Source: Candidatus Berkelbacteria bacterium RIFCSPLOWO2_01_FULL_50_28 (GTDB lineage Bacteria > Patescibacteriota > UBA1384 > 2-12-FULL-50-11). From it: 64,000 nt of DNA. Below, piece by piece: positions 1 through 64,000 of this stretch (within the stretch, counting starts at the first letter, position 1; every line of letters starts with the position of its first letter). Both the position numbers and the translations under genes were made by a program. The stretch covers positions 481,524 to 545,523 of the forward strand of contig MEZX01000002.1 of NCBI GenBank assembly GCA_001774395.1. Direction: 5' to 3'. The notes beneath the pieces are model-generated. The model was given only the letters and a program-made list of their open reading frames with translations. It did not search any database and was not told the DNA's origin.

Positions 1-2680
1 CAACGGTAATATAACCCTCGTGTCCAGCGATTTGGAATTTGTGGGTAATCGCGTGGCGTTCGTCGGGCAAACGTCGTCGGCGAGGCATATAAACGACTTT
101 CGTTTCACTCTTGGTCTCTGGTTCGTCGGGTACCTCATCAGTTTCACGTTTTTTTGTATTTAACGGCTGGCTCAACTTCGAACCGTCCCGATATAGGGCG
201 AGTGCTTTGACGCCCTGATGCCAAGACTGGATATAAACTTCCGTAACTTCTTCAACGGTGGCTTCGTGAGGCATATTGATGGTTTTGGAAATTGCACCGG
301 AGATAAACGGCTGGACGGCCGCCATCATCCGAACGTGAGCCATGGGGGCGATGAAGCGAGTTCCACGGGCGCCGCATTTATTGGCGCAGTCGAAAACTTT
401 TAGGTGCTCGTCTTTAAGAGATGGAGCGCCTTCAAGTGTCTGGGCGCCGCAAATAATCCCGTTGCTCTGGTTTATATCGGTTTCGCTGTAGCCAGCTTTC
501 TTTAGCCATGAGAACCCGGGTTCCGTTGATTCTTCCTCGGATATCCCCAGCCGCTCGTAGGCAACGTTACCCAAAGTGTGACGGTTGAATGCGTGATTGA
601 TGTCGAAACTGCTGCCGAGGATTTTGGCTACCTCGTCGATCTCACTTTCGGTAAGACCCTTTTCCGACAGGCTGGTGCGATTGATTGGCGTAGATCCCTC
701 TAGCGACCCCGTGCCTAAAACGTAAGTTAGAATACCTTGGCGTTGCGATTCATCATATCCAAGGTTAGCTAAGGCCTGTGAGACAGCGCTGTTAACGATC
801 TTTACCGAACCGCCGCCGGCGAGTTTTTTGAATTTCACTACGGCAAAATCTGGTTCGACACCGGTGGTGTCGCAGTCCATCAAAAGCCCAATCGTTCCAG
901 TTGGAGCGATAACGGTTGCTTGAGCGTTGCGATAACCAAATTGCTCGCCTAGGGCGACGGCTTCGTCCCAATCTTGTTTGGCGGCGGCGAGCAGATCTGT
1001 TGGACAGTGTCGCTCGTTCAGGGCGTACGCGGCGGACCGGTGCATTTGCATCACGTTTAACATTGGGGCCCGATTTTTAACAAATCCGGCGAACGGCCCC
1101 TTGACCGCCGAAATCTCGGCTGAAGTTTTGTAAGCGTGCCCGGTCATAATGGCCGAGAGCGCCCCGCCAATTGCCGTACCTTCGGGCGAGTCGTACGCAA
1201 CGCCTTTGAGCATTAAGAGCGTGCCAAGGTTAGCAAAACCCAATCCTAGCGGTCGATAGTCGTGGGAGTTCTTGGCGAGAATTTCCGTAGGATAGCTGGA
1301 AAGATCGACCGCAATCTCTTGCGCAATAAACATAATCTTACAAGCGTGGCGATAGGCGGCGATATCGATGTTCCCTTTGTCGTCAGCAAACTTTACAAGG
1401 TTAATCGAGGCAAGGTTACAGGCTGAATCGTCAAGAAACATATACTCCGAACACGGGTTTGAGGCGTTTATTCGACCGGTATTTGGGCAAGTGTGCCACT
1501 TATTGATAATTGTATCGAACTGCACACCTGGGTCGGCGCACTGCCAGGCGGCCTTGGCGATTTTGTCCATTAAGTATTTGGCTTTGTAGGTTTTGTACGG
1601 CTCGTTAGACGTAACCGCTCGCGTAGTCCACTCCCCGTCACTTTCGTAAGAGCGCATGAACTCGTCGTTTAAGCGCACCGAGTTGTTAGAGTTTTGGCCG
1701 GAAACAGTGTGATAAGCTTCACCGTTAAAATCGGATGAATATCCGGCATCGATCAGCGTTTGGACCTTGCGCTCCTCTTGCACCTTCCAATCGATAAATT
1801 CTTCAATCTCTGGATGAGTGATATCGACGACGACCATCTTTGCGGCTCGCCGGGTTGTCCCGCCAGATTTAACGGCATCCGCCGCTCGGTCGAATACCCG
1901 AAGAAAGCTCATCATTCCACTGGACGTTCCGCCGCCGCTCAATCGCTCAAAACGGCTGCGAAGACGGGAAAAGTTGGCACCCGAGCCGGAGCCAAACTTA
2001 AAGATGCGCGACTCGGTTTTTATCAGCTCAAAAATATCACCAAGGCTATCCCCTACTGAGAGGATGAAGCAGGCCGAGCATTGCGGATTTCGATAACCGT
2101 TTTTTGTTTCCAAAACCTTCCCCTCCTTGAAGTCCCAATAGAAACTACCGTTTGTGCCCTCGATTTTGTATTGATGATAAAGTCCGCAGTTGAACCAAAC
2201 TGGTGAGTTGAAAGCCGCTTTTTGGTTGATGAGGAGGAATTTTAACTCGTCTTCAAATGTAATTCGATCCTCGGGGGTGGCAAAGTAACCGAACTTCTCA
2301 CCGAAGTCGGCCATGGTGTGGCTGATACGGTGAACCGCTTGCTTCGCGCTGGTTTCTCGTCCTTCAGGTGTTGGGACGCCGGCTTTGCGCAAATATTTGT
2401 ATGCCAAAATGTCGGTTGCTAGTTGGCTCCAAGACGAAGGAACCTCGACATTGCTGATCTGAGCGATGATATTGCCGGATTCGTCGGCAATCGTCGTGGT
2501 GCGACGGTCGTACTGCAGTTGGCTAAATGGATCTTGACCCGGAGTGGTGAATCTTCTAGTTAGTTTTAGGCCTGTTTTGTGGTTTGGTTTGGCGCTGTTG
2601 GTGAGATCGACGGAAATCTCCACTGGTTTTAGAGCAATTTCCGCTGACTTGTCCTGCCCGCTCTTGTTGTTTTTTGCCAT
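1..2680 (-). CDS. nrdJ: Class II (adenosylcobalamin-dependent) ribonucleotide reductase NrdJ. The start codon lies at 2680 and the C-terminus runs off the window.
   Basis: Manual minus-strand translation from ATG at 2680 gives MAKNNKSGQDK... with the class II motifs NPCSEYMFLDDSACNLASINL, AQATVIAPTGTIGLLMDCDTTGVEPDF and ALYRDGSKLSQPL. The ORF is open to position 1, so it is absent from the ORF track. Confidence 0.85.
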   Translation of the reverse strand, partial: MAKNNKSGQDKSAEIALKPVEISVDLTNSAKPNHKTGLKLTRRFTTPGQDPFSQLQYDRRTTTIADESGNIIAQISNVEVPSSWSQLATDILAYKYLRKAGVPTPEGRETSAKQAVHRISHTMADFGEKFGYFATPEDRITFEDELKFLLINQKAAFNSPVWFNCGLYHQYKIEGTNGSFYWDFKEGKVLETKNGYRNPQCSACFILSVGDSLGDIFELIKTESRIFKFGSGSGANFSRLRSRFERLSGGGTSSGMMSFLRVFDRAADAVKSGGTTRRAAKMVVVDITHPEIEEFIDWKVQEERKVQTLIDAGYSSDFNGEAYHTVSGQNSNNSVRLNDEFMRSYESDGEWTTRAVTSNEPYKTYKAKYLMDKIAKAAWQCADPGVQFDTIINKWHTCPNTGRINASNPCSEYMFLDDSACNLASINLVKFADDKGNIDIAAYRHACKIMFIAQEIAVDLSSYPTEILAKNSHDYRPLGLGFANLGTLLMLKGVAYDSPEGTAIGGALSAIMTGHAYKTSAEISAVKGPFAGFVKNRAPMLNVMQMHRSAAYALNERHCPTDLLAAAKQDWDEAVALGEQFGYRNAQATVIAPTGTIGLLMDCDTTGVEPDFAVVKFKKLAGGGSVKIVNSAVSQALANLGYDESQRQGILTYVLGTGSLEGSTPINRTSLSEKGLTESEIDEVAKILGSSFDINHAFNRHTLGNVAYERLGISEEESTEPGFSWLKKAGYSETDINQSNGIICGAQTLEGAPSLKDEHLKVFDCANKCGARGTRFIAPMAHVRMMAAVQPFISGAISKTINMPHEATVEEVTEVYIQSWHQGVKALALYRDGSKLSQPLNTKKRETDEVPDEPETKSETKVVYMPRRRRLPDERHAITHKFQIAGHEGYITV

Positions 2681-2956
2681 TCCACCCTCCCGCTAAAGTT
2701 AACCAAACGCTTATCCACAATTGCCAATGCAGCTAACAATGTCAAGGGCTGATTTTACGGGAAAGATACGGGAAATGTTCGGGGAGCAAGGCTTCCCTGA
2801 AGCCACACAAACTTTGTGGGGGTGAGGGGCTTAATTCCGAAGCAGCCCCTACACCCCCACGCCCCCTACCCTGCACGGTTCCCGCGGGGCATGGAGAAAA
2901 ATTGCCGCGCTTCTGGAAGGATCACAGAGCGACTTGGCAATTTTTCGTGTATTGGT

Positions 2957-2993
2957 ATAAAAAACTCCCGCCGTGCCGGGTGGCAGGGCGGGA
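2957..2993 (-). terminator. Rho-independent terminator after paralog gene 1.
   Basis: The minus-strand RNA is CCCGCCCUGCCACCCGGCACGGCGGG followed by a U-run (AGUUUUUUAU). It is identical in sequence to the hairpin at 3711-3736. Confidence 0.7.
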
Positions 2994-3027
2994 GTGACTT
3001 CAACGGGGCTGTCGTTTGTCAGTCTGG

Positions 3028-3546
3028 TCAGCGTACCGAGAAGTGGAGCTTGGTTCGACCCACTTTCCAGAGATAGACCCAAGAGATCAGGCCTGTTCTG
3101 CCAGGTCTGTCTTTCAAGAGCTCGGAACTTCCCCTGAGATCGATACTGAGCATCCGGTACGGACCGTGCACGAACCTGAACAGTGCCCCCTCGAGACAGA
3201 GGGGCTCTATGTGCTCCGCAGATGCAGCGCCGATGGTCAGAACCTGGTCTGATGGAATCTCTGGAACCGGGGCCGACGGAGCGCCTGACTGGGCCCAGCA
3301 GTATGGATAGTCGCAATGTTCGGGATGCGGCGGCCACCATAGTGTAAAGCCCACACCACTTTCACTTTGGAACGTTATGGTTCTGCTTCTCCCAAACGTA
3401 AGGCTGTCCCCGTCGTATGGCTCCGAGGCATTGTAGTAAAGGAACTTCTCGATCGCGCTTCTCCACTCGTTACCACCGAAATCAAGATATATCGGGTGCT
3501 GGAAATGGATACGCGTAATCAGGGTTTGATTTGAAAGGTTCATCAT
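3028..3546 (-). CDS. Hypothetical protein. It is paralogous to 3757..4221 and shares the C-terminal FVHGP...YLWK motif.
   Basis: The ORF-track ORF is 3028..3627. The more likely start is ATGATG at 3541-3546, which has GGGAGA five nucleotides upstream. A sigma70-like promoter TTGACC-N17-TGATAAAAT on the minus strand overlaps the annotated upstream ATG. Confidence 0.6.
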   Translation of the reverse strand: MMNLSNQTLITRIHFQHPIYLDFGGNEWRSAIEKFLYYNASEPYDGDSLTFGRSRTITFQSESGVGFTLWWPPHPEHCDYPYCWAQSGAPSAPVPEIPSDQVLTIGAASAEHIEPLCLEGALFRFVHGPYRMLSIDLRGSSELLKDRPGRTGLISWVYLWKVGRTKLHFSVR

Positions 3547-3611
3547 GGTCTCCCATGGCTCGCACACGCACAGTGTCCTTGAACAACTCAAGGAGAGGTC
3601 ATGCAGCGAAT

Positions 3612-3660
3612 GCTGGAATTTTATCACCCGTGGATAAGAAGGTCAAGAAGTTTGAGCCGG
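3612..3660 (-). promoter_or_regulatory. Sigma70-type promoter for paralog gene 1, overlapped by a 14 bp imperfect inverted repeat that could be an operator.
   Basis: -35 TTGACC at 3641-3646 (revcomp), a 17 bp spacer, and an extended -10 TGATAAAAT at ~3618-3626 (revcomp). The repeat GGTCAAGAAGTTTGA-N17-TCAAACTCTTGACC (3641-3687) overlaps the -35. Confidence 0.5.
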
Positions 3661-3698
3661 AAGTGTCACTATTCAAACTCTTGACCTTCTTTATTGAT

Positions 3699-3737
3699 AT
3701 AAAAAAATATCCCGCCGTGCCGGGTGGCAGGGCGGGG
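3699..3737 (-). terminator. Rho-independent terminator after paralog gene 2.
   Basis: The same 26 nt GC hairpin cccgccgtgccgggtggcagggcggg is preceded on the plus strand by ataaaaaaatat, which gives a U-run after the hairpin on the minus strand. Confidence 0.7.
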
Positions 3738-3756
3738 TGGTGCTGACGGGGCGGGA

Positions 3757-4221
3757 TCAGCGATACGAGGCGGCGATATGCAATGCCCGATCTTTGGCCG
3801 ACTTCCAAAGGTATAGCACCTGAATGAAACTGCCATCGCACTGACTAGGTCTCAAGTCGGGGAAGTATATGACGAGCACTATTCTTGGGCCATGAACGAA
3901 GTCGAACAGTCTCGACTTAACCCCAGTATCACTGCAGCTAGGGTGTGAGACTAGCACTTCATGCGGCTCGATAGCAGGCCTCTCATCTCCGACGCTTCCG
4001 CGAGCGCAGACGGTTCCATTGCGATGATCCCACTCGATCCTCACCTGTGTACCCAAGGCCAGACTGAAGGTGAGGTTCTGACAGTCCCTTCTAGTCTCCC
4101 TGGCGGCCGTGAGCAAGAAGTCTGTGATCGCCTCTTTCCACAATCTACCGATTGCTTTGTTGTGGCCCCCAAATGAGGCGATGTACTCGACCTCGGTGCC
4201 ATTTATGTCTTGGTACGGCAT
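3757..4221 (-). CDS. Hypothetical protein, paralog of 3028..3546.
   Basis: The ORF track gives 3757..4251. The start is probably MPYQD at 4221, with a GGAGGGA RBS and an upstream TTGACC-N17-TAGACT promoter on the minus strand (4255-4300). It shares FGG, LTF and FVHGP...VLYLWK blocks with gene 1. Confidence 0.6.
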   Translation of the reverse strand: MPYQDINGTEVEYIASFGGHNKAIGRLWKEAITDFLLTAARETRRDCQNLTFSLALGTQVRIEWDHRNGTVCARGSVGDERPAIEPHEVLVSHPSCSDTGVKSRLFDFVHGPRIVLVIYFPDLRPSQCDGSFIQVLYLWKSAKDRALHIAASYR

Positions 4222-4678
4222 GGATCCCTCCAATGCATCGCACATTTTCAACGTCGCTAAACTATTCTTGCGAGAGAAATGCTACGAGTTGAAAGTAGTC
4301 TATCCTTGATAAACTAAAAGGTCAATGATTTAGCTCCCTTTCTCTAACGAGATGTGGAGAAAAAGCTTCGGGGGTTCGTCCATAAGCTGGGCTCCAGCGT
4401 CCCGGCTAAGCCACTCGCTTTTTCGAGCTATTGATACTGAAAACCGGCGACTGCCACAGCGATTTCGTCAGAAATCGGAGCATAGCGAGATCCTTCCGGT
4501 GGCGAGGAGCCGGCTTTCTCCACCCGCCTGGGGCGAGCGTGACAGGGTAAGGGGTGTGGGGACCTAGGGACGGTCTTCGCAATTCAAGTCCCTGGTCCCC
4601 ACAAAAAAGCTGCAGGGGCCTGGCCCCTACAATAATACTTCCGACCGAGTCGACAAAAATCATTTCTAGTGAATTAGG

Positions 4679-5920
4679 CTATCGTAGTTTGCGTCTGATG
4701 AACGCGGGGACGTCGAGTTGCTCGTCTTCTGGCTCTTCAGCCTTCTTCTCAAAAGTCGAGCGTGAGCGGTCCGGTTCGTGTCTCATCGGTGGCTCGGCAC
4801 TTTCTGGCTCAACGGTAAACGGCGAAGATTGCGCGGTTGGCAACGAGCCAAAAAACGGGATCGACGACGATGGTGCTGGTGCGTTTTGCATGTTTGGACT
4901 GTGCATCGGTCGCGTTCCGAAGCCGAGCGGTTCTTCACCGAGTGCTCGCCGTTTGGCGGGGGCTTTTATCATCTCCGACTCAAACCCAGTGGCGATGACC
5001 GTCACTTTTACTTCGCCGGACATCGCTTCGTCAACCGTCACACCAAAGATGATGTTGGCCTCAGGGTGCGCCGCCTCGGTGATGGCTTTGGAAGCCTCTT
5101 CAACTTCGTACATAGTCATATCGGTGCCACCGGTGACGTTGTAGAGAATTCCAAGCGCGCCATCGATGGAGAGCTCGAGGAGCGGTGAGTCGATAGCTTG
5201 ACGAGCCGCCTCAATGGCCCGGTTTTCACCACCGGCTCGACCGATTCCCATCAGGGCTGAACCAGCATCTTTCATAATCGTTCGGACGTCAGCAAAGTCG
5301 ACGTTAATAATCGCCGGGTTGACAATGATATCGGAAATGCCTTGAACTCCCTGGCGGAGGATGTCGTCAACGATGCCAAAGGCGTCGGTAAACGAGGTTT
5401 TTTTGTCGATCACTTGCAGTAGGCGGTCGTTAGGAATGGTAATTAGGGTGTCTACTTTGTCGCGCAGATCTTCGATGCCAAGTTCGGCAACTTTCTTGCG
5501 ACGGAGGCCTTCAAAACTGAACGGTTTGGTAACCACACCAACCGTGAGCGCACCGAGTTCACGGGCGATCTGAGCTACCAACGGGGCGGCGCCTGTTCCG
5601 GTGCCGCCACCAGCGCCGCAGGTAACAAAAACCATATCGGCGCCCTTGAGCACCTCGTAAATTTCATCTTTATTTTCTTCGGCCGATTTGCGCCCAACTT
5701 CTGTGTCTGCTCCCGAACCTAAGCCCTTAGTTGTTTCTTTGCCGATCTGGACTTTTACCGGTGCCGGGTTGTTGGAAAGCGCCTGGGCATCAGTATTAAT
5801 GGCGATAAACTCTACCCCTCGAACGCGGGCAGCGATCATGCGTGCCAGAGCGTTACCACCGGAGCCGCCTATGCCACACACTTTAATTGATGCGAAAGTC
5901 TCGAGGGCTTCTTTGTTCAT
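4679..5920 (-). CDS. ftsZ: Cell division GTPase FtsZ.
   Basis: [10 protein letters not shown] tubulin signature, N-terminal [11 protein letters not shown] motif, and a Pro/Ser-rich C-terminal tail. Confidence 0.95.
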
Positions 5921-5991
5921 GTTTTATTTTATGAGGTTATCTTAAATGATCTAATTACGCAAAGCTTTGGCACATTTTACGAGCTTTATTC

Positions 5992-7230
5992 CTACCGTGC
6001 AAAGTGCTGGAAGATCTTCCGCACTTTATCCCAAACCCCCCCTATTTTTCCTACATCAACCCGCCAAGGTGCGTGTGTTTGCTTGTTCTCGTCCACTGCC
6101 CAGAGAACTAGGCCAACGCAGCAAGAGTAAATCGGATTATCGATCTTGTCAAGCAAACCCGAAATTTGAGCCGTTGGATAGCCGATGGTTGCCGGTAAGC
6201 GGAGGCTATCACGAGCCAGTTCGGTTAAGCCCTCAATCTCTGATCCCCCACCTGTAAATATTACTCCAGCGGGTAGTTTCCCCTCTTTTCCCGTCTTGCT
6301 CAGCTCTTCTTTGAGCATCTGGAATATTTCTTCAACGCGAGCTTTGATAATAACGGCCACCTCTTTTCGTGACACTCGTTCGTCCTCGGCTGGGTCGATT
6401 ACGGCCAAATTAATCGTTTCAGAGTCGCGGATTTTATCGGTTAGAACGGTGCCGTATTTCAATTTCAAAGTGTCTGCCACATCTAAATTGGTCCGCAAGC
6501 CGATAGCGATATCGTTGGTGATATGTAACGAGCCGATCGGTAAGCAACCGCAGTAGAGTAGCTCGCCTTCCTCGTAAACGGCGTACGATGTTGTGCCAGC
6601 GCCGATATCAACCACAATAACGCCTGAATCAAGCTGTTTTTTTGTAGTAATGGCTTTGGCGGTGGCCAGCGGCGCGAAAATTAAGCCGTCAATGTTAATG
6701 CCTGCTTGTTCGACGGCTCGAGTTAAATTACGAATTGCCGCGGTGGCGCCGCTAACAACGAGGGCTTGCACTTCAAGACGGATGCCGGTCATACCGGCTG
6801 GATCGCGTATCTCATCTTGGCCGTCAACGATAAAGTGATGAGCAAAAGTGTGAATGAGCTCGCGATTCTGAGGTAGGGCGACGGTTTTGGCCGCATCGAT
6901 AACTCGATCGATGTCGTCTTGTTGGATCTCACCAGAGGCGCGGCCAACAGCGATTACTCCCTGGGCGGGCTGAGAAATTATGTGCGAGCCAGAAATTGAT
7001 AGATAGGCATGAGTAACATTGATGCCCGCCATTCGCTCGGCTTCCTCCAAGGCATGTGATATAGAGCTAACTGTCTCCTCCAGGTCGATTACTATCCCCT
7101 TGCGCATGCCGTGATGGACCACGGAGGCCAGTCCCATTACCGACAGCACACCTTCGTTGATCGTGCCAATTACCACCGCCACCTTGGACGTGCCGATGTC
7201 TATCCCTGTAATAATATTGTCTTGAGTCAT
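5992..7230 (-). CDS. ftsA: Cell division protein FtsA.
   Basis: Actin-like ATPase (MTQDNIITGIDIGTSKVAVVIG...). The start is chosen at the internal Met with an AGGCGGA RBS. The upstream extension of the ORF translates the repeat element. Confidence 0.9.
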   Translation of the reverse strand: MTQDNIITGIDIGTSKVAVVIGTINEGVLSVMGLASVVHHGMRKGIVIDLEETVSSISHALEEAERMAGINVTHAYLSISGSHIISQPAQGVIAVGRASGEIQQDDIDRVIDAAKTVALPQNRELIHTFAHHFIVDGQDEIRDPAGMTGIRLEVQALVVSGATAAIRNLTRAVEQAGINIDGLIFAPLATAKAITTKKQLDSGVIVVDIGAGTTSYAVYEEGELLYCGCLPIGSLHITNDIAIGLRTNLDVADTLKLKYGTVLTDKIRDSETINLAVIDPAEDERVSRKEVAVIIKARVEEIFQMLKEELSKTGKEGKLPAGVIFTGGGSEIEGLTELARDSLRLPATIGYPTAQISGLLDKIDNPIYSCCVGLVLWAVDENKQTHAPWRVDVGKIGGVWDKVRKIFQHFAR

Positions 7231-7248
7231 CAGCAAAATCCGCCTGAT

Positions 7249-7400
7249 TTTGTAATTTCTAATTTCCAATTTCTAATTTTCCCTTCGATAAACTCAGGGC
7301 CCTGAGCGGAGTCGATGGGCATTGAATTTTTAATGACAGAATTTAAAATTAGAGCATTCGGCCTTAACTCAAAATTCAAAATTCTAAATTCAAAATTCCT
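7249..7400. repeat. AT-rich intergenic element A. It has a 4x 7-bp array (TAATTTC/CAATTTC), a central region carrying the perfect palindrome CTCAGGGCCCTGAG, and a second 4x array (AAAATTC).
   Basis: Seen directly in the sequence. The element shares ttgtaattt, a central aatttaaaattaga block and a conserved RBS module with the elements at 31659-31770 and 61069-61178. Confidence 0.7.
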
Positions 7401-7408
7401 TCTGTGTT

Positions 7409-7777
7409 TCATCGGTGGTGATACCCTAATAAGTGAAGTAGCCCGTGTCCGCAGAGCATCTCAATTTCTCTTTCGAGCGGAATTCCCGCTTCTGTAGCTT
7501 GACGCTCGGCCGTATCGGCTGAGACAGCAATTGAACCCAGCAACGGCTCATCGCGGGAAGTGTTGGGGTAGTTTTCAAAACTAAGAACGTCTGTTGGCTG
7601 GTCGATATGGCGAAACTTGGCGTTCAGCTCCTGAATTTGGGCGTCTGTAGTTATCATTACCTCTAAATTCACTCTACCAACCGTATTCAGGCGTAGCAAG
7701 ATTGACGAGAGATGTTTTTTTATATCTTCCTCGTGAAGTCTAACTTTGGTCTGGTTCGACCACGTTAGTTCAAGCAT
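7409..7777 (-). CDS. ybeY: rRNA maturation endoribonuclease YbeY.
   Basis: HGLLHLLGYHH metal-binding motif. The start is MLELTW. Confidence 0.8.
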   Translation of the reverse strand: MLELTWSNQTKVRLHEEDIKKHLSSILLRLNTVGRVNLEVMITTDAQIQELNAKFRHIDQPTDVLSFENYPNTSRDEPLLGSIAVSADTAERQATEAGIPLEREIEMLCGHGLLHLLGYHHR

Positions 7778-7778
7778 T

Positions 7779-8222
7779 TTAGAGACCCGCGAGTTCTTTG
7801 GCAATTTTGGAAACTAACCCCATGTCGGCTTTGCCTTTGAGTTCGGCGGAGAGCCTACCCATCAGCTGACCGATATTTTCTTTTAGTTCTGGATGGTTGG
7901 CCAGAAAATCGGTGACTTTTTGACGAATTTCATCCTCGCGCATTTGAGCGGGCAGATATTTCTGCAGTGCATCCATTTCTTGCTGCTCTTGCTTGGCCAG
8001 TTCCGGCTTGTCGGCGATTTTATAAGACTCAATCGCCTCTTGGCGGCGCTTCACCTCTTTTTGAATAACACTGATAGTTTCTTCGTCCGATAGCTCGTGT
8101 TGGCGTTCGATTTTGACGTTCTGCAGAGCGCTTTTTAGGTAACGAAGCGTGTCGCGCAGAAATGCGTCTTTGGCTTTTGTGGCTTCCAGAAGATCACTTT
8201 CGATCTTGCTCAGAAGCGACAT
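7779..8222 (-). CDS. GatB/YqeY domain protein.
   Basis: Sequence family resemblance (SKIESDL...KYLPAQMREDEI...VSKIAKELAG). Confidence 0.7.
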   Translation of the reverse strand: MSLLSKIESDLLEATKAKDAFLRDTLRYLKSALQNVKIERQHELSDEETISVIQKEVKRRQEAIESYKIADKPELAKQEQQEMDALQKYLPAQMREDEIRQKVTDFLANHPELKENIGQLMGRLSAELKGKADMGLVSKIAKELAGL

Positions 8223-8422
8223 TAGTATCCCCGCTTTTCCTTGCGGCGGACGGCTTTGGTTTGGGCGACTTGGCGGCGTTTAAAGCGAGACGGCTTTTTC
8301 TCGAAGTATCGGCGCGCTTTAATTTCGGTTAAGAGATCTGATTGCTGAACCTCGCGAAAAAAGCGTCGTAGGACGACTTCGGTCGAGGGGGCAACGGTAC
8401 TGCGCGGGGCAGAATGCATCAT
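8222..8422 (-). CDS. rpsU: 30S ribosomal protein S21.
   Basis: EVVLRRFFREVQQSDLLTEIKARRYFEKKPSRFKRR...KEKRGY matches S21. Confidence 0.8.
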   Translation of the reverse strand: MMHSAPRSTVAPSTEVVLRRFFREVQQSDLLTEIKARRYFEKKPSRFKRRQVAQTKAVRRKEKRGY

Positions 8423-8622
8423 TATTGAGAATATTGTAACAAAAATATCGCCCAAGGTTAAGTGTCGCCTGCAAAACTGCAGATAATGACTCGAATAATT
8501 TGTATAATCTGTTAAAATTCCCTCAAGGTAATAGTGCCTTCGTTGCTTAAAAACTTGGGCTGTGGAAACAGCAGCTGCGGGCGGCAGTCACCTCGCTCAA
8601 ATTCCTGACGCAGGAGTTAACC

Positions 8623-10746
8623 ATGTACACAACACCAAATTTCGTTGTCGATGCTCTTCGGAGCATCACCGGCTCAGAGAATGCTCTGAGCATGTCGTCG
8701 ATTCACTACTGCCCTACGGCAGAGAGCTGGAAGCAGGCTTTGGGATGCCTGATGGCTGACAGCAAGACAGCTGGTCGCCACTGGATCACACTGCATGCAA
8801 TTCTCGGTCACGCGATCTATCCCGTATCCACAAAGAACTCTCGGGTCGCTCCGTTCGCGCTCATCTCATCTGAGGCGATCAAAGCTTACAGCTCGTTACT
8901 TGAGTCCAGCCCGCTGGCCCGGGCGACCCTGTTCTACGAGGCCGGTCGCAGTTCGCAGAACAAGGAGAGAATCGGCAAGGTCTTCGTCAACCACTGGTTG
9001 CAGGGACACCCCGAGTTCAAGGACCTCTGGGAGGACGTCGGTCGGAATCTCTACACGCTCGCTGATCTGGCAAAGTTGTTCAAGGCTTCGCGGAAGGATC
9101 TCATTCTGCCCGACGCCGAAAACATCACGATGCTAGCCGCCTGTCATCGCCTGACTACCGTTCCACCGAAAGATACTTGGGGCAGCTACGCCCTAGAACT
9201 CTTGCGGCTATCGCGGCAGCACCCTGGGTTCAAACAGGAGGCGGTGGTTCTTGCCGCTCGTCAGATGCAGAACGTGGCGAACTGTGAGGCGAAGGGCGGG
9301 GCAGTTGGAGAGCATACAAGTCAGTGGGCAACTCTGCTCGCGGCGGAACTGACGACGAACTTCGTCCAGTACGGGGAAGAGATCTGTAAGGCGGTACGAG
9401 GCGAGGCCAACGCCAACACTCCTTTCGGGTTCTTTCAAGTTAATCCCGGTGACTATCGCCCAGCACTTCGTAAACTGATCACCAGCGTGATCGGGAGGTT
9501 ATCGCCAACGGAAATCAGCTGGATTGCTGATGGGCATTGGCACGACGACTATTGCGATGAGCAAGGAAAGCTTTGGGCGGCGCTCTGTGCTTACCCAGAC
9601 AAGCTAAACTTTGACCAGCAAATTCGGGCCTTGGTTGAGGGCTTGCTCTCGATCGTTGTTCTGGACAGAACGCGAGTCCCGACGGGCAAAACAAATGGTC
9701 AGCAGGAGCACTACATGAAGAGGTGGTGGCTCCGATATCCGGAAGACGTTCGTTTTCGTGCCCTAGGTGTGTTGTTTGGCGAGAAGGATCGGCTAATGGT
9801 CAAAGTTCTAGACCAAAGGCTCTTCTGGGGCGTGGAAGACGACTACTGGCCAATGCTCGAGCGGCTTGCTCGCGCCGGCAAGATGCCAGCCTGGTGGGTC
9901 GTCAAAAACTCGTCCCGTGGCAATCTGGTTCAACACTGGATCAATAATCTTGGTGAACGCATGCTCTACTCGGGTCAAGCTGAGCTTGCTGAATTAATCA
10001 TCAAGCAACATCTACGTGCCGGGAGGACACTGGCGGACCCCAAAGTTGCCAAACCACTGCTCGAGAATGGCTATCGTGTTACTGGTTCTACTGCTGAAGC
10101 CTGCAACCTGGCTGAAGCAATCTACGCCGACTCGTCACTTGCAGGTGTAGTGTGGGAGGACAAGCCCTGGTGGCGCGACGCCATTGCCAAGCACGCAGGG
10201 TTCAACGTGACGCTGATTACAACTTTTCTTGGGCTCAGTGAGGCCGAAGACGCTGAACTTCTCGCGTTTTTCTCGGCTCAGGAGAGAACTCTATGTCGGT
10301 TGGTCGAGTTTGCGATTGGCAGTGAGCACAAGCAACACGAGTTGGTTCCGAGGGCTCGCAAGCTACTCGAAATTGACATCGAGTTGGCGAAGCGCGCTCG
10401 TCTATTCGTGCTGGAAAAGGACCGGGGTTGGTTGCTGTTCAGCTGGCCGGAGGGCGCACAAGCACTCTTGACCGATGAGCAGATCCGGGAAGAGATTCTC
10501 ACGAATCGAACCGGTGCTTTCTCTGTCGAGAAGTTCGGTGGCCTCTTTGTAGACGATCAAGCCGTAGACAGGCTTCGTGGCCGGCTACTGAAGGAGTTCG
10601 ATGAGAAGATGGGTTCCGTCAAGCTTTGGGACCTGAGCTGGGCTAAGTGGGTGAAGGCATTTGGCTTTCAGACACAACAGCCCTTCGTCATTCGCCTTCA
10701 GTCGTTGATCGGTCGGACGCTGGAGGTCGCCCGAATCGTCGCCTAG
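8623..10746 (+). CDS. Large hypothetical protein of 707 aa with no recognisable motif. It is visibly GC-richer than its neighbours.
   Basis: Long intact ORF. Upstream lie an extended -10 (TTTGTATAATC at ~8503-8513) and a strong AGGAG RBS. A GC hairpin follows at 10758-10790. Confidence 0.6.
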   Translation: MYTTPNFVVDALRSITGSENALSMSSIHYCPTAESWKQALGCLMADSKTAGRHWITLHAILGHAIYPVSTKNSRVAPFALISSEAIKAYSSLLESSPLARATLFYEAGRSSQNKERIGKVFVNHWLQGHPEFKDLWEDVGRNLYTLADLAKLFKASRKDLILPDAENITMLAACHRLTTVPPKDTWGSYALELLRLSRQHPGFKQEAVVLAARQMQNVANCEAKGGAVGEHTSQWATLLAAELTTNFVQYGEEICKAVRGEANANTPFGFFQVNPGDYRPALRKLITSVIGRLSPTEISWIADGHWHDDYCDEQGKLWAALCAYPDKLNFDQQIRALVEGLLSIVVLDRTRVPTGKTNGQQEHYMKRWWLRYPEDVRFRALGVLFGEKDRLMVKVLDQRLFWGVEDDYWPMLERLARAGKMPAWWVVKNSSRGNLVQHWINNLGERMLYSGQAELAELIIKQHLRAGRTLADPKVAKPLLENGYRVTGSTAEACNLAEAIYADSSLAGVVWEDKPWWRDAIAKHAGFNVTLITTFLGLSEAEDAELLAFFSAQERTLCRLVEFAIGSEHKQHELVPRARKLLEIDIELAKRARLFVLEKDRGWLLFSWPEGAQALLTDEQIREEILTNRTGAFSVEKFGGLFVDDQAVDRLRGRLLKEFDEKMGSVKLWDLSWAKWVKAFGFQTQQPFVIRLQSLIGRTLEVARIVA

Positions 10747-10810
10747 TGTTGGTGAGGTTTCCATCAAATGCCGCGGGACTCGTTCTCGCGGCATTGTTCG
10801 ATCAGTATTG

Positions 10811-11278
10811 TTAATATCCCTGCGGAGGTTTGGCAGTTGATTTAAGTTTATTTAGCTCTAGCTCGTTTATTTTTGCCATCGTCAGTGAAAGATAGCCGTC
10901 TAGTTCGTCTAGTTTGCCACCGCGTTTTGCTATTTCACTACGAATAAATTCCTCGGTTTTAGCAAAATCGTTTTTGAATTTGGTGTTGATATCTTTCCAG
11001 GCAACACCTTTAAGCGAAACTGCTACACGCTCATTGTAAGGCAATTTTTTCGTTGCCATAAGGAATGCGATCATCGGGTAACCGAGATAACCCCTCCAGT
11101 AAGAACCGTTGTCATTCGATGTAATCGAGTTCGTTTCGGGTTCGTAGACGACGTCGTAAAACTTTCCGCCAGACGAAGAGCGGACCTTGGCGTTATCGCC
11201 GTTGATTTCTAGTCGTTCATCAGCGACTGCTCCTAGCGCTTCGTATATTTTAATAACTGGCGGATTTTTCCATTTCAT
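10811..11278 (-). CDS. Hypothetical protein.
   Basis: ORF only. Confidence 0.4.
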   Translation of the reverse strand: MKWKNPPVIKIYEALGAVADERLEINGDNAKVRSSSGGKFYDVVYEPETNSITSNDNGSYWRGYLGYPMIAFLMATKKLPYNERVAVSLKGVAWKDINTKFKNDFAKTEEFIRSEIAKRGGKLDELDGYLSLTMAKINELELNKLKSTAKPPQGY

Positions 11279-11317
11279 ATCTCAAATTCTACTCCTGGTA
11301 CCGGAAAAGTCGAGCAA

Positions 11318-11866
11318 TCAGTTACGATATTTTTTGTGCAAATATTTAAATAATTCTCTGAATTCGTCTGGGTGATCGAGGTAATCGGGATATTTTGCGG
11401 CTAGAAGTGATTCCAGCTTGCGATAGTCTATATATTTAACTTCCGATACCTCTTCCTCTTGAAGTAGAAACGTGCTTGGATTAAAGTCTCCACTTACTAG
11501 GTATACATCATTGAATTCCCTATTAATGTAATCGTTGCGAACCTTTTTTTCCTGGGTGACAGTAAAGAGATGCCTGAAATCTTTATCTTCTAGATGCAGC
11601 CCCAGCTCTTCCTGAGCCTCGCGAATGGCGGCAGATATTGGTGTCTCACCGGCCGGAACGTGACCAGCGACAGATATATCCCACATATTTGGGGAAGTTT
11701 CTTTTTGAGGGGCTCGTTTTTGGAGCAACAATTCCTGTTTTGAGTTTATAATCCAAACGTGAGCCGACTTGTGCCAGAGTCCCCTTCTGTGAACTTCATC
11801 ACGATGTAAAACCTTCCCCAATTTCTGCCCACTTTCGTCTAGAACGTCAAACCTTTCGTCGCTCAT
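11318..11866 (-). CDS. NUDIX hydrolase.
   Basis: Nudix box GHVPAGETPISAAIREAQEELGL. Confidence 0.85.
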   Translation of the reverse strand: MSDERFDVLDESGQKLGKVLHRDEVHRRGLWHKSAHVWIINSKQELLLQKRAPQKETSPNMWDISVAGHVPAGETPISAAIREAQEELGLHLEDKDFRHLFTVTQEKKVRNDYINREFNDVYLVSGDFNPSTFLLQEEEVSEVKYIDYRKLESLLAAKYPDYLDHPDEFRELFKYLHKKYRN

Positions 11867-11869
11867 TTA

Positions 11870-13267
11870 CTATTTGAAAATGCTGATTATTTTTTTACCG
11901 GCTTGTTTAGTGTGCCAGATTTTTTCCGGCAGCATTGTTGAGCCGCAGAAGTTTACAGATTCAACGTGGTTGTTTTTATCGAAAGTAAACTTTATTAGTT
12001 CGCTTGCCGAGTTATAGCCATTAGTTTTAGTCACCTTCAGGGTCTCATTATCGACAAAAGTAAGCTCCTCGGGGTTACTAAACGGTTTCCATCCTGGGTA
12101 AGCTGCTAATAGCTTTGCACCCACATGAACGATATCTGTCACACCCCATAAGCTGATGTACCGGCCGCAAAAGGGCTTGAATTTTACAGAGCTGCGACCT
12201 AGTTTGTCGTGTTCTTTGTAGTAGTCGAGAATAGAAAGTATTCCATAACCCACAGCGTCGAGATCACTCCCGAGACAGTTGGTTAATACCACTAGCATAA
12301 GGTCGTCTTCTGGATCGTATAGGGTCATCGTTAGCTGGCCCGGGAAACCACCGCTGTGGCCCCAGAGTCTCTTCTCGCCGTAGTATTCAACGGTCAGTCC
12401 TAGCCCGTATTCTTCACCATCCAAGCTGTTGTGAACTCGCCATTGCGTCCGTTGCATCTCTTTTTTCGACTCATCGCTCAGCAACTTGCCCGAACCCACT
12501 CGTAGAGCGCGATAAAAAGTGCATAGATCCTCAGCGTTGGAATAGAACCCCGTTGCCGGTGCTAAGGCGCCGGTGGATATGTTTTCGATTGGCAAACGGT
12601 TCTTGTGCGTATCTTTTCGACTGTAACCCGTAACGAGCTTATTTTCGATTTCGTTTGTGATGTCCGGGCCGGTGTTAGCTAACTTGAGCGGTTTAATGAT
12701 GCTATCGCTGACAAATTTACTGTATGACTTACCTGAAACGGTCTCGATCAGTAGTCCCAAAATTCCGTAACCGATGTTGGAGTATTTCATCTGGGTGTTA
12801 GCATCTATTATTAAGTTCGCTTCCAAAACCAGTTTCTTGAGCTCCTCGTTGTTTGGGAAAGCTCCTTCCAGTTGCCAATAGTCTGCCAATGAACCGTCGC
12901 GGATTACACCAGCGCTATGTGACAGAACCTGGCGAATCGTAACTTTCTGCCAGCGCGAATCGGAATGTTTCTGCAAAAACGGCAAGTATTGGACGACGAA
13001 ATCGTCGATTTTTAATTTACCTTGCTCGGCCAGCTGTAAGATGGCGGTTGCGGTGAAGCTTTTAGAATGGCTTGCGATGCGAAATATATGCTCCGGAGTC
13101 ATAGACTCATGTTTCTCAGTACTGGCCTCGCCGTACGCTTTACCAAAAACTGTTTTGCCTTTGTGAGTTAAGGCCACGACAAATCCGGGAGTGTCGCCTT
13201 GTTGATAGCGGAAACTCAACCACGGTTTGATGTACTCAATCGCCTGTAGCAATACCTTGGGGTTCAT
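11870..13267 (-). CDS. Serine hydrolase of the beta-lactamase / penicillin-binding family.
   Basis: SxxK motif (ASHSKSFTA) in an N-terminal domain of ~350 aa, plus a C-terminal extension. Confidence 0.75.
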   Translation of the reverse strand: MNPKVLLQAIEYIKPWLSFRYQQGDTPGFVVALTHKGKTVFGKAYGEASTEKHESMTPEHIFRIASHSKSFTATAILQLAEQGKLKIDDFVVQYLPFLQKHSDSRWQKVTIRQVLSHSAGVIRDGSLADYWQLEGAFPNNEELKKLVLEANLIIDANTQMKYSNIGYGILGLLIETVSGKSYSKFVSDSIIKPLKLANTGPDITNEIENKLVTGYSRKDTHKNRLPIENISTGALAPATGFYSNAEDLCTFYRALRVGSGKLLSDESKKEMQRTQWRVHNSLDGEEYGLGLTVEYYGEKRLWGHSGGFPGQLTMTLYDPEDDLMLVVLTNCLGSDLDAVGYGILSILDYYKEHDKLGRSSVKFKPFCGRYISLWGVTDIVHVGAKLLAAYPGWKPFSNPEELTFVDNETLKVTKTNGYNSASELIKFTFDKNNHVESVNFCGSTMLPEKIWHTKQAGKKIISIFK

Positions 13268-13310
13268 TTGTTACATTTTACTCCTGGGCGCCCAAATGTC
13301 GAGGTGAAAA

Positions 13311-13865
13311 TTAGATGTCGACTAACTTTGCGCTGTTCTTGTATTCTTCAAAATCTGCCACGAACCGAATAGTTTTCAAATCGGCGCGCTCAATAAACAT
13401 TACTCCGTTCAAGTGGTCGATTTCGTGTTGAATAATTCGTGCTAATTTTCCGTCAAAACTGTTGATCTGCTCCTGGCCTTTTTCGTCCAAAAATCGTACT
13501 TCGATTTCAGCCGGTCGGATCACTTCCGCTACTAGCGGCAGGCTACTCAGGCACCCTTCCGGAAAAGTATTTTTACTCTTTGATTGCTTAATAATGACTG
13601 GATTTATGAATGGGATATACGCACCTTCCCAGTAGATTACGGTGAGTGATTTGGGGATTCCAACCTGCGGCGCCGCAATTGCCACTCCCCTACCAAGATT
13701 CTGGATCCTTTTGAGTGCTTTCTTAAGCTTCTGTATATCCTTGGCCGTTTCGCCGTTTTTTATCTCCTCACTGGAAATTTGCTTGGTTTTCAAGCGAAGT
13801 ATGGGATCGCCTAGCCAGCGAATTTCTTTGGGAAATTTTGCCAATTCTCTCAGCTCCTCTTTCAT
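13311..13865 (-). CDS. def: Peptide deformylase.
   Basis: Motifs GVAIAAPQVG, EGCLS and HEIDHLNG. The start is taken at MKEELREL. Confidence 0.85.
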   Translation of the reverse strand: MKEELRELAKFPKEIRWLGDPILRLKTKQISSEEIKNGETAKDIQKLKKALKRIQNLGRGVAIAAPQVGIPKSLTVIYWEGAYIPFINPVIIKQSKSKNTFPEGCLSSLPLVAEVIRPAEIEVRFLDEKGQEQINSFDGKLARIIQHEIDHLNGVMFIERADLKTIRFVADFEEYKNSAKLVDI

Positions 13866-13924
13866 ATATTCGATTCTACTCCCGAACCAAGTGATCCGCC
13901 AGCTGGTAGAGTTGAGAGATTTGA

Positions 13925-14314
13925 TTACTTTAGCTTTATGAGTAATTCCTCTGGAGAACTTATGAAATCGCGGAACAGAACGTTGCGGCAAAGTTCGCTG
14001 GGGTCTTTGGCGAAGGCATATATCGGCTTACTTAACGCGACTGCACAGCCGATCTCTAGAGTGGTACTAACCCCCGAGTAACCGTCCTTGTTGTAGATGT
14101 AGACGACGTCGGCCGTACGTATTTTTTGAAAATGGTCGTGGGTTAATCCGAGGACAACGAAGTTCTTATTTTTGGCCGACAGCTGATTCCAACCATCTTT
14201 TATCTCGTACAAGTATGGTTCGTAAACGATAACTCCGGCTTCTTTCAGCTTACGACCAAACTCTCTAATGTCTGTTTTGAATCTCCTGCTACCACACAAT
14301 ACAACCGACTTCAT
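13925..14314 (-). CDS. Nucleoside 2-deoxyribosyltransferase-like protein.
   Basis: MKSVVLCGSRRF...ADVVYIYNKDGYSGVSTTLEIGCAVALSKPIYAF resembles the NDT-like Rossmann family. Confidence 0.5.
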   Translation of the reverse strand: MKSVVLCGSRRFKTDIREFGRKLKEAGVIVYEPYLYEIKDGWNQLSAKNKNFVVLGLTHDHFQKIRTADVVYIYNKDGYSGVSTTLEIGCAVALSKPIYAFAKDPSELCRNVLFRDFISSPEELLIKLK

Positions 14315-14463
14315 TCTCCTATAATTACACTGTAACTTTATGAATTGCAAAACCGATACCCCTTCCGCACGCATTTTATGACTCATATGTTATATGACAA
14401 TAAAGTCATAAGATGCCTTAAGGTCGAATCAGTAGGAGGAGGTTTGTTGTTTGCCAGCAAAAG

Positions 14464-15057
14464 TTAAAGCTTTTTCTTGGCTAGCAACCAGGCCGGTTCG
14501 GGAATGAAGGTTATTTCGGGCCAGGCATCGATTTCGTGCTCGGTAAAGTCGTAGTACTTTTGGTAGGCTGTCTCAACACTGCCATGCATCGCATTCTTCC
14601 AATCGAAGCCGAGCTTGCCTGCTAGCTGCTGTATTTCGGATTCGGTTAGTGCTTCCAGCTCAACAAACGTCGGTATCCACGGCCAAGTATCGATAGTAAT
14701 TTCGCACTTGCTGAGAGTCCACTTCTCTCTTTTAGTTTCCTGGTACGCTTTCTGAGCTAGGCCAATAGCTGTGAGTAGGTCGACGGTTTTTTCGAAATCC
14801 CCCACCGTAACTTCGATCTCTTTGGTGCCGTGAAGGGTACGATCATTCAACTGTTTGTAGGAAAAAGTGACTTTATCGCCTTCGTCGCGTACGCGAATCC
14901 AGCCGCCAATATCCTTCAAACGCGAGTCAGGATAATCAAACACACAGCGCCGCATCTGTCACTCGGGGTAAATCAACTTTGAACCCACATCTTTGAGCTT
15001 CTTTCGCAACTTATCAGCGTCAATATCTAAAAACTTTGCCTCAATCTCAGTTTGCAT
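14464..15057 (-). pseudogene. CYTH-domain protein (CyaB/thiamine-triphosphatase family) interrupted by an in-frame TGA at 14959-14961.
   Basis: Manual translation of the minus strand from ATG 15057 gives MQTEIEAKFLDIDADKLRKKLKDVGSKLIYPE-TGA-QMRRCVFDYPDSRLKD..., all in one frame. The EIEAKF signature lies before the stop. Confidence 0.6.
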
Positions 15058-15092
15058 TAGTTTATTTTACTCTTCGACGATGAAATATCGAG

Positions 15093-15947
15093 CTAACTTT
15101 GAAGGAATTTGGCGACGATTTTAGCAAGTTCTGACTCTTTGCCGGTGAAGCAGTGGTCGGTTCGGGTGATCTGGACTGCTTGGGTGACAGGGTTGTTTTG
15201 TTTCAATAGCTGGAGGGCGTCGTTAGTTGGAATCACGGTATACTCGTCATTCTCGTTGTCACTGATCGCCACCAAAATTGGTGATTTGATGTTTGAGTAC
15301 ATCACCAGCTTGTCGTTGTGTCGCAAGGGCAAGGTCTTTGAAAGCTCCGAATTTGGCGAGAAAAAGTTCAGAAATGACTTGGCAGATTGCGGCAAAACCT
15401 TGCCGTGACAAATCCACTCGCCGGTGAGGAACACCTCCGGTTTGCCTTGGTCGACTAGTGACTGAGCTTCTTGGAGTAAATCGTGAAGTTTCTCGCCGTA
15501 TGAGGTCTCTTCGTAGCCAAACGAGTCAGAAGGTCCGAGCAAAACAACTTTGGTGACCTTATATTTATGCTGGCCGCGGTCCATGTAGTAAACAACTTTC
15601 TCGCTTCCGAGGCTGTGGCCGGACAGGTAAATAATTTTGAACCCACGGGCAACGGCGAACTCAATCCAGGCATCAATGTCGAGCAAGCACTCTTCGAATA
15701 TCTCTTCGCAGGCGCCGCCCATCTCCCAGCCTTTGAGGGCATTAGCACCGCGGTTGTTAGTGGCCAATGTGGCAACAGCACTTTTCTCAAGTTCGCTGGC
15801 AATCACTGGCAAGAAGTCTTCAATATAAAAGTTGCTGGCTGTGCCATGAATGTTTATCATTACCCTGTCGGTTAGCTGGCTTGGGGTTGTCAGTAACCCG
15901 TGCAGTATCTGGTTGTCGGATGTTTTTACTTTTACAATGTTTTCCAT
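15093..15947 (-). CDS. Alpha/beta hydrolase.
   Basis: GHSLG nucleophile elbow. Confidence 0.7.
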   Translation of the reverse strand: MENIVKVKTSDNQILHGLLTTPSQLTDRVMINIHGTASNFYIEDFLPVIASELEKSAVATLATNNRGANALKGWEMGGACEEIFEECLLDIDAWIEFAVARGFKIIYLSGHSLGSEKVVYYMDRGQHKYKVTKVVLLGPSDSFGYEETSYGEKLHDLLQEAQSLVDQGKPEVFLTGEWICHGKVLPQSAKSFLNFFSPNSELSKTLPLRHNDKLVMYSNIKSPILVAISDNENDEYTVIPTNDALQLLKQNNPVTQAVQITRTDHCFTGKESELAKIVAKFLQS

Positions 15948-15960
15948 TTAGTTTTGGTTA

Positions 15961-16293
15961 CTAAAACATTCTCCCTGACGGGGCGCCGCCGAGGAGGTGG
16001 AGGTGAACATGGTCGATTTCTTGGCCGGCATGTTTGCCAACATTAAAGATTAACCGATATCCCGTTTCTTTGACGCCAAGAATTTGGGCGATTTCTTCCG
16101 ACCCCAAAAACATATCGTGCAGTTCTTCGGCGCGTAACTCTTCTGGCCGTTCAACATGACGCTTCGGCACTATCAAAACATGAACCGGCGCCTTCGGGTG
16201 AATATCCTTAAACGCCATGTAATGACTGGTTTCTAAAACCTTTTCGCACGGTAGGTTCCCTTCAATAATTTGGCAAAACAGGCACTTATCCAT
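15961..16293 (-). CDS. HIT family protein.
   Basis: HVHLHLLGG histidine triad. The start is MDKCLFCQI. Confidence 0.85.
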   Translation of the reverse strand: MDKCLFCQIIEGNLPCEKVLETSHYMAFKDIHPKAPVHVLIVPKRHVERPEELRAEELHDMFLGSEEIAQILGVKETGYRLIFNVGKHAGQEIDHVHLHLLGGAPSGRMF

Positions 16294-16404
16294 ATCCTTT
16301 ACATTAGTATATCTTTGACTATTTACCAAAACGCTCTTAGCTGCGTCATATATTATAATATATAAGAGAGCTAGAATATTTGTTTGTTTATTCCTTGGAA
16401 AAAT

Positions 16405-16450
16405 ACGCTTATAACCCTTGACTCAGGTATTGACTTCAGGTATACTGCGC
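16405..16450 (+). promoter_or_regulatory. Promoter with a tandem 13-14 bp repeat, TTGACTCAGGTAT / TTGACTTCAGGTAT, followed by TATACT.
   Basis: TTGACT-N17-TATACT. A ~100 nt leader with a small hairpin followed by a T-run (gcttcttgaggaagctttttt) precedes the 16554 start. Confidence 0.5.
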
Positions 16451-16553
16451 CCTGCTTCTTGAGGAAGCTTTTTTAGTAGGTAGCGGTTCGTCGTTGCCTG
16501 CGAGCTGGGTAACCGGCGCGAAAGCGTAACTCAAGTTGTCAGAGTAAGAAATT

Positions 16554-17240
16554 ATGAAATTGAAAGTTCTTCGCCGTTTGGCGAAGGCCAATCGAAGGTT
16601 CGTATTGAGCCTTAAAAACAAGGTGCTGAAGTTCAACAAACTCGCGTTACTATTTGTAATTGCGGCTCTGCTTATTCCTCACACCACTGGTGTTGAGGCG
16701 GCGCAGGACAGATCGGACAAACGAATCGTTTCGTCCGTGGCTGTAACCTACAAGGCGGATATCGTCACGACAAAGACAAAAAAAGTAAAAATCGTGGTCG
16801 AACCCGTCGAGCAGCAAGTGGTCAGTAAGCTAACGGTCGCTTCCGTCACAAGCGGCTCCCCTATCGCCGAGCTATCGAGCACTCAGAAGCGTGAGCTTGT
16901 GAAACGTGCCGCTAAGGCTTGGGGAGTAGACTGGAAGATTCTAGAAGCTGTCTGGCAAGTTGAATCGGGCAAGCAGTCGTATACTTACGTAAGTTCGTAT
17001 GCGGGTGCCCAAGGACCGTGTCAGTTTATGTACGGTACTTGGCTGGGCTACGCCCAGGACGGTAACGGCGACGGTCGCCAGGACGTTTATAACGCCCAAG
17101 ACTGTCTGTTCGGTTCCGCCAAATTGCTAGCTGCCAACGGTGCCGCTTCGGGTGACGTAACGCGAGCCCTGTTCGCTTACAACCACTCGTACGCTTATGT
17201 GGAGCTAGTGAAATCTATTGCTCGTTCAATTCGAGGTTAA
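16554..17240 (+). CDS. Lytic transglycosylase (SLT domain) with an N-terminal membrane anchor.
   Basis: EAVWQVESG...GPCQFMYGTW...AYNHSYAYV SLT motifs. Confidence 0.8.
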   Translation: MKLKVLRRLAKANRRFVLSLKNKVLKFNKLALLFVIAALLIPHTTGVEAAQDRSDKRIVSSVAVTYKADIVTTKTKKVKIVVEPVEQQVVSKLTVASVTSGSPIAELSSTQKRELVKRAAKAWGVDWKILEAVWQVESGKQSYTYVSSYAGAQGPCQFMYGTWLGYAQDGNGDGRQDVYNAQDCLFGSAKLLAANGAASGDVTRALFAYNHSYAYVELVKSIARSIRG

Positions 17241-17302
17241 CGCCTTGATCTTCGACTTCAGTCGGAGTCAACAAAGAGTCCCGCCGAAAGGCGGGCTTTT
17301 TG

Positions 17303-18394
17303 TTAAGTAGTTGGTTTTGGTTTGGGCAAGGTTCGGGTAACTGAACCGTCTTGCGGAATTACCTCAACCCAAATCTTACCGCGATTGAGGCTGATCTCTT
17401 GGCCACCACCGTCGTAGAAACGGGTTCGGCCAGTGCTCTGATTCTTCTCCCAGATACCTTTGGTTAGCTTGCCATCCTCGAAAACCCAAGCAATTCCACT
17501 GCCGATGGTGCGCATAATCCACTCCGCTTCGTGGCCGTTGTCGGCGTACGTGCCACCGTACGAGTGACCAACCTGCATCACGACAACGGTTGCAGCCTTG
17601 ATCTGCTTACCCGTCAGGCGGTCAAGGTGTTTCTCGCCCGCTAAGATTCGCGAGTAAGTGTTTGAGGTTTTGTTGTGGGTCCAATCAACTTGAAAATAAG
17701 GGCTGGAAAATTTGATGGTTACTTTCCCCCCGTCGGTAACAGTTTTCTCTGGGTCTTTGAATTTCCACGAGTCGTAGTCTGAAGTTTTGTCCCAGCCGCG
17801 TTGGCTGACGGAGTTTTTGAATATATCCTTGATGTTGGCAAAGAGCGTGTGTTCGGACGCGATCCCGGCAATTGGCTCACGCCAGTAAGTACCGTCGTTA
17901 GCGTGGGCGTAATCTTTAATGTTAAAGCCAAGAATATCGTTCATTGCCTTGGGCGAACCGCCAGCGTGGACGTAAACTCCGTCGTACTCGCGAAGGTAGC
18001 TAATAAAGTAACTTCGCGCCGAGCGAATCGGACCGGCTTTGACGGGAAGATTCTGCTGAAACAGCGCCATGAAACGAGTTATACCGCCCTCGGTAACAAT
18101 TTCATAAACTACGTCGGCGTCTACCAGCCCTACTTGCGGACGGGCGTCTGTGGAGTTCTCAATCATCGCCGCAACAGGACGAAGGTTTGCTAGCTCTTTC
18201 TTCACTAGGACACCGTTAAGCAAACTTGGCGCAAAGTCGGATTTTGACCCGTATTTAACCTTTTCGTTAAATTCGTCGCCGAATTGCCAGGTTGACAGAA
18301 GCACTGCTAATAGCAGGATAACTAACGAAATAATTGATCCGTAAAGCACGCTACGAGAGCGCGTCTTGAAAAACTGTTTTATTCTTGTCCACAT
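17303..18394 (-). CDS. DUF3048 domain protein, probably a lipoprotein.
   Basis: ENSTDARPQVGL..ADVVYE..EGGITRF signature. Confidence 0.75.
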   Translation of the reverse strand: MWTRIKQFFKTRSRSVLYGSIISLVILLLAVLLSTWQFGDEFNEKVKYGSKSDFAPSLLNGVLVKKELANLRPVAAMIENSTDARPQVGLVDADVVYEIVTEGGITRFMALFQQNLPVKAGPIRSARSYFISYLREYDGVYVHAGGSPKAMNDILGFNIKDYAHANDGTYWREPIAGIASEHTLFANIKDIFKNSVSQRGWDKTSDYDSWKFKDPEKTVTDGGKVTIKFSSPYFQVDWTHNKTSNTYSRILAGEKHLDRLTGKQIKAATVVVMQVGHSYGGTYADNGHEAEWIMRTIGSGIAWVFEDGKLTKGIWEKNQSTGRTRFYDGGGQEISLNRGKIWVEVIPQDGSVTRTLPKPKPTT

Positions 18395-18413
18395 TCCCCT
18401 CCCAATAGTTTAT

Positions 18414-19775
18414 TTACTCTTTAAGAAGAAACTTCTGAGCCAATTTCTTGGCACCTTCTTTGTCCTTCGGTTCCAGCGTACCGTCTAAGACTAAGTCGAG
18501 CAAGTACTGCTTTACTTCTTTCAGCCAAACTCCGGCGGGCCGGTTGTACAACGCCATCAGCTCGTAGCCGTCTAGCGGTGATTTGATCTTGGCAATCTCA
18601 GCTTGGGCTTCTAAGCTGCGGATGCGCTCTTGCATCTCGTCTCTCATCGATTGATATTTTGCCAGTTTGGTTTGATTTGCTCCAGTCGAATCAGCGGCCG
18701 CAAAAGTGAACAAATCGTCAAGTGTTTCTCCGGCATCACGCACAAACCGGCGCACTGCCCCGTCGGTCCAGTGGCCGTCGTTATTGGGAAGGCGCTGGTG
18801 AAGACGGACTAGTTTTGTTACCAGCGATATAAAATCGTTATCGTACTTGAGCCTACTTAAAACCGTACGCGTAGCTCGTGCCCCGAGGTTTTCATGGCCG
18901 TGAAAGCTATATTCAAAACCGTCTTTTCGACGAGTAAGCGGCTTGGCGATATCGTGTAACAATGCGCACCAGCGCAGGCCCAATTCGGCGGGGGTGTTGT
19001 CTAGCACTTGAAGAATATGTTCGTAAATATCTTTGTGTTCTTTCGGATCGAATTCAAGATCGATCGTTGGAATCAGTTCAGGCAAAATATAGGCCACTAG
19101 CCCGGTTTCAACTATCAACCGAATTCCGTGGCTTGGTTTGGGGGTAAGTAAAATTTTGTTTAATTCCGCGGCCACCCGTTCGGCAGACAGGATGGCAAAA
19201 CGTTCTTTCTGCGTGCCGATCGACGAGAGAGTGCTTGGTTCTATATCAAAGCCTAGTTGGGTAGAAAAACGAATTGCTCGTAGCATGCGTAACGGATCCT
19301 CGCTAAAGCGGTCGTTGGCGTCACCAACTGATCTAATGATTTTATTTTTCAAGTCCGTGAGTCCCTCGAAAGGGTCCAGAAACTCATCCGTTGTAACATT
19401 GACGGCCATGGCGTTTATAGTGAAATCGCGTCGGGAGAGATCGTCTTTGATTGAAGTACCCCAAGTAACGGTTGGTTTACGGGAATTATCCTCATAACTT
19501 TCACCGCGAAAAGTAGTTATCTCAACTCTCTCTCCTTGGTAATTGGCTGTTACAGTGCCGAACCGTTTGCCGATTAAGCCGATCTGTTTTGCCTGGCAGG
19601 ACCGTAAGATTTCTTCCGTTTCCTCGGGAGTGCTATTAGTGGCAAAATCCCATTCTTCGAACGATCGCTTTAGCTCAAGATCTCTGACGGCCCCGCCAAC
19701 CAAAAATAGCTGCTTGCCTTGACCTTGAAATGCCCTCTCCAAAGTCTTGGGCCACTCCGGCAGATGAACGGTCAT
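18414..19775 (-). CDS. cca: CCA-adding tRNA nucleotidyltransferase with an HD domain.
   Basis: LVGGAVRD head motif and an HD domain (LHDIAKP). Confidence 0.85.
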   Translation of the reverse strand: MTVHLPEWPKTLERAFQGQGKQLFLVGGAVRDLELKRSFEEWDFATNSTPEETEEILRSCQAKQIGLIGKRFGTVTANYQGERVEITTFRGESYEDNSRKPTVTWGTSIKDDLSRRDFTINAMAVNVTTDEFLDPFEGLTDLKNKIIRSVGDANDRFSEDPLRMLRAIRFSTQLGFDIEPSTLSSIGTQKERFAILSAERVAAELNKILLTPKPSHGIRLIVETGLVAYILPELIPTIDLEFDPKEHKDIYEHILQVLDNTPAELGLRWCALLHDIAKPLTRRKDGFEYSFHGHENLGARATRTVLSRLKYDNDFISLVTKLVRLHQRLPNNDGHWTDGAVRRFVRDAGETLDDLFTFAAADSTGANQTKLAKYQSMRDEMQERIRSLEAQAEIAKIKSPLDGYELMALYNRPAGVWLKEVKQYLLDLVLDGTLEPKDKEGAKKLAQKFLLKE

Positions 19776-19879
19776 TAGAAAAAGGCGATTACAACGGTCC
19801 CAAAAATCATTAACAGAATTGTGAGCCAGATAACTACTTTCATCGATTCATCGATTAAAAACGACCATAGGGAGAATTT

Positions 19880-20947
19880 TCATAACGAGGATAGTTTTGC
19901 GGATAAATGTAACTGCGTCAAGGCGATTAGCCCAACGAAAGCAAGTAAGGTTGGGTACATCAGGCTGAAAGCAAAGACCGTGGAACCGATGTAGCAAATT
20001 GTTCCAAGTACGCTAATAAGTAGTAGCGAATTGAGAACTACCGCCGAACCAACCAACTGTCGCTTGAGTTTTGGTAGGTGTGAGTAGCGCGTTTGGACGG
20101 ATTGTGTCCATGATAACTCGGTGTGATAAACCCTGCCGATGGCTAACAAGGATACAGCCAGTGCCAAGACGAGTTCGGCAATAAATGGCAGTGGGATAAA
20201 GCGGACAATCAGGGCATAAATTATGACGAGCGTTAGAAGCTCAAATTGCACAGCCTTATCCCGTGCCAGGATGATGGCTTGGGTAACGATCAAACTCCAC
20301 CAAGTTGAGTGAGACTGGACCATCAGACGGTCCCGGGCAAAGAACTCCCAATAGGGACGTGATTTTTTGAAAGCCTCACTTTCCATACTTATTCCCCACA
20401 GGCCGCACAGCGTTACTACCGCGGACGGGATCAGTATAAGCAATCCAACTTCTGGGCTACTGAGATTCTGCAATAGCTCGCTGAAGCGCAATGTGAGCGT
20501 TGGTATACTCTGCCACAGCAAGACTACCGCCAGAATTGCTAAGGAGTTGGCAACGAGCAAGTTGACCCTTCGTAGAATTAACGTTCGGCCCCAGAATACA
20601 AATAAGAAAGATGCAAAGAGGAGTAAGGATAAGCCGATAACAACAATAAAGTCTTGTATCGGTAGAAGATTTCGAAGTCCAGCAGTAACGTAGTGGGCCA
20701 GCAGAACCGACACCATCAGCTGCAAGCCCAATATTCTGCCGATCAGATTGAGCGGTGCCAGAATCGCTGCAGTTAGACTCAGAACGGTCGCGGCAGCCAT
20801 AAAACTTGCGGACGGGCCGGCAGTAATTAGGCCCAGTTTCCAAAGCATTGTCGCGCTGAAGACCGTCAAAGACAAAACAGCGCCGATCAGTACAGCGTCT
20901 GTGGTGCTGATGCAACGCCAGCGAGCGAGCAGCTTTTTAGCGATCAT
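19880..20947 (-). CDS. Polytopic membrane protein, a probable ABC-2 type permease partner.
   Basis: Multiple hydrophobic helices. It overlaps the stop of the ABC ATPase gene by ~10 nt. Confidence 0.5.
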   Translation of the reverse strand: MIAKKLLARWRCISTTDAVLIGAVLSLTVFSATMLWKLGLITAGPSASFMAAATVLSLTAAILAPLNLIGRILGLQLMVSVLLAHYVTAGLRNLLPIQDFIVVIGLSLLLFASFLFVFWGRTLILRRVNLLVANSLAILAVVLLWQSIPTLTLRFSELLQNLSSPEVGLLILIPSAVVTLCGLWGISMESEAFKKSRPYWEFFARDRLMVQSHSTWWSLIVTQAIILARDKAVQFELLTLVIIYALIVRFIPLPFIAELVLALAVSLLAIGRVYHTELSWTQSVQTRYSHLPKLKRQLVGSAVVLNSLLLISVLGTICYIGSTVFAFSLMYPTLLAFVGLIALTQLHLSAKLSSL

Positions 20948-21659
20948 GGTCGTAAAGATGATTATAAATATCTTCCAAGCCACGTTTGCAGCCGAACTGC
21001 CGCGAAAGCTCAGTCGGTGTGCCGCAAGCAAGTAACGTCCCTTCACGCAAAAATACGACTCTGTCGGCGACTGTCGCGGCAAAACTCAGGTTGTTGGTAG
21101 CCAGCAGTAGGGATCGCCCGTTTTTCTTTAGTTGATGAATTTTGGCGACGAGGTGTTGCTGTAAGCCGAAGTCCAAAGATACCCCTGGCTCGTCCCAGAC
21201 GATGTTTTGGGGGTTGTGAATGATACTAGCCATCAGAGCTACCTGCTCGATGACGGCTTCACCCATATAGCGAAGCGGGGTGTGAAGATATTCGCGGCAG
21301 TCGAACGTTTCCAGCAGCTCCTCCACTCGTTTGAAGCGTGATCGCGGCTCAACACCGTAAGCGGAACCGATCAGCTCGAGTTGCTCCATCCCGGTCAGAT
21401 AAGGCTCTACTTCCCTTGGTCGGCCGACGTAACCCAAGTGCAGCAGAGCCGAGTCCTTCTCTTTGCTTAGGTCGAAATGCTGGACGATAATTTTTCCGTC
21501 AATAATATCGCCGTAACCAACGACCGATCTCAACAGACAAGATTTTCCAGAGCCCACCGGACCGACGACAGCAACAACCTCGCCCGATCCAACCGAAAGA
21601 GAAACGTTACTTAGTTTGGTTACACCGTCGAAAACCGTAAGATCACGAAGATCAAGCAT
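20937..21659 (-). CDS. ABC transporter ATP-binding protein.
   Basis: Walker A GPVGSGKS and Walker B IVWDEP. Confidence 0.85.
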   Translation of the reverse strand: MLDLRDLTVFDGVTKLSNVSLSVGSGEVVAVVGPVGSGKSCLLRSVVGYGDIIDGKIIVQHFDLSKEKDSALLHLGYVGRPREVEPYLTGMEQLELIGSAYGVEPRSRFKRVEELLETFDCREYLHTPLRYMGEAVIEQVALMASIIHNPQNIVWDEPGVSLDFGLQQHLVAKIHQLKKNGRSLLLATNNLSFAATVADRVVFLREGTLLACGTPTELSRQFGCKRGLEDIYNHLYDHDR

Positions 21660-22158
21660 GGCGCAGAAGATACAGTTTCGGATTGCTGTCGAGGTCGGTG
21701 AACTGGTCTAGCACCTCAAGCAGCTTCCCGGAAGTACTTCTGCCAAACGCGATCCCTTCGACGCGACAGCCCTTATTTTCCTTTAAATACGTTACTAACG
21801 GTGCAAAATCGCCGTCGCCAGTAACGAGGACGACAACGTCTAACCGATCAGCAATCTTGATGGCGTCAACAGCAATTCCCACATCCCAGTCCCCTTTTTT
21901 GGCTCCGCCCGCAAAAATTTGGATATCTTTTGAACAGATCTCGAGTCCGGCTTTAGATAGAGCATCAAAAAACCCTTGCTCCTTCGGGGCTTCGGATTTA
22001 ATAACGTAAGCAAGGGATCGGATTATCTGTCTCTTCCCGATGGCTGTCTCGAGAATTTTGCCAAAATTTACGTAGCTTTCGTACATTGCTCGTGCCGAGT
22101 AGTACAAATTCTGAACGTCGATGAAAACACCAACTCTTTGTCCGTCGTAATTAATCAT
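21652..22158 (-). CDS. NYN/LabA-like domain protein.
   Basis: VFIDVQNLYYS...LVTGDGDF. Confidence 0.75.
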   Translation of the reverse strand: MINYDGQRVGVFIDVQNLYYSARAMYESYVNFGKILETAIGKRQIIRSLAYVIKSEAPKEQGFFDALSKAGLEICSKDIQIFAGGAKKGDWDVGIAVDAIKIADRLDVVVLVTGDGDFAPLVTYLKENKGCRVEGIAFGRSTSGKLLEVLDQFTDLDSNPKLYLLRHA

Positions 22159-22205
22159 TGCTCTATCATAGCAACAAATAGTGGCAAGCCGGTAATTAGC
22201 GTCTG

Positions 22206-22793
22206 TTACTTCGTCAGGTAGACTAAAACATCGAAGCTGCCACCCATTGGGGTCTGTTCAATAGCTGACTCTGTGCCGATGAGGGCTGAAACGGTTTGGG
22301 CGTCAGACAGGTGACCAGTCGTATACCAAATTTGCGTTTCGGTGTAACTGAACTGGGAGGCTCCGCTGTCAACCGCGTTGTAGCCAAGTCGTCGTAACTT
22401 CTGGATTAGCTGATCGGACGGATCAGTCTTGGCGCCGTCACGGTAAACCCAGATAGCAGTTTTAGTCTTGGCCTGATCAGCGGCTGAGCCGTTCAGTTCG
22501 GTAGGGTTTCCAGCTTTATTGAGCGATTCGGTCTCATTTTCGGAGACGAATTTCCAGTATATGCCGCCCGCGGCCAAGATTAAACCAAGGAGTAGGACGA
22601 TGAGCAGCCAATTTTTCGACTTATTTTGTGGCCCTTCGACGAGCTCACGGTTCGACCGTCCTGAGCTCACCGTCGAAGGAGGGTCACCCCGAGGGGACTC
22701 GAGGGGTGGCTCTTTGACTACGAGCTGTAATTTTATTGGGTTAATAGCGGGAGTACTGGTTTTTTGCCGACGAAAATCCATGTCGCGTGTCAT
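22206..22793 (-). CDS. Membrane-anchored protein with a LytR_C-like C-terminal domain.
   Basis: A TM segment plus IWVYRDGAKTD...LGYNAVDSGAS. Confidence 0.5.
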   Translation of the reverse strand: MTRDMDFRRQKTSTPAINPIKLQLVVKEPPLESPRGDPPSTVSSGRSNRELVEGPQNKSKNWLLIVLLLGLILAAGGIYWKFVSENETESLNKAGNPTELNGSAADQAKTKTAIWVYRDGAKTDPSDQLIQKLRRLGYNAVDSGASQFSYTETQIWYTTGHLSDAQTVSALIGTESAIEQTPMGGSFDVLVYLTK

Positions 22794-22820
22794 ATCTGCA
22801 GATTACCCGAACGGTGGTTG

Positions 22821-23063
22821 TTAGTCCAAGCGTGGAATGGGCTCAAGGCCGTCTTTTGGGGTATCTTCTTTGGGCGGGTTATTGACTGGTGTTGTTGGCG
22901 TTTTACCAAATCGCAAAACTATACGTCTCCTTTTGCGGTCGAGTGCTAGCTCGACGCCGTCACCCCTATTAACCTCTAGCGCGACAAGCCACTTTTTGGG
23001 GATTAAGAGGGCTAAAGAATAGCGGCCAAATAAGAATAATTTTCTTGTTGAATGTATTCGCAT
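22821..23063 (-). CDS. AbrB/MazE/SpoVT-type DNA-binding protein.
   Basis: SLALLIPKKWLVALEVNRGDGVELALDRKRRRIVLRF looped-hinge helix pattern. Confidence 0.55.
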   Translation of the reverse strand: MRIHSTRKLFLFGRYSLALLIPKKWLVALEVNRGDGVELALDRKRRRIVLRFGKTPTTPVNNPPKEDTPKDGLEPIPRLD

Positions 23064-23264
23064 CTATAAAAGACATATACCAAAGTAATTCAAAAATCAA
23101 AAGTCAAATGCCAAAATGGTATAGTAACAACAGCGACTAACCAAAAAGCCGTGACAACACTAAGCGGTGGTTCATTTCCTGCCGGTAGTCGTAGCGTTGA
23201 ACGCAAAACAACGCGACTCGTCCCTGGGTCCTCGCCAGACGCTCCTCTTGGCGGGGCCCCTCCC

Positions 23265-23873
23265 CTAGCCAAATTTGCGGATTACACCGCGAACTTTGCC
23301 TTGAATCGTAACTTTCTTTACTCGGATAGGTTGATAATTTCGGTTGGCTGGTTGTAGACGGATGTGGTCTTTCTCACGATAAAAACGCTTCAACGTGACA
23401 TTGTCTTTGTCGATTAACGCCACGACTATATCGCCGTTGCGAGGCTGGTTGCACGGCTCAACTACTACAAAATCGCCGTCCAAGATGCCGTCGTCCATCA
23501 TCGAGTCCCCTTTTACCTTCAGCGCAAAGACGTTCTTGCTCATCATATCGCGCGGAATCTCTAGTGTCTCGCTGGTGCGAATGGCTTCGATCGGTTTGCC
23601 GGCCTGAATAGCACCAAAAAGCGGAATGCTAAAACCGGAGAAAATTGAGTCGCCATTAACTTGGATTGGCTCAGTAGGTTTAAGGGCGCGATAGCCCGAT
23701 TCGTCGCTAGAGAGGTAGCCTTTGAGCTTCAGGTTTTCAACATGTTCGGCCACGGTGGCAACCGACGAAAAACCGAAATGATCGGCGATCTCGCGATAGC
23801 TCGGCGCGTAACCGTTCACCTCTAAGTACTTCTCTATAAACTCTAGGATCACTTTTTGTTTCGGGGTTAACAT
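23265..23873 (-). CDS. lexA: LexA repressor.
   Basis: N-terminal wHTH, KVKGDSM (catalytic Ser) and LKRF (Lys). Confidence 0.9.
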   Translation of the reverse strand: MLTPKQKVILEFIEKYLEVNGYAPSYREIADHFGFSSVATVAEHVENLKLKGYLSSDESGYRALKPTEPIQVNGDSIFSGFSIPLFGAIQAGKPIEAIRTSETLEIPRDMMSKNVFALKVKGDSMMDDGILDGDFVVVEPCNQPRNGDIVVALIDKDNVTLKRFYREKDHIRLQPANRNYQPIRVKKVTIQGKVRGVIRKFG

Positions 23874-23890
23874 TTGGCCTCCTTTGAACT

Positions 23891-23920
23891 AACATACCGA
23901 ACAAAGTCCGAAGTTGTCAA
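23891..23920 (-). promoter_or_regulatory. lexA promoter with a putative LexA box in the spacer.
   Basis: Minus strand: TTGACA ACTTCGGACTTTGTTCGG TATGTT, followed by a GGAGG RBS and ATG. The box is a CTTC-N7-GTTC direct repeat. Confidence 0.6.
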
Positions 23921-23929
23921 GTGTCGCTT

Positions 23930-25189
23930 TCATACTCGTTTGGTAAACGGGTTAATTTCCGTAATTTGCGGTAGGTATAATCGCTTATTTCTACCGTCGG
24001 GCAGTTTATGGATGCGTTTTTTAATCGCGGCCAGCGCTCCGCGAAAAACTGTAAATTCGCCGTAACGACGATTAAGTGAGTGAACTTGGCTATTCAGCGC
24101 TTCTTGGCGTTGCTCTTCAACAAAAAGTGGAGCGCTTAAATTCTCCCAACTAGTTAGATCGCTTACGGTTACAGCTACTAAACGAACTGGTTGGAGTGAG
24201 GATATTTCGTGGAGCAAATTTTCGGCGGCTAGATAAACGTCGTAACCGGAGCGTAGGAAACGTTTTTGGTTGCGGCTCTCATCGAAACCCGTGCGGTCAC
24301 CAAAACGCAGGTATAGGCTGACTGTTTTGCCGGCTAAATTTTTCTGACGCATTCGAGCACCGACTCGTTCGCACAAAAGCAGTAGGACTTTTTTGACGTC
24401 GCTAGGGTTGGCGATATCTTGCGGCAAGGTGTACGAGTGGCCGATCGATTTTTCTTGGGGCAAGGATCGCCAGGAATGTAAAATGTTCGAATCACGGCCG
24501 TTACCGATATTATGAAGCCAGGTACCGGTGTATTCGCCAAAAGTTGCGGTTAACATCTCGCACGGCATAGACCCCAACTCGGCAATCGTGTTAATGCCCA
24601 TACGGTTTAAACGTGGGTGCAGCCTGAAACCGATGCCGCAGAGCTCTTCAATCGGGGTAACGGCTGCAATTTTGGCAAAATCTTCCGGTCGAATGACGGT
24701 TAGGCCATCGGGCTTTTGCATCTCACTGGCGAGTTTAGCCAGTGTTTTGCCGTAAGAAATGCCCACAGAGCAGCTTACCCATTCCCCTATCTCGCGTCTA
24801 ATGGCCTGTTTGAGGCGTTTAGCAATGATTATAGCCTCGTCCCAGCTCATATCGTCGTACAGGTCCAAAAACGCCTCGTCGATGGAAAAGATGTCTACTT
24901 TGGGCCCGAAGCGCTCCATAATATTGAAGATACGTTTGCTGGTGAAAATATAGCGGTCGTAATCGGCCTCGATGATAATAATTTTGGGGCACAAGCGCTT
25001 CGCTTCCCAGGAAGACATACCGGATTTGACGCCGAATTTTTTGGCCTCAATTGAAGCACCAGCCACAACCGTTCTTTCCCCTTTTCCCTTGCCAGCCACA
25101 CCGATTGGTTTGCCGCGCAAACTGGGATAGGCCTGCTGTTCTAGCGTGGCAAAGTAAGAGTTGACGTCTAGATGAAGGATCTTCTTCAT
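23930..25189 (-). CDS. dinB: DNA polymerase IV (Y-family).
   Basis: LHLDVNSYFATLEQ..., SIDEAFLDL, and the general Y-family polymerase architecture. Confidence 0.9.
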   Translation of the reverse strand: MKKILHLDVNSYFATLEQQAYPSLRGKPIGVAGKGKGERTVVAGASIEAKKFGVKSGMSSWEAKRLCPKIIIIEADYDRYIFTSKRIFNIMERFGPKVDIFSIDEAFLDLYDDMSWDEAIIIAKRLKQAIRREIGEWVSCSVGISYGKTLAKLASEMQKPDGLTVIRPEDFAKIAAVTPIEELCGIGFRLHPRLNRMGINTIAELGSMPCEMLTATFGEYTGTWLHNIGNGRDSNILHSWRSLPQEKSIGHSYTLPQDIANPSDVKKVLLLLCERVGARMRQKNLAGKTVSLYLRFGDRTGFDESRNQKRFLRSGYDVYLAAENLLHEISSLQPVRLVAVTVSDLTSWENLSAPLFVEEQRQEALNSQVHSLNRRYGEFTVFRGALAAIKKRIHKLPDGRNKRLYLPQITEINPFTKRV

Positions 25190-25192
25190 CTA

Positions 25193-25322
25193 GACAAATC
25201 CCAATATCCAAACTCTAAATCCCAAACAATAGCCAAATCCCAATTTTTCAAAGTTTTGAACATTACAATTTGGGTCATTGGAATTTGTTTAGGGATTGGA
25301 TTATTTGGTTATTGGAATTTCG
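25193..25322. repeat. AT-rich intergenic element D. An AAATCCC-type 7-bp array is followed by its inverted counterpart (GGGATT...).
   Basis: aaatcccaatatccaaactctaaatcccaaacaat...aaatcccaattttt ... tgggtcattggaatttgtttagggattggattatttggttattggaattt. Confidence 0.6.
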
Positions 25323-25324
25323 CG

Positions 25325-25579
25325 TCATCGATTTACGATGTCGCGTAGGTACCACTCGAGGGTGGTGGGGTTGAAGACGATCTGGTAGTCGTTGCCGGCG
25401 GCAGAAACTGCAAAGTGATAGAAGGACCGATTATTACTTTTTTCGATATGGAACAGGTTGGCTGTGTCAACTCGGTAGTTGCGATTCCGCCAGTTGAAAA
25501 AGTGAATAAGAATTTTGTGGGGCGCAAAACTAGCCAGGACACGAATCCGTTCCCCTACTTCTTGTTTGGTCTCTTCCAT
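25325..25579 (-). CDS. Small hypothetical protein of 84 aa upstream of dinB. It could be a YolD-like accessory factor for the Y-family polymerase.
   Basis: ORF with an upstream promoter carrying a second copy of the LexA-box motif. The YolD-like call is inferred from position only. Confidence 0.4.
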   Translation of the reverse strand: MEETKQEVGERIRVLASFAPHKILIHFFNWRNRNYRVDTANLFHIEKSNNRSFYHFAVSAAGNDYQIVFNPTTLEWYLRDIVNR

Positions 25580-25593
25580 CTATTTTCACACTA

Positions 25594-25617
25594 CCGAACA
25601 AAAACCGAAGTCGTCAA
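25594..25617 (-). promoter_or_regulatory. Second putative LexA box and promoter.
   Basis: Minus strand: TTGACG ACTTCGGTTTTTGTTCGG TAGTGT. This matches the lexA promoter in 16 of 18 box positions. Confidence 0.55.
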
Positions 25618-25842
25618 CCCCGCACTATGTCAGCTGACAATTTTTTTTTCGCTTTGCTGGGTTTGCTATTTAGAATATGCTACAGATTCCAGGAAGATTC
25701 AGTGGAAGTTGAGAGTAAGAATTGGGAAAGCAAAGTTCAGCTGCAAAGTGCGGGGTAAGCCAGACAGTAGCACCCGAGTTGACAACGAGCGCAGTAACCT
25801 GTAAGATGGATGTTCTACCCATTTGGTAGAGGGAGGATACGT

Positions 25843-26127
25843 ATGGCAGTAGTAGCAATCGACCCAGCGCTTTTGGCCGCGGATCGCGAGAAGGGACGCG
25901 ACAGAAAACCGCGGCTTACCAAGCGCGAGATCGAGATTTTGAATCTCATTGCTCAGGGCCACAGCAGCAAGGAAGCTGCTGACGTGTTGTTCGTCTCTAA
26001 GCGAACCGTGGATTCCCATTTGGCGAATATCTACGATAAGCTGCAAGTGAACAACCGCGTTCAGGCCTATCGAGCAGCAACCAGGCTCGGGCTCATACCT
26101 TTTGAGCCTACATTCAGGAGCTACTAA
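25843..26127 (+). CDS. LuxR/GerE-family HTH transcriptional regulator, stand-alone.
   Basis: LTKREIEILNLIAQGHSSKEAADVLFVSKRTVDSHLANIYDKLQV. A GGAGG RBS precedes MAVVAID. Confidence 0.8.
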   Translation: MAVVAIDPALLAADREKGRDRKPRLTKREIEILNLIAQGHSSKEAADVLFVSKRTVDSHLANIYDKLQVNNRVQAYRAATRLGLIPFEPTFRSY

Positions 26128-26328
26128 GCTCCAAACACCCCGCCCAAGGATGGGTCGTCTCAATGGAGAGGCGGCCCGCTATCTTTATGTTTGGTTTTTG
26201 TTGGGGACAACTTTGGGGATATGTGGATAACCGAAAACTTTCCGAAATAACTTTGAAGATTGATTTTTATCTTTAACAGGAGTAAAGTGTGCTAACAGTA
26301 CATTGGTAGTCACGACTTTGGAGGTCAT

Positions 26329-27282
26329 ATGGCCACAAGCAAGATTCTAGTTCATTCAAGTGCGTCGGATAAAGACGCGCATATTCCGGATGCGGTGACG
26401 AAAGCAGTTGCTCTGGCGCAACGGAGCGGCGTAAAAGCCGAAGCGGTTGAGAGCCTTCTGGAGATAAAGCGACGGCTGATGCTGCCATCTGACGATCCGC
26501 AGTGGGCCGCTGGGGCAATCTCGGCCGATAGAACGGCTAATGTGTTGGCCAGTACGCGCATCGACCCGATCATGATCATCAACCCAGCAACGGGGCAAGT
26601 TGAGAGACTGCGTTCTCCGCTGGCGGCTGTTCTGCCAACTGCGAAGAGAGGCTACAATTTCGTTCTCACTGACGCCGGGGCGTACATGAACACCGACTGG
26701 GGTCAAGTTGCGTTGGGGGCGTTGCTATGCGGCAGTCTGTGGAGAGTGCTACATGGCAAGAAATTTCCGCGCTACGGCGTTCTTGGGTACGGCGAAGAGT
26801 TCGACAAGCTGCCGGAAGACTTAAAACGTGTTTATGTTTTCCTGGCGAGCTTCCCGAACCGAACAGTCAAGGTTGTCGAGTCAAAGGAGGTTCTGGGCGG
26901 AGACAGTGTTGAGGTTCTTATCCCCCGGAACGGCGAGATCGGCAACGTCTTCCTGAAAACAGCGGAAGCAACCCTTGGGTGTTTTGGGACCATACTCAAA
27001 GAAGAACTGGGAGCCGATGTTCAAAGCAAGCTTGGAGCTGTCCTCAGCGCCCCGGCATTCCGTCGCGTCAAAGCACGGCTTTATCTTCCAGAGTCGCACG
27101 GAGCGTTGGTCTTGGGCTGCAGAGCGCCGGTGATGAAACACCACGGGCGAATGGATTCAGATGGTCTGCTTCTGGCAATTCTGCGACTCCACCGCATAAT
27201 TCAGGACAACGTGCTGTCACGCGTTCGTGCGGATTTCTGGAACGAAATCGAACGCAGCCATCCAGAGCTGATCCCGAGATGA
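26329..27282 (+). CDS. PlsX-like phosphate acyltransferase family protein, divergent.
   Basis: NFVLTDAGAYMN, VEVLIPRNGEIGNVFLKTAEATLG and MKHHGRMDSDGLLLAI align with PlsX motifs. The gene ends in a TGA stop and is followed by a terminator hairpin and T-run at 27310-27335. Confidence 0.5.
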   Translation: MATSKILVHSSASDKDAHIPDAVTKAVALAQRSGVKAEAVESLLEIKRRLMLPSDDPQWAAGAISADRTANVLASTRIDPIMIINPATGQVERLRSPLAAVLPTAKRGYNFVLTDAGAYMNTDWGQVALGALLCGSLWRVLHGKKFPRYGVLGYGEEFDKLPEDLKRVYVFLASFPNRTVKVVESKEVLGGDSVEVLIPRNGEIGNVFLKTAEATLGCFGTILKEELGADVQSKLGAVLSAPAFRRVKARLYLPESHGALVLGCRAPVMKHHGRMDSDGLLLAILRLHRIIQDNVLSRVRADFWNEIERSHPELIPR

Positions 27283-27392
27283 AAAAGCCAGGGATAATTC
27301 AAGGCCCCGAGACATTCGTGTCGAGGGGTTCTTTTTGTAATAAAAACGACCCCCGCCTGGCACGAAGCCCTGCGGGGGTCTGGAAGCGAACG

Positions 27393-27731
27393 CTATCGGC
27401 GGGAGATTCGACAGCCTCCGGGCAAAAGCCCTAGGGCAATTAGCTGTCGCTCCTCGCGGAGTTCGGCGTTTCTCGCGCCGACCTTGGCGATCTCCCGTCG
27501 CCGCCCTTCCTGGATTCCCGCCTCGTAGAGGCAGATCAGGAAGTGAAGGACGATCGCCAGCGCGAAGGTGGCCAATGCAACCAGGATCGCGCTTCCCTGG
27601 TACGATGCCCAGCGGTCGTTGAGATCGCCGGGACGTTCCGCCCCGTACTTATAGAGCAGGGCGAGAACTACCGCGACTGCGCCGACTCCGGCACAGAAAT
27701 TTCTAATCGTTGACATCATGTCGGTGTGCAC
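27393..27731 (-). CDS. Small membrane protein with two TM segments.
   Basis: Hydrophobic segments. A terminator hairpin (acccccgc...gcgggggt followed by a U-run on the minus strand) lies at 27345-27385. Confidence 0.4.
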   Translation of the reverse strand: MHTDMMSTIRNFCAGVGAVAVVLALLYKYGAERPGDLNDRWASYQGSAILVALATFALAIVLHFLICLYEAGIQEGRRREIAKVGARNAELREERQLIALGLLPGGCRISRR

Positions 27732-27799
27732 CTCATCCGTGTAGGATGAAAGAACCTTACCACAAATGGGTCAAAATGTCAAGAGAAGACGGTATTCTT

Positions 27800-30298
27800 T
27801 TATTTCACCAGGGAGAGCTTCTCGCCGCGGCGACGGACTTTGATTGGCGCTTTCTTTGATAACTTGCCGGTTAGAAGCATCTCTGAGAGCGGATCTTCGA
27901 TGTATTCGGTAATTACCCGGCGCACCGGTCGAGCGCCGAACTCTGGGTCGAAGCCCTTCTCGGCTAAAAACTCCTTGGCGGACGGTTCAATTGTGATAGT
28001 GATGCCTTCTGGCAAGAGTCGGGCGGCCAGCTCGGCAGCTTGTTTTTCAACGATTTTGGTAACATCGGCTTTATTGAGCGGTCGAAACACGACAATTTTG
28101 TCGAGTCGATTGATAAACTCCGGTCGGAAATCTTTCTTCATTCGTTCCAGAATCTGGCTCTTGATCTCCTCGTAGCGCTGATCTAAGTCTGCCGAGGCGC
28201 CCCTGTTGAAACCGATGGCTTGCGTTTGATTCATCTCGGCCATACCTAAATTAGAGGTCATTATAATGATGGTATTGCGAAAGTTAACTCGTCTGCCTTT
28301 AGCATCGGTCAGGTAGCCGTCTTCCAATATCTGGAGAAGCATATTGAAAACATCGGGGTGAGCTTTTTCGATTTCATCGAGCAGCACTACAGAGTACGGC
28401 TGGCGTCTGATAGTTTCAGTAAGCTTGCCCGATTCCTCGAAACCGACGTACCCGGGCGGTGCACCAACCAGGCGGCTCAAGTTGTGCCGCTCCATAAACT
28501 CGCTCATATCAATTTTCACCAACGCCTCATCACGCCCGAATACCTCTCGGGCCAGGACGCGAGCCAGTTCGGTCTTTCCTACTCCCGTGGGTCCGAGGAA
28601 TATAAACGAGCCGAGCGGTCGTTTTGGATCCGCTACCCCGGTGGCGGAGCGTTTAATTGAAGCGGTGATAGTTTTGATTGCTTCGCTTTGGCCGACGATC
28701 TGGGAACCCAAGGCAGCCTCCAGGTTCACTACTTTGATGCGATCATTTTGGGTTAGCGCCGTCACGGGGATGCCCGTCCACATTGAAACGATCTTGGCAA
28801 CATCCTCTTTTGTTATCTCGCGGACGATGGTTCGCTTCGGCAATTTTTTCTTCAATCGTTCAACTTCCGATTCCAAACGCAATTCAAGCATTCGATACTC
28901 GGCGGCGGATTTATATTCGTATTTGTCAGCTGCTTTTTGACGCTGGCTGTTAGCGTAGCGTTTCCGTCGCTCCAGGGAGTTAATTTTACTAAAAGCCGTG
29001 AGCTGCTTTTCTTCAAGCTGAGTAGCGGCGGCAGCTTCATCGATCAGGTCGATGGCCTTATCGGGCAGGAAACGATCCGAGATATAACGCTTCGAAAGAA
29101 CCGCCGCTGAATCGATCGCTTCATCAGTTATGACAACGTGATGGTGTTTTTCGTAAGCAGACTTCAGGCCGTGGATGATTTGAATAGTCTCTTCGACTGA
29201 AGGCTCATCAACGACAATGCGTTGCAGTCGTCGCTCTAGCGCCGGATCTTTTTCGATGTATTTGCGGTACTCATCGCTGGTGGTAGCCCCGATTAGCCGT
29301 AGGGCGCCCTTGGCCAGGCCAGGTTTAATGATGTTACTTAGATCCATCGAGCCTTCAGCTGAACCGGCCCCGACGATGGTGTGTAGCTCGTCGACGAAAA
29401 GAACAACGTTGCCCGCTTTTACAATTTCATCGATTAATTTTTTGGTTCGTTCCTCGAATTGCCCGCGGTACGTGGTGCCAGCGATCAGTTGTGCTAAGTC
29501 CAGGCTAACGACGCGCTTGTCTAAAAGGTATCTTGGCACGTCACCGTCAGCGATTTTTTGGGCTAAGCCTTCAATGATAGCCGTCTTCCCTACCCCAGGT
29601 TCACCAGTGAGAACAGGGTTGTTTTTATTGCGACGGACGAGGATTTGGATAATGCGTTGTAGCTCTTTCTCCCGACCGATCATCGGGTCGAGTTTCTTCT
29701 CGCGAGCTTGTTTCGTTAGGTCAGTTGTGAAAAATTCTAAAGCGCTCTTTCCGCGACCAGAGTTTCGGGGCGGGCTCTGTAGAGTGGGTCCGATAAAACC
29801 GTCAAGAGGTTCTGGCAACCCTGATAGGTCTTGGCCGTCCGCTTCGCTCGTCGGTGAGCTTTGCTCCAAATGCTCGTGGAGCTGATGTTCGAGCATCGTT
29901 GGCTCAACGCCCAGTTCAGCCAGAGCTTGCTTGGCGTGATTTTTGCTACCGCCGAGCAATGACAACAGCAAGTGTTCGGACTCAACTGAATGGGATTTGT
30001 ACTTATCGGCGATGGCAAAAGCCGCTTTGAGAGTCTGCTTTAGCTCCGGGCTTACCCCACTTTTGGTTTTGAATTCTGATGGTCGGCTCTGTAACAAGAA
30101 GGAAATTCTCTGTGGATTGATCATCAGCTCTCGGAGAATCTCGAAAGAGATCGTTCCTGGAGTGCTGGAAAGTGAGAGCAACAAATGCTGAGTGTCGATC
30201 CCTGGTCCCATAGCGGCGGCGATCTGTTCGCAATCGTGAACGATCTTTAAAGCAGTTTCGCTAAAGCGGTTTTTGAAAATGTCGAATTCTTCTTTCAT
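27800..30298 (-). CDS. clpC: Clp/Hsp100 AAA+ chaperone (ClpC/ClpB family).
   Basis: Two Clp_N repeats, NBD1 GEPGVGKTAI and NBD2 GPTGVGKTELA, with a short middle region. Confidence 0.9.
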   Translation of the reverse strand: MKEEFDIFKNRFSETALKIVHDCEQIAAAMGPGIDTQHLLLSLSSTPGTISFEILRELMINPQRISFLLQSRPSEFKTKSGVSPELKQTLKAAFAIADKYKSHSVESEHLLLSLLGGSKNHAKQALAELGVEPTMLEHQLHEHLEQSSPTSEADGQDLSGLPEPLDGFIGPTLQSPPRNSGRGKSALEFFTTDLTKQAREKKLDPMIGREKELQRIIQILVRRNKNNPVLTGEPGVGKTAIIEGLAQKIADGDVPRYLLDKRVVSLDLAQLIAGTTYRGQFEERTKKLIDEIVKAGNVVLFVDELHTIVGAGSAEGSMDLSNIIKPGLAKGALRLIGATTSDEYRKYIEKDPALERRLQRIVVDEPSVEETIQIIHGLKSAYEKHHHVVITDEAIDSAAVLSKRYISDRFLPDKAIDLIDEAAAATQLEEKQLTAFSKINSLERRKRYANSQRQKAADKYEYKSAAEYRMLELRLESEVERLKKKLPKRTIVREITKEDVAKIVSMWTGIPVTALTQNDRIKVVNLEAALGSQIVGQSEAIKTITASIKRSATGVADPKRPLGSFIFLGPTGVGKTELARVLAREVFGRDEALVKIDMSEFMERHNLSRLVGAPPGYVGFEESGKLTETIRRQPYSVVLLDEIEKAHPDVFNMLLQILEDGYLTDAKGRRVNFRNTIIIMTSNLGMAEMNQTQAIGFNRGASADLDQRYEEIKSQILERMKKDFRPEFINRLDKIVVFRPLNKADVTKIVEKQAAELAARLLPEGITITIEPSAKEFLAEKGFDPEFGARPVRRVITEYIEDPLSEMLLTGKLSKKAPIKVRRRGEKLSLVK

Positions 30299-30416
30299 GA
30301 TGTATTTTTAACGCAATAGTTGTTTCTTGTGATTGGTGCTGCGAGGCTGAAGTCGTGGCTCATAGTCGGCAGTATAACAGAGCTACCGGTAATTCTTTTG
30401 GTGAGAATTGCTAGTT

Positions 30417-31640
30417 TCACTTCTTGGTCTTTTTTGTTTTGGCGGAGGGTTTTTTCTTGGCGGCAGAGGTTTTTGGCTTGGAGATTTTGGCCTTTGTAAC
30501 TTTCTTGCCGTCGGTTCCGGGCTTCGCGTCGGCAACGGAGTCGTCTTTGGTAGGCGCGGTAACAGTATTGCTATCGGCATCACGCGGGTCTCTTGCCGGT
30601 TTGGATCCGTCGTCCTTGACGATGTCGATCTCCCAACCCGTTAGCTTACTTGCCAAGCGGACGTTTTGACCGTTCTTGCCAATGGCCAGTGATAGCTGAT
30701 CGTCAGGTACTTTAACAGAGGCAACATTTCTTTTCTTCTGAAGGGTAATCTTTTCAATCTTGGCTGGTGAAAGAGCGTTAGCAAGAAGCTGCTCGATAGT
30801 GTCGTTCCAAGAAATAATGTCGATTTTTTCTTCGCCAATCTCGGACAGCACAGCTTGAACACGTGTTCCCCGCTGGCCGACGCACGACCCCACTGGGTCG
30901 AGTCCGGGCATGGTGGATGTTACCGCCATTTTTGTCCGAGTTCCAGCTTCGCGCGAGATAGCCTTGATGGTGACGGTGCCGTTGGCCATCTCTGGAACTT
31001 CAAGATCGAAGAGCTTTTGAATGAAATCGGTGCTGGAGCGAGTTACGAGAACTCGCGGTCCGCGCGGCGTTTCTTCGACTGAGTAGACTAGAACTTTCAG
31101 TCGTTGGCCCGGGAAGTAATTCTGGTTGGGAATTTGGTCGGATGCGATCATCAGGCCGTTTAGTTTACCGATGTTCAAAATAACATTCGGCCCTTCAACC
31201 TGCTGGACATAGCCGTTGATAAGCTGTCCCTGTTTGTCTTTGTATTCGGCGTAAAGGATCTCTTTTTCGGCTTCGCGCAACCGCTGGGATATCACTTGCT
31301 TGGCGGTCTGGGCGGCAATTCGACCGAAGTCGCTGTGCGGCTCTAACTCGATTTTGATCACATCGCCAATCTTGGCGTTCTTCTTGTATTTTTTAGCGTC
31401 CGCGGGAGTCAGCTGGGCTTGAATATTTTCCGGCTCCGCCACGACCTCAAAAGTCTGCCACATCAGGAAACTGCCCGATTCTTCGTCAAGTTTGGCGATG
31501 ATCTGCTCATCGTTTTGTCCGTAATCTTTACGGTAAGCGGCCGCAACGGCGGCTTCGATTGTTTCTAGAATTACTTCCTTAGGAAGCCCTCGTTCATCGG
31601 CTAGTTGATTAATTGCGGCTGCGAATGGGGATATGGCCAT
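30417..31640 (-). CDS. nusA: Transcription termination/antitermination factor NusA with a Lys-rich C-terminal tail.
   Basis: S1/KH architecture. The start is at MAISPF, with a GGAGG RBS. Confidence 0.9.
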   Translation of the reverse strand: MAISPFAAAINQLADERGLPKEVILETIEAAVAAAYRKDYGQNDEQIIAKLDEESGSFLMWQTFEVVAEPENIQAQLTPADAKKYKKNAKIGDVIKIELEPHSDFGRIAAQTAKQVISQRLREAEKEILYAEYKDKQGQLINGYVQQVEGPNVILNIGKLNGLMIASDQIPNQNYFPGQRLKVLVYSVEETPRGPRVLVTRSSTDFIQKLFDLEVPEMANGTVTIKAISREAGTRTKMAVTSTMPGLDPVGSCVGQRGTRVQAVLSEIGEEKIDIISWNDTIEQLLANALSPAKIEKITLQKKRNVASVKVPDDQLSLAIGKNGQNVRLASKLTGWEIDIVKDDGSKPARDPRDADSNTVTAPTKDDSVADAKPGTDGKKVTKAKISKPKTSAAKKKPSAKTKKTKK

Positions 31641-31658
31641 TAGCAAATTCCTCCGGAA

Positions 31659-31770
31659 TTTGTAATTTCCAATTTCCAATTTCCAATTTCCAATAAATTT
31701 TCAATGTCGAAATTTAAAATTAGATAATTCGAGCTTGATTCGAAATTTGAAATTCGATATTTGAAATTGT
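31659..31770. repeat. AT-rich intergenic element B. (AATTTCC)x4, then caataaatttt, then an inverted (GAAATTN)x4 array.
   Basis: Direct read of the sequence. Its translation in the ORF track (NWKLEITNSGGIC) mirrors that of element A. Confidence 0.7.
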
Positions 31771-31860
31771 TGTACATACTTTTATATATTCTCCTTACTT
31801 TTTTAAAAAAGCCAGGATCAAACCTGGTTGTTAATACTTTAACACACATTTTTAGGTAAT

Positions 31861-32583
31861 TCAATCCGTTTTTGTGAAAATTGCCTTCAGGGGAAAGATA
31901 ACTAGCGCTTTCCAGATACGGCCAAAGCGTCGGGGTTGAAGAATAAGGCGCCATAGCCACTCTAAATGTAAGGCACGTAAAACACGAGGAGCTCGTGGGG
32001 TCACACCGGCCAACATATCGAAAGTTCCGCCGATACCAACCAATATCTTAGCTCCCAATTCGTTCTTATGTTGGCCGATCCATTCTTCCTGTCTTGGAGC
32101 GCCGTAAGCCACTATAACAATATCGGCGCCGCTGTCTCTTATGTGTTTTAACACATACGGGTCGTCCGGGTCGGCGTGACTCGTGCCGGTAATTTTCAAA
32201 CCAGGGTTTATTTGTTGGAGTCGTTCTCCCGCTTTATGGGCTATCCCCTCTTGGCCACCCAATAGAAAGATCGAGTGTCCATCTTTGGCGGCCAGATCAC
32301 TTAGTTCACACACCAGATCGGAGCCAGGTGTAATAGCGCGCAGCGGAGTACCCAAAATGCGGCTGACCCAAACGACGTTTGTCGAGTCCGGTATCACCAA
32401 GTCGGCATTATTAATGATTTCTCGAAACTCGTGGTTTTTTTGGGCCTCAAGAATGAACTCGCCGTTGACGGTTACTATCTGACGTGGGCTACTTTGGTTC
32501 AAGGCATCTCGGCAAAAATCAGTTACATCAGACCAGTCGACGTTGTCAACTCGCACTCCCAAAATCCGCACAGATTTAGCCAT
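31861..32583 (-). CDS. WecB/TagA/CpsF family glycosyltransferase.
   Basis: Family resemblance (VWVSRILG...IFLLGG...VAYGAPRQE). Confidence 0.8.
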   Translation of the reverse strand: MAKSVRILGVRVDNVDWSDVTDFCRDALNQSSPRQIVTVNGEFILEAQKNHEFREIINNADLVIPDSTNVVWVSRILGTPLRAITPGSDLVCELSDLAAKDGHSIFLLGGQEGIAHKAGERLQQINPGLKITGTSHADPDDPYVLKHIRDSGADIVIVAYGAPRQEEWIGQHKNELGAKILVGIGGTFDMLAGVTPRAPRVLRALHLEWLWRLILQPRRFGRIWKALVIFPLKAIFTKTD

Positions 32584-33673
32584 TAGCAACCTGGCGGATA
32601 ACCGTTAACGTCTCTTGAACAGTTTTGTCCCACGAATACATCTTAGCGCGTTTTATGCCTTTTTGGCGCAAATCGCTCGCCAAGGTTGTTGAATCAAGTA
32701 TCTTGGCAAAGGTCGAGGCCCAACGGAGCGGGTTGTTCGGGGGTAGAAGGACGGCAGCGTCATCAACTATTTCCGGCAAACTTGAGCTGTTCGAACACAC
32801 CACGGGTGTGCCAACGGAAAGGGCTTCCAGAACAACAAAAGCAAATCCGTCGTAACTGCTTGGGTAAGCAAAAAGCTTGGCGTGACGCAGATAGCGTAGC
32901 AGATCGTATTTAGGCACAAATCCCGGCATAAAGATCCTCGATGCCAGGCTCGGCTCGAGTGTGTTAACAAAATCAACTATTTTTTCGCTGCCAAAACCCA
33001 TTTTCCCGATCATGACGAGTAGAATATCCTTCCTACTTTTGGCTAAAATGCAGAACGCTTCGATCAGGAGTCGAATGTTCTTCTTTTCTTCTATCGAGCC
33101 GGTGAAAAGTATGTACGGACTCGAAATTGGGGCGTTGCCGTAATTGCGCGTAGCGTTAAACAGCTCGCAGTTGTGGGCCATGGGGATAATATGAACCTTG
33201 GCCGAATTCGCTTTGTACTCTTTAATTATATTGCTTTTTGTTGACTGCGACGGCACGATGACGGCATCGGCCTTGGCGAGAGAAACTGAAGTGGAAAAAT
33301 GTAAGTACCGACGATCAAACTTCGAGTAAGTTTTAGGGAAATAGCGATAAGCGATATCGTGAATCGTAACGACTGTTGGCAGGTTCGAGAGCAGTGGTAC
33401 CACGTGCGACGGCACGAACAGCACATCCGGCTTCTCGCGGCGCAGCTCTCCAGCGAGCTGGATTTGCGACCATAATCGACGAGATGGCAGGACACGCCAG
33501 GTAATATTTTTGGCCTCTGGCCACTTTTCTTTAGGGAAATTGGGGGTGTAGAGGACGAATTTGTTTACCTTGTCGGCGGTAACTAACCGTCGGATTAGCT
33601 CGAACGAATAATTCTCTGTGCCAGAGCGAACCGTGCGAGTGGCTCTTGAAGCGTCAATACCAATAATCATCAT
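32576..33673 (-). CDS. Family 4 glycosyltransferase (GT-B).
   Basis: YDGFAFVVLEALSVGTPVV motif. Confidence 0.8.
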   Translation of the reverse strand: MMIIGIDASRATRTVRSGTENYSFELIRRLVTADKVNKFVLYTPNFPKEKWPEAKNITWRVLPSRRLWSQIQLAGELRREKPDVLFVPSHVVPLLSNLPTVVTIHDIAYRYFPKTYSKFDRRYLHFSTSVSLAKADAVIVPSQSTKSNIIKEYKANSAKVHIIPMAHNCELFNATRNYGNAPISSPYILFTGSIEEKKNIRLLIEAFCILAKSRKDILLVMIGKMGFGSEKIVDFVNTLEPSLASRIFMPGFVPKYDLLRYLRHAKLFAYPSSYDGFAFVVLEALSVGTPVVCSNSSSLPEIVDDAAVLLPPNNPLRWASTFAKILDSTTLASDLRQKGIKRAKMYSWDKTVQETLTVIRQVANG

Positions 33674-33675
33674 TA

Positions 33676-33800
33676 ATAATCGAATTATCCAATAACCGAA
33701 TAACCAAAAGAATCACTAATCATCTAATAACGAATATTCTACGGCTTTGGTTATTTGGTAATTTTTCGATGATTATGCAATTTGATGATTTGGTAATTAA
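33676..33800. repeat. AT-rich intergenic element E. An AATAACC-type array is followed by an inverted GGTTATT/GGTAATT array.
   Basis: aataatcgaattatccaataaccgaataacc ... ggttatttggtaatttttcgatgattatgcaatttgatgatttggtaatt. Confidence 0.55.
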
Positions 33801-33802
33801 CA

Positions 33803-34810
33803 TTACCGTTTCGCCCAAAGGATGGAGCGCAGATATTCATCTAAGTGTTCGACGGCGATTGCCGTACCCTTAACAACGCAGAGGCGTGCCTCTTCCGCAA
33901 CTTGGCACGAAACGCCAGTGACTTTTGTTAGAAGCTGGTCCAAGCCCCGGAGCTCAGCGCCGCCGCCGGTCATAATCATTCCCTTGTCCATAATATCGGC
34001 CGCCAATTCAGGGGGAGTTTTCTGGAGAACGGCTTTCACGGCGCCAATTATTTCCTGCAATTCGTCCTGCAGGGCGGCAGCAACATCAGATGAATTAACG
34101 ATTACCGACTCTGGCAGGCCGGTTACTGAGTTCGAGCCGGACAACTCCATAGTAGAATCTTTCTTGCCAGGCAAGACTGTGCCGATCTTAATTTTCATCG
34201 CTTCAGCCGTCTGTTCGCCGATAATTAGTGAGTACTTTTTTCGAACGAAACTGATTATGGCCGAGTCCATCTTATTACCACCAACGCGAACCGAAGTTGA
34301 GGCAACGACATCTCCCAAAGAGATGACCGCTACTTCGGTTGTGCCGCCACCGATGTCAATAATCAAGTGACCTTCAGGAACCGCAATTGGAACATTTGCC
34401 CCTAGGGCGGCGGCAATGGGCTGTTTAATCAAATATGCATTTTTTGCTCCAGCTGCTATGCAGGCATCGGTTACCGCGCGACGTTCGGTGGAGGTAGCTC
34501 CAACTGGAATGGCAATCATAATATCGGGGCGTATCAGTCGTAGCCGTCCCGAAACTCGATTAATAAAGTAGCGCAACATCGCTTCGGTAATTTTGAAGCT
34601 GGCTATAACGCCATTTTTTAACGGTCGGGCGGCGATAATTGAATCTGGTGTTTTGCCGAGCATCTTTCGGGCTTCTTCACCAAAGGCCACGATCTTTTCG
34701 TCGGCAGCGTTAATTGCGGCGACGGCTGGTTCGTCGATCAGTATCCCCCGTCCTGGTACGTGGATGAGGATATTTGTGGTCCCAAGATCAATTGCTAAGC
34801 GTCTTATCAT
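33803..34810 (-). CDS. mreB: Rod-shape determining protein MreB.
   Basis: Actin-like ATPase motifs (IDLGTTN...DIGGGTTEVAV). Confidence 0.9.
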   Translation of the reverse strand: MIRRLAIDLGTTNILIHVPGRGILIDEPAVAAINAADEKIVAFGEEARKMLGKTPDSIIAARPLKNGVIASFKITEAMLRYFINRVSGRLRLIRPDIMIAIPVGATSTERRAVTDACIAAGAKNAYLIKQPIAAALGANVPIAVPEGHLIIDIGGGTTEVAVISLGDVVASTSVRVGGNKMDSAIISFVRKKYSLIIGEQTAEAMKIKIGTVLPGKKDSTMELSGSNSVTGLPESVIVNSSDVAAALQDELQEIIGAVKAVLQKTPPELAADIMDKGMIMTGGGAELRGLDQLLTKVTGVSCQVAEEARLCVVKGTAIAVEHLDEYLRSILWAKR

Positions 34811-34901
34811 GGTTGATGTGTCAAAATGATTCTATCCTTCTTCGAGCCGTTATTAAAGGGTTTGCTCTACACAAAGCGCGGCGTTCGGTTAGAATGACAG
34901 T

Positions 34902-35597
34902 ATGCGCGGCACGGACAGGAACACTTTAATCACTATGATGATCGGGCTACTGGGAATCGTAGCGTTTTTTATTCTTTCGTCAGCCGCGATTGTTTGGGCC
35001 AGCGGATTGCGATTCAACCCACAAACTTGGGGGTTTGAAAAAACCGTGCTGGTGGCAATAGAGGGTGACCTCAAAAGTGTGGCCATTAAAGTAAACAATC
35101 AGCTGATTAGCCGTTCGCTGCCGGTGCGTCTGCGCAATCTCCTTCCCGGACGATACGACGTGGAGATTTTTAAGCCGAAATTCCAGAGTTACCGTCGCGT
35201 TTTCCAGCTTAGCGAAAACCAGGTCGGGATTATCCGCGACCCGACCCTGATTGCTAGCTCGCCGCTGACAACCCCTTATCGACAGCGGATCTCCTATTCG
35301 GATGAAGTGAGGTTCGATTCTGGTCTTACGGAAACAAACAACGAACTTCGGGATCAGGGCGTTTTGGTCTCGCGCTTTTCTTCACCAGTAATTCAAGCGC
35401 ACCGCTACAACAACGGCTATCTCTACCAGCTGGGCCGCCAGCTACGGCTCGCTTTTCCCGAAGAGGTGCAGGACTTTTTCGTTTACGACCTGAAGTCTGA
35501 TCGCTACGCACCGCTCCGAGTTGAAGAGTCGACGTGGCAAATAATTGTCTTGGACGGCAAGCAAACCCAACTAATAAATCTCACCTTGCCTCGGTAG
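34902..35597 (+). CDS. Membrane-anchored hypothetical protein that may carry a PEGA-like beta domain.
   Basis: An N-terminal TM segment and LPGRYDVEIFKPKFQSYRR. Confidence 0.4.
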   Translation: MRGTDRNTLITMMIGLLGIVAFFILSSAAIVWASGLRFNPQTWGFEKTVLVAIEGDLKSVAIKVNNQLISRSLPVRLRNLLPGRYDVEIFKPKFQSYRRVFQLSENQVGIIRDPTLIASSPLTTPYRQRISYSDEVRFDSGLTETNNELRDQGVLVSRFSSPVIQAHRYNNGYLYQLGRQLRLAFPEEVQDFFVYDLKSDRYAPLRVEESTWQIIVLDGKQTQLINLTLPR

Positions 35598-35601
35598 AAT
35601 T

Positions 35602-36324
35602 TTAACGTGGCTTTGGTAAGCCCTTATTGCCAAGATACGGTTCAGTTGTTTGCCTGCCAGTAACTTCACCCCCCGTTAGGGCGCCAGTGACAACAATCCG
35701 TTTCCAAGTTGTGCCAACAGGATAGCAAGAAATTAACGTTACCGTGGCGCGTGGGGTAATATTTAACACCGATAGATCGTTAGCCGCGACGACTTTTACC
35801 TGTCGCACTGTGTACCGGTAGCGCTCGGTTCCGTAATAGAGCGTTATATTATCGCCTGGTTTTAGTTTGTCGAGCAGGGCAAATATTGTGTTGTATTTTC
35901 CTTTAGCCCAAGGGAAGTTGGACGAGTGGCCGAGAAGAACGACGTTCCCCCTTTGATTTGGCAGGGCCGTTCCTTCGTACTGAGCCACCCCGTTTTGCAG
36001 TGAAGTAAGGATAGCTGAATACGGGGCGCCGTAAACCACGGGGGCTTTAAGTTTTATCTTGTCGATAACGATTGTCGGAGCGTATTTCTTCGCCACCGGC
36101 ACAATGGGCTCGACCTTTGCTACTGGCGCGACTGTATCAACCTGATATTTGGCTCGCAACCAAAACGCCGGACCGTTAATGAGTAGGAAAAAACCAAAAT
36201 ACACCAAGCCGATTACGACAACAACTTTAGCGGCTCGTTGCAGACGAAGTAAGCCACGACTGAAGGCGCTGTGTGGACGAAAAATTCGTTTAAGCTCTTC
36301 CTCGCCAAAAGTTACTGGTTTCAT
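35602..36324 (-). CDS. Sortase family transpeptidase.
   Basis: LLGHS and TLISCYP (a TLxTC-like catalytic Cys) with an N-terminal TM segment. Confidence 0.7.
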   Translation of the reverse strand: MKPVTFGEEELKRIFRPHSAFSRGLLRLQRAAKVVVVIGLVYFGFFLLINGPAFWLRAKYQVDTVAPVAKVEPIVPVAKKYAPTIVIDKIKLKAPVVYGAPYSAILTSLQNGVAQYEGTALPNQRGNVVLLGHSSNFPWAKGKYNTIFALLDKLKPGDNITLYYGTERYRYTVRQVKVVAANDLSVLNITPRATVTLISCYPVGTTWKRIVVTGALTGGEVTGRQTTEPYLGNKGLPKPR

Positions 36325-36413
36325 ATGTGCCAGAGGTGGGAGTAGTCGGCCAACGGCCTCCTAATACTCCCTCATTTATTCAGTCGTAATCGATCTGGTT
36401 CGTTAGCCATTTG

Positions 36414-36496
36414 TGGGCAAGGTGGGAGTCGAACCCACATGAGCTTGCGCTCATAGCATTTTGAGTGCTACGTGTAAACCATTCCACCACTTGCCC
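36414..36496 (-). tRNA. tRNA-Leu (anticodon CAA), with a long variable arm.
   Basis: The minus-strand sequence GGGCAAGTGGTGGAATGG...GCACTCAAAATGC...GTGGGTTCGACTCCCACCTTGCCCA folds as a cloverleaf. CCA is not encoded. Confidence 0.85.
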
Positions 36497-36539
36497 ATAA
36501 GCACACTAATTATAGGTTTTTTGAGTTGAAAAATCGAGG

Positions 36540-37196
36540 CTAACGAACTCGAGCGACGCCCTCGCGGATAATCTGTTTTTTGCCGTCACGAATGTCAATC
36601 ACGGCCGATGGCGGATACTGCGGTAGACGTCCGGCGTCCAGCATGACGTCTGGCTGATAGATCTGCCCGTCAAACTGTCGGTGGATGTCTTCCAAAGAAT
36701 AACTTGGATCAAGACCACCACGATTAGCGCTGGTGGCGGTGTACGGACTGTTTAGGAGGTTTGATAGGCTACGAGTTAGAACACTGTTGGGAATGCGTAC
36801 ACCAAGCGATGGACTGTCGAGCGGATACTCTGCCTTGGCGTGAAGGATGAATGTGAACGGTCCGGGAAGGTTTCGTTCAAGCGTTCGTTGTTCTTTGGGT
36901 CCAATTTCACCCCATTCCTTTATCTGTGCCATGTCTCGAAAGATACAGCTAATTTGTTTATCGAACGGGCGCTGCTTTATTTTGTAGAGTCTCACGACGG
37001 CCTCGGTATTGGCCGCGTTTGTCGCCAGGCCATAGCAAGAGTCACTGGGGAAAACGACAACTGCGCCAGCGGCGGTCATTCGAGCAGCATATTCAAGCGT
37101 GGCTTGGTCGGGATTCTGAATGTCGATCGGCAGTACTTTCATCGCTTCGCGAAGAAAACTCCTACGCTTCGTTTCGTCGTTAGCATTTGTCGCCAT
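36540..37196 (-). CDS. tsaC: L-threonylcarbamoyladenylate synthase (YrdC/Sua5 family).
   Basis: VVVFPSDSCYGLATNAANTEAVVRLYKIKQRP. Confidence 0.85.
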   Translation of the reverse strand: MATNANDETKRRSFLREAMKVLPIDIQNPDQATLEYAARMTAAGAVVVFPSDSCYGLATNAANTEAVVRLYKIKQRPFDKQISCIFRDMAQIKEWGEIGPKEQRTLERNLPGPFTFILHAKAEYPLDSPSLGVRIPNSVLTRSLSNLLNSPYTATSANRGGLDPSYSLEDIHRQFDGQIYQPDVMLDAGRLPQYPPSAVIDIRDGKKQIIREGVARVR

Positions 37197-37329
37197 CTTA
37201 CTCTTCAAAGCCAGATTTGTTAAGATATGAACAACAGTTAGCAGTCAGCTAACGGCTATCAGCTTTCGGCTTCCGGCTAAAAAGGAGCTGCAAGCCGCTT
37301 GCCGTCAAGCTGTTTGCTGGTTTATTTAA

Positions 37330-37402
37330 GGGCCGGTAGTTCATCGGTAGAACGCCTCATTCGCATTGAGGAAGTAGTGGGTTCAATTCCCATCCGGTCC
37401 AC
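37330..37402 (+). tRNA. tRNA-Ala (anticodon CGC).
   Basis: GGGCCGG...CCTCATTCGCATTGAGG...GGGTTCAATTCCCATCCGGTCCA with a G3:U70 pair. Confidence 0.8.
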
Positions 37403-37450
37403 TGATTACATTTCGACCGTTCTCTGCGAAAACGTGATATATTATTACTC

Positions 37451-37864
37451 ATGGATTTTGACTACACCACCACATCATCAAAGGATTTTGACCAGGCGGT
37501 TCAAGCGGTGCAAGATGAGGTTGTCAAAGCCGGGATGCGAGTCCTACATATTCACGATGTCCAGGAAACTCTTGGCAATAAAGGTTTTAAGAGAGAGCCG
37601 TTCAAAATCATTGAGTTTTGTAACGCCAAAGATGCTTACGATTTCTTGAAGATTGATATTAAAATTGGCCTCTGTTTGCCCTGCAAAATAAATGTCTATA
37701 TTAAAGACGGCCCCGCCTCCGCCGAGGCTTCAGCGGGCAAGCAGACATTCATTTCGGCTATGCGTCCAATTATCCTGCCGCAGTTCTTTCCTGATGCCGA
37801 CTTTGGCGAAAGACCAAAGGAAATAGATCAAATTATTCAAGGAATTGTTAACAACGCCAAGTAG
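37451..37864 (+). CDS. DUF302 domain protein.
   Basis: IIEFCNAKDAYDFLKIDIKIGLCLPCKINVY. Confidence 0.7.
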   Translation: MDFDYTTTSSKDFDQAVQAVQDEVVKAGMRVLHIHDVQETLGNKGFKREPFKIIEFCNAKDAYDFLKIDIKIGLCLPCKINVYIKDGPASAEASAGKQTFISAMRPIILPQFFPDADFGERPKEIDQIIQGIVNNAK

Positions 37865-38034
37865 CGGCCAGTTCTCGTGCCTTGCGATCGAGCAAGTGGG
37901 TTATTCATTTCATAATTACCTTCTCAAATCCACCCTCCCGTAGTTTCGATGCGTTGTTTGTTCCTTCTCCTTGAATCATCAAATTAATTTCGATATAAAA
38001 CACTTAGTAAAGTGAACCTTCAGGAGAGTAGAGA

Positions 38035-38802
38035 ATGAATCCGTACATTGGTATTACCGACTTCACGACTATCGGTCAGGTTAGGGAGATGATCAAACTG
38101 TTCAGATCGAATCAGCTGAGCGGTTTGAATCGGATGCTCCACGTTGGTGTGATGATGAGCTACAAGACACTCCACGGTATCCCAAGCAAGTGGCAAGCTG
38201 CTTTTCCCGCCAAGGAGAATATCGCCGCCATCTTTGGCCCGTCAATGGCCTATAACTGCCTGCACTACGCGGACTACGACAACAATCCCGATCTCTGGAA
38301 AAGCCTGGACAAGGCAATCTCCTTCGGGGGCTTGTACATCGACGCGCTGCAACTCGACATGGTCTGGCCCGATCCCGGACAGGTCGCGAACGGTGTTGAT
38401 CTGTGCCGCAAGCCCATCGAAGTCATTCTCCAGATCGGCAAGAACGCTCTGGATGAAGTGGACAATGACCCGCGCGCAGTGGTCGGGAAACTGGCCGATT
38501 ACGAAGGCGTGATTCATCGCGTCCTGCTGGACAAATCCATGGGAAAAGGTCTTGGCATGGATGCCGGTGCTCTCATCCCATTTGCTCGAGCGATAAGAGA
38601 AAGATTTCCGACACTCGGCATCGGAGCCGCGGGCGGGCTTGGACCGGAAACGATTCACCTGGTCGAGCCGCTCGTTCGAGAGTTCCCCGACTTGAGTATT
38701 GACGCTCAGGGGAGACTCCGCCCAAGTGGGAATGCTCTCGATCCGATCGACTGGAAGATGGCTGGGACCTATCTCACCAAGGCTCAACAGATCTTCGCCT
38801 GA
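38035..38802 (+). CDS. TrpF-like (phosphoribosylanthranilate isomerase family) TIM-barrel protein. It is an orphan and is GC-rich.
   Basis: The N-terminal IGITDF, LLDKSMGKGLGMDAGAL...LGIGAAGGLGPE and C-terminal DAQGRLRPSGNALDP...KAQQ blocks align with PRAI motifs. A hairpin followed by a T-run lies at 38813-38848. Confidence 0.45.
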   Translation: MNPYIGITDFTTIGQVREMIKLFRSNQLSGLNRMLHVGVMMSYKTLHGIPSKWQAAFPAKENIAAIFGPSMAYNCLHYADYDNNPDLWKSLDKAISFGGLYIDALQLDMVWPDPGQVANGVDLCRKPIEVILQIGKNALDEVDNDPRAVVGKLADYEGVIHRVLLDKSMGKGLGMDAGALIPFARAIRERFPTLGIGAAGGLGPETIHLVEPLVREFPDLSIDAQGRLRPSGNALDPIDWKMAGTYLTKAQQIFA

Positions 38803-38926
38803 CGAGCCGCGAGTCCACCGCCCTACTTCTGCGGGAGTAGGGCCCTTTTCTTGCAAGACTTACTGCTTCTTGCTATTCCACATTTATCTTTCTATTGAAA
38901 ATCCCCTCTCCGGTGAGCGAGAGGGG

Positions 38927-39943
38927 TTAGATTCGGGGGTTATCCGCGCGGGCTTTCCCGTAGACGCCTCGGAGCTGGGGAGGCATCTGCGCCTCAACCT
39001 GAAGGGCGTACCCTTTGATACCTTGATACAGTGCATCGTTATGCGCCTTACCGGCGCAGTGAAGGGCCATTCGCAGATGGCGAAGCTTCTTACGCGGGAT
39101 GTACAGATCACCATCAATGATATGTACCCCGGGAAACCGGAGCGGTACGCCGTTGCGGTTTCCGTTACGAATCGCGACAGTTTTTCGTTCGTTCACCTTA
39201 AAGCCGCTTTTCTCTATGATCCGCCGAATCGCTGAATAAACCGGTCTGTCAACTTCATCATTTTCCCAAGAGAAAACAATGTTATCGACAAACCGTGTCA
39301 CCACGCCACCGACGTTAGAGGCAAGATGCTCCAATCGGGCATCCATCCTTTGGCAGGCGAAGTTGAACAAGGCCGGAGAAGTTGGGGCTCCTTGAGGAAG
39401 CACTAACTTATAGTGAGGAAGTACCTCCTTATAGTCAGAATATATATCCACTAAATCACTGACGATTTCTAGAACAGCCAACTCCATCGGCAAGATATCC
39501 CATGGTTGCTTCCTCTGGCTGCACCATCTTTCGATAACCTCACCATTCGACGTCGTGTAATGGTGGTGGTAAGTCTGGATAAAACTACGGGTGAAGCTGG
39601 CTTGGTTGTAGGCATCTTTCAGGTCGAATCCAACCATGGAGCGAGCTTTACGATGCGGGAAAGCGTTTGACTCGATACCTCGCCCCGCCACACAACCGTG
39701 GGCAATGGGCGAGACGGGAAGACAGCTGAAGTATCTTTTCAGGATGGCTTGTTGGATTGTCACCAGCGGTTCATGGGGGACGTGGATGATTCGTGTTCCA
39801 CCCCCGCTCTTTGGTTGAGCGTAAGAGCCGTAAAACGCAGCGGCTCCGTATTCTAGCACCAAGAACAGCTGGTCAGGAGGCAGGTCGAGACGTCGCGCCA
39901 GCTTGCGGCCGGCGGCGTATTGGCGACCGGTCAAAGTAGGCAT
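38927..39943 (-). CDS. Stand-alone reverse transcriptase of 338 aa, of retron / defence-associated type.
   Basis: RT motifs 1-2 PKSGGGTRIIHVPHEPLVTIQQAIL...SPIAHGCVAGRGIESNA, motif A GFDLKDAY, motif B' LPQGAPTSPALFNFAC, motif C RFVDNIVFS, and KTVAI...LRFPGVHIIDG. There is no maturase/En domain. AAGGAGA RBS. A hairpin followed by a U-run lies at 38878-38915. Confidence 0.8.
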   Translation of the reverse strand: MPTLTGRQYAAGRKLARRLDLPPDQLFLVLEYGAAAFYGSYAQPKSGGGTRIIHVPHEPLVTIQQAILKRYFSCLPVSPIAHGCVAGRGIESNAFPHRKARSMVGFDLKDAYNQASFTRSFIQTYHHHYTTSNGEVIERWCSQRKQPWDILPMELAVLEIVSDLVDIYSDYKEVLPHYKLVLPQGAPTSPALFNFACQRMDARLEHLASNVGGVVTRFVDNIVFSWENDEVDRPVYSAIRRIIEKSGFKVNERKTVAIRNGNRNGVPLRFPGVHIIDGDLYIPRKKLRHLRMALHCAGKAHNDALYQGIKGYALQVEAQMPPQLRGVYGKARADNPRI

Positions 39944-39959
39944 AGTGCGTCTCCTTGAT

Positions 39960-40230
39960 TTGTTAAGGTGGGGGCCACTCGACCCCCGGACTGGCTACTC
40001 GGCTTCAAGCGAGTCGGCAGGACCGCCGCGCGCAATGACATGTACTGTTCTCTCGTCAGACTTCTGACAAGCGAGGCGCGTGTGAAGGCTACTTATCACG
40101 TTTAGCTCGGCTTTCTTCTGAGGCCAAACATTACGCGTGACAGTAATTCCTTAACCGTTTGCCTATATCTAGCCAGGCTACCAGCAAACTACCAGAGGAA
40201 AGATTAATTATCAATATATTATTGGACAAG
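39960..40230 (-). ncRNA. Candidate structured ncRNA upstream of the RT gene, a possible retron msr/msd- or DRT-type template RNA.
   Basis: ~330 bp with no ORF. On the minus strand it contains several hairpins: GGGGG-N8-CCCCC, ACTCG-N8-CGAGT, GTCAGAAGTCTGAC, a CGCGC...GCGCG outer stem, and a CTGGCTA/TAGCCAG terminal inverted repeat. Confidence 0.35.
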
Positions 40231-40282
40231 TCATTTTCTGGTCCACTTCTCAAATTCGCCCTCTCGTAGTACGCTAATATCA

Positions 40283-41311
40283 ATGGCAGAGGGGCAGATT
40301 GTTGTAGTAGACGAGGGTAAGATGCTGGAACGAATTCTTGAATTCCCCAGCCAGTTGGAGCAGTCCTGGGCCGATTTGTGGACGAAAGAGCTCCCCCTGG
40401 ACCCGACTACGATTCACCAGGTGATAATCTGCGGCATGGGAGGATCTGGCATTGCTGGGGTAATTGCGAAAAGCCTTTTTCAGGATTCGGCCACGATTCC
40501 TATTGCCTTCTGGCATGACTACGGTTTACCGATGTACGCTGGGCCTAACACCCTGGTGCTGGCGGTCAGCGACTCTGGTGATACGGAAGAAACCTTAGAT
40601 TCCTTAAGAAAAGCGTTCGAACGAAAATGTCAGATTGTGGTGATTTCTCGCGGCGGCAAAGACAAAGAAGTGGCCCAGAATAACAACATTCAGTTCGTCG
40701 AGGTAAAAATAGATGCCCCTCCCCGAGCGGCTCTTGGTTACCTTTTGGGCTCGGTTCTCGCCGTCTTGACGAAAGCTAAGCTAATTAATCTTACTGAACA
40801 AGCTTACTTTCTGGCTTTAGGAGAGCTGAAGAATGCCATTTCCCAAAAAACTTTTCCCGCCAAGGCGGAAGAGCTAAGTATTAGTCTGAATAATAAGGTG
40901 CCGCTTATTTTAGCATCTGAGCCGTTAAGCGGTGTCGCCAAGAGGTGGCAAAATCAGTTCAACGAAAACTCGAAAACATTTGCCGTCTTTCAGGAGCTGC
41001 CAGAGGCGTGTCATAACGTGATCCAAGGGTTAGATTTCGCCATTGACGAGAAGATAATCGTGTTGAATCTGGTTTCAAATTACGGCTTTTCACGCAATGT
41101 TGCTCGCGGCAAGATCTTGCAACAACTCTTTTCCACCAAGGAGATTCCGTTTGTACCGCTCACAATACGGTCCGGTTCGGCGCTGGCCGAGCAGTTCTTG
41201 TTCAGCCATTTCGGCGATTTGCTTTCCTACTATCTAGCGGGCGTTAACGGTGTCGATCCAACTCCCGTGGAAGATATCGACAAGTTCAAGGAAGGATTAA
41301 TGAAGTTGTAA
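40283..41311 (+). CDS. pgi: Bifunctional phosphoglucose/phosphomannose isomerase (SIS domain, archaeal type).
   Basis: ICGMGGSGIAG...AVSDSGDTEE. An alternative start is MLERIL at 40320, which has a GAGGG RBS. Confidence 0.8.
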   Translation: MAEGQIVVVDEGKMLERILEFPSQLEQSWADLWTKELPLDPTTIHQVIICGMGGSGIAGVIAKSLFQDSATIPIAFWHDYGLPMYAGPNTLVLAVSDSGDTEETLDSLRKAFERKCQIVVISRGGKDKEVAQNNNIQFVEVKIDAPPRAALGYLLGSVLAVLTKAKLINLTEQAYFLALGELKNAISQKTFPAKAEELSISLNNKVPLILASEPLSGVAKRWQNQFNENSKTFAVFQELPEACHNVIQGLDFAIDEKIIVLNLVSNYGFSRNVARGKILQQLFSTKEIPFVPLTIRSGSALAEQFLFSHFGDLLSYYLAGVNGVDPTPVEDIDKFKEGLMKL

Positions 41312-41416
41312 TGCCAAAGATTTCACGAGTTTGGGGACAGGTGATCCACGATTCCAGGGGCGACGATTTCAAGCAGCTTTGCTGCGAAGAATTCAGTTGG
41401 GTGAGGTTGGACTAAG
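41312..41416 (+). other. Upstream ORF of 34 codons created by a tandem duplication of the first ~54 nt of eno.
   Basis: 41313-41366 repeats 41418-41471 with 3 mismatches. It translates to MPKISRVWGQVIHDSRGDDFKQLCCEEFSWVRLD, and its stop overlaps the eno ATG. Confidence 0.5.
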
Positions 41417-42619
41417 ATGGCAAAGATTTCACGAGTTTGGGGACAGGTGATCCACGACTCTAGGGGCGACGACACCGTCCAGGCTTCGGTTCAAGACGAA
41501 CGAGGTCTTATCGCTTCATCCGCCGTTCCGGCAGGAGCTTCCAAGGGAAAGTTCGAAGCCGCGACAGTTGAACCAGCCGCGGCGGTTAGTAACATCAACG
41601 AAATTATCGGCCATGCGCTGGTAAATCGCGACCCAGCCGATCAAGCAGGCATAGATCGCTTCATGATAGAGCTTGACGGAACGTCAAATAAATCTCACTT
41701 GGGGGCTAACGCGATCTTGGGAGTTTCGATGGCAATAACCCGGTTGGCTGCTCTCGAGCAGCAGCTCCCCCTGTACCGCTATATCGGCAAACTCAACAAT
41801 CGTAACGAATTCCATATTCCCATACCGATGATGAATATGATAAATGGCGGCAAACACGCCAACAATAATTTAGATATTCAAGAATTTATGGTCGTACCAG
41901 ATCGCGTTACTGGTTACCATAACCAGCTCTCCGCCGGAAAGATGATTTTTAGCACCCTTGGCACTATTTTGCGCGAAGACCATCTCTCAGTGGCCAACGG
42001 TGACGAGGGTGGTTACGCTCCAAATTTGGATACCAACGAGATGGCGCTCGATTATTTAATGCGGGCCATTAAACAATCTGGCTACCAACCTTGGGATGAA
42101 GTTTCGCTGGCACTGGACGTCGCCGCAAGTAGCCTACCACCAACTTTCGAAGTTACCCCGAGTCGTTTCTTAGGGATATTACGTGATTTCCCCATCCTTT
42201 CCCTGGAGGACCCGTTTGATGAGGAGGACTGGGAGAACTGGGTGAAGTTCTTGTCACAGATGGAACAATCTAACTCCAGCACAAAAAAACTTATGCTGGT
42301 GGGTGACGACCTGTTCGTGACGAACCAAGAAAGACTGCGTAAAGGCATCGAGATGAAAGCGGCCAACGCTATTCTGGTCAAATTAAATCAAATCGGAACC
42401 GTCACTGAAACTCTTGAGGTTTCCGAAATGGCCAAGGACGCTGGTTTTATGACAATCGTTTCCCATCGTTCAGGCGAAACTCTTGACGATTTCATCGCAG
42501 ATTTTTCTGTTGGAACCGGTGCCCAATTCATTAAAACTGGCGCTCCAAACGATACGCATCAAGAGCGGATGACCAAGTACCGCCGTTTGCTGACGATTGA
42601 GCAAGAGTTAGCAGCGTAA
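41417..42619 (+). CDS. eno: Enolase.
   Basis: MAKISRVWGQVIHDSRGDDTVQA... with a canonical enolase architecture. Confidence 0.9.
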   Translation: MAKISRVWGQVIHDSRGDDTVQASVQDERGLIASSAVPAGASKGKFEAATVEPAAAVSNINEIIGHALVNRDPADQAGIDRFMIELDGTSNKSHLGANAILGVSMAITRLAALEQQLPLYRYIGKLNNRNEFHIPIPMMNMINGGKHANNNLDIQEFMVVPDRVTGYHNQLSAGKMIFSTLGTILREDHLSVANGDEGGYAPNLDTNEMALDYLMRAIKQSGYQPWDEVSLALDVAASSLPPTFEVTPSRFLGILRDFPILSLEDPFDEEDWENWVKFLSQMEQSNSSTKKLMLVGDDLFVTNQERLRKGIEMKAANAILVKLNQIGTVTETLEVSEMAKDAGFMTIVSHRSGETLDDFIADFSVGTGAQFIKTGAPNDTHQERMTKYRRLLTIEQELAA

Positions 42620-44194
42620 ATGTCACCGCGGCCCAAACCTGTAGTCCTAGCGGTAATTGACGGCTGGGGAGTTGCACCAACCTGGGGCGGCAACGCTATC
42701 GCCCTGGCCCAAACGCCGTTCTACAACGAAGTGAAGAAAGTATTTCCCAACACAACTCTAGCGGCTTCCGGAGACGCCGTTGGCTTGCCGGCCAAATTCC
42801 ATGGGAATTCTGAGGTGGGACATCTAAACATCGGCACGGGACAGGTTGTGCAACAGTCGTTGCCGGCCATCACCACAGCAATCAGTGACAATAGTTTCTT
42901 TTCCAATCCCGCACTGGTAAACGCTTTCCAACGTATCAATAATACTGATAATTCGGTCCACATCATGGGATTGGCATCTGACGGCGGAATTCACAGTCAC
43001 ATCGACCATCTCTTCGCGCTGCTAGATATGGCGAAACACTGCGGCGTCAAGGATGTCTGTATCCACGTCATCACCGATGGTCGTGATACTTCGCCGTTTG
43101 TTTCCCAACAGTTCTGCGCTCTAATTGATCAGAAAATTGCCGAGGTGGGTATCGGGCGCATTTGTACTGTTTCTGGACGTTACTACGCTATGGATCGTGA
43201 TAATCGCTGGGATAGAATTGAAAAAACGTATCGTGCTATTACCGAGGGCGTTGGTCTGGAGGCGCGCACGCCCGAGGCTGCCATTGCGTCTGCCTATCGA
43301 GACGGATTCTCCGACGAATTTATCGTCCCAACCGTCATCAGAGGTGAAGGCAACAGCTTTCGACCGTTGTCTGATGGGGATTCGCTTATCTTTTTTAATT
43401 TTCGTGGCGATCGAGCGCGAGAAATAACCCAAGCTTTCGTACGACCAAATTTTAAGGAATTTGAGCGAAAAGTGACTATCAGTAGCCTGTATTTTGTTGG
43501 ATTTACTTTCTACCAAGAGGGATTGCCGATCCAAGTCGCTTTTCACCCACGGGATGTGAAGTACCCGCTGGCACGGATACTGTCTGACGCTGGCTTAAAA
43601 CAGTTGCACGTCGCTGAATCAGAAAAATACGCCCACGTAACGTACTTTTTCAACGGTGGGAGAGAAGAGTCGTATCCGCGTGAGGATCGAATCGTTGTAC
43701 CTTCTCCAAAAGTTTCGAGCTACGATCAGACCCCTGCTATGTCGACAACAGAAATCACAGAAACCGTTATCAGCCACATCACTAATTATGACTTCATCCT
43801 GCTTAATTACGCCTGTCCAGATATGATAGGACACACGGGAAATCTGCGAGCGGCCATCCAGGCGGTTGAAGCGGTAGACAAAAGCATGGCGGAGATATTT
43901 AAGACAATTCAAGAGCATGACGGGGTGTTCATTATCACCGCCGATCACGGCAACGTTGAACAGATGGTTAACCCCAAAACTGGAGAGCCCGACACTGAGC
44001 ACACAGGCCACCCGGTGCCGTTCATTGTGGCCAACGACACTCAGGTAACCGCTCTAAGAAGTGGGGGCAAACTATCTGACGTCGCGCCAACTATCCTGCA
44101 GATTATGGGGATTGCAGCTCCTGATGAGATGGAAGGTAAAAGCCTGATTACCTCTCCCACTCCGACTTCGCCAGTAACCACTGCTCCCGTCTAA
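42620..44194 (+). CDS. gpmI: 2,3-bisphosphoglycerate-independent phosphoglycerate mutase.
   Basis: VIDGWG...SEVGHLNIGTG...ITADHGN. Confidence 0.9.
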   Translation: MSPRPKPVVLAVIDGWGVAPTWGGNAIALAQTPFYNEVKKVFPNTTLAASGDAVGLPAKFHGNSEVGHLNIGTGQVVQQSLPAITTAISDNSFFSNPALVNAFQRINNTDNSVHIMGLASDGGIHSHIDHLFALLDMAKHCGVKDVCIHVITDGRDTSPFVSQQFCALIDQKIAEVGIGRICTVSGRYYAMDRDNRWDRIEKTYRAITEGVGLEARTPEAAIASAYRDGFSDEFIVPTVIRGEGNSFRPLSDGDSLIFFNFRGDRAREITQAFVRPNFKEFERKVTISSLYFVGFTFYQEGLPIQVAFHPRDVKYPLARILSDAGLKQLHVAESEKYAHVTYFFNGGREESYPREDRIVVPSPKVSSYDQTPAMSTTEITETVISHITNYDFILLNYACPDMIGHTGNLRAAIQAVEAVDKSMAEIFKTIQEHDGVFIITADHGNVEQMVNPKTGEPDTEHTGHPVPFIVANDTQVTALRSGGKLSDVAPTILQIMGIAAPDEMEGKSLITSPTPTSPVTTAPV

Positions 44195-44309
44195 CCTGCT
44201 GTTGTCTAGGCAACCAAACCTACAAAAGGTAAAATGTTAAAGGTAACAAAAGTGAATATTGTCTTGTAAATTGAAAATTGTTACTTGAGAACTCCGCCTT
44301 CGGCGGCAA

Positions 44310-44382
44310 GGGCCGTTAGCTCATTTGGTAGAGCGCATCCATGGCATGGATGAGGTGACCGGTTCGATCCCGGTACGGTCCA
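44310..44382 (+). tRNA. tRNA-Ala (anticodon GGC).
   Basis: GGGCCGTTAGCTCATTTGGTAGAGC...CATCCATGGCATGGATG...CCGGTTCGATCCCGGTACGGTCCA with a G3:U70 pair. Confidence 0.8.
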
Positions 44383-44532
44383 CAACAGAAAACGAAGTGC
44401 TTCGTTGTGGGACGGGAGGGAATGAGCGTAGCGAGTATCCCGGTACGGTCCACAGAAAACCAGTCTTTCAGCTCAGTACAACACACAAATACCGCTGTGA
44501 AGCGGTACTGTGTCTCATCGAGCTCGATGAAA

Positions 44533-44742
44533 TTACATAGAAGGTGCGTCTGACTTCGACCCCTTCATGAAGGCGCTTATCAAGCTCCAAAGAGCCGCAA
44601 GGCCAACAATGATGTAGACGATCTGGGCGAAAGTATCACCCAACTTCGCGACGAAGTTCCACTCTGCGTTGATACCAATCAAACCCCAGTTTAGACCACC
44701 TACAAACAGGAAGAACCACACTACCCAATCAAATCCTTTCAT
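44533..44742 (-). CDS. DUF378 family small membrane protein.
   Basis: GGLNWGLIG motif. Confidence 0.7.
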   Translation of the reverse strand: MKGFDWVVWFFLFVGGLNWGLIGINAEWNFVAKLGDTFAQIVYIIVGLAALWSLISAFMKGSKSDAPSM

Positions 44743-44903
44743 TCCTCTCACCTCCTTCCCCAACTCATATTATTACTATGACATAATTACGTCGCCTGGC
44801 TAGGTTTTTGTCAACCCCTCAACGCCGTTCTGGGTTGACCTTGGGCATTCGAAAGGTCAAGAGCCGTTGCCCAACTGCCCCCTCAAGAGCTAACATAGGA
44901 CAG

Positions 44904-47723
44904 ATGGGTTATAACCACAAGGACATTGAGCACAGGTGGCGTCCTAAATTCGACGCTGCAAAGCTTTCAACCTGCGACCTCTCAAGCGGTGAGCCGTTCT
45001 ACTGCTTGGATATGTTCCCCTACCCTTCTGGCGATGGTCTGCATGTCGGTCATTGGCGTGGGTACACTTTAAGTGATTTTTACGTTCGTTATTGGAGTCT
45101 TAAGGGTAAAAATGTCTTGCACCCGATGGGTTTCGATGCGTTTGGCCTACCGGCTGAAAACGCGGCAATCAAAAGTAAAACTCATCCCAAGAAATTTACC
45201 GATCGTGCAATAGAGACATTTAAAACTCAGCTGAACGCTCTGGGGGCGCTTTACGACTGGAAGAAGCAAGTAAACACCAGCTCTCCTGACTATTACCGCT
45301 GGACTCAGTGGTTGTTTCTGCAGTTTTTCAAGCACGGACTGGCTGAGAAAAGACAAGCTTTAGTTAACTGGTGTCCGAAAGACCAAACAGTACTGGCCAA
45401 CGAGCAAGTCGTGGGCGGCTGTTGCGAACGCTGCGGCAGTAAGGTTACCAAAAAAAGCTTGTCGCAGTGGTATTTGAAAATAACTGATTTTACCGAGAGC
45501 CTTTTATCGGGGCTTGATACTCTTGATTGGCCAGAGCACGTCAAAGCCCTGCAGCGAAACTGGATCGGCCGATCAGACGGCGCAACCGTTAAGTTTCATA
45601 CTGAACACGGCCCGATTGAAGTTTTCACCACCAGGTTGGACACAATTTATGGGGTAAGCGCGATCCTCTTGGCGCCGGAGCATTCCTTAGTCGAAAAACT
45701 TACAAAGGCGGCGCAGGAGAAGACAGTTCAGAGCTATCTCCAGGAAACCTTATCGAAGTCAGACCTGGACCGGCAGATGGAAGATCAAACAAAAACGGGC
45801 GTTTTTACCGGATCGACTGCCATTCACCCATTTTCAAAGCAGGAGCTACCGATTTGGGTAGCTGACTACGTACTGCCGTCGTACGGTACCGGTGCGGTAA
45901 TGCTTGTGCCCGCCCACGACAAACGAGACCACGAGTTCGCCACCGCGCACAATCTGCCGATTCTGTCTGTGATTGAGCCCGAGTTTATCGACAACAAAGA
46001 GCCAAGCAACGTCAGAGAGGACCTGCCTTTTGTTGAACGAGATGGGATTGTCGCGATTGTAAAACACTGGTCCGAAGATAAATATCTGGGCTTAAAGTGG
46101 AAAAAAGTAGCCTGGGGAACTTGGATTACTGGAGGCATTGAGAAGGGCCAGTCACCCGAAGAAGCAGCAACATCTGAAATCCTTGAGGAAGTTGGTTATA
46201 ATAAACTTCGGCTAGTGAAAAATTTAGGCAGACTACACTCAAAATTCTATCACGGACCTAAGAGCGAGAATCGTTCACTGCACGGGCACTGTCTCTATTT
46301 CGAGCTCACCAGCGACGAAATGGCTCAAATTTCAGACGAAGAGGTTGGCAAACACGAACCAATTTGGCTATCAAAGGGCGAGGTGGAACAGTTCATGACA
46401 GCTGATGCTCACAAGTGGGCTTGGAGACAGCTTCAGGACGACCCCGCGCTGTATGAAGGCAGCGGTTACCTTACTAACTCCGGTAGGTACGACGGTCTAA
46501 GTAGTGATCTTGCGGCCAAAAAGATTGCTGATGATTTGGCCATCCGCGGTATCGGAGGGCAAACAGTTAGCTATCATCTCCGTGACTGGTTAGTTTCTCG
46601 CCAGCGCTACTGGGGCTGTCCAATACCGATCGTCTACGACCCCAAAGGATACCCGCACGCCGTAAAAGATGAGTATCTTCCGCTCTTGCTGCCGACCGAC
46701 GTTGATTTTCAACCTGGAGGTGAGAGTCCGATCGCTCGATCAAAGGAGTACGCCAAGAGGGCCGAAAAGTTTTACAGTAAAGGTTGGCACTTCGATACAG
46801 ACACGCTCGACACCTTTGTTGACTCGTCCTGGTACTATTTGCGTTATCTCTCCCCACGAGACGACCAACAGGCCTTCGATAAGTCCAGGGTGAAAAAATG
46901 GTTGCCGGTTGACTTATACATCGGCGGTATCGAACACGCCGTGCTTCACCTACTTTATTCAAGGTTCGTCTTTCAGTTTTTGTCTAAGTTTGGCTATGTC
47001 GACGTCAAGACAAACGAGCCGTTTAAAAAATTATTCAATATTGGCATGGTCACGCTTCATGGCGCAAAAATGAGCAAAAGTAAGGGTAACGTCATCTCGC
47101 CCGACCCGTTAATCGACGCTTACGGTACGGACGCTCTGCGCGGTTACGAGCTGTTCCTGGGACCGGTGGAGAACGATGCGGAGTGGAGCGGGAACGGTAT
47201 TAATGGAATTCACCGATTTTTAATTAAACTCGAAAAGCTCTCAACTTTAGTTCATCCAACCGCTATTGAGTCACAGCGTCAGCGATTCGACGAGTATCTC
47301 GACACTATAAATAAAATGATTCAGGATTTTCGCTTAAATACCGTCATTTCTGAAGGTATGAAACTCATCAATACACTGGGCTCAAAGGTCATCGATGCGG
47401 AAGTTTGGCGACGATTTTTGGTGACTATTTCGCCTATGTACCCGTATCTCTCGCAAGAGCTCTACGCTAGTTCATCGCAAAAGGGGCTGATTATCGAGCA
47501 AGAAAAATGGCCGGAGAAATTCCACGTTGCTCATAAAGTCCAAGTGATTAAAGTGCTTTTCAACCAAAAATTTGTTGGCTCGCTTGAAGCAGATAAGTCG
47601 TTCTCAGAAACTAATATCTTGGAGCTGATCAGTCATTCACCCGCCATAGCGGCAAAAATCAATAAAGGTAAATTTAGTCGAACCATCTACAAACCAGGTG
47701 AGCTGATCAACCTGATCCCCTAG
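44904..47723 (+). CDS. leuS: Leucyl-tRNA synthetase carrying a ~150 aa NUDIX-like insertion.
   Basis: HIGH-type PYPSGDGLHVGH and KMSKSKGN. An extra domain at ~46035-46500 has a degenerate Nudix box GGIEKGQSPEEAATSEILEEVGY. Confidence 0.9.
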   Translation: MGYNHKDIEHRWRPKFDAAKLSTCDLSSGEPFYCLDMFPYPSGDGLHVGHWRGYTLSDFYVRYWSLKGKNVLHPMGFDAFGLPAENAAIKSKTHPKKFTDRAIETFKTQLNALGALYDWKKQVNTSSPDYYRWTQWLFLQFFKHGLAEKRQALVNWCPKDQTVLANEQVVGGCCERCGSKVTKKSLSQWYLKITDFTESLLSGLDTLDWPEHVKALQRNWIGRSDGATVKFHTEHGPIEVFTTRLDTIYGVSAILLAPEHSLVEKLTKAAQEKTVQSYLQETLSKSDLDRQMEDQTKTGVFTGSTAIHPFSKQELPIWVADYVLPSYGTGAVMLVPAHDKRDHEFATAHNLPILSVIEPEFIDNKEPSNVREDLPFVERDGIVAIVKHWSEDKYLGLKWKKVAWGTWITGGIEKGQSPEEAATSEILEEVGYNKLRLVKNLGRLHSKFYHGPKSENRSLHGHCLYFELTSDEMAQISDEEVGKHEPIWLSKGEVEQFMTADAHKWAWRQLQDDPALYEGSGYLTNSGRYDGLSSDLAAKKIADDLAIRGIGGQTVSYHLRDWLVSRQRYWGCPIPIVYDPKGYPHAVKDEYLPLLLPTDVDFQPGGESPIARSKEYAKRAEKFYSKGWHFDTDTLDTFVDSSWYYLRYLSPRDDQQAFDKSRVKKWLPVDLYIGGIEHAVLHLLYSRFVFQFLSKFGYVDVKTNEPFKKLFNIGMVTLHGAKMSKSKGNVISPDPLIDAYGTDALRGYELFLGPVENDAEWSGNGINGIHRFLIKLEKLSTLVHPTAIESQRQRFDEYLDTINKMIQDFRLNTVISEGMKLINTLGSKVIDAEVWRRFLVTISPMYPYLSQELYASSSQKGLIIEQEKWPEKFHVAHKVQVIKVLFNQKFVGSLEADKSFSETNILELISHSPAIAAKINKGKFSRTIYKPGELINLIP

Positions 47724-47758
47724 TGGCAATTAAGGCAGAAGATTGCTAAAATAGTAGC

Positions 47759-47968
47759 ATGGCTGAGCCAAAGAAAAAGCTTTCCAGGACAAGAACCCAT
47801 CTGCGACGATCAAAGTATGCAGTCGAGAGCGCTAGCGTTACCCGATGCTCGCATTGCGGCGAAGTAACGCTGCCTCACAACGTCTGCCGCTCTTGCGGGC
47901 ACTATCGCGGCGTCCCAGTGAAACCCGAACGTCCTAAAGAACGCATCGTTGTTGACCCCTCTAAGTAA
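47759..47968 (+). CDS. rpmF: 50S ribosomal protein L32.
   Basis: [22 protein letters not shown]. Confidence 0.85.
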
Positions 47969-48444
47969 TGTCGGTTAACCGCCATCTCTCACGCACGGTT
48001 GCTATGCAATCGCTTTACGAGTGGGATTTTCACCAAGAAAAACCAATTCTGGAGATCAGTGAGAGAGTAATGGGACCTGTAGAGAAGGACATCGACGTGG
48101 AATATTTGAATCGGGTCGTCGAAGGCACGATGAAGAATCTCAAACTAATCGATAGTTTAATCGAACAGGCGGCACCGGAATGGCCGCTGGAACAGATTTC
48201 AGTTATAGACAAGAGTATCTTACGTTTAGCCAGTTACGAGCTGCTGAAGGACAAAGACATCCCTCCCAAAGTCGCTATCAACGAGGCGGTTGAGATCGCC
48301 AAAACTTTCGGTGGCGAGAACTCCTCTAAATTCATTAACGGTGTCTTGGGCACGCTGTATCGCCAGTCGGATCGATATGTTGAAGAAACTGAAGAAGCGG
48401 AAACCGATGAGGCCGAAACTGAAAATAATGACAAAACCAGTTGA
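47968..48444 (+). CDS. nusB: Transcription antitermination factor NusB.
   Basis: Family resemblance plus an acidic tail. The TGA stop overlaps the rnc start. Confidence 0.8.
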
Positions 48445-49114
48445 AGAAGTTGAGAAAGCAGTTGACGTTAACTTTACCGACAAAGCGCTTTTGCGCCAAG
48501 CTTTTATTCATCGCTCGTACATCAACGAGACCAAAGAGCCGTCGCTTGAACATAACGAGCGACTCGAATTTCTCGGCGACGCTGTGCTGGAGCTGGTCGT
48601 AACAGAATATCTGTACAAGAACTTCTCCAACCCCGAGGGCGAGTTAACGAATTGGCGCAGTTCAATTGTTAAGGGTGAAGTTTTAGCCAAAGTTGCTCTG
48701 GAGTTAAACCTCGGTGATTACCTGCTACTCAGTAAGGGTGAAGAGCACTCTGGAGGCAGAACGCGTAGCTTGATTTTGGCAAATACTGTCGAAGCGTTTA
48801 TCGGTGCAATTTATCTGGATAAAGGCTACGATGCGTCATCAGATTTTATTGCTAAATACTTGATTAGTTTACTCCCAGAGATTATTGAAAAAAACCTTCA
48901 TATAGATCCTAAGTCGCGCTTGCAAGAAATTGTGCAAGAGAAACATAGTCGCGCCCCGGAATACCGTGTAATGAACGAGGCTGGGCCTGATCACGCTAAG
49001 GAATTTACTGTCGGTGTCTACGCCAGCGATAAACTGCTCGCCAAAGGAACGGGTTCTTCTAAGCAACGAGCGGAGCAGTCGGCCGCCAATGAAGCCTTGA
49101 AGTTAGTTCAGTAG
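48428..49114 (+). CDS. rnc: Ribonuclease III.
   Basis: [12 protein letters not shown] signature and a C-terminal dsRBD. Confidence 0.9.
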
Positions 49115-49181
49115 TTTTACTTTCGTATTCACAAAACAAAACGGGCCATTTACGACCCGCTTTGTTATTCCTACAGGATTG

Positions 49182-49904
<723 letters not shown>

Positions 49905-49976
49905 CTATTTACTTATTTATCGAGAATTCCTTATTACTATACTTACTAGCCCCTTTGTCAATAGGTACGAAACGGA

Positions 49977-50966
49977 TTAGTACGTTTGGCGAGCTATCGA
50001 GCTTCTGGCCCAGATGAATAGTTTCCTCATTTCTGATGCGGAAGCGGTAATTGAATACTCGTCCGTGTTCAGGATTACGCCGATGTAAGTATGGCCGTTC
50101 ATTTCAAGCGCCGAGACCAAACTGTGGCCAGCCGCGTACGTAAAACCAGTTTTAATCCCCAAAACTCCAGGTAGATAATATCCGCTATCGGGCAGTATGA
50201 GTCGGTTAGAGCTTTCGATTTCGTGGCGATACTCGCCGTTCAGTGAGGAAATAGTCGCATGTCGTTGGCCAACGATTCCAGAGAGCAGTGGATTTTCAAG
50301 TAGCAGCCGAGCGATTTGACTTAGCTCGAAAGCGGTCGAACGGCCATTGTCATCAAGCCCAGCCGGATCGAAAAACTTAGTCTTTTTCAGCCCATGATCC
50401 AAGACGTAATTGTTCATTTTTGCGACGAACGGTTTAATATCACCGTTTTTTTGTGAGTACGCCTCAGCGATAGCATACGTAGCGTCGTTACCAGACGCGA
50501 TAAGTGCGCCCCGTAAGAGACTAAGAACCGACAGCTTCTCACCCGGTAGGAGACCCACATTGGAATCTGGAACGCTAGTGGAGTGATTTGTTACCACAAC
50601 TTCGTCGTCTGGACTCATTAATTGGAGGGCCGTCAGCGCCGTAACCATTTTTGTGGTGGAGGCGACCGGCAGGCTCAAGTTCTGATTTTTAGCGCTGATC
50701 ACCTCGTTGGTATCCGCGTCGAGTAGTAAAAAAGCCTTAGCGAAAACGTACGGCTCGCCCGCATACGATCGTAGCACCGGGTAGTCGTCAAAGTTTCCAA
50801 TTGCGGTTGAGAAGCTGTTGTTCGCAGAGGAGATAAGTTGTTTCGTGCTTGCGATTGGTGTGATTACTACGGCAGGAGAGGTAGCAATTACTAGTAGAAA
50901 CGCCAATGCGGCAAGTTTGGCGCCTTTACTTAGATTTCTTGGTTTTGGGTGAAGGAATATCATCAA
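49977..50966 (-). CDS. dacA: D-alanyl-D-alanine carboxypeptidase (serine-type, PBP5-like).
   Basis: ASTTKMVTAL (SxxK), ASGND (SxN) and a signal peptide. Confidence 0.8.
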   Translation of the reverse strand: MMIFLHPKPRNLSKGAKLAALAFLLVIATSPAVVITPIASTKQLISSANNSFSTAIGNFDDYPVLRSYAGEPYVFAKAFLLLDADTNEVISAKNQNLSLPVASTTKMVTALTALQLMSPDDEVVVTNHSTSVPDSNVGLLPGEKLSVLSLLRGALIASGNDATYAIAEAYSQKNGDIKPFVAKMNNYVLDHGLKKTKFFDPAGLDDNGRSTAFELSQIARLLLENPLLSGIVGQRHATISSLNGEYRHEIESSNRLILPDSGYYLPGVLGIKTGFTYAAGHSLVSALEMNGHTYIGVILNTDEYSITASASEMRKLFIWARSSIARQTY

Positions 50967-52344
50967 TTACTAGTTTCAAGCCAAGCTCAAGCAGCTGGTG
51001 GCTATCGACGGCTGAGGGGCTGTCCATCATCAGGTCTCTGCCGTCGCCCGACTTTGGGAAAGCTATGACTTCACGAATTGAGGTTTGCCGTAATAAGACG
51101 GAAATTAGACGGTCAAGTCCAGAAGCAAAACCGCCGTGCGGCGGGACCCCGTAACTAAAAGCCTCCAAAAGGTGACCAAAGTTACGCTGGATCTCGGTTT
51201 TGTCGTGCCCCAGGAACGCGAAAACTCTCTCTTGAATCTCCGGTTGGTGGATTCTAATACTTCCCCCCGCAACTTCGACACCATTTAACGCTAAATCGTA
51301 CTGTTGCGCTAAAGCGTGTGCGGGATCTTTTTCAAATTTAGCTTGCCACTCAAGTGTCGGAGCGGTGAACGGGTGGTGGACTGCTCCCCAGCGCTTATCC
51401 CCCGCTTTCCATTCAAATAACGGAAAGTCGACTATAAAAGCAAAGGCTAGCTCGTCTTCATTACTTATGTCTTTGCGTAGATCCGGACGATCAGTGCCGT
51501 ACTTTTTCATTGAATCGGCATAGGTAATCCGGGGAAATTCCGTAAATGTCAGAACTTTTTCCGGAAAGTTTGTTTTGACCATTTCCTTGTACATTTCTTC
51601 GATTAAGCTCAGAACCTCTTCTTGGGATGTAAAGCTGATCTCGACGTCAAGCTGTGAAAATTCTGGCTGTCGATCAATTCTAGAGTCTTCATCTCGAAAA
51701 CAGCGAACAATCTGGAAGTACCGCTCAATTCCGGCAACCATCAACAGCTGCTTATACTGTTGTGGAGACTGCGGCAGAGCGTAAAATTTACCCGGGTCGA
51801 TTCGGGCTGGCACCAAATAGTCCCGTGCCCCCTCGGGGGTAGATTTAGAGATGTACGGCGTTTCTACTTCGGTGAAATCCCTATTGGATAGATAGTTTCG
51901 CAAAAACTGGTTCATCTGATGGCGCATTCGCAGGTTGTAAGCCATCCTTTCGGAGCGTAAATCCAGATAGCGGTATTTAAGCCGAGTTTCTTCTTTGACG
52001 GTGAGATCGTTCAGCGGCAGGGGTAGGTTTGAGGCAAGTGATTCAATAGTAAGTGATTCAACTCGTACCTCCACTGTGCCGCTAATAACGTTTGGATTCG
52101 TCAGCGACTCGGGACGTTTCACCACCTCACCAACTATCGATACGACTGATTCTACTGTTAGTTGGCTGGCCTGTTGCATTATTTCGCCTGTGAAAACTAG
52201 CTGCGTAATTCCTTTATGATCACGCAGATCGATAAACATCACTTTGGCGTGAGCACGGATGGTTTGAGCCCAACCGCTCATTAGCACTTTTTTGCCGACG
52301 TGTGCGCTCACGCCACCACTAAGAACGCGCTTTAAGTTATCCAT
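50926..52344 (-). CDS. aspS: Aspartyl-tRNA synthetase.
   Basis: Class II motifs: FRDEDSRIDRQPEFSQLD and GGSIRIH. Confidence 0.85.
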   Translation of the reverse strand: MDNLKRVLSGGVSAHVGKKVLMSGWAQTIRAHAKVMFIDLRDHKGITQLVFTGEIMQQASQLTVESVVSIVGEVVKRPESLTNPNVISGTVEVRVESLTIESLASNLPLPLNDLTVKEETRLKYRYLDLRSERMAYNLRMRHQMNQFLRNYLSNRDFTEVETPYISKSTPEGARDYLVPARIDPGKFYALPQSPQQYKQLLMVAGIERYFQIVRCFRDEDSRIDRQPEFSQLDVEISFTSQEEVLSLIEEMYKEMVKTNFPEKVLTFTEFPRITYADSMKKYGTDRPDLRKDISNEDELAFAFIVDFPLFEWKAGDKRWGAVHHPFTAPTLEWQAKFEKDPAHALAQQYDLALNGVEVAGGSIRIHQPEIQERVFAFLGHDKTEIQRNFGHLLEAFSYGVPPHGGFASGLDRLISVLLRQTSIREVIAFPKSGDGRDLMMDSPSAVDSHQLLELGLKLVIDDIPSPKTKKSK

Positions 52345-52349
52345 TCCAC

Positions 52350-54194
52350 CTAGAGTATCTCAAAAGATAGCTTTGGGGAAAGCCCCTCGAGGAGCGCGCT
52401 GAAGAGATTATTCGCCTCGCTATCGGTTAGAGTGCGGTCAATATTCTGAAAAACAATTCGATAAGTCACAGACTTTTTTTGCGGCGTTTCTTCGTGACGG
52501 TACTCGTCCGTTAGTTCAGCAAACAGAACTCCGTCGGCGCTGTCGAAATAATTCAGAGCAATTAGGTTGTCGACGTCCGTATCAACCGCAAGGGTTACAT
52601 CACGCACGACCGGTGGGAACTTACTAATTGGTCGGTACTGCGGCAACGGAGAAATCCGGGCAGGCGTAATTGGAGACGGCAGTTTCACTTTGGCCATCGA
52701 GCTCTCCCAAAAGACGACCCTGTCATGCTTAATACCAAACTCCCTCAGGTCGTCAGGGCGAAAAGGTTTAAATTCAACCTGTCGACCAAGTAGCGTCGAC
52801 ATCTTCGTCGCTTCTGCGGCTAAAGCCCGCTCTTTGAGTCCCGATAGTACGATAGCGAGATGTTGATCTTCCTTGGGGGTGAATACCTGACCGATTTCGT
52901 AGAGGTAGAGCCTTCCAATAAACGGATTTTTTGCGACAACGCCCGCTAGCGGTTCGGCTAAATTAGAGCGAAGATACTTCAGCTCATTGCTCGTGGCGTT
53001 TGAAATACCCAACGCACCCTTTCGAGCAAATGTGCCGGTCAGCATTTCGGTGTAACTGGCGCGAGACAGTTTACGCTTTAGCTCCAAAATCTGTTGATAC
53101 TGACTAGTTGGCGCGGACTTTTTCGAGAGAGCAACGTCTGGCAGGTTATCGTAGCCGCGTAGTCGAATAATCTCGTCGGCAATATCAGCACTGATGCCAA
53201 TATCATTTCGCCAGGAGGGTACGGTGATGGTGTTTTTGACTAGAACAAAACCGATTGTTGCGAGACGCTTCATATCGTCAGACGTTGGCTCAAACCCAAG
53301 TAAGCGTTTGATCTGGTTCGGTTCATACGCTACCGTTTTCGGGCTATGTCCACGCCCCGTAAAGGACTGGAGACCGTCGAGAGAAATTGAGGGGCAGTAC
53401 TTTGTGGCAAGGTAGAAGAAGCGCCGCAGTGCTAACTCCCCTGATGCAGCATCAACACCCCGAACATATTTTGAAGAGGCATCGGTAGTAACTCCCGTCA
53501 GGCGGGAATTTTTCCTGACGCTAGAAGCTGAGAATGCCGCAGCTTGAACAATTACTGAGGAAGTATTCTTACTGACCGCTGAATTCTTAGCGCCCATGAC
53601 GCCGGCCAAATCAACGACCGTTTTTTCAGAGCGTTGAATTAACTCACCGCCCTGCAAGGAGACACTGCGGCCGTCAAGAAGTGTAACCGTTTCACCGGAC
53701 TCGGCCCGATCAACCACTAAGCCGGCGGCTATTTTCTCTCTATCGAAAACATGGAGCGGCAAGCCGACCTCGTAAGCCACAAGGTTTGAAATATCAATCA
53801 AAAGGTCTTTGCTCTGGAGGCCAATTATTGTAAGACGTTTTTTCAACTCTGCTGGCGTGTCGGACGCAACGTAGCCAGACAGCCCGAGCAACTCATCGCT
53901 AAGGATATCGTCTTTTGCTCCATCGCTGACGGTAAGTTCTAGTAAGTGCTTCGAAGGCAACTCGTCGCTCGTTTCAGGCAGTTTGAGCTGCAGACTCATC
54001 GCTCCCGCCAGCTCACGAGCGATGCCCAGTAGTGACAGACAGTCCCCTCTGTTAGCAGTTATGGAAACGTTGATTATCTCTTTGGTAACTGGTTCCGCCT
54101 CAAAGCCAAGCGTCGCCAGACGATCAATGGTTTGGTCGACCCCGTCTGAGAAATGCGGCAAGTACTCCTTCAGCCAACTTAAGCTGACTAACAT
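52350..54194 (-). CDS. pheT: Phenylalanyl-tRNA synthetase beta subunit.
   Basis: B3/4, B5 and FDX-ACB architecture. Confidence 0.85.
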   Translation of the reverse strand: MLVSLSWLKEYLPHFSDGVDQTIDRLATLGFEAEPVTKEIINVSITANRGDCLSLLGIARELAGAMSLQLKLPETSDELPSKHLLELTVSDGAKDDILSDELLGLSGYVASDTPAELKKRLTIIGLQSKDLLIDISNLVAYEVGLPLHVFDREKIAAGLVVDRAESGETVTLLDGRSVSLQGGELIQRSEKTVVDLAGVMGAKNSAVSKNTSSVIVQAAAFSASSVRKNSRLTGVTTDASSKYVRGVDAASGELALRRFFYLATKYCPSISLDGLQSFTGRGHSPKTVAYEPNQIKRLLGFEPTSDDMKRLATIGFVLVKNTITVPSWRNDIGISADIADEIIRLRGYDNLPDVALSKKSAPTSQYQQILELKRKLSRASYTEMLTGTFARKGALGISNATSNELKYLRSNLAEPLAGVVAKNPFIGRLYLYEIGQVFTPKEDQHLAIVLSGLKERALAAEATKMSTLLGRQVEFKPFRPDDLREFGIKHDRVVFWESSMAKVKLPSPITPARISPLPQYRPISKFPPVVRDVTLAVDTDVDNLIALNYFDSADGVLFAELTDEYRHEETPQKKSVTYRIVFQNIDRTLTDSEANNLFSALLEGLSPKLSFEIL

Positions 54195-54874
54195 TTGAAC
54201 TGCCCCGAGTAACGGTAGTCGCCGGAAAGGTTAAGTCGGGCGTCCTCAACGTCGCTTACAAGATTCAACAGACGTTCTATGCCAACTCCGAATGCCCAGC
54301 CGGTGTATTTTGATTGATCGACGTTCATCGCCGCCAACACGTTGGGGTGAATCATCCCAGCGCCAAGAACTTCAACAAATTTTCCGCGGTGAAAAAGATC
54401 CAGCTCGATTCCAGGCTCAACGAACGGGAAGTAACTCGGACGAACCCTAAAACGCATCCGGCCGCCCATAAGATGGTTAAGCATTCCCTTTAGTGTCGTA
54501 ATTAGCTGTTCCATATTAGCGTTCTCGTCGAGAACGAAACCTTCCAGTTGGTTGAAAGTATGATTATGCGTTGAGTCGGTTGATTCGTTCCGAAATACTC
54601 GCCCGGGGACCAACGCTCTAATCGGAGCCTGGCGATGATCCATAATTCGCAGTTGCATCGGTGAGGTGTGGGTACGTAGCAACAAGCCGCTCGTTAGGAA
54701 AAAGGTGTCGTGCTCCTCTCGAACAGGGTGATCTGCTGGAATGTTCAAGCGATCGAAATTATTCGCTTCGGTTTCAACTTCTGGACCTTCAAAAACCTCA
54801 AAGCCATATACCGTGAAGTACTCGATCAACCGCTCCAAGACAACAGTAATTGGGTGAGGATGGCCGCTAATCAT
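54188..54874 (-). CDS. pheS: Phenylalanyl-tRNA synthetase alpha subunit, short form without the N-terminal coiled coil.
   Basis: Class II catalytic core (PADHPVREEHDTFFL...). Confidence 0.85.
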   Translation of the reverse strand: MISGHPHPITVVLERLIEYFTVYGFEVFEGPEVETEANNFDRLNIPADHPVREEHDTFFLTSGLLLRTHTSPMQLRIMDHRQAPIRALVPGRVFRNESTDSTHNHTFNQLEGFVLDENANMEQLITTLKGMLNHLMGGRMRFRVRPSYFPFVEPGIELDLFHRGKFVEVLGAGMIHPNVLAAMNVDQSKYTGWAFGVGIERLLNLVSDVEDARLNLSGDYRYSGQFKC

Positions 54875-55244
54875 TCCAAGTGAACTTGCGTCTTAACAGA
54901 ACTTCGCCGGTGAAAGTAGCAACAATAATTATCGCCAGTGTCGCCGCGTTTAGAAGGTCAACCGATTTCAACATTAATATAATTACGGCCGCGAGACTGG
55001 TTAAAAATGCCCAGCGTAACGCCGCAACTGTCCGGCTCCAGGGCGGTAGCGTCTCGCTTTGTTTGTATTGAACAAGATAGAAGGTGAAGAAGATTAGCCC
55101 AAAAACCGAGAAAAAGAGTGAAGCGTAAAACATTACTAGCACCGTTGTGGTGTCGGGCGTCATGTTGAAAATAACAGTTATCAATAGCCCTAAGGCAAAC
55201 AATAGGATTGTAAAAATGGAGAAGATTAAGCTCTTAGTTCTCAT
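54867..55244 (-). CDS. Small membrane protein.
   Basis: Four hydrophobic segments. Confidence 0.4.
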   Translation of the reverse strand: MRTKSLIFSIFTILLFALGLLITVIFNMTPDTTTVLVMFYASLFFSVFGLIFFTFYLVQYKQSETLPPWSRTVAALRWAFLTSLAAVIILMLKSVDLLNAATLAIIIVATFTGEVLLRRKFTWND

Positions 55245-55564
55245 TGTTTTTTGTCGTTGACTGAGGCGTCATCGAATAGTTCATCAAGATGCGAGATATA
55301 GTTATCATCGCAGATGAATTCCAGTTTCGGCACGAAGCGCATACTGACGTATTTTGTCAATTCATTGTTGATATCTTTCTTGCGAGACTGCATATCGATC
55401 ATAACTTGAGGATTCGACCGTATCCAAACTTTACCGTGCCGCATCGACGGGTCGATAAGGACGTCAGCGACGGTAATCAACTCTCGCGGCCACAGCTTTA
55501 AGACCACTTTGGAGAGGGCTTTAGTATAGGACGCGTTAATCTTTTCCAGTTTTTTTGCTTGCAC
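55241..55564 (-). CDS. rbfA: Ribosome-binding factor A.
   Basis: ITVADVLIDPSMRHGKVWI resembles the RbfA core. Confidence 0.55.
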   Translation of the reverse strand: MQAKKLEKINASYTKALSKVVLKLWPRELITVADVLIDPSMRHGKVWIRSNPQVMIDMQSRKKDINNELTKYVSMRFVPKLEFICDDNYISHLDELFDDASVNDKKQ

Positions 55565-55663
55565 CTCTGCATTTTCCCTGGAAAGAAGGTTTTGAGCAAG
55601 TCGCTATTATTATGAGATATTACATCCGCTAACCTGTTGACACCCCAGGGGTGTAAGTTGGTC

Positions 55664-56356
55664 CTAGTTAAGGTAGTTTTTCCAGTAGCTATAGAGCTCG
55701 GCCGTCGCAAAAAGGTCACGAGCGTTGTAACGGGCAATTTCTTCGTATTTTCCAGAGTTGAAGTAGCTCGTTACTTTAGAACCATCAATCTCGTCGTCTT
55801 TTGGCGTTGTAATGCCAAACGCTTGGCAAGCCATATGCAAGCCCGCGCCGGACGGGTAGCGGGCGCTCCCGTAGTAGGAAAGTTGGTCGAATAAATCGAT
55901 GTGTTTGGCGTCGAAAGCTTGAGCATTCAAGTAGCGATTGCGCATTAAGTCTTTGGTTGGTTTTATCTTATTGATGGCGCTACGAATGAACAGAAACGGG
56001 ATATCAAACATCCGTCCGTTGAACGTTACAAATTCCTGATACTTGGCAGCGAGCTGGTAAAATTTAGCAATAATGTCCTGTTCGGAGCAGCTCTGAAACT
56101 TTATGCCATTCTCTTCAAAGGCGGCAATGTCCTTTTTTCGGGATTGAAAGTAGACGCCGCCCTTAAGCGTTTGGGTGTCTAAGGCGCCCAGGGCAACGAT
56201 TTCGGCGGTGTAGGGCGAAAGAGACATGTTGGCTTCGGCCCACTCTTCATCGCTCTGCCCGGAAGTTTTAGCTTTCGCGGAAAATAGATGTTGGGTTTGC
56301 GCATCAAAACTCCCCCAGGCTTTACCTGAACTCTCAATATCGATTACTAAAGCCAT
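55664..56356 (-). CDS. RNase H-like 3'-5' exonuclease (PolB-exo-like).
   Basis: LVIDIESSG Exo I motif. Confidence 0.6.
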   Translation of the reverse strand: MALVIDIESSGKAWGSFDAQTQHLFSAKAKTSGQSDEEWAEANMSLSPYTAEIVALGALDTQTLKGGVYFQSRKKDIAAFEENGIKFQSCSEQDIIAKFYQLAAKYQEFVTFNGRMFDIPFLFIRSAINKIKPTKDLMRNRYLNAQAFDAKHIDLFDQLSYYGSARYPSGAGLHMACQAFGITTPKDDEIDGSKVTSYFNSGKYEEIARYNARDLFATAELYSYWKNYLN

Positions 56357-56537
56357 ACCGTTAGTTAAGCACCAAATAATGAAATTACCAAATCAACGAC
56401 AATTTTAGTAAGTATTCGATGCGAACAGCTCCTAATTTGCTCATATATTATAATATATGAGCAAGTTAGGTTGATGCTTTTGACAGGCAAGAAAACAGAA
56501 GTAGAAGTAATTCCAGCAGTGCTTTATACTAATTTTA

Positions 56538-57429
56538 ATGAGCTGGTTTAAGCGAACTGAAGAGCCGAAGTCTACCGTATTGGTCACTGGGTGTGGGTTT
56601 AAGCCTGTTGGTCATGTCTACAAATACAAAAACCAGCCGTCTCACAACCCGATCGAGATTGACGGTGTCGAACACAAAATGAACATCGGTACCGCAACTG
56701 CCTGCCGCCTTGCAAGAGGGGGGGGTGGAAGTCATTATGGTTTCTCGGACCGAAGAAAATCTCGAGAAAATTAAAGCCGGTTTAGTTAAGCTCGGGTGCA
56801 ACCCAGAACTTGTTTCATATATTGCTGCGGACATTACTACTAACGAAGGAACTGACCATTTAGTCAGTTCGCTCCCACAAGATAAAAATATCTATTGGGT
56901 TCAATCTATTGGAATGGGTGGCGGCAGCTACAAAGTGCCAAACGACAATATCTATCTGCCATTTGAACATATTTCACCAGAACTAATTGAGGCGGAGATG
57001 AAGATCGTCACTGCAACACATATGTTGATGCTTAAAATGGTCCCTATTTTTAGAAAACAAATACATGGCGGGTACAAATCTAAAATAGTTGTGGTCACCT
57101 CGATGTCCGGCGAACGTGGCTATCACTTTGGGGCAACACATGTAGCCGCAAAACACGCGATTGTTGGGTACGTAAAAGGAATTGAGAAGGAGCTTCGGGA
57201 TGAAGGTATTGAGATTTACGATGTGCGTCCGGGTGGAGTTGACACCGGAATGTATGACAACCCTCATACAAAAAAAGCTGTTGAGGAGATTGGTCAACGA
57301 GACAAAATGTGGGGAACTTTCGAACCCTACTATGCACACCCACTCTGGGTAGCTGAAGCGATCTACGACGACCTGTTTGGCGGTAATCCCCAGAAAATCA
57401 GAAAGATACTCGGTCCTCACCAGAATTAG
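56538..57429 (+). pseudogene. Short-chain dehydrogenase/reductase with a frameshift in a poly-G(8) tract at 56718-56725.
   Basis: The N-terminal Rossmann segment TVLVTGCGFKPVG...IGTATACRLA is in one frame, and the remainder (EGGVEVIMVSRTEENL..., the catalytic Y-x3-K region) is in another. The two are joined at GAGGGGGGGGTGG. Confidence 0.6.
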
Positions 57430-57531
57430 ATTCGGTGGCCTGGATCTAACGTTTCGCCCACTGCGGAGCTTTTCGGGCCACAGCACCAGAGAGTACTTGG
57501 TGCTGGACTGCGAAAGGCAAAAGGCAACTCT

Positions 57532-57915
57532 CTATCGTTTGGCCCATTGAGGCGCCTTCCTTGCTTTTTTCAGCCCTGGTTTTTTGCGCTCTTTGATGCG
57601 AGCGTCGCGTGTTAAGAATCCTGCTTTTCGCAGTGCTTGCTTGAAGTCTGGGTTTAGCTCAACAAGGGCTCGAGCTGTACCCATAGCAACGGCGTCAACA
57701 GTTGAAGTAAACCCGCCACCTCGAGCTACCACTTCAACATCTAGCTGGCCGCTCTTGCCAACGGTTTCGAAGACACGTTTGAGTTTGAGCGGTTGTTCGC
57801 CTTGTTTGCCGTTAAGTATAAAGCGTCCGTCGCCTGCTAAGACCCTAACCTGGGCAACAGCCGTTTTTCGTCTGCCTACGCCCGTAAAATATTTGTTTCT
57901 AGCCGTTACTGTCAT
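57532..57915 (-). CDS. rpsI: 30S ribosomal protein S9.
   Basis: The C-terminal ...RKAPQWAKR. Confidence 0.9.
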   Translation of the reverse strand: MTVTARNKYFTGVGRRKTAVAQVRVLAGDGRFILNGKQGEQPLKLKRVFETVGKSGQLDVEVVARGGGFTSTVDAVAMGTARALVELNPDFKQALRKAGFLTRDARIKERKKPGLKKARKAPQWAKR

Positions 57916-58270
57916 TTTTAAAGGTTAATCTTTTCATCCAGTGCTGTCGTAGTCGATTCTTCGGTAGCATATTTCTAACCGCCAGTGTAATCACTCTGTC
58001 AGGGTGCTTTTCGAGCATAGTTTCGAGCGTTATCTCTTTCAAATTGCCCGGGTAGCCCGAGTGGCGATAGTAAGTCTTTTGAGCAAGTTTTTTGCCGGTG
58101 ACCTTGATAGCCTTAGCGTTAGCGATAATTACGGCGTCGCCGCAATCTTGGTGGTAAACGAAGCTACTCTTATGTCGGCCTCGCAGGAGTGTGGCGATTT
58201 TTGTCGCAAGGCGACCGAGAATCTGATCGGTAGCATCCAATTTATGTGTTTGACGTTCAATCGTCGTCAT
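57899..58270 (-). CDS. rplM: 50S ribosomal protein L13.
   Basis: Family resemblance. Confidence 0.9.
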   Translation of the reverse strand: MTTIERQTHKLDATDQILGRLATKIATLLRGRHKSSFVYHQDCGDAVIIANAKAIKVTGKKLAQKTYYRHSGYPGNLKEITLETMLEKHPDRVITLAVRNMLPKNRLRQHWMKRLTFKNDSNG

Positions 58271-58671
58271 TTCTTCGCCTTAGTTTTAGCTTCTTTAGTA
58301 GCTGGCGTTTTTGGTGCAACTACGGGCTTGGCGCTCTTCAGTAAGGCAACAACGGCCATTTCCGCCGAATCTCCGCTACGAAAACCAGCCGAAATAGAGC
58401 GTAAATAGTTGCTATCTTCTGGGGAAAAACGAGGCAAGATGTCTTCGAAAAGTTTTTTAACGGCGTTTTTATCTAAAAGTAACTGATGAGCAAGTTTCTG
58501 AGCGTTGAGTCCCCCAACTTTAGTGCGCGTTAGAAAGCGATTAGCGAACGGTAGTAAGGCCTTTGCTTTTGCGCGAGTAGTTGTTATTGCTTCGTACAAC
58601 AGCAGCGAGGTCAGCTGGTTTCGCAACATCGTCTGTTTGTAGTCGCTCTGACTGCGCAGTACTCGCTCCAT
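58267..58671 (-). CDS. rplQ: 50S ribosomal protein L17.
   Basis: Family resemblance. Confidence 0.85.
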   Translation of the reverse strand: MERVLRSQSDYKQTMLRNQLTSLLLYEAITTTRAKAKALLPFANRFLTRTKVGGLNAQKLAHQLLLDKNAVKKLFEDILPRFSPEDSNYLRSISAGFRSGDSAEMAVVALLKSAKPVVAPKTPATKEAKTKAKK

Positions 58672-58680
58672 AGTTGGGCG

Positions 58681-59499
58681 TTAAGCCTTCTTGGCTTTCT
58701 TAGGTGCCTTGGCTTTGTCGGGAGTAGATTTCTTGGTCTTAGGAGCGTCATCAGTAGAATCCACTTCGTCATCCACAACCGAATTGGCGGCAGATTCAGC
58801 TTTTGAAGAAGAATCTCCGGCCAGAACAGAGAAGTGATCAACAAGTATGGCCGCCGACTGTTGCAGGGCAACTTGTGAGCTAATAGAGCCATCGGTCGCT
58901 ATTTCGAAAACCAACTTATCGAAGTTAGTCATTTTTCCAACACGGGTATTCTCGGTGCGGAAGTTGACTTTAATGACAGGCGAGAAAGCAGCGTCCAAGG
59001 AGATAACGCCGATCGGCATCTTTTCCTCTTTACGCATTTCCGTTGAAACGTAACCGCGGCCGCGTTCGACAGTTGCCTCAAGCAATAGCTTCCCATCCTT
59101 CACGAGCTCAGCGATATGCAAGCCTTTGTTTACAATTCTCACTCCGGTTGGACACTTAAAGTCGGCTCCAGTTACTTTTTTTGGTCCTTTAACATCAAGA
59201 ATTATTGTCTGAACATCCTCACCGTCGAACTCAAATCGAAGTTGCTTCAAGTTCAAAATAATATCAACAACGTCCTCAATAACCCCCTTGACGGTTGAGA
59301 ATTCGTGATCCACACCGTCTATTCGAATTGAAGTAATTGCCGCTCCAGGCAAACACGACAAGAGAACCCGACGCAAAGCGTTGCCCATCGTCAGGCCAAA
59401 GCCTGGGCTCAACGGCTCAATAACAAAAACTGCTCCGTCGGCGGCGGTACTCTCTTCCTTCAACTGCATTAGTGAAACTTCTTCTAACTTATAATCCAT
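58681..59499 (-). CDS. rpoA: RNA polymerase alpha subunit. The N-terminal domain is present, a Lys-rich tail follows, and there is no canonical alpha-CTD.
   Basis: NALRRVLLS signature. The protein is 272 aa. Confidence 0.85.
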   Translation of the reverse strand: MDYKLEEVSLMQLKEESTAADGAVFVIEPLSPGFGLTMGNALRRVLLSCLPGAAITSIRIDGVDHEFSTVKGVIEDVVDIILNLKQLRFEFDGEDVQTIILDVKGPKKVTGADFKCPTGVRIVNKGLHIAELVKDGKLLLEATVERGRGYVSTEMRKEEKMPIGVISLDAAFSPVIKVNFRTENTRVGKMTNFDKLVFEIATDGSISSQVALQQSAAILVDHFSVLAGDSSSKAESAANSVVDDEVDSTDDAPKTKKSTPDKAKAPKKAKKA

Positions 59500-59632
59500 T
59501 GTTTATTTGACCTCCAGGTCTTAACATTATAGCGTGCGGCTTCGTCGCGCGCTACATTGTTGACTCATATCAACAATTATATCCTTTTCACTCTTAATTA
59601 TCAAGGTTTACTCGCCACGTCTGTAAGTGAGG

Positions 59633-60118
59633 CTAACGAGAGTAGAACTCAACTATTTTCTGCGTGTCGAATTCAAGAGGTAGCTCCTCTGCGCTCGGGA
59701 AACTTTCCACTGTAACCTTCAGTGTTTTCTTGTCTGTTTTCAGCCAGCTTGTCTGTGAGATGTCTTGTCTCAGATTTAGATCCTTGGCTGACACGGGCTC
59801 AATAACGTCACCAACGGTCACCAGAATTGAGGCAACATTGATGCGACGGCCGTTTAGCTTAAAGTGACGATGCGAAATGAGCTGTCGGGCTTGGGCGCGC
59901 GATTGCACTAAGCCAGCTCGAAAGACAACGTTATCAATTCGGCGTTCCAGCAGGGTCAGCAAGCTGTTGCCAGTTTGGGCCTTATCTTTTGCAGCCTGAT
60001 TGAAATAACGTCGAAACTGTTTTTCTCGTAGTCCGTACGCAATGCGTGCTTTCTGTTTCTCCTGCAGCTGTGTACCGTATTCGGTAACTTTTCGCTTTCT
60101 TGATCCTGTGGGGGCCAT
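59633..60118 (-). CDS. rpsD: 30S ribosomal protein S4, shortened at the N-terminus.
   Basis: KLxEYG...EKQK...S4 domain. Confidence 0.85.
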   Translation of the reverse strand: MAPTGSRKRKVTEYGTQLQEKQKARIAYGLREKQFRRYFNQAAKDKAQTGNSLLTLLERRIDNVVFRAGLVQSRAQARQLISHRHFKLNGRRINVASILVTVGDVIEPVSAKDLNLRQDISQTSWLKTDKKTLKVTVESFPSAEELPLEFDTQKIVEFYSR

Positions 60119-60516
60119 TAAACTCTCCTTGCTTTCTTGGCTCGAGTTCCGTTATGCGGCAACGGAGTGATATCTCTAACGCTTAGTACTTTTATTCCAG
60201 AGCCGATTATTGCCCTCAAGGCCGCGTCTCGACCGTTACCAGCACCGGAAACCGTTACTTCGGCCGTTTCTGGTTTGTAGGGTTCGAGCTTCTCCAGCAA
60301 GAGCTTCATTGCAGTTGTGGCAGCGTATGGGGTTCCTTTTTTGGTTCCCTTAAAGCCTGACTGTCCTGAAGAAGTCCAGGAGATTACTTTGCCGCTCGGC
60401 AGGGCGTTAGCTGTGATGATAGTGTTATTGAAAGAAGACGAAACAGATAAACGGATATTCGGAATTGGCTGAAAAGTCTGCTTTGCCGATGTTTTTGTTG
60501 TTTTTTTGGTTGCCAT
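60118..60516 (-). CDS. rpsK: 30S ribosomal protein S11.
   Basis: Family resemblance. Confidence 0.9.
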   Translation of the reverse strand: MATKKTTKTSAKQTFQPIPNIRLSVSSSFNNTIITANALPSGKVISWTSSGQSGFKGTKKGTPYAATTAMKLLLEKLEPYKPETAEVTVSGAGNGRDAALRAIIGSGIKVLSVRDITPLPHNGTRAKKARRV

Positions 60517-60526
60517 GTTTAAATAG

Positions 60527-60660
60527 TAATCAATGATTAAGCATCAATAACCAAATCTGATTGTTATTCTGGTATTGGTTATTAGGATATTTTTGATTCT
60601 TTCGCAAAGCGAATTCAGAGCGAAGCGACAGATTGGTGATTGGATATAGGTTATTCATAA
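60527..60660. repeat. AT-rich intergenic element F. AATAACC and GGTATTGGTTATT repeats of the E-type.
   Basis: caataaccaaatctgattgttattctggtattggttattagg. Confidence 0.45.
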
Positions 60661-60662
60661 GA

Positions 60663-61055
60663 TTATGTCTTTTCGGCTGACTTCTTACGTCCCGAACCTA
60701 CTGTTACTCTTTTACCCCGTTTTGTCCGGGCATTGGTTTTTGTTCTTTGACCGCGAGCGGGAAGACGTCGTGTGTGACGTGAGCCGCGATAGCTTCCGAT
60801 TTCCTTCAGGCGACGGACGTTTTGGTTTACCTGTTGACGTAAGTCACCTTCAACCGTAAAATCTTTCTCCACAACCTCACGTAGTTTATCTATCTGCTGG
60901 GGTGTTAGTTCACTGAATTTAGGATTGTGCGTCAGCTGTTGGCTCTTCAGTATCTTGGCTGCTAGAGTTGGGCCAATTCCGTAAACATAGCCAAGCCCGA
61001 TAACAAGTCTTTTATTCTCTGGGATGTTGATTCCGGCAATTCTTGGCATCAGCAA
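60663..61055 (-). CDS. rpsM: 30S ribosomal protein S13.
   Basis: MPRIAGINIPENKR... Confidence 0.9.
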   Translation of the reverse strand: MLMPRIAGINIPENKRLVIGLGYVYGIGPTLAAKILKSQQLTHNPKFSELTPQQIDKLREVVEKDFTVEGDLRQQVNQNVRRLKEIGSYRGSRHTRRLPARGQRTKTNARTKRGKRVTVGSGRKKSAEKT

Positions 61056-61068
61056 TTTCCTCCAGAAA

Positions 61069-61178
61069 TTGTAATTTTCAATTTTAAATTTTCAATTTTC
61101 AATAAATTATTAATGTTTGAATTCAAAACTAAATCATTCAACATTGACTCGAAATTTGAAATTCGAAATTTGAAATTC
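61069..61178. repeat. AT-rich intergenic element C. (AATTTTC)x4, then caataaatt, then an inverted (GAAATTY)x4 array.
   Basis: Direct read of the sequence. It is homologous to element B. Confidence 0.7.
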
Positions 61179-61180
61179 AT

Positions 61181-61294
61181 TTAGCCCTGTCTCTGCTTAT
61201 GGCGAGGATTTGAACAGATTACCCTCAATACCCCCTTGCGGCGGATTATTTTGCATTTCAGGCATCTCGGTTTCACTCCAACGTGTACTTTCAT
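61181..61294 (-). CDS. rpmJ: 50S ribosomal protein L36. It is below the ORF-track size cutoff.
   Basis: Manual translation gives [37 protein letters not shown]. Confidence 0.85.
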
Positions 61295-61297
61295 TAT

Positions 61298-61519
61298 TTA
61301 TGTTAGACGGCGGACGATACGACCTTTGGTCAGGTCATAAAGGCTAAACTCTACCGAAACTCGATCCCCCGGGAGTATTTTGATCCTATGCTTGCGAATC
61401 TTGCCAGAAACGTAACCAAGCACAGCCTGCCCGTTGTCGAGCGTTATGCGAAATTGCGTGTTAGGCAAGGATTCATCCACCAAGCCTTCGAGCGCAATTA
61501 CCCCTTCTTTTTCCGACAT
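61298..61519 (-). CDS. infA: Translation initiation factor IF-1.
   Basis: S1-like OB fold, family resemblance. Confidence 0.9.
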
Positions 61520-61546
61520 CTGTTCATAATTCTACTCCAGGGAGGG

Positions 61547-62272
61547 CTACCTAGTCAACACTATCGGCCCCGAGGCACTTATATAGACCGAGTCTTCCCA
61601 ATGAGCGGCCATCACTTTCGGGCTAGCAACGATGCTCCAGTCGTCGTCAGCGATGCTTAATTTTACCGGAGAGGCAGCGACAATCGGCTCGATGGCCAGC
61701 GTCATACCCTCCGTTAGCACGGCTCCAGTGTCTCTTTTACCAAAATTAGGAACATTCGGCGCTTCCTGTAATGTTTTACCAACCCCGTGTCCGGTAAGTT
61801 CGCGAACAACAGAAAAGTTAGCGTCTTCAACAATTTTTTGAATCGCGTTCCCCAGATCCCCTGTTCTTGTCCCGGGCCGACAGAGGCTAATTGCCTTGTC
61901 TAAAGCTCGCTTCGTCGTTTTAATTAGCTGCTGGCTAGAGGTGGTTGCTCGCCCAATCTCGTAGCTACGGGCGCAGTCGACTATCCAACCATCAACCTTT
62001 ACTCCCAAATCAACAGATAAGACATCTCCGTTCCTAAGTGCGTAGTCGAAGGGGATGCCGTGAACGACCGTTGAATTTACTGATAAGCAGCTAGTTGCCG
62101 GATACCCTTTGTAGCCTTTGAAAGCGCTCTCACCGCCAGATGTGGTTATCGCTGCTGCTATCTGATTTTCTATTTCAAGCAAATTCAGACCCGGGCGTAG
62201 ACTGCGGGCGACATCGAGATGAATTCGAGCGGCAATCTTCCCGGCCTTGATTTGGCTGTCCTGCTTAGCCAT
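61547..62272 (-). CDS. map: Methionine aminopeptidase, type I.
   Basis: Family motifs. Confidence 0.9.
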   Translation of the reverse strand: MAKQDSQIKAGKIAARIHLDVARSLRPGLNLLEIENQIAAAITTSGGESAFKGYKGYPATSCLSVNSTVVHGIPFDYALRNGDVLSVDLGVKVDGWIVDCARSYEIGRATTSSQQLIKTTKRALDKAISLCRPGTRTGDLGNAIQKIVEDANFSVVRELTGHGVGKTLQEAPNVPNFGKRDTGAVLTEGMTLAIEPIVAASPVKLSIADDDWSIVASPKVMAAHWEDSVYISASGPIVLTR

Positions 62273-62849
62273 CTAACAAATGAGCAAGAACCGCATTAAT
62301 TTCAGAGGTAACCGCGTCTCGATCTGGTTCGCCATTGATCTTAATGAGCGAAAAGTTCTCTTTGAAATAAGACAATATTGGTTCAGTGCGTTCGTGATAA
62401 ACCCGCAAACGCTTCTCTACGATTTCTGGACGGTCATCGTCACGAACTGTTTCTTTTCCATCAACAACCGACACCCGTTTGCTCAAACGCAGCTTTGCTG
62501 TTTCATCTGAAATTACAATATTGACGCCTACCACTTTCCAGCCATATTTCTCGGCAAGTTGTTTAAGAATTGGACCCTGCGTGATCGTACGAGGAAATCC
62601 GTCAAAAACAAAGCCTGTGGCGCTACTGTTATCCTCAACAAAGCGCTCAACGATAACAGCTATGTTTTCGTCGGTAAGTAAGTTTCCGGTTTTCAAAAAA
62701 TCTCGTAAATGTTCATCTTTTAGCGCCAGCCCCCGTAATATTTCGCCAGATTCAAAACGGGTAAAACCCAAGCGCTTAGCCAATCGTTCGGCCTGAGTAC
62801 TTTTCCCCGAACCTTGCGCTCCTATTACTACGAAAACCTGTTTACTCAT
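62265..62849 (-). CDS. adk: Adenylate kinase.
   Basis: GAQGSGKSTQ P-loop. Confidence 0.9.
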   Translation of the reverse strand: MSKQVFVVIGAQGSGKSTQAERLAKRLGFTRFESGEILRGLALKDEHLRDFLKTGNLLTDENIAVIVERFVEDNSSATGFVFDGFPRTITQGPILKQLAEKYGWKVVGVNIVISDETAKLRLSKRVSVVDGKETVRDDDRPEIVEKRLRVYHERTEPILSYFKENFSLIKINGEPDRDAVTSEINAVLAHLLDG

Positions 62850-63531
62850 TGTCTCTACTCTCAATATACAGGATCGCCCAAATACCTCTGGCGCCTTTTT
62901 CTTTGGGTTGGATTAAGCCAATATTGGTTTTATGGAGGTCCGACTTTACTTGAATGAGGGCCGTCCCCCGGCTTTGGTCCTGTTCCAGAACCGAAAAATC
63001 ATCGCTCTCAGTTACTCCAAAGTAGGTTAAGGCTTCCTTTTTGACGACTTTAACCGGGTCGAGGTAGACGCTCTCGTCTCCGCTTTGGACCGCGCGGTTC
63101 AGTTCGCTTGCTTTACTGCCGTCAACTCTGAACTCCAAACGAAAGTAGTCAGTCTCATTACTCAGTTTGGGAATCGCCAGGCTCGTTCCTTGCTGGATTG
63201 AATTTTCGTTGCTGATGTTATTGGCTCGTTTAATAAGCCTCCAGTCCATCTTCATCTTATTCCCGATCGTGAATAGCCCTTCCAGCGGTTTTACAACATA
63301 AACGTTGGCGGGATAGCTTAAACGGCCGCGTGGTGTGGCCGGGCGAGTTAGCTTGTCAACAATTTTCCCCTGGTCGCTGGAAGTAACGGCTGGGACATCA
63401 GCCAAAAAAGTACTGTCAGCAGTACTGCGCTTTGTCTCGGTGCTTGTTTGGGAACGATAGTAGTAAGTGGCGGCGGCCAGAAATCCTATCAGGACCACCA
63501 GAGTTGCTAAGAACGCGGGCGGAATTTTCAT
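62842..63531 (-). CDS. Membrane-anchored LysM domain protein inserted between adk and secY.
   Basis: LysM motif VYVVKPLEGLFTIGNKMKMDWRLIKRANNIS...IQQGTSLAIP and an N-terminal TM segment. Confidence 0.6.
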   Translation of the reverse strand: MKIPPAFLATLVVLIGFLAAATYYYRSQTSTETKRSTADSTFLADVPAVTSSDQGKIVDKLTRPATPRGRLSYPANVYVVKPLEGLFTIGNKMKMDWRLIKRANNISNENSIQQGTSLAIPKLSNETDYFRLEFRVDGSKASELNRAVQSGDESVYLDPVKVVKKEALTYFGVTESDDFSVLEQDQSRGTALIQVKSDLHKTNIGLIQPKEKGARGIWAILYIESRDNE

Positions 63532-64000
63532 CAGACAATATCGTACTTACGCATTGAGAGCTGTCCGGAGAGCTGACGATTGGTGTCGATGACAACTGAT
63601 ACAACGATGATAATACTTGTACCTCCGATAACCAGGGTCGAGATGTCCACAACATTCTGAACAATTAGCGGCACGACAGAAATCACCCCAAGGAAGAGCG
63701 CTCCAATGGCCGTCAGACGGCTCAAAGTGTAACGAATGAATTCAGCGGTTTCCCTCCCCGGACGAACTCCAGGAATAAAGCCACCTTGTTTCTGTAAGTT
63801 TTCGCTGACTTCTTCAGGGTGAAAGATGATAAACGTGTAGAAGAACGTAAATACAACCACCAACACGAAGTAGACAAGAGCGTAATAGAGATCTTGGCCG
63901 GTAAATGACGTGATGGCGTTCCCGATATTTACTAGGGTCTGGGATTGGGCGGTAGTCAAAAAACGAGCGATTATCGTCGGAAAAGTAATAAAGCTAAGCG
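63531..64000 (-). CDS. secY: Preprotein translocase SecY (C-terminal part). The gene continues beyond the window.
   Basis: The C-terminal TM helices and ...QLSMRKYD. Confidence 0.85.
   Translation of the reverse strand, partial: LSFITFPTIIARFLTTAQSQTLVNIGNAITSFTGQDLYYALVYFVLVVVFTFFYTFIIFHPEEVSENLQKQGGFIPGVRPGRETAEFIRYTLSRLTAIGALFLGVISVVPLIVQNVVDISTLVIGGTSIIIVVSVVIDTNRQLSGQLSMRKYDIV

What the first reader, a model, noticed from the sequence alone, without database searches (positions are those of the whole stretch)
39944..40282. Highly structured non-coding region directly upstream of the RT gene
On the RT-coding strand this region carries several hairpins: a GGGGG-N8-CCCCC hairpin, an ACTCG-CTTGAAGC-CGAGT hairpin, a perfect GTCAGA/TCTGAC hairpin nested inside a CGCGC...GCGCG stem, and a terminal inverted repeat CTGGCTA ... 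TAGCCAG near the two ends. That layout resembles the a1/a2 pairing of retron ncRNAs. The region ends at the AAGGAGA RBS of the RT.
Basis: seen in the sequence. Interest (0 to 1): 0.6.

Follow-up and report, generated by a model that had tools for sequence, protein, structure and literature searches.

The report
Effector-less retron RNA in a Berkelbacterium
The structured spacer is a conserved non-coding RNA partner of a retron-type reverse transcriptase, and the pair belongs to an undescribed family, mostly in tiny-genome CPR bacteria, that has an altered catalytic motif (YxDN) and no neighbouring effector gene.

Summary
Window 39944..40282 is non-coding and, on the RT strand, folds better than shuffles (z -3.2). 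The CGCGC/GCGCG stem and the ACTCG/CGAGT hairpin are not conserved.

The 338-aa RT is retron-type by sequence and predicted fold. It belongs to a family of at least 40 clusters at 50% identity, mostly in CPR/Patescibacteria. The family has YxDN instead of YxDD and (L/F)PG instead of VTG.

In about 25 loci the same RNA layout precedes the RT:
- a sigma-70-like promoter ending about 7 nt before a1
- a1, immediately followed by G
- a variable stem-loop
- the near-invariant GUCAGAAYUCUGAC hairpin
- 46-62 variable nt
- a2
- a GC-rich hairpin, then the RBS

P1 and SL2 covary strongly (91% of cells paired against 70% in shuffles; 13 of 18 pairs have compensatory changes).

No neighbouring gene is conserved. 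The flanks are housekeeping genes. Against a sister genome the flanks are 89-97% identical, but the ncRNA+RT cassette is only 55-80% identical (RT dS 2.7 against 0.3 for PGI).

Best reading: a two-component retron of a new type. msDNA synthesis is inferred, not shown.

The parts
40209..40214 (-). Putative -35 box (TTGATA) of the ncRNA promoter
   Evidence: A TTGAYA-like box sits about 45 nt upstream of the branch G in most loci. It is a consensus match and has not been tested.
40186..40191 (-). Putative -10 box (TAGTTT), 17-nt spacer, ending about 7 nt before P1
   Evidence: TAnTTT or TATTTT boxes lie at the same distance from a1 in L008, L011, L013-L015, L019, L020, L022 and L030. This predicts a transcription start at about 40179.
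40170..40176 (-). a1, the 5' arm of the closing helix P1 (CUGGCUA)
   Evidence: It pairs with 39997..39991 and appears in the minimum-energy fold. It covaries across 19 loci.
40169..40169 (-). G immediately 3' of a1; candidate branching (priming) G
   Evidence: A G follows a1 in all 19 loci tabulated. Its role as a 2'-OH primer is inferred from canonical retrons.
40075..40168 (-). SL1, a long imperfect stem-loop domain whose length varies in the family (23-135 nt)
   Evidence: z -3.0 in the window. In the window-versus-L001 consensus fold of 53 pairs, most of them in SL1, 8 are compensatory and 11 changed on one side.
40049..40074 (-). SL2, the near-invariant hairpin GUCAG-AAGU-CUGAC (core 40068..40055) with a covarying stem extension
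   Evidence: It is found 125-177 nt upstream of the RT start in more than 25 loci. 92% of cells are paired and 5 of 9 pairs have compensatory changes. G.U pairs are only valid on the RT strand.
39998..40048 (-). Variable segment between SL2 and a2 (46-62 nt in the family); putative msd template
   Evidence: Its length is conserved but its sequence is not. It is not more structured than shuffles (mean z -0.64). The assignment as template is an inference.
39991..39997 (-). a2, the 3' arm of P1 (UAGCCAG)
39970..39987 (-). GC-rich hairpin after a2 (GGGGGUC-GAGU-GGCCCCC)
   Evidence: A strong hairpin of unrelated sequence occupies this position in 18 of 19 loci (mean z -4.4). In some loci it is followed by a U run (L028, L020, L030).
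39959..39968 (-). Conserved CCUUAACAAA motif (CYUUUAA[A/C]AA in the family)
   Evidence: role unknown
39950..39956 (-). RBS AAGGAGA of the RT
38927..39943 (-). Retron-type reverse transcriptase, 338 aa. Motif C is FVDN (residues 218-221), the region-X motif is NAFPH (residues 93-97), and FPG replaces VTG.
   Evidence: dN/dS is 0.076 against L001.
38903..38926 (-). Terminator-like hairpin directly after the RT stop codon
   Evidence: The next gene (38035..38802) is convergent.

Best explanation
The spacer encodes a ncRNA of about 215 nt that is the cognate partner of the downstream retron-type RT. Together they form a two-component, effector-less retron of a type not covered by current classifications.

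Proposed mechanism:
1. A sigma-70-like promoter starts transcription at the 5' edge of a1. (Inferred from the position of consensus boxes.)
2. a1 (40176..40170) pairs with a2 (39997..39991) and closes a multi-branch fold made of SL1, SL2 and a variable segment. (Shown by covariation.)
3. The near-invariant SL2 hairpin, possibly with SL1, is the RT recognition element. (Inferred, because the RT is the only protein conserved with it.)
4. The 2'-OH of G40169, held next to the base 5' of a2, primes reverse transcription of the 46-62-nt segment upstream of a2. This gives a short branched msDNA. (Inferred by analogy with retrons. It could extend through SL2.)
5. The GC-rich hairpin after a2 defines the ncRNA 3' end or attenuates read-through into the RT ORF. 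(Inferred.)

The RT keeps the motif A Asp (D107), the first motif C Asp (D220) and the motif D Lys (K254), and has Asn at the second motif C position. I take it to be an active polymerase, perhaps with altered metal requirements.

The ncRNA+RT cassette is exchanged as a unit between related genomes. That is more typical of a conflict (phage-defence) module than of a housekeeping gene.
For: RT identity:
- Pfam RVT_1.
- The best 25 of 49 PADLOC hits are all retron RT models.
- The PDB profile search gives retron Ec86, Ec67, Ec83 and Ec78 RTs at 1e-45 to 1e-39 over the full length.
- The AF2 model has pLDDT 91, and its top 18 PDB matches are all retron RTs with TM 0.63-0.74.
- The NAxxH motif is present.

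RNA layout:
- The order a1-G ... SL2 ... a2 - hairpin - RBS recurs with constrained spacing: SL2 to a2 is 46-62 nt and a2 to ATG is 54-101 nt.
- On the 19-locus excerpt alignment, 91.2% of cells pair against 70.0% in shuffles (0 of 500 reach the observed value), and 29-46% when partners are slid. 13 of 18 pairs have compensatory changes. The covariation score is 0.60 against 0.20.
- On the covariance-model alignment, which includes 6 loci not used as seeds, 94.9% of cells pair and 7 pairs are compensatory.
- Minimum-energy folds of the full upstream regions recover P1 without my choosing its register in the window, L001 and L002 and in L019-L023, L026, L030 and L031.
- The window-versus-L001 consensus fold has 8 compensatory and 11 one-sided changes among 53 pairs.
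- G.U pairs fit only the RT strand.
- Promoter boxes sit at a fixed distance from a1.

Selection and cassette behaviour:
- RT dN/dS is 0.076.
- The cassette is 55-80% identical to L001 while the flanks are 89-97% identical. RT dS is 2.66 against 0.30 for PGI.
- L016 carries two tandem cassettes, each with its own ncRNA.
Against: - There is no direct evidence for a transcript or for msDNA.
- The second Asp of YxDD is Asn in at least 90% of the family. This could mean reduced or altered catalysis.
- The VTG triplet, which in retrons directs the RT to its msr, is replaced by (L/F)PG with a 4-aa insertion.
- The segment where the msd should lie has no long stable hairpin (mean z -0.64), unlike canonical msd stems of 10-50 bp.
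- No effector gene is linked, so the tripartite logic of known defence retrons is missing.
- I chose the P1 registers by looking for complementarity, which inflates the P1 figures. Individual helices are not beyond chance.
Confidence: 0.6

Rival explanations
1. The RNA is only a cis-regulatory leader of the RT mRNA. The RT, or another factor, would bind SL2 and control read-through at the post-a2 hairpin. No DNA would be made from the RNA.
For: A strong hairpin, with a U run in some loci, sits between the structured RNA and the RBS in 18 of 19 loci. The presumed template segment is unstructured. The catalytic motif is YxDN.
Against: The layout a1/a2 plus G matches the retron priming geometry. 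The RT keeps D107, D220, K254 and the QGxxxSP motif under purifying selection, which is hard to explain for a protein that only binds RNA. A leader would not need a closing helix 170-230 nt across.
Confidence: 0.13
2. It is an RT+ncRNA system that works like the DRT systems rather than like a retron. The ncRNA would template another product, such as a concatemeric or homopolymeric cDNA, without 2'-5' branch priming. That would explain why no separate effector is needed.
For: The module has two components and no effector, as DRT2 and DRT9 do. The catalytic and thumb motifs are unusual. The template segment is unstructured.
Against: The RT is much closer to retron RTs than to DRT2 or DRT9: 1e-45 against 6e-11 and 1.6e-8, with TM 0.63-0.74 against 0.38-0.53. 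Sixteen of 19 loci have no stop-free frame across a concatemerised unit, and unit lengths are not multiples of 3. The conserved G next to a closing helix is the retron hallmark.
Confidence: 0.15
3. The conserved palindrome and repeats act at the DNA level, as an operator or divergent-promoter element shared with the PGI gene, and not as RNA.
For: GTCAGAATTCTGAC is a perfect DNA palindrome in many loci. In the window the spacer also holds the PGI promoter.
Against: The element keeps a fixed distance and orientation relative to the RT whatever the upstream gene is. Its centre varies while the stem and its extension covary, including G.U pairs valid only on the RT strand.
Confidence: 0.03

Closest known systems
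Canonical retrons (for example Retron-Eco1/Ec86; msr-msd ncRNA plus RT)
   Same: The RT has the same sequence family and fold and the NAxxH motif. The ncRNA lies directly upstream on the same strand. An a1/a2 helix has a G at the 3' end of a1. The RT size is similar (338 aa against 320 aa).
   Different: There is no linked effector. Motif C is YxDN, not YxDD. (L/F)PG replaces VTG. There is no long msd hairpin. A family-wide invariant SL2 and a hairpin after a2 are present. The hosts are mostly CPR bacteria. The RT scores below the NCBIfam retron cut-offs (125 bits against 235).
Effector-less 'orphan' retrons of the Ec107/Retron-Eco5 clade (Mestre et al. 2020, PMC7736814; Toro 2026 preprint 10.64898/2026.05.14.725207)
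   Same: They are retron RT plus ncRNA with no recurrent accessory gene.
   Different: The RT is not closest to that clade: the PADLOC model RT_Ec107-like gives 103 bits against 158 for RT_XIII. The hosts, the motif C change and the ncRNA design all differ.
Retron type XIII (RT clade 10; ARM-like and WH-SWIM partners)
   Same: It is the best-scoring PADLOC RT model. Type XIII is described as largely vertically inherited and as having its own ncRNA structure (PMC7736814).
   Different: The alignment to the model is only partial (two stretches; the best covers positions 269-408 of 469). The roughly 150-aa extension of type XIII RTs is absent, and so are the SWIM and ARM genes.
DRT2 / DRT9 (UG/Abi RTs with an upstream ncRNA and no separate effector)
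   Same: They are two-component RT+ncRNA modules in which the RT product itself is the effector.
   Different: They belong to a different RT clade. This locus has no concatemer ORF and has the retron-type a1/a2-G geometry.

Membership tests
Retron | The RT belongs to the retron/retron-like RT clade by sequence and fold | tested here: met
   The best 25 of 49 PADLOC hits are retron RT models. The PDB profile search gives Ec86 RT at 1e-45 over the full length. The top 18 Foldseek matches are retron RTs.
Retron | NAxxH motif (region X, between RT2 and RT3) | tested here: met
   NAFPH at residues 93-97. H97 is invariant and N93 at least 90% conserved in the 29-sequence family alignment.
Retron | VTG triplet in RT7 (region Y) | tested here: not met
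   It is replaced by FPG in the window and (L/F)PG in the family, preceded by a 4-aa insertion (GNRxGVPLR). Only the G (G272) is kept.
Retron | Catalytic YxDD in motif C | tested here: not met
   FVDN in the window. N221 is at least 90% conserved in the family, and D220 and D107 are invariant.
Retron | ncRNA next to the RT on the same strand, with inverted repeats a1/a2 and a conserved G at the 3' end of a1 | tested here: met
   The G is present in all 19 tabulated loci.
Retron | msd region forming a stable hairpin (stem 10-50 bp) adjacent to a2 | tested here: inconclusive
   The SL2-to-a2 segment is no more structured than shuffles (mean z -0.64). SL2 itself has 8-10 bp but lies 46-62 nt from a2.
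Retron | Production of 2'-5' branched msDNA | not testable with these tools
   This needs expression and nucleic-acid analysis.
Retron | Linked effector gene or fused effector domain (tripartite system, types I-XIII) | tested here: not met
   Across 23 loci no neighbour family is shared except cysS, in 5 loci. Downstream genes are housekeeping (window neighbours). At 338 aa the RT has no extra domain.
Retron | Reaches the curated cut-off of an existing retron RT family model | tested here: not met
   NCBIfam retron_St85_RT gives 125 bits against a cut-off of 235. The Ec67 and TIR models are far below their cut-offs.
Rfam RNA families (all 4227 in release 15) | Match to a curated covariance model | tested here: not met
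   No relevant hit at E <= 10 in the window region and none at gathering score near the RT in 16 related loci.
Diversity-generating retroelement | Template repeat and variable repeat pair with adenine-specific mismatches | tested here: not met
   No second copy of any 40-mer of the spacer in the 64-kb window, even allowing mismatches at A. The RT has QGAPTSP, whereas from my own recollection DGR RTs carry an [I/L]GxxxSQ motif. The solved DGR RT is a weak structural match at rank 26.
DRT2-type RT+ncRNA | DRT2 RT family, with a template that gives a stop-free ORF when concatemerised | tested here: not met
   NCBIfam Drt2 gives 28 bits against a cut-off of 390. Sixteen of 19 loci have no stop-free concatemer frame.
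Group II intron | Intron RNA domains and a maturase-type RT | tested here: not met
   No Rfam intron hit. TIGR04416 gives 34 bits against a cut-off of 300.

The most novel reading that the evidence does not exclude
CPR bacteria with genomes of about 0.6 Mb keep a self-sufficient two-part retron. In this reading the RT-ncRNA(-msDNA) particle is itself both sensor and effector, or serves a non-defence role. Its YxDN active site would give a chemistry different from canonical retron RTs, such as a different metal requirement, limited or regulated synthesis, or a non-canonical product. It would be a retron type whose function does not depend on a toxin partner.
Probability: 0.25. Interest if true: 0.85.

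Novelty: new variant of a known kind. Interest (0 to 1): 0.62.

Why it matters
All characterised retrons act through a linked toxin or effector that the msDNA holds in check. A widespread effector-less lineage would show what an RT-ncRNA pair can do on its own, or would point to effectors encoded elsewhere in the genome. This lineage has a family-wide change in the catalytic motif and an invariant RNA hairpin, and it sits in genomes that keep very little non-essential DNA.

It also offers compact RTs (about 300-340 aa) with short, well-defined ncRNAs for retron-based DNA production. [quoted passage not shown] The swap of the whole cassette between near-identical genomes gives a natural test of RT-ncRNA co-specificity.

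Tried and rejected
- **Rfam.** The E-value scan of the region and the gathering scan of 16 related loci found no family.
- **First genome-contig scan.** Run with the 3-sequence alignment, its peptide patterns were too narrow and it found nothing. The 10-sequence alignment then worked.
- **Global MAFFT/RNAalifold alignment of whole ncRNAs across subgroups.** It misaligns the variable SL1 domain. I used excerpted fixed-length pieces (A10) and a covariance model (R1) instead. R1, built from the short-SL1 subgroup, finds only SL2 in the window (15.9 bits, E 0.32).
- **DGR reading.** Rejected: no TR/VR pair.
- **DRT2-like 'neo' ORF.** Rejected.
Not conserved in L001.
- **Alternative outer pairing GTTAAGG/CCTTAAC.** It spans the post-a2 hairpin, but the register is not conserved in L001 and in other loci the 5' partner would lie in the promoter.
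- **Small ORFs 40131..40283 (-) and 39903..40067 (+).** Not conserved.
- **Promoter sites from the simple scan.** They lie upstream of the boxes conserved in the family, which I prefer.
- **Per-locus shuffle test of a1/a2.** Weak.
- **Literature searches.** Searches for YADN, YxDN, and retron with Patescibacteria or Candidate Phyla Radiation found no description of this family.

Full report
**What is in the window.** The finding covers the 339-nt spacer between two divergent genes. One is a 338-aa ORF on the minus strand (38927..39943). The other is a SIS-domain phosphoglucose isomerase on the plus strand (40283..41311). The spacer folds at -114.6 kcal/mol against -96.4 +/- 5.6 for shuffles (z -3.24), and the minimum-energy fold closes on the CTGGCTA/TAGCCAG helix. 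Rfam has no match. The short ORFs that overlap the spacer are not conserved in the closest relative.

**The gene downstream is a retron-type RT with unusual motifs.**
- It matches Pfam RVT_1.
- The best 25 of its 49 PADLOC hits are all retron RT models, the best being RT_XIII at 1.3e-46, though only over part of the model.
- NCBIfam's retron_St85_RT gives 125 bits against a cut-off of 235.
- A profile of the family matches the solved retron RTs (Ec86, Ec67, Ec83, Ec78) at 1e-45 to 1e-39 over the full length. Group II, DRT2 and DRT9 RTs score far lower.
- An AlphaFold2 model (pLDDT 91, pTM 0.85) has retron RTs as its top 18 PDB matches, with TM 0.63-0.74.
- The retron NAxxH motif is present (NAFPH).
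- Motif C reads FVDN instead of YxDD.
- The retron VTG triplet is replaced by FPG after a 4-residue insertion.

**It is a family, not a one-off.** The word-indexed protein search found only two close relatives, at 67% and 44% identity. A profile search of 1.84 billion cluster representatives found many more.
- 40 of the best 149 representatives carry [TS]R[YF]xDN.
- In a 29-sequence alignment D107, D220, K254 and Q184/G185 are invariant and N221 is at least 90% conserved.
- All 26 metagenome loci but one (L027, a truncated ORF) and all 12 genome loci fetched with this family have the DN motif.

**Hosts.** The window itself comes from Candidatus Berkelbacteria bacterium RIFCSPLOWO2_01_FULL_50_28, on a 629-kb contig. 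The genome-derived relatives are Berkelbacteria, Woykebacteria, Paceibacterota, Moranbacteria, WWE3 and unclassified Patescibacteria. There is also one MAG labelled Gammaproteobacteria and one labelled Fimivivens.

**The RNA is conserved with the RT.** Upstream of the RT in about 25 loci the same order of elements recurs:
1. A TTGAYA-N17-TAnTTT promoter-like pair ending about 7 nt before a1.
2. a1, followed at once by G.
3. A stem-loop domain SL1 of 23-135 nt.
4. A nearly invariant hairpin GUCAGAAYUCUGAC (SL2), 125-177 nt before the start codon.
5. 46-62 nt of variable sequence.
6. a2.
7. A strong GC-rich hairpin of unrelated sequence.
8. A CYUUUAA(A/C)AA motif.
9. The RBS.

The a1/a2 arms differ between loci but stay complementary:

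| Locus | a1 | a2 |
|---|---|---|
| window | CUGGCUA | UAGCCAG |
| L002 | GCUUGGCUA | UAGCCAAGC |
| L008 | GUACGUUGACUA | UAGUCGACGUAC |
| L009 | ACUUGGGCUA | UAGCCCAAGU |
| L028 | GUCAGGCUA | UAGCCUGAC |
| L014/L015 | UGCUGCUC | GAGCAGCA |
| L030 | UAAUGUGG | CCACAUUA |

**Covariation measures.**
- On an excerpt alignment of 19 loci (A10), the 9-bp P1 and 9-bp SL2 give 91.2% paired cells against 70.0% in shuffles (0 of 500 shuffles reach it) and 29-46% when partners are slid. 13 of 18 pairs have changes on both sides. The covariation score is 0.60 against 0.20.
- A covariance model built from six loci of the short-SL1 subgroup recovers six further loci full-length. On that alignment 94.9% of cells pair and 7 pairs are compensatory.
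- Between the window and L001 the consensus fold has 53 pairs, of which 8 are compensatory and 11 changed on one side. L002 against L008 has 15 compensatory pairs among 64.

**Caveats on the covariation evidence.**
- I chose the P1 registers by looking for complementarity.
- Single-locus helices are not beyond chance.
- The covariance-model alignment is fitted to the structure.
- Independent support comes from minimum-energy folds of whole upstream regions, which recover P1 without my input.

**What is not supported.** The CGCGC/GCGCG stem around SL2 and the ACTCG/CGAGT hairpin are specific to the window. The segment between SL2 and a2, where a retron msd would lie, is not more structured than shuffles (mean z -0.64). 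SL1 (mean z -1.55) and above all the post-a2 hairpin (mean z -4.4) are structured.

**Context.** The RT is solitary. A terminator-like hairpin follows its stop codon, and the next gene is convergent. Within +/-6 kb the window holds only housekeeping genes: enolase, iPGM, PGI, Sua5, sortase, MreB and LeuRS. Across 23 loci the only neighbour family shared by more than two loci is cysteinyl-tRNA synthetase, in 5 loci. Downstream genes are glycerate kinase, TsaD, HisRS, RecG, H+-PPase and the like. No TR/VR pair and no DRT2-like endless ORF exist.

**Evolution.**
- In a distant Berkelbacterium (L008/L033) the RT sits next to the same enolase-iPGM pair, and its identity to the window RT (41%) equals that of enolase (42%). 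This fits long-term vertical descent.
- In the sister genome L001 the flanks are 89-97% identical at the DNA level. From inside SL1 to the end of the RT, identity falls to 55-80%.
- RT dS is 2.66 against 0.30 for PGI, with RT dN/dS 0.076. The ncRNA+RT cassette is therefore an old allele placed between young flanks. It has been exchanged as a unit by recombination and is under purifying selection.
- L016 carries two tandem cassettes, each with its own ncRNA.

**Interpretation.** The conserved, covarying RNA that is co-inherited with a retron-clade RT is best read as a retron msr-msd. It has a closing helix with a G at its 3' edge and a promoter placed at a1. By analogy with retrons, G40169 primes from its 2'-OH, and the RT copies the segment 5' of a2.

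SL2 is invariant across RTs that share under 30% identity, and the RT is the only protein conserved with it. SL2 is therefore most likely the RT recognition hairpin.

From my own knowledge of polymerases: the motif A Asp and the first motif C Asp are the universal metal ligands. Asn at the second position is tolerated in some RNA-dependent RNA polymerases, such as the GDN motif of Mononegavirales L proteins. Poliovirus 3D mutants at that position show altered metal use. I therefore expect the RT to be active, but this is untested.

The differences from canonical retrons place this outside the 13 described types (Mestre et al. 2020, PMC7736814). Those differences are the lack of an effector, YxDN, no VTG, no long msd hairpin, the post-a2 hairpin and the CPR hosts. 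A 2026 survey of retron diversity does not mention Patescibacteria, and full-text searches found no description of this family. Effector-less retrons as such are known (the Ec107-like clade), so I rate this as a new variant of a known kind.

**Rivals considered.** They are a purely cis-regulatory leader, a DRT-like RT+ncRNA system without branch priming, and a DNA-level operator. Their evidence is set out in the rival explanations.

Noticed in passing
window 38905..40150, compared with L001: The ncRNA+RT cassette is 55-80% identical to a sister genome whose flanks are 89-97% identical. RT dS is 2.66 against 0.30 for PGI. The whole cassette looks like an old allele swapped in between young flanks.
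   Followed up: partly
window 44808..47723 (+): A 971-aa leucyl-tRNA synthetase has a NUDIX domain (residues 415-532) inserted after the editing domain.
   Followed up: no
L016 741..3277: Two tandem RT genes of this family (353 and 375 aa) each have their own upstream ncRNA. The second ncRNA lies at 1909..2096 and scores 36 bits with model R1.
   Followed up: partly
window 39959..39968 (-), and the same position in most loci: A conserved CYUUUAA(A/C)AA motif lies 5-12 nt after the post-a2 hairpin and before the RBS. It is too far from the stem in many loci to be a classical terminator U-tract.
   Followed up: no
L023 1201..1214; L039, about 170 nt upstream of the RT: SL2 reads GTCGGAAYTCGGAC in these two loci. 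The A-U pair of the core is replaced by G opposite G in both related loci.
   Followed up: no
L008/L033, compared with window 41417..44194: The RT lies next to the same enolase-iPGM pair in a distant Berkelbacterium. RT identity (41%) equals enolase identity (42%). PGI is absent from that position.
   Followed up: partly
L001 2420..2986 (-): The homologue of the window's 255-aa gene (38035..38802) carries an in-frame stop near its 5' part, and synteny ends there.
   Followed up: no
L038 and L040: Family members occur in MAGs labelled Gammaproteobacteria (with a full ncRNA) and Fimivivens (467-aa RT, no recognisable SL2). These could be mis-binning, horizontal transfer or a divergent subtype.
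   Followed up: no

What the first reader, a model, noticed from the sequence alone, without database searches (positions are those of the whole stretch)
46035..46500. NUDIX-like domain inserted into leucyl-tRNA synthetase
Between the end of the editing domain (…HDKRDHEFATAHNLPI) and the YHLRDWLVSRQRYWG catalytic segment, this LeuS carries ~150 extra residues relative to E. coli or T. thermophilus LeuS. The insert has a Nudix-fold signature, GIVAIVKHW...WGTWITGGIEKGQSPEEAATSEILEEVGY, which is G-x5-Q-x7-S-E-x2-EE-x-GY. The catalytic Glu and Arg positions are substituted, so it may bind nucleotides rather than hydrolyse them. A Nudix insertion in an aaRS is not something I know as described. It could sense nucleotide alarmones or help with editing or proofreading of mischarged substrates.
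Basis: partly seen in the sequence, partly recalled or inferred. Interest (0 to 1): 0.55.

Follow-up and report, generated by a model that had tools for sequence, protein, structure and literature searches.

The report
Nudix hydrolase domain nested inside LeuRS
The leucyl-tRNA synthetase of this Berkelbacteria (CPR) genome carries a complete Nudix hydrolase domain inside its editing domain; the same arrangement occurs in hundreds of ultra-small bacteria, appears in databases, and is not discussed in any paper I could find.

Summary

Only the first Glu (to Q) and the Arg (to S) of the Nudix box are changed. The metal-ligand glutamates E457, E460 and E461 are kept. These positions are 91-99% conserved over 296 related domains, and half of those domains have a fully canonical box.

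The feature is widespread: at least 564 hits in GTDB species genomes, and the best 80 are nearly all labelled Patescibacteria. Of these 80, 78 lie inside leuS and 2 lie just upstream of it. Some LeuRS carry three copies at other sites, or added HAD, Ham1 or alpha/beta-hydrolase domains. DPANN-type ProRS carry the same subfamily. Relatives 94% identical outside the insert lack it, so it is dispensable for LeuRS.

Best reading: an autonomous, probably active pyrophosphohydrolase tethered to the synthetase. Its substrate is unknown; ApnN by-products are my leading guess. I found no paper describing it.

The parts
44904..47723 (+). leuS coding sequence: 939 aa from the ATG at 44904, TAG stop included. 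The mechanical ORF starts at a TTG at 44808.
   Evidence: 100% identical to P0026, Berkelbacteria leucine--tRNA ligase. NCBIfam TIGR00396 leuS_bact scores 876.8 bits against a cut-off of 548.4.
44904..45578 (+). N-terminal half of the class I catalytic (Rossmann) domain. The HIGH motif HVGH is at 45042-45053.
   Evidence: Pfam PF00133/PF09334; alignment to 2v0c; motif positions.
45579..45980 (+). CP1 editing domain, N-terminal part (PF13603 positions 1-147). The Thr-rich editing motif FTTRLDT is at 45624-45644 and HDKRD is at 45915-45929.
   Evidence: These Thr and Asp positions are invariant in 87 aligned LeuRS, with or without the insert.
45981..46448 (+). Nudix domain insert (ORF aa 392-547, about 156 aa). 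It includes an N-terminal strand and linker, EFIDNKEPSNVREDLPFVER (45981-46040), that is also conserved in free-standing homologues.
46131..46199 (+). Nudix box GGIEKGQSPEEAATSEILEEVGY. Compared with GX5EX7REUXEEXGU it has E to Q (Q448) and R to S (S456). E457, E460 and E461 are retained.
   Evidence: Family statistics.
46257..46274 (+). Hairpin loop PKSENR about 17-25 residues downstream of the box, in the 'X-loop' region. It follows aromatic residues F480 and Y481. K485 and N488 are 93-98% conserved and R489 82-84%.
   Evidence: The X-loop concept comes from PMC5389931.
46338..46367 (+). Segment EEVGKHEPIW containing E512, H516 and W520, conserved in both embedded and free-standing copies. 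E512 is a candidate additional metal ligand or general base.
   Evidence: The role assigned to E512 is an inference.
46449..46571 (+). CP1 editing domain, C-terminal part (PF13603 positions 151-184), beginning ...YEGSGYLTNSG.
46572..47273 (+). C-terminal half of the catalytic domain, starting YHLRDWLVSRQRYWG. KMSKS is at 47067-47081. The leucine-specific domain of Tt LeuRS (about 578-634) is absent.
47274..47720 (+). Anticodon-binding and C-terminal domains.
   Evidence: Pfam PF08264; alignment to 2v0c.

Best explanation
The insert is a self-contained Nudix domain. It most likely still works as a metal-dependent pyrophosphohydrolase. It has been spliced into a short surface loop of the LeuRS editing (CP1) domain. 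LeuRS itself looks intact: HIGH, KMSKS, the Thr-rich editing motif and the editing Asp are all present.

I read the Nudix module as an accessory enzyme tethered to the synthetase, not as a part of the aminoacylation or editing machinery. Tethering would keep its amount and location tied to LeuRS.

My working guess for the substrate, at roughly 30%, is adenylylated by-products that synthetases make from their aminoacyl-adenylate, such as Ap4A and other ApnN. General nucleotide house-cleaning is nearly as likely.

Shown: the domain's identity, its position, its conservation, its distribution and its dispensability. Inferred: catalytic activity, the substrate, and the reason for tethering.
For: Domain identity:
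- Pfam NUDIX scores above the gathering cut-off.
- AF2 gives pLDDT 95.7 for the insert and 91.9 (pTM 0.81) for the whole protein.

Active-site retention:
- E457, E460 and E461 are kept. Across 296 domains these positions are 98%, 91% and 99% conserved.
- K485, N488, R489, E512, H516 and W520 are conserved equally in 206 embedded and 58 free-standing copies.

Selection:
- The insert is as conserved as CP1 (61% against 58% identity among the 16 closest homologues). It is more conserved than the C-terminal domain at 36%.

Autonomy:
- Free-standing proteins of about 160 aa are 50-56% identical to the insert over its whole length.

Link to synthetases:
- 78 of the best 80 genome loci lie inside leuS, and the other 2 lie immediately upstream of leuS.
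- In L086 a free Nudix gene ends 4 nt before an insert-less leuS, a Rosetta-stone pair.
- The same subfamily is inserted into archaeal-type class II ProRS whose named relatives are DPANN archaea.

Accessory rather than integral:
- LeuRS 87-94% identical outside the insert lack it, at the same leuS-nusB locus.
- Copies occur at four or more different sites in LeuRS.

Background for the substrate guess:
- Synthetases make ApnN, and Nudix enzymes (RppH/NudH, MutT1) degrade them (PMC7705103).
Against: - No activity has been measured.
- This copy is the 'Q-type' variant (E to Q, R to S). About 20% of Q-type copies also change the second core Glu, so catalysis may be weakened or altered.
- Sequence matches to characterised Nudix families are far below their cut-offs. 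The best RppH match is 21.7 bits against 116, and the best PDB sequence hits are E about 1e-5.
- From my own recollection, LeuRS is not a major Ap4A producer in E. coli.
- HAD, Ham1 and alpha/beta-hydrolase domains co-occur in related LeuRS. This fits a generic house-cleaning platform at least as well as ApnN turnover.
I could not test whether the Nudix cleft faces the editing site or the synthetic site.
Confidence: 0.55

Rival explanations
1. Passenger house-cleaning enzyme. The Nudix domain hydrolyses non-canonical or surplus nucleotides, independently of anything LeuRS does. In these reduced genomes LeuRS simply serves as a constitutively expressed scaffold for small hydrolases.
For: - Related LeuRS also carry Ham1 (an ITPase-type NTP pyrophosphatase, E=3e-58), HAD_2 and Ser_hydrolase/alpha-beta-hydrolase domains.
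- A free-standing copy lies directly after a HAD gene in L085.
- The insert is dispensable among near-identical LeuRS.
- Its position within LeuRS is variable.
- The best PDB sequence hits include the NTPase NudI and NudB.
Against: - It does not explain why the host is almost always LeuRS: 78 of 80 loci are inside leuS, and 3 of the 6 distinct stand-alone gene contexts I could read abut leuS.
- It does not explain why the only other host found is another synthetase, ProRS.
- The window already encodes a separate canonical Nudix gene at 11318-11866.
Confidence: 0.3
2. One reading: a catalytically dead nucleotide-binding or sensor domain. It binds a nucleotide or alarmone and modulates LeuRS.
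For: - This copy lacks the first Glu and the Arg of the Nudix box.
- Q-type copies form a conserved subtype, and some also have E19 to Q.
- Inactive Nudix proteins that bind Ap4A exist, for example NUDT21/CFIm25 (PMC7705103).
- In three-copy LeuRS a Q-type copy sits beside canonical copies, which suggests a different role.
Against: - E457 and E461 equivalents are 98-99% conserved, and E460 is retained here. NUDT21 and the GDP-sugar hydrolases have lost glutamates of the REUXEE core.
- Characterised Nudix proteins carry substitutions at the two altered positions (YffH, Nudt16).
- Free-standing Q-type proteins exist with no synthetase to regulate.
- Half of the CP1-site inserts are fully canonical.
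- LeuRS works without the domain in close relatives.
Confidence: 0.15
3. RNA-directed Nudix. This would be an RppH/NudC-like enzyme that removes 5' pyrophosphate or non-canonical caps (NAD, Np4N) from RNA. LeuRS or ProRS would bring it close to tRNA or to the translation machinery.
For: - The weak best NCBIfam matches are to RppH models. The canonical stand-alone member P0023 aligns to NF001936 over its full length at E=4.8e-11.
- RppH, the fungal and oomycete decapping effectors and Nudt16-like models appear among structural and Pfam neighbours.
- The conserved basic K/N/R loop could bind phosphate or RNA.
Against: - All RppH scores are far below the curated cut-offs.
- RNase P already leaves 5'-monophosphate on tRNAs (general knowledge), so there is no obvious tRNA substrate.
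- The variable insertion sites argue against a fixed geometry relative to bound tRNA.
Confidence: 0.1

Closest known systems
Nudix hydrolase superfamily (Pfam PF00293). Nearest structure: 2azw, an uncharacterised E. faecalis MutT/Nudix protein.
   Different: It is embedded in another enzyme rather than free-standing. The first Glu is Q and the Arg is S. It has its own conserved signature (W431, W436, K485, N488, R489, E512, H516, W520). It is only about 19% identical to 2azw, whose function is also unknown.
Nudix dinucleoside-polyphosphate hydrolases and RNA pyrophosphohydrolases: M. tuberculosis Rv2985/MutT1, T. thermophilus Ndx1, E. coli RppH/NudH.
   Different: It fails every curated family cut-off, for example 21.7 bits against 116. 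The structural margin over other Nudix classes is small. No activity data exist.
Cis editing domains with free-standing homologues: the ProRS INS domain and YbaK/ProXp, and the AlaRS/ThrRS editing domains and AlaX (from general knowledge).
   Same: Same evolutionary pattern. A hydrolase domain is inserted in a synthetase in some lineages and encoded as a separate gene in others, here often adjacent.
   Different: Those domains deacylate mischarged tRNA and belong to other folds. Nudix enzymes cleave pyrophosphate bonds. Nothing here indicates aminoacyl-tRNA hydrolysis.
Other synthetases with a nested unrelated enzyme domain, for example NCBIfam NF040702 'isoleucine--tRNA ligase, N-acetyltransferase domain-containing'.
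   Same: A class Ia synthetase carries an extra enzyme domain, and the arrangement is recognised as a distinct architecture (listed).
   Different: The host is different (IleRS) and so is the domain (GNAT). NCBIfam returned no dedicated model for LeuRS with Nudix.
The LysRS - Ap4A - NUDT2 axis in mammals (general knowledge; Nudix Ap4A hydrolases reviewed in PMC7705103).
   Same: A synthetase-made dinucleotide is removed by a Nudix hydrolase. This is the functional logic proposed here.
   Different: In mammals the two are separate proteins with a signalling role. Here the two would be one polypeptide, and the function is untested.

Membership tests
Nudix superfamily (PF00293) | Profile HMM match above the curated gathering score | tested here: met
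   37.8 bits on the whole protein and 42.6 bits on the insert alone, against a cut-off of 21.1.
Nudix superfamily (PF00293) | Nudix alpha/beta/alpha sandwich fold with a loop-helix-loop box | tested here: met
Nudix hydrolases (catalytic subset) | Full Nudix box GX5EX7REUXEEXGU | tested here: inconclusive
   Spacing, both Gly residues, U17, U23, E16, E19 and E20 are present. E7 is Q448 and R15 is S456. Characterised Nudix proteins carry substitutions at these two positions (PMC5389931). 141 of 296 family members are fully canonical.
Nudix hydrolases (catalytic subset) | Divalent-cation-dependent hydrolysis of a nucleoside diphosphate-X substrate | not testable with these tools
   Needs an enzyme assay.
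Bacterial-type leucyl-tRNA synthetase (TIGR00396) | Equivalog HMM above cut-off; HIGH and KMSKS motifs; CP1 editing domain with the Thr-rich motif and the conserved Asp | tested here: met
   876.8 bits against 548.4. HVGH, KMSKS, FTTRLDT and HDKRD are present. The editing Thr and Asp positions are invariant in 87 homologues. E=2e-179 to T. thermophilus LeuRS.
RppH / NudH RNA pyrophosphohydrolase and ApnA hydrolase (NCBIfam PRK00714 equivalogs) | Equivalog HMM above the curated cut-off | tested here: not met
   Best score is 21.7 bits against a cut-off of 116 for the insert. The canonical stand-alone relative P0023 reaches 42.8 bits against 118.
Nudix ApnA hydrolases | Conserved Tyr in the X-loop downstream of the box that stacks on adenine | tested here: inconclusive
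   F480 and Y481 lie 16-17 residues after the box and are F/Y in 88-96% of family members. Without a structural alignment I cannot show they are equivalent to the ApnA Tyr (PMC5389931).
MutT 8-oxo-dGTPase (TIGR00586 / PRK10776) | Equivalog HMM above cut-off | tested here: not met
   The insert gives no hit at E<=0.01. Relatives score 16-20 bits against cut-offs of 98-148.
Anti-phage defence proteins (PADLOC) | Match to a defence-system model | tested here: not met
   No hit for the insert. Relatives give only a weak hit to the candidate family PDC-S07.

The most novel reading that the evidence does not exclude
Ultra-small symbionts, both CPR bacteria and DPANN archaea, have repeatedly wired a dedicated Nudix subfamily into aminoacyl-tRNA synthetases. 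In LeuRS it occurs at four or more sites and in up to three ancient paralogous copies. It also occurs in class II ProRS. The purpose would be to destroy, in cis, nucleotide by-products of the adenylate reaction such as Ap4A/ApnN or related adenylylated species. This would be a previously unrecognised 'by-product clean-up' or alarmone-control layer built into the translation apparatus. The canonical and Q-type paralogues would have distinct substrates.
Probability: 0.25. Interest if true: 0.8.

Novelty: new variant of a known kind. Interest (0 to 1): 0.62.

Why it matters
Synthetases are among the most conserved enzymes, and new catalytic domains inside them are rare in bacteria. Here an extra hydrolase domain is a lineage-wide feature of Patescibacteria LeuRS. 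It gives at least 564 hits in species-representative genomes.

Several features make it more than a curiosity:
- Some LeuRS carry multiple ancient copies.
- Partner HAD, Ham1 and alpha/beta-hydrolase domains occur in related LeuRS.
- There is a parallel in ProRS of DPANN-type archaea.

If the domain acts on synthetase by-products, it would link nucleotide signalling or clean-up directly to translation in organisms with minimal genomes.

There is also a practical annotation effect. NCBI names several of these proteins 'class I tRNA ligase family protein'. It labels two free-standing Nudix proteins 'leuS'.

Natural insert-less variants 94% identical outside the insert provide ready-made controls for experiments.

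Tried and rejected
- **Intein or intron-encoded ORF:** rejected. The only Pfam hit in the insert is NUDIX. It is in frame in all homologues, conserved as protein, and folds as a domain continuous with CP1.
- **Second paralogous leuS copy:** rejected. Insert-bearing and insert-less genes occupy the same leuS-nusB-rnc locus.
- **Regulatory RNA or T-box upstream of leuS:** none found. Rfam finds only tRNAs. The upstream space holds tRNA-Ala(GGC) and a DUF378 gene.
- **Defence-system membership:** no PADLOC support.
- **Direct repeats at the insert junction** in the near-identical pair L087/L088: none of 6 nt or more.
- **Assigning a substrate by homology:** failed. No characterised family is matched above threshold.
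- **Measuring where the Nudix cleft sits** relative to the editing and synthetic sites: not possible, because model coordinates are not exposed.
- **AFDB50 fold search:** the library is not available.
- **Literature:** six full-text queries combining Nudix with LeuRS, synthetase, or CPR-type terms found nothing relevant. The Nudix clan review PMC5389931 never mentions tRNA or synthetase.
Full report
**What is there**

The ORF at 44808-47723 (+) is leuS. Its real start is the ATG at 44904. The 939-aa product is identical to the database entry 'leucine--tRNA ligase [Candidatus Berkelbacteria bacterium RIFCSPLOWO2_01_FULL_50_28]'. It scores 876.8 bits on NCBIfam leuS_bact against a cut-off of 548.4, and E=2e-179 against T. 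thermophilus LeuRS.

In the alignment to T. thermophilus LeuRS, about 156 residues stand where that enzyme has residues 365-375. Close insert-less LeuRS have only 4-10 residues there. The insert is ORF residues 392-547, nt 45981-46448.

Pfam's LeuRS editing-domain model is split around the insert, into positions 1-147 before it and 151-184 after it. The insert is therefore nested in a loop of CP1. It begins about 18 residues after the editing-site HDKRD motif. It is not between CP1 and the catalytic core. The finding's coordinates (46035-46500) are shifted by about 50 nt at each end.

**Is it a Nudix domain?**

Yes.
- Pfam NUDIX scores 37.8 bits on the whole protein and 42.6 bits on the insert alone, against a cut-off of 21.1.
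- AlphaFold2, using 22 homologues, gives pLDDT 95.7 for the insert. The full-length model has pLDDT 91.9 and pTM 0.81, with the insert region at 93-97.
- Foldseek returns 450 PDB matches at E<=0.001, and every listed match is a Nudix protein.

By sequence the domain belongs to no characterised Nudix family. RppH models give the best NCBIfam hits but fall far below their cut-offs. The best PDB sequence hits (NudI, 2azw, NudB, a plant Ap4A hydrolase) have E-values from about 1e-5 to 5e-4.

**Catalytic residues**

The box reads G442-x5-Q448-x7-S456-E457-I-L-E460-E461-V-G463-Y464. Only the first Glu and the Arg differ from GX5EX7REUXEEXGU. Srouji et al. 2017 describe that Glu as potentially stabilising the loop-helix-loop. 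They list characterised Nudix proteins with substitutions there (YffH, Nudt16). The box variants they list with altered core glutamates are NUDT21 (RLx2EI) and the GDP-sugar hydrolases (RLx2AE) (PMC5389931).

I aligned 296 domains of this subfamily from 292 retrieved proteins.
- E16, E19 and E20 are 98%, 91% and 99% conserved.
- Position 7 is E in 50% and Q in 34%. Position 15 is R in 51% and A/K/M/T/S in most of the rest. The two positions change together.
- 141 domains are fully canonical, and about 100 form a 'Q-type' like the window's.
- At the CP1 site, 90 copies are canonical, 54 are Q-type and 34 are other.
- Outside the box, R411, W431, W436, K485, N488, R489, E512, H516 and W520 are conserved to the same degree in 206 embedded and 58 free-standing copies.

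This is the pattern of a working active site. The Q-type does show some relaxation, since about 20% of its members also have E19 to Q. Altered or weak catalysis is therefore possible.

**Relatives and distribution**

The insert's closest relatives in the first search were free-standing proteins of about 160 aa. They are 50-56% identical over 87-99% of the insert, including its N-terminal linker. Where a source gives a name, the organisms are Parcubacteria-group bacteria.

A full-length search shows that most of the 120 best LeuRS hits carry PF00293. The named ones are Berkelbacteria, Paceibacterota, Saccharimonadales and Parcubacteria. About 30 close relatives of about 790 aa lack it.

An exhaustive profile search of 1.84 billion representatives found 122 clusters at E<=1e-30 and 339 at E<=1e-10.

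Nearly all of the best 80 are labelled Patescibacteria; a few carry other labels. Of these 80, 78 lie inside a leuS ORF and 2 are free-standing genes immediately upstream of leuS.

I could read six distinct free-standing gene contexts, and three of them abut leuS.
- In L002 (the same contig as L038), a free Q-type gene precedes a LeuRS that has a canonical insert.
- In L043, a free copy sits directly upstream of an insert-bearing leuS.
- In L086, a free canonical gene ends 4 nt before an 811-aa insert-less leuS, a Rosetta-stone pair.
- L001 and L084 have unrelated neighbours, and L085 follows a HAD hydrolase gene.

**A wider phenomenon**

I mapped LeuRS segments onto all retrieved proteins. 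Nudix copies occur at four or more sites:
- before the 'LDWPE' segment, as one or two tandem copies;
- between the catalytic N-half and CP1;
- at the CP1 loop used in the window;
- in the ZN2 region of the catalytic C-half.

Up to three copies occur per protein.

In three-copy LeuRS, copies at the same position in different proteins are 39-55% identical (46%, 55% and 39% for the three positions), while copies within one protein are 36-37% identical. The first two positions at least look like old paralogues. In seven of nine such proteins the second copy is Q-type and the other two are canonical. The window's CP1-site insert resembles that Q-type copy (51%) more than it resembles the CP1-site copy (39%).

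Related LeuRS of 1110-1558 aa also carry Ser_hydrolase/alpha-beta-hydrolase, HAD_2 or Ham1 (ITPase-type) domains.

The same Nudix subfamily is inserted between the anticodon-binding and C-terminal domains of five clusters of archaeal-type class II ProRS. The named relatives of these ProRS are Nanoarchaeota and Woesearchaeota.

**Dispensability**

With the insert columns removed, insert-bearing and insert-less LeuRS intermingle in the Berkelbacteria clade. P0058 has no insert and is 94% identical to P0029, which has one. P0060 and P0030 are 87% identical.

At the DNA level, the two genes (L087 and L088) are 94.2% identical over the 1082 nt before the insert and 86.8% over the 1240 nt after it. 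Between these stretches lie 511 nt in one and 55 nt in the other. Both genes share the same leuS-nusB context, and there are no junction repeats. The step in identity hints at recombination, but this is only a suggestion.

The editing-site Thr and Asp residues are invariant in all 87 aligned sequences. The insert itself is as conserved as CP1 (61% against 58%) and more conserved than the C-terminal domain at 36%. The domain is therefore under purifying selection where it is present, yet LeuRS does not need it.

**Interpretation**

Three results argue against a geometrically integrated role in editing or aminoacylation:
- the insertion sites vary;
- the domain is dispensable;
- free-standing equivalents have the same active-site signature.

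They favour an autonomous enzyme that benefits from being tethered to, or co-expressed with, a synthetase.

The near-exclusive association with leuS argues that the link to synthetases is functional and not random. So does the independent capture by a structurally unrelated synthetase. LeuRS and ProRS share adenylate chemistry and the tRNA 3' end. Synthetases make ApnN from the adenylate, and Nudix enzymes (RppH/NudH, MutT1) degrade ApnN (PMC7705103). The best characterised structural neighbours are ApnA hydrolases.

I therefore rank 'tethered, active pyrophosphohydrolase, possibly for ApnN-type by-products' first. The substrate part is only about 30% likely. Generic nucleotide house-cleaning comes second, supported by the Ham1 and HAD partners. 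A non-catalytic sensor and an RNA 5'-end hydrolase follow.

**Novelty**

The architecture is visible in automated annotation. PF00293 is precomputed on these LeuRS entries. I found no paper describing a Nudix domain in any synthetase. The Nudix clan review does not mention tRNA or synthetase. NCBIfam returned no dedicated model for it, although it has one for IleRS with a GNAT domain.

I class it as a new variant of a known kind: a synthetase with an accessory hydrolase domain that also has free-standing homologues.

**Limits**
- There are no activity data.
- The afdb50 library was unavailable.
- The literature search covers only open-access PMC and bioRxiv.

Noticed in passing
window 46572-47273 (LeuRS catalytic C-half): This LeuRS lacks the leucine-specific domain. 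T. thermophilus residues about 578-634 have no counterpart: query 717 aligns to Tt 578 and query 720 to Tt 635. The alignment of 87 close relatives, with or without the Nudix insert, shows no extra domain-sized segment there.
   Followed up: partly
window 44310-44383 (+) and 44533-44763 (-): The roughly 700-nt space upstream of leuS holds tRNA-Ala(GGC) and a small DUF378 membrane protein gene on the opposite strand. No T-box or other Rfam element is present. A DUF378 gene also lies upstream of leuS in the insert-less relative L088, though a 193-aa gene sits between them there.
   Followed up: yes
window 11318-11866 (-): A separate 182-aa free-standing Nudix gene with a fully canonical box (GHVPAGETPISAAIREAQEELGL; Pfam NUDIX 68.5 bits). 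It is unrelated to the LeuRS-insert subfamily, so the genome has at least two Nudix activities.
   Followed up: partly
L087 (leuS 34-2865) and L088 (leuS 3001-5376): Two metagenomic leuS genes differ by presence or absence of the whole Nudix insert. They are 94.2% identical in DNA before it and 86.8% after it. The step in identity at the insert suggests exchange by recombination.
   Followed up: partly
P0093, P0094, P0104, P0105, P0110, P0126, P0133, P0138, P0146; loci L013, L014: LeuRS of 1140-1558 aa with three Nudix copies (two in tandem before the 'LDWPE' segment, one in CP1). Some also carry a HAD_2 domain in the ZN2 region or a Ser_hydrolase domain before CP1. Copies at the first two positions are clearly more similar across proteins than copies within one protein.
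   Followed up: partly
P0115, P0189: LeuRS carrying a Ham1 (ITPase-type NTP pyrophosphatase) domain in addition to Nudix. In P0189 it is a full-length Ham1 (E=3e-58) between the catalytic and anticodon-binding domains.
   Followed up: no
P0274, P0293-P0296: Archaeal-type class II prolyl-tRNA synthetases carry the same Nudix subfamily between the anticodon-binding and C-terminal domains. Their named relatives are Nanoarchaeota and Woesearchaeota. About 115 close ProRS relatives lack it.
   Followed up: partly
L002 6001-6492 and 10698-11201; L086 4001-4510; L085 3400-4486: Free-standing copies sit directly upstream of leuS in L002 and L086. L002 also has a further, different Nudix gene between nusB and rnc. 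In L085 the free copy follows a HAD_2 gene by 4 nt, and a GIY-YIG gene lies nearby. In the P0012 context a LAGLIDADG gene is adjacent, which hints at a variable or mobile neighbourhood.
   Followed up: no
P0006, P0008 (157 aa); P0030, P0042, P0117, P0130, P0137: Annotation side-effects. Two free-standing Nudix proteins are named 'leuS' by NCBI. Several insert-bearing LeuRS are named only 'class I tRNA ligase family protein'.
   Followed up: no
L025, L033, L066, L072: A few genome bins holding insert-bearing leuS are labelled Gammaproteobacteria, Bdellovibrionales or Woesearchaeota. Given the sequence similarity to Patescibacteria LeuRS, these are probably mis-binned contigs or wrong labels, but horizontal transfer was not excluded.
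   Followed up: no
P0024 (243-aa fragment): A LeuRS fragment in which the Nudix domain follows directly after the 'GAEIDFTVK' strand at the entry to CP1, which is a different insertion site. Its end looks frameshifted.
   Followed up: no

What the first reader, a model, noticed from the sequence alone, without database searches (positions are those of the whole stretch)
61069..61178. Copy C of the element, located inside the ribosomal spc/alpha cluster between rpmJ and rpsM
The architecture matches copy B. A gtaattttcaatttt... array of 4-5 units is followed by caataaatt, then an inverted gaaatttgaaattcgaaatttgaaattc array, and it carries the conserved GGAGG RBS module in front of rpsM. Its position between rpmJ and rpsM is where many bacteria have an internal promoter for the alpha operon.
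Basis: seen in the sequence. Interest (0 to 1): 0.5.

Follow-up and report, generated by a model that had tools for sequence, protein, structure and literature searches.

The report
Translated repeat spacer between rpmJ and rpsM
The repeat between the ribosomal genes rpmJ and rpsM is real, but it looks like an inserted, dispersed repeat that carries its own stop-free reading frame and ribosome-binding hairpin, so ribosomes could be passed from one gene to the next, rather than a conserved promoter.

Summary
Window 61049-61180 (genes on the minus strand) holds two opposed arrays of 7-nt units around a core, followed by a GGAGG module in front of rpsM. Copies A (about 7230-7412) and B (about 31640-31777) have the same plan.

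The source is a Candidatus Berkelbacteria (CPR) genome.

The promoter reading is weakly supported. A sigma-70-like TTGAAA-16-TACAAT exists only in copy C. It is missing from copies A and B and from the orthologous elements of two relatives.

Three features are conserved instead:
- A stop-free frame begins at an ATG touching or overlapping the upstream stop codon (TAAATG here) and ends in a stop that overlaps the downstream start codon (cTGATG here). This holds in 15 of 17 copies; the other two overshoot by 8-11 nt.
- A hairpin holds the Shine-Dalgarno sequence and part of the start codon. Its stem covaries strongly, and a 95%-identical relative has a completely different but still complementary stem.
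- The element is present or absent at orthologous gene junctions. Four relatives have rpmJ and rpsM only 2-10 nt apart.

The best reading is an insertion-type intercistronic repeat that preserves translational coupling. It works like mycobacterial MIRUs, but its ends are foldback arrays of heptads. Transcription, translation and mobility are all inferred, not measured.

The parts
61181..61294 (-). rpmJ (ribosomal protein L36, 37 aa). Its TAA stop (61183-61181) is immediately followed by the ATG of the spacer frame.
   Evidence: ORF and translation; sequence. It is not called in the public gene calls.
61049..61180 (-). Copy C as a whole. It is a 43-codon stop-free frame (MNFKFRISNFESMLNDLVLNSNINNLLKIENLKLKITISGGNC*) from the ATG at 61180 to the TGA at 61051-61049. 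That TGA overlaps the rpsM ATG (61049-61047).
   Evidence: This frame has 0 stops, against 7 and 4 in the other two sense frames.
61149..61178 (-). Distal (5' on the mRNA) array of 7-nt units: GAATTTC/AAATTTC x4.
   Evidence: TRF; inverted-repeat arms.
61104..61148 (-). Central core with a small internal palindrome (AATGTTGAAT...ATTCAAACATT). It is homologous to the core TAATTTTAAATYYNGTCATTRAAAATTYATT shared by other copies.
   Evidence: Sequence; alignment A3.
61067..61103 (-). Proximal array of 7-nt units: TTGAAAA x4, with the third unit TTTAAAA. This G-to-T change removes what would be an in-frame TGA.
   Evidence: TRF; sequence; frame analysis.
61048..61075 (-). Hairpin AUUA-CAAUUUCU-GGA-GGAAAUUG-C-UGAU, about -6.9 kcal/mol. 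It holds the Shine-Dalgarno GGAGG (61063-61059) and the first two bases of the rpsM AUG.
   Evidence: Folds; covariation over 18 copies.
61068..61095 (-). Sigma-70-like hexamer pair TTGAAA-16-TACAAT. It is specific to this copy.
   Evidence: No equivalent site in copies A or B, nor in L024 or L026.
60663..61049 (-). rpsM (ribosomal protein S13, 128 aa), the downstream gene served by the module.
7230..7412 (-). Copy A, between ybeY and ftsA. A 60-codon frame starts in an ATGA overlap with the ybeY stop and ends in a TGATG overlap with the ftsA start.
   Evidence: It is annotated as a hypothetical protein in NCBI (P0005).
31640..31777 (-). Copy B, upstream of nusA. A 45-codon frame ends in a TAATG overlap with the nusA start. 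The same frame stays open upstream to an ATG at 31849, 14 nt after the stop of the WecG-family glycosyltransferase gene.
60517..60662 (-). A second family of inverted-array element (AATAACC/GGTTATT units) in the next gap, rpsM-rpsK. It is absent from close relatives.

Best explanation
Copy C belongs to a dispersed family of roughly 60-190-nt intercistronic repeat elements, found so far only in Candidatus Berkelbacteria-like CPR genomes. The elements sit exactly at stop-start junctions of co-directional genes.

The proposed mechanism is as follows. The element is transcribed as part of the rpmJ-rpsM mRNA. A ribosome finishing rpmJ at UAA re-initiates on the adjacent AUG. It translates a 43-codon frame with no stop codons through both heptad arrays. 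In doing so it melts a hairpin that holds the rpsM Shine-Dalgarno sequence and part of the AUG. It then terminates at a UGA that overlaps the rpsM AUG (UGAUG) and re-initiates on rpsM. The element thus acts as a 'ribosome relay'. It keeps rpsM translationally coupled to the upstream cistron despite about 130 nt of inserted DNA.

The peptide itself is probably meaningless. The element itself probably arrived by insertion.

Shown: the architecture, the frame, the junction overlaps, the covarying hairpin, and presence/absence at orthologous junctions.
Inferred: co-transcription, translation of the frame, coupling, and the insertion mechanism.
For: (1) The open frame.
- In 8 of 10 same-strand gaps carrying such elements, one sense frame has 0 stops over the whole gap, while the other frames have 1-7. 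Dinucleotide shuffles give an open frame with P = 0.06-0.47 per element.
- In all 17 copies examined, the longest open frame runs through the element as far as the copy extends. It ends with its stop overlapping the gene's ATG (URAUG or AUGA) in 15 of them. In the other two it ends 8-11 nt beyond the ATG.
- The frame's ATG overlaps the upstream stop (ATGA) in 9 of the 13 copies where that stop could be placed. In copy C and the L012 rpsC>rplP copy it abuts it (TAAATG, TAGATG), and in L026 it lies 1 nt after it. In L012 rplB>rpsS, L010_2 and copy B it lies 2, 7 and 11 nt further downstream.
- Gene callers independently called such ORFs with exact overlaps: L018 1860-2012, L022 10001-10147 and L023 10001-10141.
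- Three control gaps without elements (rpsD-rpoA, 49.9 kb, 23 kb) have stops in all frames.

(2) The peptide is not conserved. The orthologous ORFs in L021 and L022 differ at 12 nt, spread 3/5/4 over the codon positions. That gives 9 non-synonymous and 2 synonymous codon changes, which matches the neutral expectation.

(3) The Shine-Dalgarno hairpin.
- Over 18 copies, 80.6% of cells are paired against 62.2% in shuffles. The covariation score is 0.488 against 0.199, reached by 0 of 500 shuffles. All slid registers score lower.
- The orthologous copy in a relative with 95%-identical S13 has UUUUGCC/GGCAAAA in place of CAAUUUC/GAAAUUG, and keeps the UGAUG.
- The hairpin is not a general property of genes in this genome.
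- Chance matches to the same pattern elsewhere mostly lack complementary variable positions: none of the six distinct matches in viral contigs has them, though two of the three chance matches in metagenome contigs do.

(4) Gain and loss.
- rpmJ-rpsM is filled in the source, L024/25 and L026. It is empty (2-10 nt) in L027, L115, L116 and L117.
- Relative L012 carries elements at seven successive junctions of the S10 operon. In the source and in L027 these genes overlap or abut, except rplW-rplB, which is also filled in the source and was not sampled in L027.

(5) A published precedent for the same logic exists. MIRUs insert at start codons with a coupled ORF (PMC12548453, citing Supply et al. 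1997).
Against: - There are no transcript, ribosome-profiling or proteomic data. Every functional step is inferred.
- Copy C does contain a good sigma-70-like site.
- Not all family members keep a complete frame. Window 60517-60662 and 33674-33802 each have 1 stop in their best frame. The L023 dprA>topA and topA>recR copies are closed in all frames.
- One antisense frame of copy C is also stop-free.
- The coupling model does not explain why the arms are inverted arrays of 7-nt units.
- The hairpins are only moderately stable, -6 to -9 kcal/mol, and the L026 hairpin is weak.
- No transposase was found and no target-site duplication is unambiguous. Mobility rests only on filled versus empty sites.
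- The copies are related by descent, so the per-copy statistics are not independent.
Confidence: 0.6

Rival explanations
1. Internal promoter. The proximal heptads supply a -35 (TTGAAA) and a -10 (TACAAT) box. The A/T-rich arrays act like UP elements. rpsM and the alpha-operon genes would be transcribed from within the element.
For: A 10-of-12 sigma-70-like match with a 16-nt spacer lies at 61095-61068(-). This organism does use canonical promoters, for example TTGATA-17-TATAAT upstream of rpoA. Some bacterial MITEs such as Correia carry working promoters (PMC10969869). Copies A, B and C sit in front of ftsA, nusA and rpsM, which are often operon heads.
Against: No site on the gene strand passes the same scan in copies A or B, whose -10-like box is TACAAA. 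The orthologous elements in L024/25 and L026, and other family members (L023 nusG>rplK, L010_1, L010_3), have no TAnnnT box there. The predicted start would fall inside GGAGG. That would leave the covarying 5' half of the hairpin and the whole open frame without a role. Relatives carry elements at seven successive junctions inside the S10 operon, where promoters are not expected. Four relatives have only a 2-10-nt rpmJ-rpsM gap.
Confidence: 0.15
2. RNA foldback signal. The two arms would pair in the polycistronic mRNA to form a long A-U-rich hairpin. This would serve as an RNase III or RNase E processing site, or as a 3'-end stabiliser, as reported for Correia/nemis, ERIC and REP elements.
For: The arms are 78-82% complementary. 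RNAalifold predicts arm-to-arm pairing in four 5-6-bp blocks. Copy B folds better than shuffles, z = -3.2. RNase III genes are present in relatives. Precedents are reviewed in PMC10969869.
Against: The fold of copy C is not better than shuffles (z = -1.2), and its minimum-energy fold does not pair the arms. The consensus helix is weak, -10 kcal/mol, with a mismatch in every heptad. The AAUUU cores are invariant, so covariation cannot be assessed. 'Half' elements lack a distal arm (L010_2, L012 rpsS>rplV, L013), and chimeric copies have arms of different unit types (L010_1, L023 nusG>rplK), yet all keep the frame and the SD hairpin. A translated frame would keep the helix melted.
Confidence: 0.1
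3. DNA-level binding arrays. The heptads would be iterated binding sites for a protein (a transposase at foldback-type ends, a regulator, or a nucleoid protein). The open frame would then be a side effect.
For: The layout of direct arrays within an arm, inverted between arms, is typical of transposon ends. Filled and empty sites exist. A Y1 transposase gene lies 8 kb from elements in L023.
Against: At least six unrelated unit sequences share the same plan. That would need many cognate proteins. Binding arrays do not predict stop-codon avoidance in exactly the frame joined to both neighbours. They also do not predict a covarying RNA stem. No associated protein was identified in the window.
Confidence: 0.08
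4. Regulatory hairpin. The GGA-in-loop hairpin over the Shine-Dalgarno sequence would be a binding site for a CsrA-like translational repressor, or an RNA thermometer.
For: The conserved hairpin presents GGA in its loop and overlaps the Shine-Dalgarno sequence and the AUG. L013 and L012 rpsS>rplV carry a second upstream GGAG mini-hairpin. That this resembles CsrA sites is from my own knowledge, not a tool result.
Against: Whether these genomes encode CsrA was not tested. The targets are a mixed set of housekeeping genes. The hairpin always travels with the repeat, not with a functional class of genes.
Confidence: 0.05
5. A genuine small-protein gene family (43-65 aa) encoded between housekeeping genes.
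For: The ORFs are intact. 13 clusters of similar peptides exist in public protein sets, one annotated as a hypothetical protein.
Against: Substitutions between orthologues look neutral: 9 non-synonymous to 2 synonymous codon changes. The C-terminal residues change with the covarying RNA stem. The peptides are low-complexity translations of 7-nt repeats. No Pfam domain is recorded for any of them.
Confidence: 0.03

Closest known systems
MIRU (mycobacterial interspersed repetitive units)
   Same: Both are short repeats located between genes of operons, in the same orientation as the genes. Both carry a small ORF whose ends are coupled to the stop and start codons of the neighbouring genes, so that the insertion has minimal effect on expression of the downstream gene (PMC12548453, citing Supply et al. 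1997).
   Different: There is no sequence relationship, and the phylum is different (CPR/Berkelbacteria). MIRUs are direct tandem units of tens of bp. Here the element is a single unit made of two opposed arrays of 7-nt repeats around a core, plus a covarying hairpin that holds the downstream Shine-Dalgarno sequence.
Bacterial MITEs (Correia/nemis, ERIC, BOX, RUP) and foldback-type transposons
   Same: Small size, no transposase gene, inverted ends, many dispersed copies, presence/absence between relatives, and location just upstream of genes. Some MITEs carry promoters or RNase III sites (PMC10969869). Ends built from tandem short repeats recall eukaryotic Foldback elements (from my own knowledge).
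   Different: The ends are imperfect (78-82% complementary) and made of heptad arrays. No unambiguous target-site duplication or partner transposase was found. The strict position at stop-start junctions, with an open frame that relays translation, is not a described property of Correia, ERIC or BOX.
RPE (Rickettsia palindromic elements)
   Same: Both are palindromic repeats of about 100-150 bp that are compatible with translation and carry an open frame (PMC10969869).
   Different: RPEs insert in frame inside protein-coding genes and become part of the protein. These elements lie between genes as a separate coupled mini-cistron. Only one case seen here, a prepilin leader in L023, is fused into a gene.
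Alpha operon ribosome binding site (Rfam RF00140, S4 operator at rpsM)
   Same: Same genomic position (5' of rpsM), and both involve RNA structure around the rpsM ribosome-binding site.
   Different: The match scores only 19 bits against a gathering score of 38. The alignment rests on the conserved first codons of rpsM. The same module also precedes ftsA, nusA, rplK, rplP and other genes, so it is not an S4-specific operator.

Membership tests
MIRU | Located in intercistronic gaps of co-directional genes, with its ORF in the same direction as the genes | tested here: met
   All 17 copies examined lie upstream of a same-strand gene.
MIRU | Small ORF whose start and stop overlap or abut the flanking stop and start codons | tested here: met
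   15 of 17 copies end in URAUG or AUGA. 9 begin in ATGA and 2 in TAAATG or TAGATG.
MIRU | Sequence homology to the mycobacterial MIRU units, and organisation as direct tandem units of tens of bp | tested here: not met
   The architecture is two opposed arrays of 7-nt units. The peptide profile finds only Berkelbacteria/Patescibacteria entries. No direct comparison with MIRU sequences was run.
MITE | Small, non-coding for a transposase, many dispersed related copies | tested here: met
   Copies are 60-190 nt. Three copies of this family plus two of a second family lie in the 64-kb window, with a third copy of the second family in the adjoining L018 stretch. A shared core sequence is visible in alignment A3.
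MITE | Terminal inverted repeats | tested here: inconclusive
   The arms are 78-82% complementary over 20-34 nt but are internally repetitive. Some copies have only one arm, or arms of different unit types.
MITE | Target-site duplication | tested here: inconclusive
   Filled sites read stop-ATG[element]ATG-gene, or TAA[element]TAA at rpsM-rpsK. ATG and TAA are also functionally required there, so duplication cannot be told apart from selection.
MITE | Presence/absence polymorphism at orthologous sites | tested here: met
   rpmJ-rpsM, rpsM-rpsK and four S10-operon junctions are filled in some relatives and empty in others.
MITE | Cognate autonomous element or transposase | not tested
   Only a Y1_Tnp gene was noted, 8 kb from elements in L023. 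No whole genome was available to search.
Sigma-70 promoter | -35 and -10 hexamers with a 16-18-nt spacer on the gene strand | tested here: met
   Met for copy C only: TTGAAA-16-TACAAT.
Sigma-70 promoter | Conservation of the hexamers across copies and orthologues | tested here: not met
Sigma-70 promoter | Mapped transcription start site | not testable with these tools
   No transcript data were accessible.
Rfam RF00140 Alpha_RBS | Score at or above the gathering threshold (38 bits) | tested here: not met
   19 bits. The alignment is driven by the rpsM coding start. No Rfam family reaches its gathering score in the element.
RPE | In-frame insertion inside a protein-coding gene | tested here: not met
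   Copy C and the other copies lie between genes as separate frames. The one exception is the L023 prepilin leader.

The most novel reading that the evidence does not exclude
Berkelbacteria (CPR) may harbour a previously undescribed class of foldback-type mobile elements whose ends are arrays of 7-nt repeats. These elements would specifically colonise stop-start junctions of operons, including the otherwise near-invariant S10, spc and alpha ribosomal-protein operons. They would be tolerated there because each carries a complete 'ribosome relay': a start codon at the upstream stop, a stop-free frame, a masked Shine-Dalgarno sequence, and a stop overlapping the downstream start. In some lineages nearly every junction of the S10 operon is occupied.
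Probability: 0.4. Interest if true: 0.75.

Novelty: new variant of a known kind. Interest (0 to 1): 0.6.

Why it matters
Ribosomal-protein operons are among the most tightly packed and conserved gene arrays in bacteria. In these tiny CPR genomes they are interrupted by 60-190-nt repeats at gene junctions, seven in a row in one relative. Each repeat is built so that translation could flow through it.

If the relay model is right, three things follow:
- Selfish or repeat DNA can invade essential operons without breaking translational coupling.
- Mycobacterial MIRUs gain a second, independent example of that strategy.
- A natural, compact 'bicistronic design' cassette becomes available for study.

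There are also practical consequences. These repeats break metagenome assemblies, as the Logan contigs that end inside them show. They also generate spurious 'hypothetical protein' calls and false N-terminal extensions in annotations.

Tried and rejected
- A genome-contig scan for the RBS module gave only two chance hits. The source species is evidently not among the representative genomes.
- The viral-contig scans were uninformative. The module pattern gave 8 stretches (6 distinct sequences), all chance hits without heptads. The heptad pattern is non-specific in A/T-rich giant-virus contigs.
- Rfam has no family at gathering score in the element. The sub-threshold Alpha_RBS hit is explained by the rpsM coding start.
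- The idea that a hairpin over the Shine-Dalgarno sequence is a general feature of translation starts in this genome was rejected. Only the element copies have 8-bp stems.
- The idea that the frame encodes a conserved peptide was rejected, because substitutions look neutral.
- A long, stable arm-to-arm RNA hairpin is not supported for copy C.
- Literature searches for Berkelbacteria or Patescibacteria together with repeats, MITEs or promoters found no description of these elements.
- Strain-level variation in heptad number (phase variation) was considered. Copy C is identical in the three assemblies that span it whole, and two further contigs that begin inside it match over the part they hold.

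Full report
**1. What is there**

All genes in this part of the window are on the minus strand: infA (61298-61519), rpmJ (61181-61294, L36), then rpsM (60663-61049, S13), rpsK, rpsD and rpoA. The 131 nt between the rpmJ stop and the rpsM ATG are 21% G+C, against about 47% around them.

Read on the mRNA strand, the gap is:
- TAA, then ATG, then four 7-nt units (GAATTTC/AAATTTC);
- a 45-nt core with a small palindrome;
- four or five 7-nt units in the opposite sense (TTGAAAA);
- ATTACAATTTCTGGAGGAAATTGCTGATG, where the final ATG is the rpsM start.

Tandem Repeats Finder reports 4.4 and 3.9 copies of period 7. The arms are 78-80% complementary. The unit as a whole is 61049-61180, slightly wider than the coordinates given.

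**2. It is a repeat family, not chance**

The heptad motif clusters at three places only: 12 matches against 1.1 expected, with 0 of 100 shuffles reaching this. The 3' module TTACAANNTCNGGNGGANNTTGCT occurs exactly three times against 0.07 expected. Each occurrence is followed by a start codon:
- copy A lies between ybeY and ftsA;
- copy B lies in front of nusA;
- copy C lies in front of rpsM.

The three copies also share a central core, TAATTTTAAATYYNGTCATTRAAAATTYATT (alignment A3). This shows common descent rather than independent slippage.

**3. Source and distribution**

The S13 and RpoA proteins are those of Candidatus Berkelbacteria bacterium RIFCSPLOWO2_01_FULL_50_28, whose longest contig is 629 kb. 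Copy C is identical in independent assemblies. Two Logan contigs end inside it.

A metagenome scan for the module found relatives with the same plan in front of rplP, an rplT-like gene and other genes. A profile of the translated frames found only 13 protein clusters among 5.8 billion. All are unnamed or 'hypothetical', from Berkelbacteria or Patescibacteria. Scans of representative genomes and of viral contigs gave only chance hits. No paper in the library describes these elements.

**4. The unexpected conserved feature: a bridging reading frame**

In copy C an ATG directly follows the rpmJ TAA. It opens a 43-codon frame that ends with a TGA overlapping the rpsM ATG (cTGATG). The other two sense frames contain 7 and 4 stops. 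The third proximal unit is TTTAAAA rather than TTGAAAA. This is exactly the unit where a G would create an in-frame TGA.

The same holds across the family.
- 8 of 10 element-bearing gaps have one completely open sense frame. Shuffles give P = 0.06-0.47 each.
- Among 17 copies, 15 have the stop of that frame overlapping the gene's ATG (URAUG or AUGA). Two overshoot by 8-11 nt.
- The frame's ATG overlaps the upstream stop (ATGA) in 9 copies. In copy C and the L012 rpsC>rplP copy it abuts it (TAAATG, TAGATG), and in L026 it lies 1 nt after it. In three further copies it lies 2, 7 and 11 nt downstream.
- Gene callers independently produced such ORFs with exact overlaps: rplW>ORF>rplB in the source genome, FtsA>ORF>next gene, and NusG>ORF>rplK.
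- Gaps without elements have stops in all frames.

The peptide is not what is conserved. The orthologous frames in L021 and L022 differ at 12 nt spread evenly over codon positions, with 9 non-synonymous and 2 synonymous changes. This is the neutral expectation.

**5. The second conserved feature: a hairpin over the ribosome-binding site**

AUUA-CAAUUUCU-GGA-GGAAAUUG-C-UGAU folds at -6.9 kcal/mol and is predicted in all three window copies.

Over 18 copies anchored on the GGA:
- 80.6% of cells pair, against 62.2% in shuffles;
- the covariation score is 0.488 against 0.199, reached by 0 of 500 shuffles;
- all slid registers score lower.

The stems differ completely between families (CAAWWUC/GAWWUUG, CAAACC/GGUUUG, CGCC/GGCG, UUUUGCC/GGCAAAA). 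The clearest case is the orthologous site in L024/L025, whose S13 is 95% identical. There the heptads are followed by TTTTGCCTGGAGGGCAAAAGTGATG, a new stem that is still complementary, and TGATG is retained.

Such stems are not a general property of starts in this genome. Chance matches to the pattern mostly lack complementary variable positions: none of the six distinct viral-contig matches has them, although two of the three chance matches in metagenome contigs do. Covariation of the 5' half of the stem implies that this half is transcribed, so transcripts must start upstream of it.

**6. Promoter test**

Copy C has TTGAAA-16-TACAAT. This organism does use canonical promoters, for example TTGATA-17-TATAAT before rpoA. 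Against a promoter function:
- copies A and B have no site on the gene strand that passes the scan;
- the orthologous L024 and L026 elements, and several other family members, lack a -10 box;
- the predicted start would fall inside GGAGG.

The promoter is therefore a copy-specific possibility, not the function of the family.

**7. Gain and loss**

At rpmJ-rpsM, an element is present in the source, in L024/25 and in L026. The L026 copy is a full bridging frame, from an ATG 1 nt after the rpmJ TAA (TAAAATG) to a TAATG at the rpsM start. It is absent in L027, L115, L116 and L117, whose S13 is 70-75% identical. Their gap is 2-10 nt, and none has a heptad array in 20 kb. The extended S13 calls P0027, P0061 and P0089 likewise imply that rpmJ abuts rpsM.

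The neighbouring rpsM-rpsK gap holds a second-family element in the window. In L024 and L026 the same gap reads simply cataaACatg.

Relative L012, whose L16 is 76% identical, has elements at rplW-rplB, rplB-rpsS, rpsS-rplV, rplV-rpsC, rpsC-rplP and rplN-rplX. In the source and in L027 these genes overlap or abut, apart from rplW-rplB, which also carries a second-family element in the source. The elements therefore behave as insertions at stop-start junctions.

**8. Mechanism proposed**

The element is co-transcribed with its neighbours. Ribosomes terminating on rpmJ re-initiate on the abutting AUG and translate through the arrays. They unwind the hairpin over the Shine-Dalgarno sequence and AUG, terminate at UGAUG, and re-initiate on rpsM. 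Without upstream translation the hairpin would damp independent initiation. The element is thus 'translationally transparent', which would explain why it can persist inside essential operons.

The steps that are shown and those that are inferred are listed under the best explanation.

Not explained:
- why the arms are opposed arrays of 7-nt units;
- why at least six unrelated unit sequences share the plan;
- how insertion occurs, since no transposase and no unambiguous target duplication were found.

**9. Comparison with known systems**

Functionally the closest system is the mycobacterial MIRU, described as inserting at start codons with a coupled ORF (PMC12548453). Structurally the elements resemble MITEs or foldback elements. 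RPEs are the precedent for translated palindromic repeats (PMC10969869).

These elements are not members of any of those families. They share no sequence relationship with them and have a different architecture. No Rfam family matches: Alpha_RBS scores 19 bits against a threshold of 38, and the match is due to the rpsM coding start.

**10. Verdict**

The promoter interpretation is not supported as the main function, although it is not excluded for this one copy.

The best explanation, at confidence about 0.6, is an inserted intercistronic repeat that relays translation from rpmJ to rpsM. It is a new variant of a known kind (MIRU-like logic, foldback or MITE-like form) in a phylum where nothing of the sort has been described.

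Noticed in passing
window 60517-60662 (-): A second family of inverted-array element (AATAACC/GGTTATT units) fills the rpsM-rpsK gap. A 42-codon frame starts 4 nt after the rpsM stop but ends 17 nt before the rpsK ATG, and rpsK has no obvious Shine-Dalgarno sequence. The element is absent from L024 (S13 95% identical) and from L026, where the gap is just 'AC'.
   Followed up: partly
window 33674-33802 (-); L018 1860-2012: Further copies of the AATAACC-type family. One lies between mreB and a GT4 glycosyltransferase; its frame starts in a TAATG overlap but stops 55 nt early. One lies between rplW and rplB in the source genome. That copy is a full 50-codon bridging frame with a CGCC-GGA-GGCG hairpin, and it is called as a gene with no Pfam hit.
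   Followed up: partly
window 59500-59632 (-): The rpsD-rpoA gap has a canonical TTGATA-17-TATAAT promoter-like site, a second TATAAT, and a short GACC-UGGA-GGUC hairpin over the rpoA Shine-Dalgarno sequence. It has stops in all frames and is not the repeat element.
   Followed up: partly
window 31812-31827 (-) and 31640-31849 (-): A terminator-like hairpin (CCAGGTTTGATCCTGG followed by a T-run) lies between the WecG-family gene and copy B. The bridging frame is nevertheless open through it, from an ATG 14 nt after the upstream stop down to nusA. It is unclear whether the hairpin terminates transcription.
   Followed up: partly
window 61181-61294; L018 6407-6586: rpmJ (L36) and the zinc-type S14 gene are present but missing from the public gene calls for these contigs.
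   Followed up: yes
window 62842-63531 (-): A 229-aa ORF with a LysM domain sits between secY and adk inside the spc-operon region. It is conserved at that position in relatives L027, L115, L116 and L117.
   Followed up: no
L012 2850-7200: A related Berkelbacteria contig has repeat elements of several unit types at seven successive junctions of the S10 operon: rplW-rplB, rplB-rpsS, rpsS-rplV, rplV-rpsC, rpsC-rplP and rplN-rplX. Each has an open bridging frame.
   Followed up: yes
L023 3607-3740: A prepilin (N_methyl) gene starts inside an element of the AATTACN/CAGTAAT type. The proximal arm is translated as part of the leader (MTKNPKFSNSVIQKFSNSQSAFTLIEL), giving an in-frame fusion of the kind seen with RPEs.
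   Followed up: partly
L023 2131-2715: A Y1 (IS200/IS605-type, PF01797) transposase gene lies about 8 kb from several elements. It is a possible mobiliser, but no link was tested.
   Followed up: no
window 23085-23110 (-): Three TTTTGAN units form a partial array of yet another unit type in a 470-nt gap between two minus-strand genes. No bridging frame is present.
   Followed up: no
L010 3452-3461, L012 5730-5739, L013 7684-7693: 'Half' elements in relatives lack the distal arm. They begin with a conserved TAATAACCCGACCATG, whose ATG opens a 19-codon frame (MKLKIENLKLKITNSGGIC*) ending in TGATG. The role of the CCCGACC motif is unknown.
   Followed up: partly
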